Shown: positions 1-32,000, counted from the first letter of the stretch. The stretch: DNA of 32,000 bases from Pseudoalteromonas tetraodonis (GCF_002310835.1 NZ_CP011041.1:2490001-2522000); one strand, 5' to 3'. Numbers and translations: made by a program. The notes: a model not told the origin generated them from the letters alone.

Positions 1-83
1 GGGCTTTTTTCAGCATTCACTAAAGCAGTTACAATTTCATTAACTTGAAGCCCTGAACCTATACCTGTAAATGAAATAGCCAT
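1..83 (-). CDS. fliD: Flagellar filament cap protein FliD, first 27 codons only (gene runs off the left edge)
   Basis: Minus-strand ATG at 83-81, with a GAGGG Shine-Dalgarno (rc of 92-97) about 9 nt upstream. Hand translation gives MAISFTGIGSGLQVNEIVTALVNAEKS, which I recognise as the conserved FliD N-terminus. Its position downstream of flaG matches Vibrio-type loci. It is absent from the ORF track because it is truncated. Confidence 0.7.
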   Translation of the reverse strand, partial: MAISFTGIGSGLQVNEIVTALVNAEKS

Positions 84-110
84 AATACTTACCCTCTTAA
101 ATTGCTCAAA

Positions 111-497
111 CTAAACTTTAAAATCAACTAACACGCCAGTGGCTTCCGCTAATTTAGCAACAATTCCTAACACTTCTTCAGAAGGATACTGCTTAACTAA
201 ATCACCACTTTCTTTATCAATCACCTTAATAACATTACGGCCAGAATCCTCATCCACTTTAAACTGTAGGCTACGGTTCATTTCGCCCATAAAGTCCTGC
301 AATTGCTGTACCACCTTCTCTAGTTTTTCAGGTGATAACTCTGTTTCAGAAACTTCACTATTACTTGCAGTGGTGGTGATGGGTGTATTCTTTTGTTCAT
401 CAGCATTTTGCTTAACTTGTGATGGGGTTTGGTAACTTGAGGTAACCTCACCTTTTTGCGCTGAGCTGATATTTAGATTTAAACTTTGCGTTTCCAT
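111..497 (-). CDS. flaG: FlaG family flagellar protein
   Basis: 128-aa ORF. The C-terminal segment SLQFKVDEDSGRNVIKVIDKESGDLVKQYPSEEVL is the typical FlaG signature. AGGAG SD lies 6 nt upstream (rc of 504-508). It sits between a flagellin and fliD. Confidence 0.85.
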   Translation of the reverse strand: METQSLNLNISSAQKGEVTSSYQTPSQVKQNADEQKNTPITTTASNSEVSETELSPEKLEKVVQQLQDFMGEMNRSLQFKVDEDSGRNVIKVIDKESGDLVKQYPSEEVLGIVAKLAEATGVLVDFKV

Positions 498-540
498 AAT
501 TCGCTCCTACTATAAAGCGATATAAAGCTTTATACCTATA

Positions 541-568
541 CAAGAAAGGAAGGGTTGCCCCTTCCTTA
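541..568 (-). terminator. Rho-independent terminator after the distal flagellin gene
   Basis: 9-bp GC-rich stem aaggaaggg (546-554) / cccttcctt (559-567) with a 4-nt loop. On the minus strand a T-rich tract (tcttgtat) follows. Confidence 0.6.
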
Positions 569-596
569 GTAGTTAAGTATAGAGCTTATTGTTAAA

Positions 597-1991
597 TTAA
601 CCTAATAAGCTAAGTGCTGCCTGTGGTAACTGGTTAGACTGAGCTAAGATTGTTGTACCAGCCTGTTGCATAATCTGGTTCTTAGTTAGTTTAGCTGTTT
701 CTGCAGCATAATCTGTATCTTCGATACGACTTTTAGAAGCCGACACGTTTTCTGATACGTTTGAAAGGTTAGCAATAGTGAAGCCAAAACGGTTTTGTAC
801 CGCACCTAAGTCAGCACGTTGTGCATCAATTTGCGCAAGCGCCGCATCAATTGTTTCGATTGCGTTTTGTGCACCAGCACTAGTCGTACCAGAGATATCA
901 ATTGTTTCTACTGACGTTAATGAACCTTGACCACCCGTAGCAGCAAGACCACCACCTAATATTTCATTTACAGCTGCACCAGAAATACCAATCTTATCTG
1001 GAGAAGAAAGCTTTAATGAAGATGCCACTGCTTGTGTGCCCGCAGCAGTACCACCACCTAGGCTTGCTGTACCATTCGCAGCGGCTGTTAACTCAATACC
1101 GTCAACACCAGTTGCGTTAATTGTCAATGAACCACCTGACTCAACAACATCATAACCATCAGCAACCATGTCAACAGCCAAACGTGCAGCGTCCCCACCA
1201 TAATCGGCTAAGTCGTATGTATCACTACCAATTTTTAAATCAGCTGAGTCAGCCGAACTCAAACCAGTTAATGTAGTGCTAAGCACTGATGTAGCAGTAA
1301 CGCCAGATGCTTCAGCATTAATTGCTTGTGCAATTGTTTCTGCACCTACATCTGCTGCATAAGTTACTGACTTACCATTTACAGTCATAGTATCCCCAGT
1401 GACGCCACCAATTAACGTAGCTAAATCGCTAGTTGCGCCCGCAGTACCCAAAACAGTTCCGGCACCATTTACACCATATGAGCCAATTGCATCAGCAGAC
1501 ACATCACGCAGGCTTACGTTGATTGTTTCGTTGGCGTTAGAACCTACTTGGAACTGTTTAGTACCAAACGAGCCATCTAGTAAGCTTGTACCACCAAATT
1601 TAGTGGTTTCAGCGATACGCGTTAGCTCTTGCTGTAATGCGCCCACTTCTTTTTGTAGTGCTGCACGAGCGTTAGCATCGTTTGAACCATTTGCCGATTG
1701 TAAAGATAGGTCACGCATACGTTGTAAGATGTTTGATGACTCTTGCATCGCACCTTCAGCGGTTTGTGACATTGAAATACCGTCATTCGCGTTACGCTGA
1801 GCAACACCTAAACCATTAATTTGTGAAGAAAGACGGTTAGCAATTTGTAGACCTGCCGCATCATCTTTCGCGCTGTTAATTTTCATACCAGATGAAAGAC
1901 GTTGCATTGATGTACCTAACGCATCGCTAGATTTTGATAAGTTTCTTTGTGCATTTAGTGATGACACGTTAGTATTTACTGATAAAGCCAT
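597..1991 (-). CDS. Flagellin (464 aa), sigma28-dependent paralog
   Basis: N-terminus [21 protein letters not shown]...[22 protein letters not shown] and C-terminus LGAVQNRF...[29 protein letters not shown] are canonical flagellin D0/D1 segments. The central region of about 200 aa is rich in Gly, Thr and Ala. Confidence 0.97.
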
Positions 1992-2084
1992 GTTATAACT
2001 CCTGATTACTTTCGTAATGTAACTAATTGATTTTAACCAAGAGCCATCACAATAAAAATCTGTTCAAGCTCCGTTCTAATTAAG

Positions 2085-2111
2085 TTAACGGCCGTTATAA
2101 AATTACCTTTA
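2085..2111 (-). promoter_or_regulatory. Sigma28 (FliA) promoter for the distal flagellin
   Basis: The minus strand reads TAAA-ggtaattttataacg(15 nt)-GCCGTTAA, against the consensus TAAA-N15-GCCGATAA. It lies about 90 nt upstream of the ATG at 1991. Confidence 0.75.
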
Positions 2112-2161
2112 GCTTTTTTTTTAAAAAAACAGTAAAAACTTTTAATTGATTGAAATACAGA

Positions 2162-2194
2162 CAAAAAAGCCAAGCATATTTGCTTGGCTTTTTA
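2162..2194 (-). terminator. Rho-independent terminator after the proximal flagellin gene
   Basis: Perfect 9-bp stem agccaagca (2168-2176) / tgcttggct (2181-2189), loop tatt. It is flanked by A-run and T-run, so it could act in both directions. On the minus strand the stem is followed by TTTTTTGT. Confidence 0.85.
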
Positions 2195-2207
2195 TAATTA
2201 GCGGATA

Positions 2208-3659
2208 TTAGCCACCTAAAAGACTTAATGCTGCCTGTGGCAACTGGTTTGCCTGAGACAAAATAGTGGTACCTGCTTGTTGCATTATTTGGTTTTTAGT
2301 TAGTGTTGCGGTTTCAAGCGCGTAATCAGTATCTTGAATACGACTGCGAGAAGCTGACACATTCTCAGATACATTAGCAAGGTTGGCAATGGTAAAACCA
2401 AAACGGTTTTGTACCGCACCTAAGTCTGCACGCTGGGCGTCAATTTGCGCAAGCGCCGCATCTATAGTGTTAATCGCAGACTGCGCACCCGCACTAGTCG
2501 TACCTGATATATCAACACTTTCAACAGATGTTAATTCACCAGAACCACCGGTAGCTGAAATATTTGTACCGCCTAGAATATCATCTACATCAGTACCCGA
2601 TATGCCAATTTTTTCTGACGAAGATAAGGTCAGTGATGATGAAACACTGATATCATTATTGGTAGCGCCACCAGCTACTGGCGTACCACCTGTTGCATTG
2701 TTAGCAATAGTAGCTGTACCGGCAGTACCTGTCATTTGAATACCATCAACGCCTTCAGCTTTTAGTGTTAACGAACCATCGTCTACGATTGCATCATAGC
2801 CATCGGCTTGCAGCTTTTCAGCAAGACGATCAAGATCACCACCAAATTCTGATAGTTTATACGTATCAACCGCAGCGCCAGCTTTGCGAAGAGTTAAGTC
2901 ACTGTTATCCGCTGATGTCAGTCCTGCAATAGTGACATCTAATTTTGCAGTTGCAACTACGCCTGTTGCCTCTTTGTTAATGGTATCGGCTATTTCAGCA
3001 GCTCCCTTACCCGTAACACCTGCATCAGGGATTGCAACACCATTAATATTTAGTCCTGCCGTAGCAACTGCACCTGTTGCCGTAGCAAGCGGTGCTGTTT
3101 GTGTTGCAACAGCACCCAGTAACGTACTGTTTCCTTTTACTTCATATGCACCAATAGCGTTTGCAGCAACATTACGCAAACTTACATTAATGGTTTCATT
3201 CGCATTTGCACCTACCTGAAACTGTTTAGTACCAAAAGTGCCGTCAAGTAAGCTGGTGCCACCAAATTTAGTGGTATCAGCAATTCGAGTGAGCTCTTGT
3301 TGCAAGGCTGCTACTTCTTTTTGCAGTGATGCACGGTCAACCGCACTATTTGAACCATTCGCCGATTGCAGTGATAAGTCACGCATACGTTGTAAGATGT
3401 TTGCAGACTCTTGCATCGCACCTTCAGCCGTTTGCGCCATGGAAATACCATCATTGGCATTACGCTGAGCAACCGTTAGGCCATTAACCTGAGACGTTAG
3501 TCGGTTGGCAATTTGTAAACCTGCAGCATCGTCTTTTGCGCTATTAATACGCAAACCAGATGATAGTCTCTGCATTGAGGTTTCAAGTGCCATGCTAGAT
3601 TTAGATAGATTGCGTTGCCCATTAAGTGATGCAACATTTGTATTTACGCTTAAAGCCAT
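2208..3659 (-). CDS. Flagellin (483 aa), sigma54-dependent paralog
   Basis: Same conserved flagellin termini as the 597-1991 gene. I moved the start to the ATG at 3659 (MALSVNTNV...) because AGGAG lies 7 nt upstream. The ORF-track extension MKLGDGK would place that SD inside the coding sequence. Confidence 0.97.
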
Positions 3660-3737
3660 TTTACCATCTCCTAGTTTCAATCAGAATGTGGTTCAAAATA
3701 TTTAAGCAAAAACCACACTGTCTATGACTAGTTGAAT

Positions 3738-3752
3738 GCATTACTTGTGCCA
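3738..3752 (-). promoter_or_regulatory. Sigma54 promoter for the proximal flagellin
   Basis: The minus strand reads TGGCAC-aagta-ATGCA, with the GG-N10-GC spacing of the -24/-12 consensus TGGCAC-N5-TTGC. Confidence 0.7.
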
Positions 3753-3935
3753 ACTAATAATAAAATATTAAACCCATGTTTTATAACAACTAAATAACGT
3801 TTATTACGGTATTTAATAAATAGTGAGCATTTTTTTGACAGGAGAGAAAAAGGGGGGTGACAGTTTTTTGCCGCTACGTTAAGGCAAGTTATTACCTACT
3901 TTTCTCGTAAAGTAATAACCTGCCTTCGATGGTAT

Positions 3936-5195
3936 TTATAAATAATCGAATAATGAAAGTTTAGCCAAGCGACCAAAAGTCGCCATCGATCTGTCTAAAC
4001 CTGCCTCCTGTTTAGCGAGTTCACTAATGGCTGCAGCAGGATCAATTTCAATTAAGCTCGCTCTGTTGTCTTGATTATTAATATCTAAAGCACTGTTTGA
4101 ATCGGTCACACGCTCCACCACGTTCATACGCCCACCAAGTCCAGCCTGAGTAAACACAATTTGCTCACTGGCATTTTTAAGCTGAATTAACCCATCCGAT
4201 AACGCTTGGTTAATTTGCGCTCCATCAAGTTGTTCGTCATTTAGACTAGTGATCAGATCTTCAAGCGTATTAAGCACATTTTCTTTACCTGGCTTTTCAA
4301 GGGTGAAATCAAGTTGGCCGGGTGCTACACCTTCAAGTTGAATTTCCATGCCTGCAAACTCAATCGGCTCATCAGTTACTTCACCAGTAACAGGTGGTAC
4401 AAGAGGGTTACCATCACGTAATATTTCATACTGATCAGGCGCTGAAGGCGTTGCACCAGGGATAACATTAACGTTATAGGTATTGATCGTTGGAGAAATA
4501 AGCGGATCTGGGTCTGAGTTATAATTATCTTTATGAAACTTGTCAAACTCGCCTTGGTTTTCAACATAAACAGTCCCTGCGGTAATGCCGCCTGATGGCG
4601 CTCCATCATTCGACACCACATCAAGACGTGCATCAACTCGTTCAAATACATTAAAACCATTATCACTTGATTTGATCTCAACCCCTTTTGCGATCGTCAC
4701 TTCGTGTTGGCCTTGATCGCCTTGGTATTCGTATTTGCCATTAGTGCTATTAAATGTATAGGTTTGAATATCGTCTTGATAGCCAGAGAATAGGTATTTC
4801 CCCCCTTCTGATTGGCTATTCATTAAGTTAAGCAGCGATTTTTGCAATTCTTTTAGTTCACTGGCAACTGAAGCCAAATCACTTTGACCTAACGAACCAT
4901 TGCCCGCTCGTATGGTTAGCATTTGCGCCTCTAAAATAGTGTCGTTCATACCTTTAAGTATGCTTTCTTCGGTTGATAAGCGACCATTTAGCTGCTTTAT
5001 ATTTTTAGTTAACTGCTCATTGGTTTCTATTTTATTGGTGTACAACATCCCTTGCGATATAGCAGCTGGGTTTTCAGAGGTACTCAAATACTTTTGACCT
5101 GTGTTTGCTCGCTCTAAAGCGCCTGCAACGCCCTGTTGATTATCTAAAATTTTATTAATTTGACTTTGATACATTAAATTATTTGATAAACGCAT
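3936..5195 (-). CDS. flgL: Flagellar hook-filament junction protein FlgL (HAP3)
   Basis: 419 aa. The N-terminus MRLSNNLMYQSQINKILDNQQGV and the flagellin-like C-terminal helix are typical. It follows flgK directly with a 2-nt gap. Confidence 0.93.
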   Translation of the reverse strand: MRLSNNLMYQSQINKILDNQQGVAGALERANTGQKYLSTSENPAAISQGMLYTNKIETNEQLTKNIKQLNGRLSTEESILKGMNDTILEAQMLTIRAGNGSLGQSDLASVASELKELQKSLLNLMNSQSEGGKYLFSGYQDDIQTYTFNSTNGKYEYQGDQGQHEVTIAKGVEIKSSDNGFNVFERVDARLDVVSNDGAPSGGITAGTVYVENQGEFDKFHKDNYNSDPDPLISPTINTYNVNVIPGATPSAPDQYEILRDGNPLVPPVTGEVTDEPIEFAGMEIQLEGVAPGQLDFTLEKPGKENVLNTLEDLITSLNDEQLDGAQINQALSDGLIQLKNASEQIVFTQAGLGGRMNVVERVTDSNSALDINNQDNRASLIEIDPAAAISELAKQEAGLDRSMATFGRLAKLSLFDYL

Positions 5196-5197
5196 AA

Positions 5198-7204
5198 TTA
5201 CCTCGCCGCACTCAATAAGGTGTCAAAAATAGCTCTCGCTGCAGTTAATACTTGTGCAGAAGCAGCATAAGATTGCTGGAAGCGCAGCAAATTAGCCGCC
5301 TCTTCATCTAAGTTTACGCCCGACAACGATTCGTACCAGGCTTCTGATTGTTGTGCTAAAGCATCAAATGCAGCACCATTGGTTTTTGCTTGACTGGTTA
5401 CCACACCAACATCGGTGACTAATCCAGCATAGGCCTGATTCAATGTTTTATGATTATCAGCTGATGCGCTCGCTACTACATTTTGACGTACTAAATCAGT
5501 ATTTTGTAAGTCAGCAAGTTTTTGGCCGTTGCGGTTATCATCAAAACCGCCTTCATTAAATTCTAAATTAAAGGTATCACCTGTAGCCGGTACCCCTTCA
5601 ATATTAAAGTCAAAACCATAGCCATCATAAGGAGGCCCCGCTTGCGCCAAAATATTGTTAGCAGGCGGTGTAACTGTAAACGTAGTTGTGCCATTACCAT
5701 CAGTAAGTTGATATTCGTTAGCATTAGCTGTTTTAACAATGCTAATAGGGCCATTTGCTAAACCCAAAGGATTACTAAAGCTGCCAGTGGTTACATCGGT
5801 AACATTACCCGGTGAAATAGTCCCTGTACCTGTATTATCAAGGCCGTCTGATGTTCTAATTGGGGAGGCCAATGCAATGTCCTCACCTCGACCTGTTGTC
5901 AGCGATATATTGCCAGCCGCGCCACTATTAAGTTTTACCTGAAATTGGTCACCGGCATTACCGGCTCCGGTTACGTTTAGCTCTAAACCAAACGACTCCC
6001 CGCTGGTGATAGCTGCTGAATCGATAATGCCACTGGGTGGGATAGTTGCTAAAGAGGCTATGCCTAAAGGTTCACCTTTATTATCAATTGGCTGAATACT
6101 TACTTCGTTAGGGTTCCCCGTATAGGTGATCACAAAATCACTCGCTGGTAGTTCACTGCCTTTACCAGCTTCAACGGTTGCTGACATATTAGCTGTTCCG
6201 GTATTTGCTTGATAAACAAAAGCACTGACCGTTGGGATATCAAAAATATCTCCTCCAAGCTCACCGTTTGCATCCATTCCTAAACGGTTTTGCTGATTAA
6301 ACGAATCAGCAAGCGCAATGCCCATCTGACCTATTTGATTTTGTGCAGGCACCAAAATATCGTCTCTAAATGCCAATAAGCCACCAATTTTACCTTTGAG
6401 TTTAGTGGGATCTATTTCTAATGGAACGGCTTGGCCACCATTTACATCTAAGCGTAACTCTTTAAAATTGGCATCGGGATCGCCACTAATCGAAAATAAG
6501 TTAAATGAACCATTTTGCATAACAACCGCTTCACCTGTGCCCATAAATACTTGTTTTTCACCATTAGGGCCATCGAGTGTTTCTATATCAATTAGTTTTG
6601 ATAAATCACGTATTGCTTTATCACGCTCATTGTAAGCTGAGCTCGCATCTGCTTCGTTTTTAGTGCCATGAACACCCGCAATTTCTTGGTTCAACGAACT
6701 AATACTTTCAATAAGCGTATTCGCCTCTTCTGAAAAAATCTCTAATTGCTCATTAACCACCGCTTTTTGCTCTGAAACGATACCTGCAAGCCGATCCATT
6801 TGATCAATCAGGTTTTGCGCATCACTCATCACCAATGAACGAGCAACTGTTGATGACGGTTGATTAAGGGCTTCTTGCACGTTATTAAACATTGAGTTGA
6901 TACTAGTTGATAAGCTGTTTGATTTTTCTGAAAAAATTTGATCAACCCGACTCGCTTCACTAACAAATTGATCAAAAAAACTTTTATTTGAAGTATCTCG
7001 ATTTAATTGCTTTTGCGCAAACTCATTCAATAACCGGTACGTTTGGCCACGGCCTACCTGATTATCAATCATGGTGGTAAACTCGGTGCGCTCACGTACA
7101 TACCCTTCGGTATTAACATTTGCGATGTTTTTACTTGTCGTTTGCAATAACTCAGAGTTTGCTCTTATTCCTGAATTAGCAATGTTTAATAAATTAAACG
7201 ACAT
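5198..7204 (-). CDS. flgK: Flagellar hook-associated protein FlgK (HAP1)
   Basis: 668 aa. It has N-terminal MSFNLLNIANSGIRANSELLQTTSKNIANVNTEGY (rod/hook-family motif) and C-terminal LDEEAANLLRFQQSYAASAQV. Confidence 0.95.
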   Translation of the reverse strand: MSFNLLNIANSGIRANSELLQTTSKNIANVNTEGYVRERTEFTTMIDNQVGRGQTYRLLNEFAQKQLNRDTSNKSFFDQFVSEASRVDQIFSEKSNSLSTSINSMFNNVQEALNQPSSTVARSLVMSDAQNLIDQMDRLAGIVSEQKAVVNEQLEIFSEEANTLIESISSLNQEIAGVHGTKNEADASSAYNERDKAIRDLSKLIDIETLDGPNGEKQVFMGTGEAVVMQNGSFNLFSISGDPDANFKELRLDVNGGQAVPLEIDPTKLKGKIGGLLAFRDDILVPAQNQIGQMGIALADSFNQQNRLGMDANGELGGDIFDIPTVSAFVYQANTGTANMSATVEAGKGSELPASDFVITYTGNPNEVSIQPIDNKGEPLGIASLATIPPSGIIDSAAITSGESFGLELNVTGAGNAGDQFQVKLNSGAAGNISLTTGRGEDIALASPIRTSDGLDNTGTGTISPGNVTDVTTGSFSNPLGLANGPISIVKTANANEYQLTDGNGTTTFTVTPPANNILAQAGPPYDGYGFDFNIEGVPATGDTFNLEFNEGGFDDNRNGQKLADLQNTDLVRQNVVASASADNHKTLNQAYAGLVTDVGVVTSQAKTNGAAFDALAQQSEAWYESLSGVNLDEEAANLLRFQQSYAASAQVLTAARAIFDTLLSAAR

Positions 7205-7205
7205 G

Positions 7206-8201
7206 TTACTCTACTCCCTGGCGGATCACGCTTGTGGCGATATTCTTCAATTCGTTACTGTTCAGCACTCTTTTTATTTTGTCTGCATAATTAGGGTCGG
7301 TTGCATAACCAGCTTGCTGTAAAGAGTCTAAAAATTTATGCGGCTTTGCCGTATTGTTTAATGCATCTTGATAGCGCGGGTTCTGTGTTAAAAAATCCAC
7401 AAAATCATTCACGCTATCTTTTATCGAGTCATACGCTCTAAAGCTTGCTTGCTTTTTAACTGCAGCACCTTGTTCAAACTCTAAAGTAACTTTACTGGCC
7501 TTTTCACCCTGCCAACTTTTATCTGACTTAATATTGAATAAATTGTTTGAGCTATTACCATCACCTTTACTAATAATATGTTTACCCCAGCCAGTTTCTA
7601 ATGCCGCCTGTGCAACCATAACCGCCGGATTTAAACCAATTTTTTTAGCCGCTGTTTTTGCGTGTTCCCACACGGTGCTTACAAATTCCTCAGCATTTTC
7701 AAATGTGCTAGACGCTGTGTTTTGTTCGCTTTTTTCAGTTGAATCAACGAGCGGCACTTTTTCAGTGCCCTTTTGGTTTTCTTGATGAGGTAAAGTACTA
7801 CCCGCACGTTGGTCACTAAAAAAATCTGACGTGGTGCGAAGAACAGAGCCTGGCATAAAGTTTTTTCCATCTGGCGATAATTGTTGCACAATTAAATCAG
7901 CAAGACCCAAAGAGCCATTTGATGAAAGCTCTGTAGCCATTTGTTGGTCGTGCATTTCTTCAAAAAACTTAACGCCACTAGCATTAAACGGGCTTTCTTT
8001 ATCTTCAAAAGCCTCATTGGCTTTACGCATACTTTTAAGCAGCATTTGGGTGAATATAGCTTCAAATTGTGCCGCCGCTTTTTTTAACGCCGCTTTAGAT
8101 GCATCGGTTGATGCGTCACCGCTGTTTAAAGCATCTCGACGCAAAGAGTCTAAGTTGCCTAAATCAAAAAAGTTTTGCTTATCTAGATGATTTGTTTCCA
8201 T
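7206..8201 (-). CDS. flgJ: Flagellar rod assembly protein / peptidoglycan hydrolase FlgJ
   Basis: 331 aa. The N-terminal rod-binding segment is AAQFEAIFTQMLLKSMRKA. The C-terminal glucosaminidase segment is MVAQAALETGWGKH...NNLFNIK...FRAY. Confidence 0.93.
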   Translation of the reverse strand: METNHLDKQNFFDLGNLDSLRRDALNSGDASTDASKAALKKAAAQFEAIFTQMLLKSMRKANEAFEDKESPFNASGVKFFEEMHDQQMATELSSNGSLGLADLIVQQLSPDGKNFMPGSVLRTTSDFFSDQRAGSTLPHQENQKGTEKVPLVDSTEKSEQNTASSTFENAEEFVSTVWEHAKTAAKKIGLNPAVMVAQAALETGWGKHIISKGDGNSSNNLFNIKSDKSWQGEKASKVTLEFEQGAAVKKQASFRAYDSIKDSVNDFVDFLTQNPRYQDALNNTAKPHKFLDSLQQAGYATDPNYADKIKRVLNSNELKNIATSVIRQGVE

Positions 8202-8239
8202 CAGCTTTTTGACACAATAATTAATAATATCTAGTGGAA

Positions 8240-8255
8240 TGCAATAATTGAGCCA
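8240..8255 (-). promoter_or_regulatory. Sigma54-type promoter in the flgI-flgJ spacer (would drive flgJKL)
   Basis: The minus strand reads TGGCTC-aatta-TTGCA with GG-N10-GC spacing. The -12 element lies about 39 nt upstream of the flgJ ATG (8201), similar to the flgB and flgF candidates. Confidence 0.6.
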
Positions 8256-8268
8256 AAAGAAGAGTAGC

Positions 8269-8297
8269 GGTGAAAGGTTAAGGGTGAAAGGTTAAAG
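8269..8297. repeat. Tandem duplication of a 14-15 bp unit (GGTGAAAGGTTAAG / GGTGAAAGGTTAAAG)
   Basis: Two adjacent copies read directly at 8269-8282 and 8283-8297, inside the unusually long 129-bp flgI-flgJ spacer. Reiterated CCCTAG / CTTAGAG motifs follow at 8299-8325. Confidence 0.9.
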
Positions 8298-8330
8298 ACC
8301 CTAGGCCCTAGAGCTTAGAGTCTTATAAAA

Positions 8331-9425
8331 CTAAATTACAACAAGCTGACCATTAATTGCACCGGCTTCTTTGAGCGCTTCAAGAATAGCCATTAAATCA
8401 CCAGGAGCAGCGCCAACTTCATTAATTGCACGTACTAAGTCATCAAGACTTACACCAGGGTCAAATACAAAAGCGCGTGAATCATCTTGATTAACATCAA
8501 TAATACTTTGCTGAGTAACCACGGTTTCACCCTCTGCTAAAGGATTTGGCTGCGCTACATTTTGTTGTTCCGCAATCGTTACTGTTAAACCACCGTGGGT
8601 AATTGCCGCAGGTTGTAATTTTACATTTTTGCCAATAACAATGGTGCCAGTACGCGAATTAACAATTATTTTTGCCGAAGTATCTGCCGGTTTAAACTCT
8701 AAGTTTTCAAGAGTTGATAAGTACGATACGCGCTGCGAAGCATCACGTGGGGCAATAACGCGAATAGAGGCTGCATCGAGTGCTTGAGCGCTATTTGGAC
8801 CAATTAAATCATTAATGGTTTTCTCTAAACGTTTCGCAGTAGTAAAATCAGGGCGGTTTAAATTAAAAGTAATATAGTCGTTTTGCATAAATGGGCTTTT
8901 AACAGCACGCTCAACCGTGGCACCATTTGGCACACGCCCTACCGTTGGCGTATTAATCACAACGCGACTGCCATCAAGCCCCTCAGCACCTAGGCCACCT
9001 ACAATTAAACTGCCTTGAGCGATGGCGTAAACATTACCATCAACCCCTTTTAAGAATGTTTGTAATAATGTGCCACCGCGCAAGCTGCCTGCACTGCCAA
9101 TCGATGATACGGTTATATCAATAGTCTGCCCTGGCTTTCTAAATGGCGGGAGTTCTGCATGAACAGCAACCGCTGCAACATTTTTAATTTTTGGCTTTAA
9201 ACTAGCTGGTAACGTAATACCAAAACTATTGAGCATGCCTTTAAAGCTTTGCTCGGTAAAACGGCTTTGCTCACCAGTTCCCGGTAAACCCACTACCAAT
9301 CCATACCCGACTAATTGGTTTGACCGCACCCCTTCGACCATAGATACATCTTTAATTCGCTCAGCACTGGCAGTAAATTGCCAGCCTAGTAGCACCATAA
9401 AACAAAAAACTTTAAAACCATTCAT
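8331..9425 (-). CDS. flgI: Flagellar P-ring protein FlgI
   Basis: 364 aa. It has a signal peptide ([21 protein letters not shown]), the motif [30 protein letters not shown], and the C-terminus [14 protein letters not shown]. Confidence 0.96.
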
Positions 9426-9437
9426 GTCGAATGTCCT

Positions 9438-10121
9438 CTAAAAGGGAAACAATGAGCTACTAAAGAAACGCGTTAACCAACCCGGGCTTTGTGCCTCTTG
9501 AGTTTGACCCTTACCTGAATACTGAATACGTGCATTCGCAATTCGATTAGACTCAACAGTATTATCGGCATTGACATCTTGCGGACGCACTAACCCTTCT
9601 AAGCGAATAAATTCTTCACCGGTGTTTAACGTTAGCCATTTTTCACCGCGAATCACTAAATTACCATTTGGTAGTACTCGCATTACGTTAACCGAAATAT
9701 CGCCAACTAAGCTATTTGATTGATTTGATTTTGAGTCACCTTTAAATGAGGAGTCACTGCCAATACCAAATTGAATGCTATCGCCGCCAATATTTACCGG
9801 TAAACCACCTAAACCAATTACAGGGTCGAGGCTAGCATCTGTTTGTTTATCTGTTTCTGTTTTAGCCGCTTTTGTGGCTTGGGTTGACTCTTGTAATTTA
9901 ACCGTAATGATATCGCCTGTTCTAAGTGCTTTCTTATCGGCATAAAGATCATTCGATAATTGAGTACTGAACAAAGAGCCGGTTGCGACTACTGGCTCCA
10001 TATTAGGCTCTGGATACATAGGTGCATAATAGGGATCGTCTTGTACTACCTCATTATTTTGTGTAGCTACACAACCACTTAATAGTAAAGTCCCTACTGT
10101 AAATAACATAACATTACGCAT
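9438..10121 (-). CDS. flgH: Flagellar L-ring lipoprotein FlgH
   Basis: Lipobox LLSGC and the motif GDIITVKLQESTQATK are present. I set the start at the ATG at 10121 (MRNVMLF...), preceded by a G-rich SD. The ORF-track start is a TTG 4 codons upstream. Confidence 0.95.
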   Translation of the reverse strand: MRNVMLFTVGTLLLSGCVATQNNEVVQDDPYYAPMYPEPNMEPVVATGSLFSTQLSNDLYADKKALRTGDIITVKLQESTQATKAAKTETDKQTDASLDPVIGLGGLPVNIGGDSIQFGIGSDSSFKGDSKSNQSNSLVGDISVNVMRVLPNGNLVIRGEKWLTLNTGEEFIRLEGLVRPQDVNADNTVESNRIANARIQYSGKGQTQEAQSPGWLTRFFSSSLFPF

Positions 10122-10135
10122 ACAACCCCCCAAAA

Positions 10136-10924
10136 CTATAACTGTTGATTGATATAACTCATCATTTCATCAACGGCTGAGATCACTTTTGAGTTCATCT
10201 CATAAACGCGCTGCGTTTCAATCAAATTAACTAATTCTTCGGTCACATTTACATTTGATGTTTCAAGTGAACCTTGAATAATCGTGCCTAAACCTTCAAC
10301 ACCCGGGTTACCTTGAACAGGCGCACCGCTTACCGCGGTTTCGGTATATAAGTTTTGCCCTATAGGCTCAAGGCCCGACGGATTAATAAAATCACTAATC
10401 GTGATCTGACCAATAACCACGTTTTCGGCCTGACCTTTAACGCGAACTGACACTTCACCATCTTGAGATACGGTGATCGACTGTGCATCGTCAGGTACAT
10501 TCATTTCAGGCTGAACAACATAACCAGCACCCGAGGTCACAACACGCCCGTCGCCGTCAGTAGTAAATTGGCCGTTTCGCGAATATGCAATATTGCCATC
10601 TGGTTGCAGTACTTCAAAAAACCCAGGACCAGAAATCATCCAATCTAATGAATTTTCAGTAGTGAGCATATTACCTTGCGAAAAGTTTTTTTGGTTAGCC
10701 ACTACCTTAGTACCCGCACCAAGCATTAAGCCTGACGGCATTTCGGTGTCTTGCGATGAGCGACCGCCTGGTTGATTAATATTTTGGTAAAGCAAGTCTT
10801 CAAAAATAGCGCGGCTTTTTTTGTAACCTACTGTACTGGCGTTCGCTAAGTTATTTGATATAACCGATATATCAGTTTGTTGAGCGTCAAGCCCTGTTTT
10901 ACTTATCCATAATGCTGGATTCAT
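10136..10924 (-). CDS. flgG: Flagellar distal rod protein FlgG
   Basis: 262 aa. It has MNPALWISKTGLDAQQTDISVISNNLANASTVGYKKSRAIFEDL and the C-terminus LETSNVNVTEELVNLIETQRVYEMNSK. Confidence 0.97.
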   Translation of the reverse strand: MNPALWISKTGLDAQQTDISVISNNLANASTVGYKKSRAIFEDLLYQNINQPGGRSSQDTEMPSGLMLGAGTKVVANQKNFSQGNMLTTENSLDWMISGPGFFEVLQPDGNIAYSRNGQFTTDGDGRVVTSGAGYVVQPEMNVPDDAQSITVSQDGEVSVRVKGQAENVVIGQITISDFINPSGLEPIGQNLYTETAVSGAPVQGNPGVEGLGTIIQGSLETSNVNVTEELVNLIETQRVYEMNSKVISAVDEMMSYINQQL

Positions 10925-10945
10925 AATAATATCCTCACGTTAAAG

Positions 10946-11689
10946 TTAAACGATGCGCATCAGCTGTTCTTGACGTTCGTCAATCTCTTCAGCTGTTTTC
11001 ATCAGTTTTACTTGTAATTCAAATTGGCGTTGGTGACTGATCATATCGACCATTTCATGTACTGGGTTTACATTCGATTTTTCTAATGTGCCACCTAATA
11101 CTTGTACATTGGCTGATGTTTCAACTATTTGGCCTGGTTTAGCTCTAAATAAGCCATCGTTACCCTTCTCAAGCGTGGCGTTGTTTGCATCAACCACTTT
11201 TAGCCGATCAACTTCTTCTAAAAAGTTAGCCGGTGCACCTTGAGGGCGAACTTGAATAGTGCCATCTTTGCTAAATTCAATTTTTTCAATCGGTACAGGT
11301 AATATGACAGGCCCACCTTCGCCAATAACTTGACGACCGTCGCTGGTAGTCAACATACCTTCAGCAGTGATATTTAACGAGCCCACTTTTGTATAGGCTT
11401 CATTACCAGAGGCATCCTGAACACTCAGCCAGGCGTTATCGCTCATAGCGATATCAAGGCTGCGACCTGTTTCCACAATACCGCCCGATGTCATGTTAGA
11501 TCCTGGGCGCTCTTGCATAGCAAAAACACGAGTCGGCAAACCTTCACCGAAAGCCTGCATTGATCGCGCTTGCGCAAAATCAGATTTAAACCCAGTGGTA
11601 TTCGCATTTGCCAAATTATTGGCTTTAAGAGCAAGCCCTTGCATGCTTTGTTTAGCGCCAGATGCCGCTATGTAGACCATTTTATCCAT
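10946..11689 (-). CDS. flgF: Flagellar proximal rod protein FlgF
   Basis: 247 aa. It has MDKMVYIAASGAKQSMQGLALKANNLANANTTGFK and the C-terminus LEKSNVNPVHEMVDMISHQRQFE. Confidence 0.95.
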   Translation of the reverse strand: MDKMVYIAASGAKQSMQGLALKANNLANANTTGFKSDFAQARSMQAFGEGLPTRVFAMQERPGSNMTSGGIVETGRSLDIAMSDNAWLSVQDASGNEAYTKVGSLNITAEGMLTTSDGRQVIGEGGPVILPVPIEKIEFSKDGTIQVRPQGAPANFLEEVDRLKVVDANNATLEKGNDGLFRAKPGQIVETSANVQVLGGTLEKSNVNPVHEMVDMISHQRQFELQVKLMKTAEEIDERQEQLMRIV

Positions 11690-11725
11690 AACATCGACTC
11701 ATTAAGAAATCTATATATGGGTAAA

Positions 11726-11741
11726 TGCAATATAAGTGCCA
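11726..11741 (-). promoter_or_regulatory. Sigma54 promoter for flgF and downstream genes
   Basis: The minus strand reads TGGCAC-ttata-TTGCA, a perfect match to TGGCAC-N5-TTGCA. The -12 element lies about 37 nt upstream of the flgF ATG. Confidence 0.8.
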
Positions 11742-11775
11742 GATTAAATTTAAGTATGAATAAGATTTTAAGGAG

Positions 11776-11806
11776 GAATAAAAAAGGCTGCATTAAGCAG
11801 CCTTTA
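11776..11806 (-). terminator. Rho-independent terminator after flgE
   Basis: 9-bp stem aaaggctgc (11783-11791) / gcagccttt (11797-11805), loop attaa. On the minus strand the stem is followed by TTTTTTATT. Confidence 0.8.
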
Positions 11807-11821
11807 TAAATCAAAATATGA

Positions 11822-13144
11822 TTATCGGATCTGTAAGATATTTTGTTGAAGCGTTGAATTCACTTCAAGCGCACGAGAGTTTGCTTGGAAGTTACGCTGC
11901 GCACTAATCAAATCAACCAGCTCTGTGGTTAAGTTTGTATTTGATTGCTCGAGCGCTGAAGAATTGATTTTACCTAAAGTCCCCGTTCCCGGCTCACCTG
12001 CAATCGGCTCCCCTGAAGTTAAACTTTTTTTCCAAGAAGTATCACCCACCTGTTGTAAACCTTGTGAGTTTGCAAATCTAACCATGGCTACTTGACCCAA
12101 ATATGAAGTGTCGCCATTACTGTACGATGCAACTACTTTTCCATCGGTGCCAATGTCAATACCCGCTAAGCGGCCTACTGTCGCACCGTCTTGTTCAAGT
12201 GCTTTTACTTCAAATCGATTAGCATATTGAGTAGGGATTTTACCTGTAGTACCAGCCTCATCACGCCACTGAATTGCAATGTCATTAAACTGTGCACCGT
12301 TGGTTAATAACCCTGAAAAGTTAGCGGTATTTAAATTTACATCATCAAAGGTACTTCCTGTAATAGGTGTGCCATTGGTTGTTTCTGGAGTACCGCTTGC
12401 GTTAAATCCAAACGTACTAAGTGGGCTTGGAGTTGCCGTTGCAGCACCGGTAGCATCAAATGGTTTTTGATCCAATGTACCATGCACTTGCCATTCGTTT
12501 GGTGCAGTTTTAACAAAATAAAACTGCATTACATGCGGCTCACCTAGTGAGTCGTAAACTGTGGTTGAAGTCGAAGAGTTATAAGTAGTGCCATCTGTTG
12601 CATCAAATGGCACAGCTATAACATCGTCACGCGAATCAACATTGAACGACGTATAAACGTTTGAAGTAGAGCGCGGTGATCCTGATGAATCAGGTATTTG
12701 CAGTGCAGAGGATGTACTTAAACTAACCGAAGTGGTACTGCCTGTAACTTCATTCACCGGAAAACTCTGTAAGAAGTTTCCTTTAGCATCAACTACAAAG
12801 TTGTCTTTATTAAGCTTAAACGCACCTGCGCGAGTATAACTAAAATCTAAAGAGCCTAAATCATTACTTGTTGCAAAGTAACCTTCACCCGTGATCGCTA
12901 AATCCAGTGAGTTATTAGTAAACTGCAGCGACCCTTGATGAAACTGCTGAGCAACCATGGTGGTTTGCACACCATCACCATTTTTTGTTTTACCGGCGCT
13001 AAATACTGATGATGCGTATACATCAGCAAACTCGGCGCGAGACTCTTTAAAGCCCGTGGTATTTACGTTGGCAATGTTATTGGCGGTAACATCTAAATCT
13101 TTTTGTGCGGCAGCAAGGCCTGTTAATGCAATATTGAAGCTCAT
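11822..13144 (-). CDS. flgE: Flagellar hook protein FlgE
   Basis: 440 aa. It has MSFNIALTGLAAAQKDLDVTANNIANVNTTGFKESRAEFADVY and the C-terminus LEQSNTNLTTELVDLISAQRNFQANSR. Confidence 0.97.
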   Translation of the reverse strand: MSFNIALTGLAAAQKDLDVTANNIANVNTTGFKESRAEFADVYASSVFSAGKTKNGDGVQTTMVAQQFHQGSLQFTNNSLDLAITGEGYFATSNDLGSLDFSYTRAGAFKLNKDNFVVDAKGNFLQSFPVNEVTGSTTSVSLSTSSALQIPDSSGSPRSTSNVYTSFNVDSRDDVIAVPFDATDGTTYNSSTSTTVYDSLGEPHVMQFYFVKTAPNEWQVHGTLDQKPFDATGAATATPSPLSTFGFNASGTPETTNGTPITGSTFDDVNLNTANFSGLLTNGAQFNDIAIQWRDEAGTTGKIPTQYANRFEVKALEQDGATVGRLAGIDIGTDGKVVASYSNGDTSYLGQVAMVRFANSQGLQQVGDTSWKKSLTSGEPIAGEPGTGTLGKINSSALEQSNTNLTTELVDLISAQRNFQANSRALEVNSTLQQNILQIR

Positions 13145-13202
13145 AATTAACCTCTAACCTAAAAATATTTAGCCTGATGGCTAAAAAAATACATAAAATC
13201 TA

Positions 13203-13880
13203 TTACGCGATTTCTGCGACATCAGTCAGCCTAACCGCACCTTCTTTAGTATTAATAATAATGCCGCTTGAGCCGTTAATATTAACACTTTCAATATTTT
13301 TGAATGTAGCTAATGGGAGGCTTGAAAATTCCCCATTTGTACTACCCTCTGCTTTGATGTTGTATTCACCAGGTGGTAGCCGTTCACCCGCTTCATTTTT
13401 ACCATCCCATGCAAAACGGATGGCTCCTGCAGGCTGAGTGCCTAAATCTATAGTTTTAACCAACTGCCCGGATGCATCTTCAATGCGAATCATTAAACTA
13501 TCGACTGGCTTTTCAGCTACAACAGAACCTCTTGATTCACCCGACTCATTAAGCTCCAGTGTATCCGACTCCAACAAAGCTTGTTTGCCTACCAGTGTTG
13601 ATGCTTGCAATGCTGAATTTGATGTCATCGACGCAGCTAAAGACTCAAAGTTAGAGTTTAAATTTGAGATCCCTTCAGCCATAGTAAAGTTTGTCATTTG
13701 TGCAATCATCTGATCGTTATCAGCTGGTTTGCTTGGATCTTGATATGACAATTGCTGTGTTAACAACGAAAAGAAATCTTCTTGGGTTAACGCATCACTT
13801 TCTTCTTTTTTTGGCACTTGCTTATCTTGCCAACGTAAAGAGTCCATGTAGGATGAAGAAGTACTAATATCGTTACTCAT
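13203..13880 (-). CDS. flgD: Flagellar hook capping/assembly protein FlgD
   Basis: 225 aa. It has LTQEDFFSLLTQQLSYQDPSKPADNDQMIAQMTNFTMAEG and a C-terminal FlgD Ig-like region (FAWDGKNEAGERLPPGEY). Confidence 0.95.
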   Translation of the reverse strand: MSNDISTSSSYMDSLRWQDKQVPKKEESDALTQEDFFSLLTQQLSYQDPSKPADNDQMIAQMTNFTMAEGISNLNSNFESLAASMTSNSALQASTLVGKQALLESDTLELNESGESRGSVVAEKPVDSLMIRIEDASGQLVKTIDLGTQPAGAIRFAWDGKNEAGERLPPGEYNIKAEGSTNGEFSSLPLATFKNIESVNINGSSGIIINTKEGAVRLTDVAEIA

Positions 13881-13893
13881 GAGCTACCCTCAG

Positions 13894-14325
13894 TTACCGC
13901 TGACCTAACAGCAGTGTTTTACTTAACATTTGCTTAGCTGCATCAGCAACTTGAACATTTGTCTGATAAGAGCGAGAAGCAGAAATCATATTTGCCATCT
14001 CCTCAACAACATTCACGTTGGGTTTGTAAATATATCCATTTTCATCCGCACTCGGGTGATTTGGGTTATATTCGATTTGTAGTGGTTTATTACTTTCAAC
14101 CACTCCTAACACTTTTACACCAACGGCAGAGCCCTGTGGGTTGCTTGCTGACGCTGACGCTTTTGTTAGCTCCGCAGCAAATACAGGTTGTCGCGCTCGG
14201 TACGTCTCATTTTGTGAAGAGCTAATTGTATTGGCATTAGAGATATTACTTGCCGTGGTATTTAATCGCACGTTTTGCGCGCTCATACCAGAACCAGCAA
14301 TATCAAACACATTATATAAACTCAT
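13894..14325 (-). CDS. flgC: Flagellar proximal rod protein FlgC
   Basis: 143 aa. It has MSLYNVFDIAGSGMSAQNVRLNTTASNISNANT and the C-terminus VNVVEEMANMISASRSYQTN. Confidence 0.96.
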   Translation of the reverse strand: MSLYNVFDIAGSGMSAQNVRLNTTASNISNANTISSSQNETYRARQPVFAAELTKASASASNPQGSAVGVKVLGVVESNKPLQIEYNPNHPSADENGYIYKPNVNVVEEMANMISASRSYQTNVQVADAAKQMLSKTLLLGQR

Positions 14326-14327
14326 AA

Positions 14328-14738
14328 TTAGGCTCCTTGACTACCGAGGGCTTTTTTCAGGCCTTTAAATTTACCATTAAGAAACTGGACACTGGCCTGA
14401 TACTCCATAGCATTCTGTGTATACAAGTTCCGTTCCACTTGTATATCAACAGAGTTACCATCACCTGTATCTGTTTGATTTGGCGTACGAAATAGTTCAT
14501 TACTACCTACACTACGGGTACCACCGGCAATGTGTTTTTCATTGGTTCTTACCATGGTATTGCCGCTTAGTTGGTTGGACTTTGCCGTTTTTAATGCTGA
14601 GGCAAAGTCGATATCTTTTGCTTTATAGCCGGGCGTATCAGCATTTGCGATATTAGTAGCGAGCATTTCTGCTCTTTGCGAACGGATCAACATCGCATGC
14701 GGATGCACGCCTAATGCTTTATCAAAACTGATAGCCAT
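14328..14738 (-). CDS. flgB: Flagellar proximal rod protein FlgB
   Basis: It has MAISFDKALGVHPHAMLIRSQRAEMLATNIANADTPGYKAKDIDF. I set the start at the ATG at 14738, with GGAGG 5 nt upstream. The ORF-track TTG start would include that SD. Confidence 0.95.
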   Translation of the reverse strand: MAISFDKALGVHPHAMLIRSQRAEMLATNIANADTPGYKAKDIDFASALKTAKSNQLSGNTMVRTNEKHIAGGTRSVGSNELFRTPNQTDTGDGNSVDIQVERNLYTQNAMEYQASVQFLNGKFKGLKKALGSQGA

Positions 14739-14773
14739 AACTACCTCCAAAAAATTGACTCAGTACCGATAAA

Positions 14774-14789
14774 GCAATAAATGAGCCAG
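14774..14789 (-). promoter_or_regulatory. Sigma54-type promoter for flgBCDE
   Basis: The minus strand reads TGGCTC-attta-TTGC with GG-N10-GC spacing. The -12 element lies about 36 nt upstream of the flgB ATG. Confidence 0.6.
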
Positions 14790-14811
14790 CAGTGAAAATA
14801 GTGATGATAAA

Positions 14812-14840
14812 AACAAAAAACGACGCAATAGGCGTCGTTT
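14812..14840 (-). terminator. Rho-independent terminator after cheR
   Basis: Stem acgacgc (14820-14826) / gcgtcgt (14832-14838). On the minus strand the stem is followed by TTTTTTGTTTTT. Confidence 0.8.
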
Positions 14841-14867
14841 AGAGGAGGGATAATATATTAATGAAGG

Positions 14868-15698
14868 TCATTTCTTTTGATAAATGATACCAGGGTTACA
14901 ACGCACCATATCAAAGTCAGTACTTAAACCAGACATAGACTCCGACGCACCTAAAAATAAATACCCCTTAGGGTTAAGTGCTTGAGAGAATTGTGCAATT
15001 ATTTTGGCTTTCACCTCAGGTGAAAAGTAAATTAAAACATTACGGCAAAATATAATATCGAACTTACCCATTAAAGCGTACGAATCGAGCAAATTTAAAT
15101 GCCTAAAGCTCACTTGCTTTTTCAATGAATCAACCACTTGTGCCATACCATTGCCGCTGTCTTTAAAAAACTTTTTACGACGTTCAGCAGAGAGTCCGCG
15201 AGCCAATGCCAATGCATCATATTCAGCATGTTTACACATATCAAGCATGGTATTTGATATATCTGTACCAATTATTTGTGCACCCATTTTTAAAACACCA
15301 GGGCTGCTGGATTGAAACTCAGCAACCGACATCGCTATTGAGTAGGGTTCTTGTCCTGATGAGCTCGCCGCAGACCATATTTTTAATGGCCTATTTAACG
15401 TTTTAAACTCAGGGAATAATCTGGTTTTAAGTAACTCAAACGGATACTGATCTCTAAACCACAATGTCTCATTGGTTGTCATGGCATCAACAACGGCTGC
15501 ACGCAACTGGCGCTCATGCACACCGAGAGTTTTACTTACCAATTCAGACAACGATTCAACATTAAATCGAGACATTAATGGTGCCAAACGGCTCTTTACC
15601 AAATACTGCTTATTTTCACCTAAAACAATACCGCACTGTTGTTCTAAAAATAAGCGAAATTGATCGTATTCGTTTTGCTGCAAATCTTTATTAGTCAA
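14868..15698 (-). CDS. cheR: Chemotaxis protein methyltransferase CheR
   Basis: 276 aa. SAM-methyltransferase motifs are LKIWSAASSSGQEPYSIAM and FDIIFCRNVLIYF. It is embedded between cheV and flgB, as in Vibrio polar loci. Confidence 0.93.
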   Translation of the reverse strand: MTNKDLQQNEYDQFRLFLEQQCGIVLGENKQYLVKSRLAPLMSRFNVESLSELVSKTLGVHERQLRAAVVDAMTTNETLWFRDQYPFELLKTRLFPEFKTLNRPLKIWSAASSSGQEPYSIAMSVAEFQSSSPGVLKMGAQIIGTDISNTMLDMCKHAEYDALALARGLSAERRKKFFKDSGNGMAQVVDSLKKQVSFRHLNLLDSYALMGKFDIIFCRNVLIYFSPEVKAKIIAQFSQALNPKGYLFLGASESMSGLSTDFDMVRCNPGIIYQKK

Positions 15699-15718
15699 AT
15701 CAATAACACCTATGTTTA

Positions 15719-16651
15719 TTAATCACGATGAACCCATTTATTAACGGCTGTTGCAAGCTCGTCTGGGTTAAATTTTGCAATAAAATCATCTGCTCCTACT
15801 TTTTCAATCATCGCTTGATTGAAAACACCACTCAATGATGTGTGTAAAATCACATGTAGTGGCGCAAGTTTAGGATTAGCTTTGATTTCTGCAGTCAGCG
15901 TGTAACCATCCATTTCTGGCATTTCTACATCAGAAATGAGTAGCCCTACTCGCTCTGTAATATCATTTACGCAATCGAGCTCTGCAATTTCTTTTAATCT
16001 TATTAAAGCTTCTTTACCATTTTTAGCCAACTCAGTTGTTACACCTAATGGTTCCAATGCTCGTTTTACTTGATTTCGCGCAACAGCCGAATCATCAGCA
16101 ATAAATACTATTCTCTCGCCTAAATCTTTTTGTATATTACCTTGCGAGGCAACATCATCGCTCACGGTAGTATTAACTGGGCAGATTTCGTTTAAGATTT
16201 TTTCTACGTCGAGTATCTCAACGAGCTCATTTTCAATTTCAGTGACGGCTGTTAAATAAGAATAACGACCCGCTCCTGACGGCGGTGGCATTATTTTTTC
16301 CCAGTTCATGTTAACTATACGTTCAACACCACCTACTAAGAATCCTTGCACTGTACGGTTATACTCAGCAATTATTATAAAGCCATCTTCGATGCTTTTT
16401 ATTGGGCGCCCGCCTACGGCCATAGATAAATCAATCACCGAAATAGTTTGCCCACGAATATGTGCTACGCCACGGATATAAGTGTTAGATTTCGGCATGC
16501 TAGTCAATGGAGGGCATTGAAGAACTTCTCTTACCTTGAACACATTAATACCAAAGCGCTGACGCCCATTAAGCTTAAATAACAATAATTCCAAGCGGTT
16601 TTGCCCAACCAACTGTGTACGTTGGTTTACTGAGTCTAAAATGCCGGCCAT
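15719..16651 (-). CDS. cheV: Chemotaxis coupling protein CheV (CheW-like domain + receiver domain)
   Basis: 310 aa. The N-terminal CheW-like part is LELLLFKLNGRQRFGINVFKVREV. The C-terminal REC part is IVFIADDSAVARNQV...LISDVEMPEMDGYTL...LHTSLSG. Confidence 0.92.
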   Translation of the reverse strand: MAGILDSVNQRTQLVGQNRLELLLFKLNGRQRFGINVFKVREVLQCPPLTSMPKSNTYIRGVAHIRGQTISVIDLSMAVGGRPIKSIEDGFIIIAEYNRTVQGFLVGGVERIVNMNWEKIMPPPSGAGRYSYLTAVTEIENELVEILDVEKILNEICPVNTTVSDDVASQGNIQKDLGERIVFIADDSAVARNQVKRALEPLGVTTELAKNGKEALIRLKEIAELDCVNDITERVGLLISDVEMPEMDGYTLTAEIKANPKLAPLHVILHTSLSGVFNQAMIEKVGADDFIAKFNPDELATAVNKWVHRD

Positions 16652-16789
16652 TTAAATCTCCTAAGAAAACAAATATAAGGAACGATAATTGCTTTCAATT
16701 AATAAAGCGTCATAACACAACGGGGGCGTCTAAATTCTGACGCAAAATATTTATACCCTGTTTGCAACCATAAGCATAGTCGAAACATT

Positions 16790-17497
16790 ATGAGTTTGTT
16801 AAAAAAAACCAGAAGATACAGTGTTTTTTATTTTCTTGCTAGCCTCTGCTTCGCTTTGCCACTAAAGGCACAAGTATTTAGTAAAGAGTTATTGCAAGAA
16901 ATGGCTGTATCTTATGTTGCTCAAAAAGCAGTGACTACAAATGATAACAAAATACAGTTTAGCGCATTACCGCTAGATAGCCGCATTCCCGATCGCCAAT
17001 GTAATTCTGAGCCTGAGCTAATAACGCCAAGTGAGCCTCCCTTTAATCGCCAAGTCACTATTCAAATAAAATGTAACGATAGTGACAACTGGGCACAGTA
17101 CGTTCATGTCAGAATCACTGAATCAGCACCTGTTGTAGTTGCAACTACCAATTTAGCACGAGGTGAAGTGATTACTCCATCCCATTTAAGTATTGATATG
17201 CGCCCTGCACACTTTATCAGAGCGCAGTACCTTGAAGATCCAACGGCTCTTATTGGTAGTCGTAGCAAACGCAACATCCGTGAAGGAATGCCCGTTTTAC
17301 TTAATCAAATATGTATGGTGTGCAAAGGTGATTCTGTTACAATTTATGCTAATATCAAAGGGTTAAGAGTGAAAACGACGGGTATTGCATTAGAGGATGG
17401 CACCTTGGGCGAGCAAGTAAGGGTAGAAAACAAAAAGACAGGTAAAGTTTTAAATGCGCGTGTAGATGGTGTAGAGTCTGTGCAAGTAAATATTTAA
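16790..17497 (+). CDS. flgA: Flagellar P-ring assembly chaperone FlgA
   Basis: 235 aa with a signal peptide and a SAF-like C-terminal half (ARGEVITPSHL...RNIREGMPVL...GEQVRVENKKTGKVLNARV). It is divergent from cheV and upstream of flgMN. Confidence 0.88.
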   Translation: MSLLKKTRRYSVFYFLASLCFALPLKAQVFSKELLQEMAVSYVAQKAVTTNDNKIQFSALPLDSRIPDRQCNSEPELITPSEPPFNRQVTIQIKCNDSDNWAQYVHVRITESAPVVVATTNLARGEVITPSHLSIDMRPAHFIRAQYLEDPTALIGSRSKRNIREGMPVLLNQICMVCKGDSVTIYANIKGLRVKTTGIALEDGTLGEQVRVENKKTGKVLNARVDGVESVQVNI

Positions 17498-17510
17498 TAT
17501 AAATTTATGC

Positions 17511-17537
17511 TAAAGTATCTTTGATAAATGCCGATAT
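17511..17537 (+). promoter_or_regulatory. Sigma28 (FliA) promoter for flgMN
   Basis: TAAA (17511-17514) - 15 nt - GCCGATAT (17530-17537), against the consensus TAAA-N15-GCCGATAA. It lies between the flgA stop and the flgM ATG. Confidence 0.8.
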
Positions 17538-17572
17538 AAAGGCATCAGTTGGGCAATATACGGATTTTTATT

Positions 17573-17893
17573 ATGGTCGGTCAAGTAAATAAATCAAATC
17601 AACAACCGAGTGTTTTAACAAACACTCAACAGCAAAAAGTTGATTTAAAAAGAGATAATGCAAATACGCAGGCGGCACAAACGCCTTCACCTAAAGCTGC
17701 CAGCGATTCGGTGAGCTTAACACCGCAAGCTAAGCAATTAAAATCGTTACAAGAGAAAGCGCAGCAGTCTTCTGGTTTTGATAGCAACAAAGTTGCTGAG
17801 CTTAAAAAAGCGATTACTGAAGGTAATTATCAAATCGACAGTGAGAAGCTTGCCAAAAATCTAGCAGACTTTGAGTTTAACGTTTATGGCTGA
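17573..17893 (+). CDS. flgM: Anti-sigma-28 factor FlgM
   Basis: 106 aa. The N-terminal half is disordered and Gln/Ser-rich. The C-terminal helix region is KVAELKKAITEGNYQIDSEKLAKNL. I set the start at the ATG at 17573, because the ORF-track TTG (17549) lies only about 12 nt after the sigma28 -10 element. Confidence 0.85.
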   Translation: MVGQVNKSNQQPSVLTNTQQQKVDLKRDNANTQAAQTPSPKAASDSVSLTPQAKQLKSLQEKAQQSSGFDSNKVAELKKAITEGNYQIDSEKLAKNLADFEFNVYG

Positions 17894-18317
17894 TCACAAT
17901 AGTTTAATTACAATTAAACTAAATGAGCAAATTACTTGCTTAACAAAACTGAGCGAGTTACTCACTCAGGAGCTTACAGCGATTGCATCTCGAAGAGGTG
18001 AAGGTTTAAAAGAAATTGCCCAACAAAAAATGTCTTTTTTAACCAGTATAAGCACCCTTGATAAAGAACTCAGCAAACTTATTGCCAGTAATGATCAGCA
18101 AACAGATGAAAACGCTGACTTAATAAAGCTAACTCGAGAAAAGCTTGAGCAGTGTCAAAAACAAAATGAAGTTAACGCTCATGCAGCGCACCAGGCGCAG
18201 TTAAGTGTAAAGCAATTAAAGGGTATTTTAATTGGCGCACCTTCGTCTATGACCTACGATCAAGCCGGTAGCGTAGTTAATACTGACAACAGCATTGTGC
18301 GTAACCTAAAAGCCTAA
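17886..18317 (+). CDS. flgN: Flagellar export chaperone FlgN
   Basis: About 143 aa, helical, FlgN-like (LTQELTAIASRRGEGLKEIAQQK). The ATG at 17886 overlaps the flgM stop (ATGGCTGA), which suggests translational coupling. The position after flgM is typical. Confidence 0.8.
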   Translation: MADHNSLITIKLNEQITCLTKLSELLTQELTAIASRRGEGLKEIAQQKMSFLTSISTLDKELSKLIASNDQQTDENADLIKLTREKLEQCQKQNEVNAHAAHQAQLSVKQLKGILIGAPSSMTYDQAGSVVNTDNSIVRNLKA

Positions 18318-18336
18318 AGAATAATCATAAAAAAAT

Positions 18337-18369
18337 GCCTAAACGATTATTCGTTTAGGCGTTTTTTTA
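18337..18369. terminator. Bidirectional rho-independent terminator between convergent flgN and flgP
   Basis: 10-bp stem gcctaaacga (18337-18346) / tcgtttaggc (18351-18360), loop ttat. An A-run precedes the stem and gttttttt follows it. Confidence 0.85.
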
Positions 18370-18405
18370 TGATTAATAATTTGTCGGTTAGTAATAACTT
18401 GTCGC

Positions 18406-18867
18406 TTAGTAATAAGTGACTTTTTTCACTTCCCGTGGTTTTATCTCACCGATGTACAAGTCGTGTACGCGCTTCATATTAAGCTCAAGCTCAGTAATAT
18501 ACATATCATTAACGGCATAAGTTTTTATAATTTGCGCGCCTTTTATAATACCTTGCACTTTACTCTGTAAATAATCATCTTGGGCAACAGAGCCTGCGAC
18601 GGTTGTGCCTGCGGTAATTTTTTGCCCGTACACTTGTTCCGTTAGTTCGCGGTATGCTTCTAGCTTGGAGGCTTTAATTGCCATAAGCTGTTTTTGAGTG
18701 TCATTACTTCCCGACTGCAAACTAATGGGCGCGTACCCTATTGCTTTTAATACAGGGTAATTATTTGGCTCAACATATTTATATTCAACGTGCTTATCAA
18801 ATATATTGCTACAACCGCTTAACGTTAAGCAGCCTAATGTGATCATTAATGGCATTACTCGCATCAT
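18406..18867 (-). CDS. flgP: Flagellar H-ring lipoprotein FlgP (LPP20 family)
   Basis: 153 aa with lipobox LTLSGC. The LPP20-type core is AIGYAPISLQSGSNDTQKQLMAIKASKLEAYRELTEQVYGQKI...VQGIIKGAQI. It lies next to flgN and flgT, as in Vibrio. Confidence 0.82.
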   Translation of the reverse strand: MMRVMPLMITLGCLTLSGCSNIFDKHVEYKYVEPNNYPVLKAIGYAPISLQSGSNDTQKQLMAIKASKLEAYRELTEQVYGQKITAGTTVAGSVAQDDYLQSKVQGIIKGAQIIKTYAVNDMYITELELNMKRVHDLYIGEIKPREVKKVTYY

Positions 18868-18900
18868 ACAGGGCCTTTAAAAACTAATTAAACTCAGTTA

Positions 18901-18916
18901 TGCACGTTTAATGCCA
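18901..18916 (-). promoter_or_regulatory. Sigma54-type promoter candidate for flgP
   Basis: The minus strand reads TGGCAT-taaac-GTGCA with GG-N10-GC spacing. The -12 element lies about 34 nt upstream of the flgP ATG at 18867. Confidence 0.5.
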
Positions 18917-18949
18917 GTGATACCTATATTCTGTAACAACAAATAATAG

Positions 18950-18965
18950 TGGTACATTACTTGCT
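18950..18965 (+). promoter_or_regulatory. Sigma54-type promoter candidate for flgT
   Basis: The plus strand reads TGGTAC-attac-TTGCT with GG-N10-GC spacing. The -12 element lies about 40 nt upstream of the flgT ATG at 19004. Confidence 0.6.
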
Positions 18966-19003
18966 GAGACTCATTAACGCTAACGTTTAATTGGAGTAAG
19001 AGT

Positions 19004-20191
19004 ATGAAGTCGTTTTTAAAAGCAGTATTGGCAGGATTAAGCACCACTGCTGTATTAACGTTTTCACCTTTTACCCACGCTCAGTGGTATGAATCTACTG
19101 GCCATGCGGTTATTCAAAATAGCGACATTCCCGGTGCAAAGGCCGCTGCAATAAAAGATGCGATTACCCAAGCCCTTGTATTCTCTGGTGCGCGGGTGAG
19201 CTCGGTGCAAACGCTTGTTGATGGTGTTTTAACCCAAGATCAGCTAAAAATAAGTAGCCAAGGCGAAATTCAAAAAATAGAGCTTGTCAGTGAAAACCGC
19301 AGTAGTGATGAGTTTGCAATTACCTTACGCTTAGATATCTTTGCGCAAACAGAGCAATGTCCACAAAGTAACTTTAATAAGTTTATAGCCGTCACGCAAA
19401 GCCAATTAACAAATCGTGAACAAGCGAGAATGGGTCAAATATTTGACATTAACAAAGCAGTCAGTAAAAACATTTATACCTCGTTGCAAAAATCAAAAAT
19501 GAGTGCAATACCCGTTGCCTATTTCAACAAAGCTATAAAGGTTGATACCTACTTTAATCAGCAGCATGACTATTCAAACAGTCAGTTAGAAGAAATTTCA
19601 TCACGCAGCAACGCGCAATATGTGCTGTTAAGTCAAATAACCAGTTTATCTACCAGCGATAAACTCAATAGCGACTATGCGTTTTGGCAAGATGAAAGCT
19701 ATCAGCGCCACTACCAAATAGAGTTTAGCTTATTTAATGGCACCACTTATGAGCCTTTATGGCAAAATAGCTATCAAAGCCAAGCAATTTGGCCATTTGA
19801 AAAAACAGCCATTATTGATGTAAATAGTAATCGGTTTTGGCAATCACCTTTTGGCCAAAGCATTAGTGATATAAACCAAACCTTAAGTTACGACCTACAA
19901 GCCGCCATGGCCTGCCTACCTACTCAAGGTAAAATAATGCATATGGAAAACAATAAATTAGTGATTAATTTAGGTAAGGCTCATGGCTTAGAAAAAGGCC
20001 AACAACTGAGTATTGCCCATCATAATTATTTAACCGACGCACAAGGCAACACTATGCCGCATACCATCACTACACTTAACCGTATACGAATTGAGCAGCT
20101 TTATCAGCACAGCGCTATTGCCGTTAGTATTAATGATCAGCCTTTGCCGGGCGTACAAATTAATGACATTGTAGAAATTGCCGAGCAATAG
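19004..20191 (+). CDS. flgT: Flagellar H-ring protein FlgT
   Basis: 395 aa with a signal peptide ending FTHA-QW. The N-terminal segment WYESTGHAVIQNSDIPGAKAAAIKDAITQALVFSGARVSS resembles Vibrio FlgT as I remember it. The gene is divergent from flgP. Confidence 0.75.
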   Translation: MKSFLKAVLAGLSTTAVLTFSPFTHAQWYESTGHAVIQNSDIPGAKAAAIKDAITQALVFSGARVSSVQTLVDGVLTQDQLKISSQGEIQKIELVSENRSSDEFAITLRLDIFAQTEQCPQSNFNKFIAVTQSQLTNREQARMGQIFDINKAVSKNIYTSLQKSKMSAIPVAYFNKAIKVDTYFNQQHDYSNSQLEEISSRSNAQYVLLSQITSLSTSDKLNSDYAFWQDESYQRHYQIEFSLFNGTTYEPLWQNSYQSQAIWPFEKTAIIDVNSNRFWQSPFGQSISDINQTLSYDLQAAMACLPTQGKIMHMENNKLVINLGKAHGLEKGQQLSIAHHNYLTDAQGNTMPHTITTLNRIRIEQLYQHSAIAVSINDQPLPGVQINDIVEIAEQ

Positions 20192-20205
20192 CCGCATGTA
20201 AAATG

Positions 20206-21105
20206 CTAAAGCGCCTCGCTTAGTTTAGCCTTTAAATTAGAGTGGGCGCTTAACCACTGAGCCAATTGCTCAACCCCAGATAAGTGCGGGTAATGCTTTC
20301 TGCATGCAAACACAATATTACGTTGTTGATTAGGAAAAATAGGCAAATAATGAATACCCACTCGTGGTATTGCTGCAAGTTTTGGCACAAATGTAATTCC
20401 ATCATCCATCGCCACCAGCGCTAATAAAGTCTCAAGGCTATTTCCTTGATACTGGCTGGAAACATCGACTCCTGCCGAAAAACAAAACTGCTGGGCTTGA
20501 TCTTTAAAGCAATGGCCATCACTTAACATTAATAGGTTGCAACCTTGCAGGTCTTGCAGTGCCACTTTTTTATGCTTACACAATACGTTATCGCTTGATA
20601 CGGCAACTAAAAAGTCTTCTTTATATAAATCAATGGTATGGTAACTTTTAAGTTCAGGTACATCCGCTAAAATTGCAAAGTCGACTTCACCACTTTCTAG
20701 CGCAGCTAAAATAGTGGTTGTTTGCATTTCAATAAACGAAAACTGGCTATTTATAAACGCTGCTTTCATTGATGTTAGTAGCGTAGGTAATAAATAAGGC
20801 GCAATCGTTGGAATAATACCAATGGTAAGCTTGCCCTGCAGTGGTTCATTAGATGTTGCTGCCAGCTCTTTTAATATTTGTGTTTGCTCTAGAACGACAG
20901 CTATTTGTGTCAATAAACGTTCACCTTTGGCAGTTAAGGTAACGTGCTTGGTAGAGCGATCAAAAATAATAACACCCAATTCTTGCTCAAGCTTTTTAAT
21001 TTGCCCGCTTAAAGTAGGCTGGCTTACAAAACAGGCATCGGCCGCTTTACGAAAATGCTTATAGTGGGCAACCGCTTTGACATACTCTAAATCTTTTAAG
21101 TTCAT
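20206..21105 (-). CDS. oxyR: LysR-family peroxide sensor OxyR
   Basis: The helix-turn-helix region is MNLKDLEYVKAVAHYKHFRKAADACFVSQPTLSGQIKKLEQELG. The redox cysteine pair sits in LLMLSDGHCFKDQAQQFCFSAG, equivalent to E. coli C199/C208. I set the start at the ATG at 21105. Confidence 0.9.
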   Translation of the reverse strand: MNLKDLEYVKAVAHYKHFRKAADACFVSQPTLSGQIKKLEQELGVIIFDRSTKHVTLTAKGERLLTQIAVVLEQTQILKELAATSNEPLQGKLTIGIIPTIAPYLLPTLLTSMKAAFINSQFSFIEMQTTTILAALESGEVDFAILADVPELKSYHTIDLYKEDFLVAVSSDNVLCKHKKVALQDLQGCNLLMLSDGHCFKDQAQQFCFSAGVDVSSQYQGNSLETLLALVAMDDGITFVPKLAAIPRVGIHYLPIFPNQQRNIVFACRKHYPHLSGVEQLAQWLSAHSNLKAKLSEAL

Positions 21106-21121
21106 ATTCACACCCAACCTG

Positions 21122-21158
21122 ATAGTTTACATCTATCAGTTTAATACAAACAAACGAT
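21122..21158. promoter_or_regulatory. OxyR operator (four ATAG-type half-sites at 10-bp phasing)
   Basis: ATAG-tttacat-CTAT-cagttta-ATAC-aaacaaa-CGAT, against the consensus ATAG-N7-CTAT-N7-ATAG-N7-CTAT. It lies in the oxyR/prx divergent spacer and abuts the -35 of the prx promoter. Confidence 0.8.
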
Positions 21159-21187
21159 TGGAACTATATTTAAATACTCGCCATAAT
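21158..21187 (+). promoter_or_regulatory. Sigma70-type promoter of the peroxiredoxin gene
   Basis: TTGGAA (21158-21163) - 18 nt - CATAAT (21182-21187), about 33 nt upstream of the ATG at 21220. Confidence 0.5.
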
Positions 21188-21219
21188 GGCTATCAACAAA
21201 TCAAGAGGAACTAAAAAAC

Positions 21220-21948
21220 ATGTTAAACAATATTGAAGGTCAAACAATCCCAAACGTAACATTCGCAACGCGTCAAAACGACGAATGGAAATCAGTGACT
21301 ACAGACGACATTTTTAAAGGTAAAACGGTTGTTGTATTTTCACTACCAGGTGCATTTACACCTACGTGTTCATCAACGCACTTACCACGCTATAACGAAC
21401 TAGCTGGCGTACTTAAGCAAAATGGCGTTGATGACATTGTTTGTGTATCAGTAAACGATACGTTTGTAATGAACGCATGGGCTGAACATCAAGAAGCGCA
21501 AAACATTACCTTACTACCAGATGGTAACGGTGAATTTACCGACGGCATGGGCATGTTAGTTGATAAAAACGATTTAGGTTTTGGCAAGCGCAGCTGGAGA
21601 TACTCTATGCTGGTTAAAGATGGCGTAGTAGAGAAAATGTTTATTGAGCCAGATTTACCAGGCGACCCATTTGAAGTATCAGACGCTGACACTATGCTTG
21701 ATTACATCAACCCAACTCAAGTAAAACCAGAAGCAGTTACTCTATTTACTAAGCCTGGCTGTCCTTTCTGTAAAAAAGCAAAAGAGCTACTTACAGCTAA
21801 AGGCTTTGCATTTGAAGAAATCGTAATGGGCGCTGGCGCATCACTTACCAGCCTTAAAGCGGTATCGGGCCGTGAAACCGTACCACAAGTATTTATTGGC
21901 GGTAAGCACATTGGTGGCTCAGACGACCTAGAAAAATACTTTGCTTAA
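21220..21948 (+). CDS. Hybrid peroxiredoxin-glutaredoxin (Prx5-type Prx fused to Grx)
   Basis: 242 aa. The peroxidatic-Cys motif is [12 protein letters not shown]. The C-terminal Grx active site is [14 protein letters not shown], followed by [18 protein letters not shown]. It is divergent from oxyR, as I recall for Vibrio prxA. Confidence 0.92.
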
Positions 21949-21958
21949 TTAAGTAAAT

Positions 21959-21986
21959 AAAACAGGGGCTGCAACGCCCCTGTTTA
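21959..21986 (+). terminator. GC-rich hairpin (partial terminator or attenuator) between prx and the reductase gene
   Basis: Stem aacaggggc (21961-21969) / gcccctgtt (21976-21984), loop tgcaac. Only a short T tract follows (tttact), so read-through is likely. Confidence 0.55.
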
Positions 21987-22002
21987 CTAAAGGATAAACA
22001 CT

Positions 22003-23451
22003 ATGAAAGAATTGCAAACCGACGTTGTTGTTATAGGTGCAGGTACCGCTGGTTTAAGTGCCTATCGTAATGCTAAACAATTTACTCAAAACGTACTTAT
22101 GATTGAATCTGGCCCATACGGTACAACCTGCGCACGTGTTGGTTGCATGCCAAGTAAATTATTGATTGCCGCAGCAGAAGCCGCCCATTCAATAGAAATG
22201 GCCTCTGCCTTTGGTGTTCACAGCTCAAAACCGGTTATTGACGGTAAAGCCGTTATGGCACGAGTAAAAAGTGAGCGCGATCGCTTTGCAGGATTCGTAG
22301 TAGAAGCGGTAGATGAAATACCTAGCGAAGATAAAATTCGTGGCTATGCACAATTTTTAGACGCCAACCGCGTACAAATAGACGACCACACCATTATAAC
22401 TGCCAAACGCTTTGTAATTGCAACGGGTTCACGCCCTTCTTACCCAGGCGTATTTAATAACTTTGGCGACCGACTGATTATAAATGACGATGTATTCGAC
22501 TGGGATGATTTACCAGAATCAGTAGCCGTATTTGGCCCAGGTGTTATAGGCCTTGAAATTGGCCAAGCGTTACACAGATTGGGTGTAAAGGTAAAACTAT
22601 TTGGTGTAGGTGGTGCCATAGGTCCATTAACCGACCCAGTAGTTAAAGATTACGCTAATACCGTATTTGCAGAAGAATTTTATGTTGATACCGACTCAAA
22701 CGTATCCGACATGAAAAAAGTTGGTAATAAAGCAGAGCTCACCTACACCAACAAACAAGGCATTAAACACACTGAACAATTTGACTACGTGCTGGCTGCA
22801 ACAGGGCGAGTACCAAACACAGATAAACTAGGGTTAGAAAACACCGGCATAGACCTCGATGAACGTGGCGTACCAACGGCCGATGCCCATACTATGCAAT
22901 GTGGCGACTCACACATATTTATAGCCGGTGATGCCAGTAACATGATCCCACTGCTTCACGAAGCATCTGATCAAGGAACAATCGCAGGGCAAAACGCAGG
23001 CCGTTATCCTCAAGTGCGTGCTGGTTTACGTAGAGCTAAAATTGCCGCTGTGTTTAGCGACCCACAAATAGCCATGGTTGGTGAAAGCTTTAAAGAAATT
23101 AGCGAACGATTAGGAAGCTGTGACTGCTTTGAAATAGGCGAAGTCAGCTTTGAAAACCAAGGCCGTAGCCGCGTTATGCTAAAAAACAAAGGGCACATGC
23201 GTGTGTATGCCGAGCACGGTACCGGCTTATTTTTAGGTGCTGAATTTATTGGCCCACAAGCAGAGCACATAGCACACTTACTTGCATGGGCTGTACAAAA
23301 CAAAATGACTGTACCACAAATGCTAGATATGCCTTTTTATCACCCTGTTATTGAAGAAGGTCTACGCACTGCACTGCGTGATTTAAACGCTAAATTAAAA
23401 TTTGGCCCAGACATTCTTAACCATTGTATGGAATGTGGCCCAGGCGCATAA
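22003..23451 (+). CDS. Class I pyridine nucleotide-disulfide oxidoreductase, dihydrolipoyl-dehydrogenase-like
   Basis: 482 aa. The FAD fold is VVVIGAGTAGLSAY and the redox-active disulfide is GTTCARVGCMPSKLL. An NAD fold (VAVFGPGVIGLEIGQAL) and a dimerisation domain with HPVIEE are also present. An extra C-terminal CMEC pair is present. Confidence 0.88.
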   Translation: MKELQTDVVVIGAGTAGLSAYRNAKQFTQNVLMIESGPYGTTCARVGCMPSKLLIAAAEAAHSIEMASAFGVHSSKPVIDGKAVMARVKSERDRFAGFVVEAVDEIPSEDKIRGYAQFLDANRVQIDDHTIITAKRFVIATGSRPSYPGVFNNFGDRLIINDDVFDWDDLPESVAVFGPGVIGLEIGQALHRLGVKVKLFGVGGAIGPLTDPVVKDYANTVFAEEFYVDTDSNVSDMKKVGNKAELTYTNKQGIKHTEQFDYVLAATGRVPNTDKLGLENTGIDLDERGVPTADAHTMQCGDSHIFIAGDASNMIPLLHEASDQGTIAGQNAGRYPQVRAGLRRAKIAAVFSDPQIAMVGESFKEISERLGSCDCFEIGEVSFENQGRSRVMLKNKGHMRVYAEHGTGLFLGAEFIGPQAEHIAHLLAWAVQNKMTVPQMLDMPFYHPVIEEGLRTALRDLNAKLKFGPDILNHCMECGPGA

Positions 23452-23478
23452 CACATCACTAATACACACTTGCTACTC

Positions 23479-23509
23479 AAAGCCAAAACCATTGTTTTGG
23501 CTTTTTTTA
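23479..23509 (+). terminator. Rho-independent terminator after the reductase gene
   Basis: Stem agccaaaac (23481-23489) / gttttggct (23494-23502), loop catt, followed by TTTTTT. Confidence 0.85.
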
Positions 23510-23584
23510 TGTTAAAAACTGGTATATAAAATGGAGTTTAAACTGCTACACTCAGATTAATAAACAAACAAAAATGGACCGAAA

Positions 23585-24517
23585 ATGAGCAATAATAAAT
23601 ATAGACTTGTCACTCGAAGCGATTTTGACGGCCTAGTGTGTGCCGTATTACTAAAAGATTTAGATTTAATCGACGATATTTTATTTGTGCATCCAAAAGA
23701 CATGCAAGACGGTAAAATAGCCATTACCAGCAACGACATTACCACTAACCTCCCCTATGTTGCCGGTTGTCATATTGCATTTGATCATCACTTGAGTGAA
23801 ACCGTTCGTAACGCAAGCGATATAAAAAACCACATTATTGACCCAGATGCGCCCTCTGCAGCACGCGTTGTATACGACTATTATGGCGGTGCAGAGAAAT
23901 TCCCTAATATTTCAACTGACATGATGGAAGCGGTCGATAAAGGGGATTCTGCACAATTTTCAAAAGACGAAATTTTAAACCCAACAGACTGGGTACTGAT
24001 GAACTTTATTATGGATGCGCGCACAGGACTTGGCCGTTTTCGTGAATTCAAAATTTCTAATTACCAGTTAATGATGAAGTTAATTGACGCCTGTAAAGAT
24101 CACAGCATAGAACAAATACTAGCAATGGAAGATGTTGCCGAGCGTGTTGCGTTATACCACGAGCACAACGCACAAGCTAAAGAGCAAATAGACCGCTGTT
24201 CATCAATACACGACAACTTAGTGGTACTCAATTTAACCGAAGAAGAAACCATTTACGCCACTAACCGCTTTGTTATTTACGCCATGTTCCCCGAGTGTAA
24301 TATTTCAATTCATAAAATGTGGGGGCTTAAAAAGCAAAACGTGGTGTACGCCATTGGTAAATCAATCACCAACCGCAGCTCAAATACTAATGTTGGCGAG
24401 TTATGCCTTAAATACGGCGGCGGCGGCCATTTAAATGCCGGTACTTGCCAAGTAGACACTGACAAAGCCGAAGAAGTATTGAGTGAGCTGATTGCTACGA
24501 TTACCAGTGATGGCTGA
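23585..24517 (+). CDS. DHH/DHHA1-family phosphoesterase (NrnB / exopolyphosphatase-like)
   Basis: 310 aa. Motifs are TRSDFDG (DHH motif I/II region), IAFDHH (the DHH motif itself) and YGGGGHLNAG (the DHHA1 GGGH motif). Confidence 0.8.
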   Translation: MSNNKYRLVTRSDFDGLVCAVLLKDLDLIDDILFVHPKDMQDGKIAITSNDITTNLPYVAGCHIAFDHHLSETVRNASDIKNHIIDPDAPSAARVVYDYYGGAEKFPNISTDMMEAVDKGDSAQFSKDEILNPTDWVLMNFIMDARTGLGRFREFKISNYQLMMKLIDACKDHSIEQILAMEDVAERVALYHEHNAQAKEQIDRCSSIHDNLVVLNLTEEETIYATNRFVIYAMFPECNISIHKMWGLKKQNVVYAIGKSITNRSSNTNVGELCLKYGGGGHLNAGTCQVDTDKAEEVLSELIATITSDG

Positions 24518-24530
24518 GTTATAGCCACGA

Positions 24531-24551
24531 GGTTCGGGGTTCGGGGTTCGG
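24531..24551. repeat. Heptanucleotide microsatellite (GGTTCGG)x3
   Basis: Three perfect tandem copies read directly, starting 14 nt after the DHH gene stop. Confidence 0.9.
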
Positions 24552-24565
24552 CAAAGTATTTTATA

Positions 24566-24596
24566 AAGCGGGCTAATTGATAGCTCGCTTTTTTAT
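24566..24596 (+). terminator. Rho-independent terminator after the DHH gene
   Basis: 9-bp stem aagcgggct (24566-24574) / agctcgctt (24582-24590) with one G-T pair, followed by ttttatt. Confidence 0.7.
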
Positions 24597-24847
24597 TATG
24601 AAAAATTTAATGGAGGGCTTCTTTGAGAGAAATATAGTCATTCGGGTGAGTCATCATTAACTTAGTAAGAATAGGAGGAAACTTTCCTATTTTTACATGT
24701 TTATATAAGTTACATAAGGCATAATATTTATAGCTGGCAATAGCTTACACTATTTGCTATTAATACAAGTTCATAAAATAAGGATGTTTTCGCGCTAAAG
24801 TAGGGGAAGTGTTCTCTGATAAAGCTGTTATGTTTCAAGGAGAGTTT

Positions 24848-25186
24848 GTGAGTCAATATGAAATAATAAGCACTTCAATTGCTTTAATTGCTTTAATTGC
24901 AGTATGTGTTTCTTTTATGGCAATAGTACGAACTCGTAAACTATCAGAAAAACAATTAGCGTTTGAAAAAACAAATGCTAAGTTGTCTGCTCTAGCTATT
25001 CTAGTTTCAGAATATAAATCTTAAGCAGAATCAATTAGAGTTGCGTTAAATGATGGCACTATCGAGATAGAAAACCTATCTAGAATTGGTATGGAAAACG
25101 CTTTAGATGAAGTTCTCGACAAACAATATAAAGCTATTGAGGATATAGAAAAAATACTAATTACTCATCAAGCAACTGAAACATAA
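24848..25186 (+). pseudogene. Small single-pass membrane / coiled-coil protein ORF interrupted by an in-frame TAA at 25022-25024
   Basis: AAGGAG SD at 24837-24842, then GTG at 24848 (alternative ATG at 24830). The ORF encodes a TM helix (IISTSIALIALIAVCVSFMAIV) and stops at TAA 25022. The same frame stays open for 53 more codons (AESIRVALNDGTIEIENLSRIGMENALDEVLDKQYKAIEDIEKILITHQATET) to TAA 25184-25186. I verified the frame by hand. Confidence 0.45.
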
Positions 25187-25371
25187 CAAGCGAATAAGTC
25201 AGGACTAAAAACTGTTGGCTTTTGCTCCTGCCTCGCTTATTTTAGTCAACCATTTTTAGCCCATGATTATGGGCGTTACCAATCTAAACTGTTGGCACTC
25301 AGCCGATAGTCGTTATAGAGTGGTTTAACTTACAGTGTAAAGCAGTTGTTTCTGGTAGATTCATCATTTTT

Positions 25372-25447
25372 GTCGGATGGCGTGGCTCCGCCACTTATCC
25401 GACCTACGTCAAAATGTAGGTTGGTTAAGCCGAAGGCGCCACCCAAC
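25372..25447. repeat. Inverted pair of REP-like palindromic elements (BIME-like)
   Basis: REP1 at 25372-25407 is GTCGGATGGCGTGGCTCCGCCACTTATCCGACCTAC, with outer stem GTCGGAT/ATCCGAC and inner stem GTGGC/GCCAC. REP2 at 25416-25447 is GTAGGTTGGTTAAGCCGAAGGCGCCACCCAAC in the opposite orientation. The tails (CTTATCCGACCTAC) resemble the enterobacterial REP consensus tail CTTATCCGGCCTAC. Confidence 0.75.
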
Positions 25448-25559
25448 AGGCTTTCAAATTCACTTTTCATCCGCACATGGCACATAGCTGACATTGCTAC
25501 AAATATACTACATAGAGTTGGGATAGGAATAGAGAGAAAAAATAACCCATTGATTTAAT

Positions 25560-25634
25560 TGGTAGCCCCTGCAGGAATCGAACCTGCAACTGCCCCTTAG
25601 GAGGGGGCCGTTATATCCATTTAACTAAGAGGCC
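25560..25634 (-). tRNA. argW: tRNA-Arg (anticodon CCT)
   Basis: I folded a 75-nt cloverleaf by hand from the reverse complement. Acceptor stem is GGCCTCT/AGGGGCT with G1-U72 and U5-G68 wobbles. D stem is GTTA/TAAC with GG in the loop. Anticodon stem is GCCCC/GGGGC with loop CTCCTAA. T arm is GCAGG-TTCGATT-CCTGC, followed by an encoded ACCA end. It is nearly identical in the D, anticodon and T arms to E. coli argW as I recall it. Confidence 0.93.
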
Positions 25635-25665
25635 ACGCTGGGTGCTAAGTACTAGGTGTTTGGAA

Positions 25666-25695
25666 ATTATAACGGCATCTGGTTTTTTATATCAA
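25666..25695 (-). promoter_or_regulatory. Sigma70-type promoter for tRNA-Arg
   Basis: The minus strand reads TTGATA (rc of 25690-25695) - 18 nt - TATAAT (rc of 25666-25671), about 30 nt upstream of the mature tRNA 5' end. Confidence 0.5.
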
Positions 25696-25708
25696 GCATC
25701 AAATTAAG

Positions 25709-26386
25709 TTAATTGCTTGATAAATATATATCTTCTTTATTTAATACGTAAAGCGGTATAAATGTTCGGCTGCTGGCTGCTAAACGTTTGCTTTGAATAT
25801 CAATAACGCGTGCGTTTATTTCTACCCCGTCCTCTCTATAAATAAGGGTGCCTGACAATACATGGCTGGCTATACTGGTACCAGCAAGTTTGCGAGTGTT
25901 TCGTGTAAAGGCAAAATCGCCTTGCTTATTTACGGTAATTAAATTGGCTGTTTTAAAATCAACGGCGCTATAACCAAACTTTTGTAGCTGATGTATAAAG
26001 GTTTCTGATAACTGATTACCTAACTGGCTTGCTGTAGTTAAACTTGCGTCTAAATCAACGAACGACGTAACCGCAATCGCTGCATCTTGAGGGGCTACTT
26101 GCATGGTGTCGGTTAAATCAAGTGCCATTTGCTCAACGTAATTAACTAAGCTTTTGTGGTGCTTGTTTGGATTAAATTGCGTTGTATCAGCATATTGCTC
26201 TTGCTCGTCATTGCGCTGCATTTGCGCCATGATCTGGTTAAAATCAAGATCACTTACCACTGTTTGCTCTGGCTCAGATTTGGCGGGTTCGGCCATGCTA
26301 GATTCACCAAGTAAATTACAGCCTGAAAGTAATAATGATAATGCACTTATGCTAATTAAAGCTGAGCGCTTAGCTAAGTTAGCCAT
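25709..26386 (-). CDS. FlgO/LpoB-like outer-membrane lipoprotein, paralog 3
   Basis: Lipobox LLLSGC. The core is IAVTSFVDLD...LGNQLSETFIHQLQKFGYSAVDFK...GDFAFTRN...HVLSGTLIYREDGVEINARVID...FIP. I set the start at the ATG at 26386, with GAGG 6 nt upstream overlapping the paralog-2 stop. The family call rests on motif memory only. Confidence 0.7.
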   Translation of the reverse strand: MANLAKRSALISISALSLLLSGCNLLGESSMAEPAKSEPEQTVVSDLDFNQIMAQMQRNDEQEQYADTTQFNPNKHHKSLVNYVEQMALDLTDTMQVAPQDAAIAVTSFVDLDASLTTASQLGNQLSETFIHQLQKFGYSAVDFKTANLITVNKQGDFAFTRNTRKLAGTSIASHVLSGTLIYREDGVEINARVIDIQSKRLAASSRTFIPLYVLNKEDIYLSSN

Positions 26387-26394
26387 GATAAACC

Positions 26395-27072
26395 TCACTT
26401 ACTCGCTTGTTTTAGCATGATGCCATCAGCACTGTTACTGCTATTTAACGCGTCGATCACTGATTGCGGAATAAAGCCCTGTGCAGAGCCTACAACCGCT
26501 TTACTCGCTAAACCAACAATACGTGCGTTTACTAGTATGCCACCTTGGTGGTTTACTAGCGTGCCGGCTAATACGTAACTAAAATTTTGTTCTTGGTTAA
26601 GCTCTAAGTAGTCGCGACTAAAAACAAAATCGCCGCCAGGTGTTACACGCATATAATCGGTGGTTTTAAAATCGATTACCGGTACACCAAAATTATGCAG
26701 CTCATGCATAAAGCTCTCTGCTATTTGGTTACCCACTAAGTCAGCATTGTTGTAGTCACGGTCTAAAAAAACAAAGCTTGATACCGCTAATGGCGTTTTA
26801 GTATTTACGTACTGTAAATTTTCAGCCATGTCTTGCATGATGCCACGCACATAATGATTAATATTTTTACGTGTTGGCGTGTTAACTTGTTTGTTTTTAT
26901 TCATCACTGCTGTTTTATTTTGATACAGCGAGTCGCTTTGTGTAGGTGCGGCTACAGGGCGTTGCTCAAAAAACATAGGCGCATCGTCGGTAATTTGTGT
27001 GTCACTATGGTTTGTCATTTGTGAACAACCAAAGCCTAGTGGCAAACATAAAGTTAATAGTAGGCGTTTCAT
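26395..27072 (-). CDS. FlgO/LpoB-like outer-membrane lipoprotein, paralog 2
   Basis: Signal peptide with Cys (LPLGFGCS). The core is LAVSSFVFLDRDYNNADLVGNQIAESFMHELHNFGVPVIDFKTTDYMRVTPGGDFVFSRDYLEL...YVLAGTLVNHQGGILVNARIVG...FIP. AGGAG lies 5 nt upstream of the ATG. Confidence 0.7.
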   Translation of the reverse strand: MKRLLLTLCLPLGFGCSQMTNHSDTQITDDAPMFFEQRPVAAPTQSDSLYQNKTAVMNKNKQVNTPTRKNINHYVRGIMQDMAENLQYVNTKTPLAVSSFVFLDRDYNNADLVGNQIAESFMHELHNFGVPVIDFKTTDYMRVTPGGDFVFSRDYLELNQEQNFSYVLAGTLVNHQGGILVNARIVGLASKAVVGSAQGFIPQSVIDALNSSNSADGIMLKQASK

Positions 27073-27084
27073 GTGTGCTCCTAA

Positions 27085-27678
27085 TTAATATTCACTGCGG
27101 TAAATATAGTCACCGCGCTGCTGTATTTTTTCATTGCTCCACATCACATTGATGGGAATTTCAGTACTGCCGGCAGATACAACTTGGTTGGTTTGCATAT
27201 TTACCATTCGTGCATTAACAATATAAGCATGCTCTTGGCGAGTTAAAGTACCGGTGATGACAAAGTCAATAATCTGACGCTGCTTTAAGTTGCCAGTATT
27301 GCGGCTAAGTACTGAGTCTGCACTCGCTGATAAGTTAAGTTGGTTTTCAAGCCGATATTCAACCGTGTTATAACCTAATTGGGTGAACTGGGTTATTAAG
27401 CTTTCCTGAATCTGCTGGCTAAGCCCTGCCCCCTGCCCTTGAGCAACGTGAGAATCTAGGGCATCTGCTAAATAAAAGCTACTGACCGCAATTGAAGCAG
27501 TGCTTTTAAAAGGCTCTTTAATATGGCTAAGCTGGGCACTTAAGCTACTTACGTACTGGTTCACCGTATAAGGTGCCATAACCGCTTTAGGCGCATCAGT
27601 GCTTATACTCGGCTTTGGCTGAGGTGTTAAACTACAGCCCGCTAAATTTAATAATAGTAAGGGTAACAAAAGGCGCAT
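27085..27678 (-). CDS. FlgO/LpoB-like outer-membrane lipoprotein, paralog 1
   Basis: Canonical lipobox NLAGCS. The core is IAVSSFYLAD...LSQQIQESLITQFTQLGYNTVEYR...VLSRN...FVITGTLTRQEHAYIVNARMVN...EIP. I prefer the ATG at 27678 as start, with AGGA 8 nt upstream. The ORF-track ATG at 27687 has no usable spacing. Confidence 0.7.
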   Translation of the reverse strand: MRLLLPLLLLNLAGCSLTPQPKPSISTDAPKAVMAPYTVNQYVSSLSAQLSHIKEPFKSTASIAVSSFYLADALDSHVAQGQGAGLSQQIQESLITQFTQLGYNTVEYRLENQLNLSASADSVLSRNTGNLKQRQIIDFVITGTLTRQEHAYIVNARMVNMQTNQVVSAGSTEIPINVMWSNEKIQQRGDYIYRSEY

Positions 27679-27712
27679 AGTTGCCATCCTCTAAAAACAT
27701 AATAACAACAAA

Positions 27713-27727
27713 GCAATTATTATGCCG
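27713..27727 (-). promoter_or_regulatory. Sigma54-type promoter candidate in front of the FlgO-like gene trio
   Basis: The minus strand reads CGGCAT-aataa-TTGCT with GG-N10-GC spacing. The -12 element lies about 35 nt upstream of the ATG at 27678, the same geometry as the flgB, flgF, flgJ, flgP and flgT candidates. Confidence 0.5.
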
Positions 27728-27745
27728 AATACCCTTGTCACATAT

Positions 27746-28408
27746 TTATTTTAAAGGCTGCTGGGTGTAATGACTCACAATGCAGTTGATTTGGCGCTGT
27801 TTAAGTTTATCGCAATCAGCAGCCGCATTCGCTTGTTCCTGATAAGCCCCAAGCTTTAAACGGTAGTAAGTTATGCCACTCACGTTGATAGTTTCTACAT
27901 TCGCCACAAATTCCCCCTCAAATAACGAAGATGCGCTGGCTTTTATTTCATTTAAACTTTGGCTAAGTCGGTCTTTGTCGGTAACGGCTGCAACTTGGAG
28001 GGCAAACAGCGCTTTAACGGCTTGTTTTTCATCAGCTGCTGCATTCGTTGCCATTTGAGCTTTTTGTGCTACTTTTGGTGATACCGTTTCAGCTGAAGCT
28101 TTAGCTGTTGGTACTACAGGCGTATTTGTTGATGCGGTGTCTTGATTTGCCACCGCATTTAATTGGCTTATTAATAGCTTTAAGTCTTGTTCAATAACTA
28201 ATAGACGCTCAACACCTGCTTTGGCTGCTTGCCACTGTTGAGACGATGCTTTTAGCTGCGCTAACTCCTCATCAGAAAGGCTTGCACTGGCTTGTTTAGG
28301 CTGAGGCGACTCTACTGTTGTTTTGGGACTGCTGCATCCAGATATAAAAAGAGCACCAATACAGGCGATGAGTATTGAATAGCGTTTATATAAATTAGCA
28401 TGTTGCAT
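27746..28408 (-). CDS. SPOR-domain lipoprotein with a coiled-coil linker
   Basis: 220 aa with lipobox LFISGCS. The middle is helical and rich in Gln and Ala. The C-terminal SPOR-like segment is ALFALQVAAVTDKDRLSQSLNEIKA...ITYYRLKLGAYQEQANAAADCDKLKQRQINCIV. Confidence 0.8.
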   Translation of the reverse strand: MQHANLYKRYSILIACIGALFISGCSSPKTTVESPQPKQASASLSDEELAQLKASSQQWQAAKAGVERLLVIEQDLKLLISQLNAVANQDTASTNTPVVPTAKASAETVSPKVAQKAQMATNAAADEKQAVKALFALQVAAVTDKDRLSQSLNEIKASASSLFEGEFVANVETINVSGITYYRLKLGAYQEQANAAADCDKLKQRQINCIVSHYTQQPLK

Positions 28409-28426
28409 GGTTAAACCTTATTGTTA

Positions 28427-31400
28427 TTAGTGGCTAATAAGTTGCGCTTGGACTTGGCAGTTCAAGCCTTTCACTTTTAATTCTGCGCATACTTGTTCAA
28501 GCTCTCCTTGGGCAGACTCGGCATAAGCGACGGCTAAAATATACCGTTTTTGTTTATCGTCTTTAATATAAAAAGCATCACGCTTTGATTGCTCATTTAA
28601 ATGACGTTTAATTAATTGATAATACGCTTTCATAATCGGCAATGATGAAAACCCACCCGCATTGGCAATATACGCTGGCGTTTGTGTTTTTTCTTTCAGT
28701 TCAAAGTCAACGCCCATTACTACTTCACCTTGCGCTGGTAAATTCACCATTACTTGTTGCGTATCTTTTAAGGACTTACGTTGCTTAAACTCATCATCTA
28801 TAACCGCTTTATATTCGCCAGGGCGTAAATCGGTAAACAAATAATAGCCATCATAGGCAGCTTGAGTTTGCGCCACTTGCTTACCTTGTTTATCGAGTAA
28901 TTTAACGGTAGCAAAAGGCTGCACTTCACTGCTGCCTTGCTCATCTCGTTTGTAAACAGTTCCCTCCAATTCACTACTGTGATTAAGCGGTATTTCCATA
29001 TATTCAACAAAACCGGCACGCGGTGTAATTGAAAAGCCATCGTTGGCGGCAACTAAAAAAGGATCGTTAATAGTGCCAGGCTCAATCACTATGTCGGTGG
29101 TTAAGTTAGCCGACATACCCGATAATAAAGCCATGCCGTTTTTATCAGTAACAGCTCTTCGATAGTTTTGTAGCCCTTTAACTTTTACGCCTTCTAAATT
29201 TTGCTCACCATCGTCATAAATACCATTATTATTTTCATCAAGGTAAACATGCACTATTAGCGAACCCGACTGCACTAAGCTGCGCCTGTTTATAAAGTAG
29301 TCATTATTTTTACTGTTAAACCCTAAGCTAAAGCGTCCAAATAAGCCAATGCGCCAATTGTCATTAGTGTCGTAATTAACCTTGCTATTTAAACTAAATA
29401 AATCTGTTTGCCAGTTTAGTCCTAGCTCAGCAAACTTAATCTCAGTTTGTAATGCATGCGTAAGCTTTAGCTCTGCTTGTAAATTTGATGTAAGTGAGCG
29501 GCTAAACTCGGTTTCATAGCTGGTAATTTCGCTAGTCGGCTCTAAAGAATAGTTGATGTTAAAACGCGTTCCCAAACGCCCAAAGCGTTTTTGTAAACGA
29601 CTAGTGCCAGAAAAAAGATTGTTGTCGCTCCATTGTAGATTATTATTAAATGCATATCCGCCAGCGGTATAATTTAAAATATTACCAAACCTCACTATGC
29701 TATCTCTAACATCGCTATTGATGTAACTCGCGGTGTTTTGATAACTTAATCGACCATAACTATTTTCCATTAAGTTACCTGAAAAAAACAATTCGTAATT
29801 TTCTGTGTCATTAAATACATTATTATTTTGCTGAACTTGGCCTTGTAGTTCAGAGGCTTTGCGGAGGCTGAACCTTACTGACTGTCCTAAAATTTCAGAG
29901 CGCGTAGAAAGCTTTAATTCTTTTTCTTCAAGGGTATTTTGTTCATAATCTAAATTAATGAGCACTTTGTTGAGTACACTTAAGTTAGAGCCAAATGCAT
30001 AGTTAGTTAGGTTTTCTGCATCATCACTTTTTAGTGCAGAAACTCCCGTATAAACAGAGAAGTAATCAGTTATGCCTTTTTCGTAGCGCCCTGATAAAAG
30101 CCAACCTTCTTCACCTGCTATGGTATTGCCAGAATTTAATAACTGCTCTCCTTGCTGAGTAAGTGATAGTTCATAAAAACCATCTCCCCTTTCTAAGCTA
30201 TTACCATCAATGAGGTATTCTTCAACTTTACGCTCCACCTCTCCTTGTGGGCCATAAAATATGAGCTCAAAAGTGTTAGCACCAAATAATAAGTCAACAT
30301 TTTCAAATAGATAGCGCCCATCAGGTAAGCTAAGCTGCTGATCGATCAAAATATTATTTCGATATAACTCTACATCCCAACCAGCTTGCACTGCTCCCGT
30401 TAAAGTTATTTGATTGCTGTTTATTTCTTTGTAAAGCGGTTTATTATTTACTTTAACGCCGCGCGCATAATTGCTTTTAAAGCGAGTGCCAATTTGTGTT
30501 GCAAGTACATCACCAAACTCAATACTTGTCGCGTTGAGTGGGCCAAGTAAATTACCTTCAGCGTTTTCCCGGTTAAATGAAAGCCGTGAATCTTTTAATA
30601 AATCGCCATTGCTACCGGCTAAATAGTATTCGCTGTTAAAGTAGGCCAAATCTTGCGAACCTAATATGGCATAGTTTAATGTGTTGTCATTATTTGTTGC
30701 TGTGTAGCTTAGTTGTACATCAGCCACAGGTGACGACATTGCTTGATAAGGACTTGGTTTCCACGGTAGTGTGGGCGTTTTATCGGGTGAACTTGTGTAT
30801 AAGGTACGCTGTTGCCGCTGTAGTTTTTTTTCTATGGGGAGGGTTACAGTTGGTGATAAACCTAATTTTAAGGAGCTATAATTAGCAATCATTCCTAATC
30901 CAAACCAGCGGTTTAACACTTCTATATCTATAAATATATCACCGGCATCTATATAGTAATCGGATTCATTAAGGCGCTGTTTTTCTGTGCTTAACTGCAC
31001 AGTTTTATTATTAATATTTAAATTAAAAATGTTATTCGGCGAAATATACCACCCTTGTGCCATTAACGAATCGCGATCAACATTAACAGCAAAATTAAGT
31101 AACTCAAATAAACTACTTAGTTCAATCCATGCACCATTTTCATTTTTAATCGCAATTATCTCGCCTAAGTAATATTTATCCAAGTAAGTTGAAAAAAACA
31201 GTAGCTCACCAACAGGAATGCCTATGAGGTTTTGGTCTGTTGTTGCTGATGATGTATTACTTAACGAACCACTGGTATCGTTAAAAGCATCAATTACAAC
31301 AATTTTGTCCGATGAAATATCTTTTGTTGTATCAGAATTACCTTGCTTTTCCCTTAAGCTTTGCCATTTTTTTTCAATATTAAAAAGCGTGTTGTAAACA

Positions 31401-31495
31401 GCCTCATTATTTTGCTGCGCAGCAAACACACTAAAGCCCAATATCCATAAAGGTATTAGGCTTGCGTAAAAAACGGAGCGAGTAAGTAAGGTCAG
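28427..31495 (-). CDS. Large outer-membrane protein: usher-like N-domain, barrel and plug-like segment, two carboxypeptidase-regulatory/Cna-B-like beta-sandwiches, and a C-terminal SPOR-like domain
   Basis: The ORF track gives 28427-31441 (1004 aa, TTG start). Alternating-hydrophobic beta-strand stretches (for example LQAELKLTHALQTEIKFAELGLNWQTDLFSLNSKVNY, WRIGLFGRFSLGF) indicate a barrel. The segment LTGAVQAGWDVELYRNNILIDQQLSLPDGRYLFENVDLLFGANTFELIFYGPQGE recalls the usher plug/middle-domain pattern. IVHVYLDENNNGIYDDGE...GVKV and LEGTVYKRDEQG...VKLLDKQGKQV...DGYYLFTDLRPGEYKAV are beta-sandwich signatures. The tail RYILAVAYAESAQGELEQVCAELKVKGLNCQV is SPOR-like. I extended the 5' end to CTG 31495 so that the signal peptide is complete (see findings). 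Confidence 0.8.
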   Translation of the reverse strand: MTLLTRSVFYASLIPLWILGFSVFAAQQNNEAVYNTLFNIEKKWQSLREKQGNSDTTKDISSDKIVVIDAFNDTSGSLSNTSSATTDQNLIGIPVGELLFFSTYLDKYYLGEIIAIKNENGAWIELSSLFELLNFAVNVDRDSLMAQGWYISPNNIFNLNINNKTVQLSTEKQRLNESDYYIDAGDIFIDIEVLNRWFGLGMIANYSSLKLGLSPTVTLPIEKKLQRQQRTLYTSSPDKTPTLPWKPSPYQAMSSPVADVQLSYTATNNDNTLNYAILGSQDLAYFNSEYYLAGSNGDLLKDSRLSFNRENAEGNLLGPLNATSIEFGDVLATQIGTRFKSNYARGVKVNNKPLYKEINSNQITLTGAVQAGWDVELYRNNILIDQQLSLPDGRYLFENVDLLFGANTFELIFYGPQGEVERKVEEYLIDGNSLERGDGFYELSLTQQGEQLLNSGNTIAGEEGWLLSGRYEKGITDYFSVYTGVSALKSDDAENLTNYAFGSNLSVLNKVLINLDYEQNTLEEKELKLSTRSEILGQSVRFSLRKASELQGQVQQNNNVFNDTENYELFFSGNLMENSYGRLSYQNTASYINSDVRDSIVRFGNILNYTAGGYAFNNNLQWSDNNLFSGTSRLQKRFGRLGTRFNINYSLEPTSEITSYETEFSRSLTSNLQAELKLTHALQTEIKFAELGLNWQTDLFSLNSKVNYDTNDNWRIGLFGRFSLGFNSKNNDYFINRRSLVQSGSLIVHVYLDENNNGIYDDGEQNLEGVKVKGLQNYRRAVTDKNGMALLSGMSANLTTDIVIEPGTINDPFLVAANDGFSITPRAGFVEYMEIPLNHSSELEGTVYKRDEQGSSEVQPFATVKLLDKQGKQVAQTQAAYDGYYLFTDLRPGEYKAVIDDEFKQRKSLKDTQQVMVNLPAQGEVVMGVDFELKEKTQTPAYIANAGGFSSLPIMKAYYQLIKRHLNEQSKRDAFYIKDDKQKRYILAVAYAESAQGELEQVCAELKVKGLNCQVQAQLISH

Positions 31496-32000
31496 TTTAG
31501 TAATCCTACTGAGTTTGTATTAATAGACACTGTTTTTTCTGCAAATATTGTATTGCGATATTCTTTTAGCCCTGTATAAACTATTCGTAATTTACCTGGC
31601 CCTGTAATTGCGTTGTTTTCAAAAAAATTGAGCGTGAGTTCTGGCTGCAACACCTCAGGATAAATACTTAAGCTACCAACCATCGCCACTTTTACTTCTT
31701 TATCGCTGTTGTTTGCTTTGTAAAAAGCTTCAATATTACCGAAGGTACTGTACTCACCTTTTCTTTGCATTGAAACATGTAATGATTTTTTTCCTTGGTC
31801 ATTACTTAGTGCAATGCTTTTTATGTCAACCTCCGGTAATTTTGACCCTTGGCGCAAAAGTACAGGAATCGAATAACTCAAAATAAGATCAATTTTAATG
31901 CCTATTGCCTGTGTGGCTTTTTTGTTTTCATTTGGTAGGGCTTGAAACAATAAGTGAGAGCGATACTCCTGCTCTGCTAAGTTTTGTGGCCTTCTTAGCA
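31492..32000 (-). CDS. PapD-like periplasmic pilus chaperone, C-terminal ~170 aa (5' end beyond the window)
   Basis: The reading frame is open to the window edge (LRRPQNLAEQEYRSHLLFQALPNE...). The pattern EYRSHLLFQALPNE...IGIKIDLILSYSIPVLLRQG resembles the chaperone DRESLFWLN..EIP...IKLFYRP signature. The gene sits immediately upstream of the usher-like gene and overlaps it. Confidence 0.55.
   Translation of the reverse strand, partial: LRRPQNLAEQEYRSHLLFQALPNENKKATQAIGIKIDLILSYSIPVLLRQGSKLPEVDIKSIALSNDQGKKSLHVSMQRKGEYSTFGNIEAFYKANNSDKEVKVAMVGSLSIYPEVLQPELTLNFFENNAITGPGKLRIVYTGLKEYRNTIFAEKTVSINTNSVGLLN

Follow-up and report, generated by a model that had tools for sequence, protein, structure and literature searches.

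Positions 25709-32000 of the window, by which we mean the whole stretch of 32,000 nucleotides of Pseudoalteromonas tetraodonis DNA that was analysed, probably hold two adjacent, separable modules: a divergent chaperone-usher operon and an operon of FlgO-family genes. The modules are regarded as separable because the chaperone-usher core occurs without FlgO genes (in many phyla) and FlgO genes occur without the core, and it is for this reason that the six-gene string, which the original prediction had taken as a unit, does not stand as a conserved one. The chaperone-usher system, of which the window holds the back half, is widespread (relatives are found in at least 592 species genomes) but unrecognised by databases. 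The original prediction knew of no such described chaperone-usher system, and the literature that was searched has no description of a SPOR-tailed one either.

Gene order in and beyond the window

All six co-directional ORFs that had been predicted are present on the minus strand. The first in the direction of transcription is a partial gene for a PapD-like chaperone (31492 to beyond 32000, C-terminal ~168 codons, cut by the window edge), followed, 50 nt away or overlapping it if the usher begins at an upstream start, by the gene for a large usher-like protein (28427-31441, 1004 aa counted from the first TTG), and then by that for a 220-aa SPOR lipoprotein (27746-28408, lipobox ISGC). The last three genes encode the FlgO-family lipoproteins F1 (27085-27687, 200 aa, lipobox LAGC), F2 (26395-27072, 225 aa, lipobox GFGC) and F3 (25709-26398, 229 aa from a GTG, lipobox LSGC, alternative ATG at 26386). 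The intergenic gaps from usher to SPOR lipoprotein, F1 and F2 are 18, 58 and 12 nt, and F2 and F3 overlap by 4 nt, or lie 8 nt apart if F3 begins at ATG 26386, figures that agree with the spacing first reported (58, 18, 12 and 8 nt, and one overlap). As also reported, flgP (18406-18867, minus strand) and flgT (19004-20191, plus strand), which face each other directly, are one housekeeping block away, with LysR, peroxiredoxin, Lpd and DHH-type genes in between. Unlike in Vibrio, there is no flgO-flgP operon in the window and no flgO between flgP and flgT, the FlgO trio being 5.5 kb away.

The front half of the chaperone-usher operon could be read in a 98.9%-identical strain. Extending the locus rightward in search of pilin-like genes, as the original prediction had advised, uncovered in that strain a pair of DUF4402 pilin-like genes and, in addition, two SPOR lipoprotein genes (Pfam SPOR, 24-26 bits), which gives as full order SPOR lipoprotein(s), two DUF4402 subunits, chaperone, usher and another SPOR lipoprotein. 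At least two subunit genes, the chaperone and the usher are found together in all 60 fully flanked loci, and this core is distributed over Gamma- and Alphaproteobacteria, Bdellovibrionales, Desulfobacteraceae, Nitrospinaceae and Zixibacteria.

The usher-like protein, its chaperone and its subunits

The true start of the usher is probably upstream of the first TTG, at CTG 31495 or ATT 31504, since either would restore a signal peptide (the in-frame peptide upstream of that TTG reads LTLLTRSVFYASLIPLWILGFSVFA|AQQ) and give a protein of ~1022-1025 aa. That the protein has an usher-like fold rests on one predicted model (AlphaFold2, pLDDT 84.4), whose best 18 Foldseek matches in the PDB are all FimD/PapC (E down to 3.4e-25, ~900 aligned columns); barrel-only PapC/FimD structures are matched as well (E 1e-12 to 2e-15, TM 0.56-0.58). 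The strand order given by DSSP (six strands, a six-strand plug, 18 strands, two beta-sandwiches and a beta-alpha-beta-beta-alpha-beta domain) agrees, and both the order of parts and the structural comparison with FimD/PapC that had been put forward for this protein are thus borne out. The predicted parts, all encoded on the minus strand, are (i) an N-terminal periplasmic domain (30842-31219, ~aa 75-200 according to the secondary structure of the model), (ii) a 24-strand beta-barrel (29282-30739, ~aa 235-720 according to the DSSP strand list), (iii) a plug of six strands after barrel strand 6 (window positions 30209-30412, ~aa 344-411), (iv) two C-terminal beta-sandwiches of the SdrD-B / CarboxypepD_reg type, placed where ushers have CTD1/CTD2 (28691-29266, ~aa 726-917, with limits at aa 726-820 and aa 823-917 in the model) and (v) a C-terminal SPOR-like domain (28430-28684, ~aa 920-1004). 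The most conserved motif of the family, GWDVELYRN...FELIFYGPQG, sits in the plug, and W355, E358, Y360, Y396 and G397-G400 are invariant columns.

In sequence, the protein looks quite different from what its model resembles. Among the families named in the original prediction, CarboxypepD_reg, SPOR, FlgO and (using the full-length chaperone) PapD_N were matched, but Usher was not: PF00577 finds no match in the large protein at E up to 1 with Pfam and NCBIfam, Pfam returns only SdrD_B (44 bits) and CarboxypepD_reg (27 bits), and PDB sequence searches with the protein itself or with a 54-sequence profile found no usher. These limited Pfam matches, together with database names such as 'MSCRAMM family', 'carboxypeptidase regulatory-like' and 'porin family' and the fact that LptD structures are also matched by Foldseek (E ~5e-6), speak for another kind of large barrel (LptD-like or porin) or a surface adhesin. 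We consider this highly improbable, because E-values for ushers are lower than those for LptD by 19 orders of magnitude and the usher matches extend over all domains, the SdrD_B-type matches span only ~aa 826-882, and the gene is always (60/60 loci) beside genes for a PapD-like chaperone and pilin-like proteins.

Taking the protein as an usher, its identity pattern is that of a mosaic. Across Pseudoalteromonas lineages, identity is 16-60% over the N-terminal 700 aa and 94-100% over the last 250 aa, the N-terminal domain being the most variable part (16-54%, vs 94-100% for the C-terminus), as expected of a surface-structure cassette.

The chaperone that had been called PapD-like from its partial gene proved to be so once the full-length gene of the 98.9%-identical strain (295 aa, L001 9063-9950) was used, which passes Pfam PapD_N (30.5 bits, cut-off 23); the in-window fragment alone has no Pfam match, and PapD_C finds none in the C-terminal domain. 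Within the family, PapD_N is matched by 32 of 37 members and the 'PTR' motif has an invariant arginine; another conserved stretch, 'LRRP...EYRSH', falls within the window. The chaperone gene adjoins the usher gene in 60/60 fully flanked loci. As for the subunits, their C-terminal strand has the conserved pattern Y..I.I.Y, and hydrophobic residues alternate along a strand at the N-terminus. The best Foldseek matches of the subunit model (pLDDT 83) are chaperone-usher pilins (Caf1 with E 9e-3, CfaB, FimG and FimF), all weaker than E 1e-3 and with TM of 0.4-0.5.

The system therefore resembles the FimC/FimD (type 1) and PapD/PapC (P pili) pathways in having subunit genes, PapD-like chaperone and usher in that order, in keeping the 'TR' arginine motif of classical chaperones, and in an usher predicted to have the layout of FimD/PapC: an N-terminal domain, a 24-strand barrel whose plug follows strand 6, and a pair of sandwiches at the C-terminus. 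It departs from them in that (i) the usher has no sequence similarity to Pfam Usher or any PDB usher, (ii) its C-terminal sandwiches are of the SdrD-B / CarboxypepD_reg type, (iii) it has an additional conserved helix at the N-terminus and an additional, putatively SPOR-type domain at the C-terminus, (iv) the subunits are DUF4402 proteins and not members of the Fimbrial family and (v) SPOR lipoproteins accompany it. With the archaic (sigma) systems, Acinetobacter Csu and the Myxococcus Mcu spore-coat (SCPU) system, we take it to share subunits that are small and have a Tyr-rich strand at the C-terminus, operons with more than one subunit gene and a wide non-enteric distribution. The family profiles of that class were not matched, neither SCPU in either subunit nor Usher in the usher at E up to 1; Csu structures are absent from the best 50 Foldseek matches of the subunit model, and SPOR domains are, to our knowledge, not a feature of the described Csu or Mcu systems.

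In the mechanism that we propose for this first module, DUF4402 subunits would be exported by Sec, capped by the periplasmic chaperone and handed to the N-terminal domain of the usher, to be polymerised and threaded through the 24-strand barrel after the plug moves. The product would be a thin surface fibre.

SPOR domains

The original prediction had called two SPOR domains, one in the 220-aa lipoprotein and one at the usher C-terminus. In the former, which combines a conserved helical N-terminal module with a C-terminal SPOR domain, the call was confirmed by Pfam (29.1 bits, cut-off 21). In the latter it probably holds by way of relatives, 3/10 of which pass Pfam SPOR with their C-terminal domain (25-32 bits vs the cut-off of 21); the window copy itself has no Pfam SPOR match, and pairwise phmmer between usher C-terminal domain and SPOR lipoproteins finds none. 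Precomputed annotation lists PF05036 in several usher homologues. Judging by these orthologous domains and by predicted secondary structure, the last usher domain would be SPOR-like by homology. Of the 60 fully flanked loci, 52 have a separate SPOR lipoprotein no more than 6 kb from the usher.

SPOR is a domain of the division proteins FtsN, DamX and RlpA, to which weak NCBIfam similarities were seen here, and elsewhere it binds bare glycan strands, which are enriched at division sites. The SPOR-type tail of the usher and the one to three SPOR lipoproteins would tether the platform to peptidoglycan, and, because of where bare glycan strands are found, may place it at septa and new poles. A parallel can be drawn with PilQ, the type IV pilus secretin, which with its AMIN domains forms a peptidoglycan-tethered outer-membrane machine: in both cases an outer-membrane export pore appears to have a cell-wall-binding domain, either as part of itself or in a partner protein, although the pore here would be an usher, not a secretin.

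The FlgO trio and its neighbourhood

All three proteins of the second module match Pfam FlgO (E 1.2e-32, 5.6e-42 and 1.9e-39 for F1, F2 and F3), as predicted for these paralogues, and represent three ancient orthologous clades (1, 2 and 3, respectively). Compared with V. cholerae FlgO (PDB 9YDS/9YFG), F2 scores 127 bits with the C-terminal tail included (aligned to residue 178 of 192), while the alignments of F3 (100 bits) and F1 (53 bits) end before the tail. In Vibrio, FlgO forms a C58 ring that is lipid-anchored in the outer membrane, and its C-terminal tail contacts FlgP (bioRxiv 10.64898/2025.12.02.691832). By sequence, the most likely orthologue of this H-ring protein, whose lipid-anchored ring sits beneath the outer membrane, is F2, and F1 and F3 classify as ancient FlgO paralogues. 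The trio thus differs from Vibrio in comprising three ancient paralogues vs one gene, and in that its genes are often embedded in a chaperone-usher cluster, away from flagellar genes; likenesses are the tail of F2, the sigma54-type promoter and, in many Pseudoalteromonas, the position of FlgO genes next to flgT and flgP.

A sigma54-type -24/-12 element (CGGCATAATAATTGCT, 27712-27727, minus strand) lies in the 58-nt gap ahead of the trio, with two mismatches to the consensus TGGCAC-N5-TTGCW. Such two-mismatch matches number 37 in the window vs 22.5 expected, and a single one is weak alone; a GG-N10-GC/TTGC element is, however, kept at the same position in 15/16 Pseudoalteromonas loci despite diverged flanks, and in a genome that lacks the chaperone-usher cluster an element of this type likewise precedes the first FlgO gene. 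The promoter suspected in the original prediction is therefore conserved, and the three-gene F1-F2-F3 operon of putative outer-membrane lipoproteins is predicted to carry its own. In the clade of the window, trio and chaperone-usher unit each have a sigma54-type promoter.

How often do the two modules meet, and in what company? FlgO genes adjoin the chaperone-usher cluster in 24 of the 60 fully flanked loci, in four arrangements and at least eight genera, all of them in Alteromonadales-type bacteria. The cluster may also be close to flagellar genes: in Pseudoalteromonas and a gammaproteobacterial MAG it abuts flgT, in Glaciecola it sits between flgL and flagellin genes, and in Rheinheimera it is no more than 8 kb from flgT. 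These contacts with polar flagellar genes at three different junctions, together with the sigma54-type promoters, are what favours the cluster being a flagellar accessory (a base or sheath structure, or a device for outer-membrane penetration), as originally proposed. We find this quite improbable, seeing that most loci, including all alphaproteobacterial, Desulfobacteraceae, Nitrospinaceae and Vibrio examples, have no flagellar genes within 10 kb, that the parts list is that of a complete, self-sufficient pilus pathway, and that we know of no flagellar structure that includes an usher, nor did the flagellar literature consulted show one. That the usher might act in the flagellar H-ring or sheath, an idea with the recurrent neighbourhood as its only basis, is speculation.

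Two observations count against plain separability and favour a tighter coupling. In Alteromonas, Bowmanella, Fluctibacter, Lacimicrobium and Rheinheimera, FlgO genes are found inside the cluster, between SPOR lipoprotein genes, at cluster loci lacking flagellar genes within 10 kb, and in Cellvibrionaceae the last gene of the operon encodes a lipoprotein that joins the N-terminal module of the SPOR lipoproteins to a FlgT_M domain.

All ten genes might, then, form one envelope machine in which FlgO lipoproteins ring or scaffold the usher under the outer membrane, much as FlgO and FlgP surround the L-ring, while SPOR domains tie it to the wall; we think this unlikely, with some chance of being right. 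Besides the four arrangements, some with FlgO between two SPOR lipoprotein genes, and the promoters on both units, it would account for the Cellvibrionaceae swapping the trio for their FlgT_M lipoprotein, and for Alteromonas and Paraglaciecola, whose loci have no flagellar genes within 10 kb and whose best FlgO match is far from flgT and flgP (eLife PMC6375700). The same survey places the best FlgO match of P. haloplanktis six locus tags from flgT, in line with the two-module reading, and reports no BLASTP homologues of FlgO, FlgP or FlgT in Cellvibrio japonicus, the only sequenced member of the Cellvibrionaceae that was examined, which belongs with the observations favouring a tighter coupling (eLife PMC6375700). 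If there is one machine, the 'FlgO candidates' of Alteromonadales would be chaperone-usher accessories first. It is opposed by the core lacking FlgO genes in most lineages, by pairs of FlgO genes that occupy the same galU-linked position where the core is absent, by the trio having a promoter of its own and by F2 retaining the tail that contacts FlgP in Vibrio (bioRxiv 10.64898/2025.12.02.691832).

Under the two-module reading that we prefer, a functional link between chaperone-usher system and FlgO trio is nevertheless suggested: in Alteromonadales-type bacteria the modules, often along with the polar flagellar cluster, stay neighbours through several rearrangements, which suggests that they may be co-regulated or located together at the pole.

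A protein with a predicted usher fold and a SPOR-like tail

The run of six co-directional, closely spaced genes that had been picked out by eye is borne out by the ORFs and the gaps between them. All are on the minus strand, in the order PapD-like chaperone fragment (31492 to beyond 32000, running off the window edge), usher-like protein (28427-31441, 1004 aa), SPOR lipoprotein (27746-28408, 220 aa) and three FlgO lipoproteins, F1 (27085-27687, 200 aa), F2 (26395-27072, 225 aa) and F3 (25709-26398, 229 aa). Usher, SPOR lipoprotein, F1 and F2 follow each other at 18, 58 and 12 nt, while F2 and F3 overlap by 4 nt, or lie 8 nt apart if F3 starts at ATG 26386. Fold classes, domain families and gene order are given here as computed results.

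Pfam matches of the large protein are confined to SdrD_B and CarboxypepD_reg (approximately aa 826-882), the Usher model is matched neither in Pfam nor in NCBIfam, and PDB sequence searches, whether with the protein or with a profile of its 54-sequence family, returned no usher. Its AlphaFold2 model, built on 54 homologues (mean pLDDT 84.4), has FimD or PapC throughout its best 18 Foldseek PDB matches, with E down to 3.4e-25 and some 900 columns aligned to full-length ushers, and the next kinds of protein are SdrD (3e-10) and then LptD (5e-6). According to DSSP, the model runs from a conserved helix (aa 13-33) and a mixed domain (aa 75-200) through six long strands, an insert made of six strands (aa 344-411) and eighteen further long strands ending around aa 718, to two beta-sandwiches (aa 726-917) and a beta-alpha-beta-beta-alpha-beta domain (aa 920-1003), which gives a barrel of 24 strands whose plug follows strand 6. 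This predicted topology is shared with PapC/FimD, for which Remaut et al. are said to have described, in 2008, a 24-strand barrel with a plug after strand 6. The most conserved motif in the 54-homologue alignment (GWDVELYRN...FELIFYGPQG) sits in the plug. Judged by its model, the large protein has an usher fold, and the usher-like order of parts originally proposed for it stands. An LptD-like protein, a porin or an adhesin was rejected on the Foldseek ranking together with gene context. Databases name the homologues 'hypothetical', 'MSCRAMM family', 'carboxypeptidase regulatory-like', 'porin family' or 'SPOR domain-containing'.

The two SPOR domains of the original prediction fared differently. 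That of the 220-aa lipoprotein passes Pfam SPOR (29 bits vs a cut-off of 21). For the tail of the usher, the window copy is too divergent to be matched by Pfam or phmmer; it can be aligned to its counterparts in orthologues, 3 out of 10 of which score above the Pfam SPOR cut-off (25-32 bits), and is therefore better termed SPOR-like by homology. The idea that the conserved N-terminal helix of the usher (KKWQ) is shared with the SPOR lipoproteins (EEWQQLK...) was rejected, an HMM from 79 SPOR-lipoprotein N-termini having matched 0 of 88 usher N-termini.

At the other end of the gene (31441-31504, minus), no ATG, GTG or TTG precedes the signal peptide; the first start codon, TTG 31441, leaves just MGFSVFA|AQQ, and the NCBI annotation is this short form. 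Two further codons are in frame, CTG 31495, which shares bases with the chaperone stop (CTGA) and is preceded by AGGA at 8-9 nt, and ATT 31504. Either would, as a start, restore a normal signal peptide, and the overlap of CTG 31495 with the chaperone stop would suggest translational coupling.

Chaperone, subunits and the conserved core

The chaperone fragment in the window has by itself no Pfam match. As a proxy for the DNA beyond position 32000 we used contig PNCX01000041 of Pseudoalteromonas sp. S3173, which has 98.9% DNA identity to the window, and whose full-length chaperone (295 aa) scores 30.5 bits with PapD_N (cut-off 23), as predicted for a PapD-like protein; 32 of 37 chaperone relatives pass the same model. 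The arginine in the motif 'LISPTRIAF' is invariant, and in PapD-type chaperones this motif arginine holds the C-terminus of the subunit. PDB sequence searches gave nothing with the chaperone alone and weak matches only with its profile (WxLIP 7e-4, CupB2 0.03, PapD 0.46).

Extending the window rightward in search of pilin-like genes, as had been advised, was rewarding: upstream of the chaperone the proxy contig holds four more genes, encoding two DUF4402 proteins and two SPOR lipoproteins. Both DUF4402 proteins are secreted and subunit-sized (198 aa, 23 bits, just below the cut-off; 149 aa, 37 bits, above it), with a conserved C-terminal 'Y..I.I.Y' strand and, after the signal peptide, an N-terminal strand of alternating hydrophobic residues. 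For the model of the 149-aa protein (pLDDT 83), Foldseek lists first Caf1 (in its chaperone complex, E 9e-3), then CfaB, FimG, FimF and the PapG pilin domain, with no match better than 1e-3, which is consistent, if weakly, with a pilin fold; a PDB sequence search with the subunit profile returned nothing meaningful. The number of DUF4402 genes varies, from seven in a row in a Nitrospinaceae locus (L085) and four in Alteromonas facilis (L026) to the usual two.

Relatives of the usher were found in at least 592 genomes in a scan of one genome per species. Iterated HMMs were run on the ORFs of 85 loci (L001-L005, from look-ups, and the best 80 of the at least 592 scan matches), 60 of which extend 5 kb or more in either direction. 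Up to 6 kb from the usher, all 60 have two or more DUF4402 genes and a PapD-like chaperone, 52 have a separate SPOR lipoprotein, 24 have FlgO genes and 19 have three or more of these. The core is present in Alteromonadales, Cellvibrionaceae, Vibrio, Marinomonas and Rhodanobacter, in Alphaproteobacteria (Micavibrio, Rhodospirillales, Kiloniellales, Caulobacterales), and also in Bdellovibrionales, Desulfobacteraceae, Nitrospinaceae and Zixibacteria. Because of these counts and this spread, what is conserved is taken to be the set of subunits, chaperone and SPOR-tailed usher, as a rule joined by a SPOR lipoprotein. The notion of all six genes as a single conserved string has to be abandoned.

Ushers of Desulfobacteraceae have 1330-1420 aa. 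In three loci from Desulfobacter/Desulfobacteraceae (L002, L048, L079), with ushers of 1320-1420 aa, a long extra linker precedes the SPOR domain of the usher, some of these ushers have a copper-amine-oxidase-N-like domain, and the chaperone and subunit genes are on the opposite strand, with genes of the polysaccharide chain-length (GNVR) and tyrosine-kinase-like kinds beside them. In Pseudoalteromonas, usher sequences form a mosaic, with 16-60% identity over the first 700 aa and 94-100% over the last 250 aa, where a 90-aa stretch is 100% identical in three homologues (P0004, P0007, P0014) and differs by one residue in a fourth (P0017). The mosaic points to a recombination breakpoint inside the usher gene, and the split in identity suggests that subunits, chaperone and the N-terminal part of the usher may form a variable recombining cassette, a pattern that would be expected for a surface structure.

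By what is established for chaperone-usher systems, the chaperone would cap subunits by donor strand, subunit-chaperone complexes would dock at the N-terminal domain of the usher, and the plug would be displaced and the fibre extruded, while the SPOR domains, as SPOR domains elsewhere, would anchor the system on peptidoglycan, and perhaps on the bare glycan strands of septa and new poles. The pathway itself is already known, and what is new is a deep variant with a predicted wall anchor, which includes H-ring-type lipoproteins in some lineages. Usher sequence is the basis on which chaperone-usher systems are classified. The family of SPOR-tailed ushers is widespread, unannotated and unusual in structure, and is invisible to the Usher profile, yet spans species from marine Gammaproteobacteria to Desulfobacteraceae and Nitrospinaceae. 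With this family recognised, the pathway would gain a deep branch and its first usher to carry a cell-wall anchor of its own, and the DUF4402 family would gain a role. In the literature searched, there is no mention of DUF4402/PF14352, of a SPOR-bearing usher or of FlgO genes with a chaperone-usher system, and nothing relevant on chaperone-usher systems in Pseudoalteromonas or on FlgO-like, FlgO-family or FlgO-paralogue genes.

The FlgO trio and its promoter

All three lipoproteins match Pfam FlgO (E of 1e-32, 6e-42 and 2e-39 for F1, F2 and F3), exactly as the original prediction had it. In an unbootstrapped neighbour-joining tree of 77 FlgO-type genes from usher loci, three ancient clades track gene position (first, second, third) rather than genus. 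Their members come from Pseudoalteromonas, Rheinheimera, Bowmanella and MAGs, and two-copy genomes retain clades 2 and 3. The best 120 matches of a homologue search with F2 were all close Pseudoalteromonas-type relatives, which left Vibrio FlgO unplaced, and the FlgO chains in the V. cholerae structures PDB 9YDS and 9YFG served as reference instead. F2 scores 127 bits and aligns up to residue 178 of 192, while the alignments of F3 (100 bits) and F1 (53 bits) end earlier. In the V. cholerae motor in situ, FlgO and FlgP form concentric C58 rings lipid-anchored in the outer membrane, FlgO has a C-terminal loop in contact with FlgP, and two outer ring densities are still unassigned (bioRxiv 10.64898/2025.12.02.691832).

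Apart from the six genes, the window is taken up by a polar flagellar cluster (flaG, two flagellins, flgL, K, J, I, H, E and B, together with cheR, cheV, flgA, flgM and flgN), in which flgP (18406-18867, minus) and flgT (19004-20191, plus) are followed by LysR, peroxiredoxin-glutaredoxin, Lpd and DHH-type genes. Unlike in the flgO-flgP operon of Vibrio, flgP here faces a divergent flgT and no flgO intervenes (18406-20191). Since the window has no flgO beside flgP, F2 is likely to be the H-ring FlgO, and by analogy with the Vibrio structure it would form a ring with FlgP. A BLAST survey in eLife places the best FlgO match in P. haloplanktis at a distance of six locus tags from flgT, and those of Alteromonas macleodii and Paraglaciecola far from flgP and flgT (PMC6375700); in the literature searched, P. 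haloplanktis locus tags occur just in its table. These Alteromonadales 'FlgO candidates' are apparently members of the three-paralogue operon tied to the chaperone-usher cluster, a finding that bears on which proteins make up the outer rings of sodium-driven polar motors and renders a possible link between pilus platforms and H-ring lipoproteins testable.

A sigma54-like promoter had been proposed ahead of the trio. The element in question, CGGCATAATAATTGCT at 27712-27727 in the 58-nt gap before F1, has two mismatches to the consensus, and such sites are weak alone (37 found in the window vs 22.5 expected). In 15 of 16 Pseudoalteromonas loci, however, a GG-N10-GC/TTGC element recurs at this position despite differing flanks, and a sigma54-type element also precedes F1 in a genome without the chaperone-usher cluster. 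The trio has a predicted sigma54-type promoter of its own. Conservation of core and promoter motif, like the orthology pattern of the paralogues, comes from computation. In the clade of the window, a near-consensus site, TGGCGCTTTTATTGCA, lies before the SPOR lipoprotein gene at the head of the cluster; there is none at that place in the pigmented Pseudoalteromonas clade, and none was found ahead of the first subunit gene. Sigma54-like sites also precede several flagellar operons of the window (e.g. a perfect site at 11726-11741), and two lie between flgP and flgT (18901-18916, minus; 18950-18965, plus).

A possible link between the core and the FlgO genes

A functional link between the chaperone-usher cluster and the FlgO genes is suggested by their repeated adjacency, which takes four forms. 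The FlgO genes are downstream and co-directional in Pseudoalteromonas; downstream, convergent and flanked by two SPOR lipoprotein genes in Alteromonas, Bowmanella, Fluctibacter, Lacimicrobium and a Rheinheimera MAG; upstream and co-directional in Rheinheimera soli, in two MAGs and in Alteromonas profundi; and upstream and opposite in Paraglaciecola. At several of these loci there is no flagellar gene within 10 kb. In Cellvibrionaceae, the last gene of the operon encodes a lipoprotein of 438-509 aa that joins the N-terminal helical module of the SPOR lipoproteins to FlgT_M (68-78 bits), which replaces SPOR (L021 4133-5449, L023 13776-15185, L031 8657-10186); BLASTP found no homologues of FlgO, FlgP or FlgT in Cellvibrio japonicus, the sole sequenced member examined (PMC6375700). 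The cluster also meets flagellar genes at three junctions: it lies beside flgT, in Glaciecola between flgL and flagellin genes, and in Rheinheimera no more than 8 kb from flgT. Against such a link, the core is without FlgO genes in most lineages, the trio is apparently under its own promoter, and pairs of FlgO paralogues occur without the cluster, one being F1-F2 directly after galU, with Pseudoalteromonas-like synteny and a sigma54-like site, the other F2/F3-like, convergent and beside tamA and tamB (L086 9276-10759, L087 10001-11457). From gene neighbourhood, FlgO-free cores and core-free FlgO pairs, it is concluded that core and trio are separable modules, with coupling between them suggested, and the flagellar role originally envisaged for the usher is unsupported.

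A bolder reading, which we hold to be improbable, would unite usher, SPOR and FlgO/FlgT_M lipoproteins in one peptidoglycan-anchored pilus platform, with H-ring-type rings, at the flagellated pole and under sigma54 control. If true, flagellar H-ring proteins and the pilus platform would share parts or ancestry, and F1 and F3 might account for the unassigned ring densities of polar flagellar motors.

Two Glaciecola loci (L053, L066) have the order usher, SPOR lipoprotein, subunit, chaperone, subunit. In L053, the cluster is inside flagellar genes, between flgL and flagellin genes, while in L066 its distance to flgL is about 1.2 kb and the fetched locus shows no flagellin genes. In the window, a tRNA-Arg(CCT) gene (25560-25634, minus) lies 75 nt past the F3 stop, and a strong sigma70-like promoter match (11/12) is found beside it (25695-25666). 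Between this tRNA gene and the DHH-type gene is about 1 kb without a long ORF (24519-25553), in place of which S3173 has an unrelated 1.4 kb with a gene for a 257-aa hypothetical protein; the stretch is a strain-variable islet adjoining the tRNA gene.
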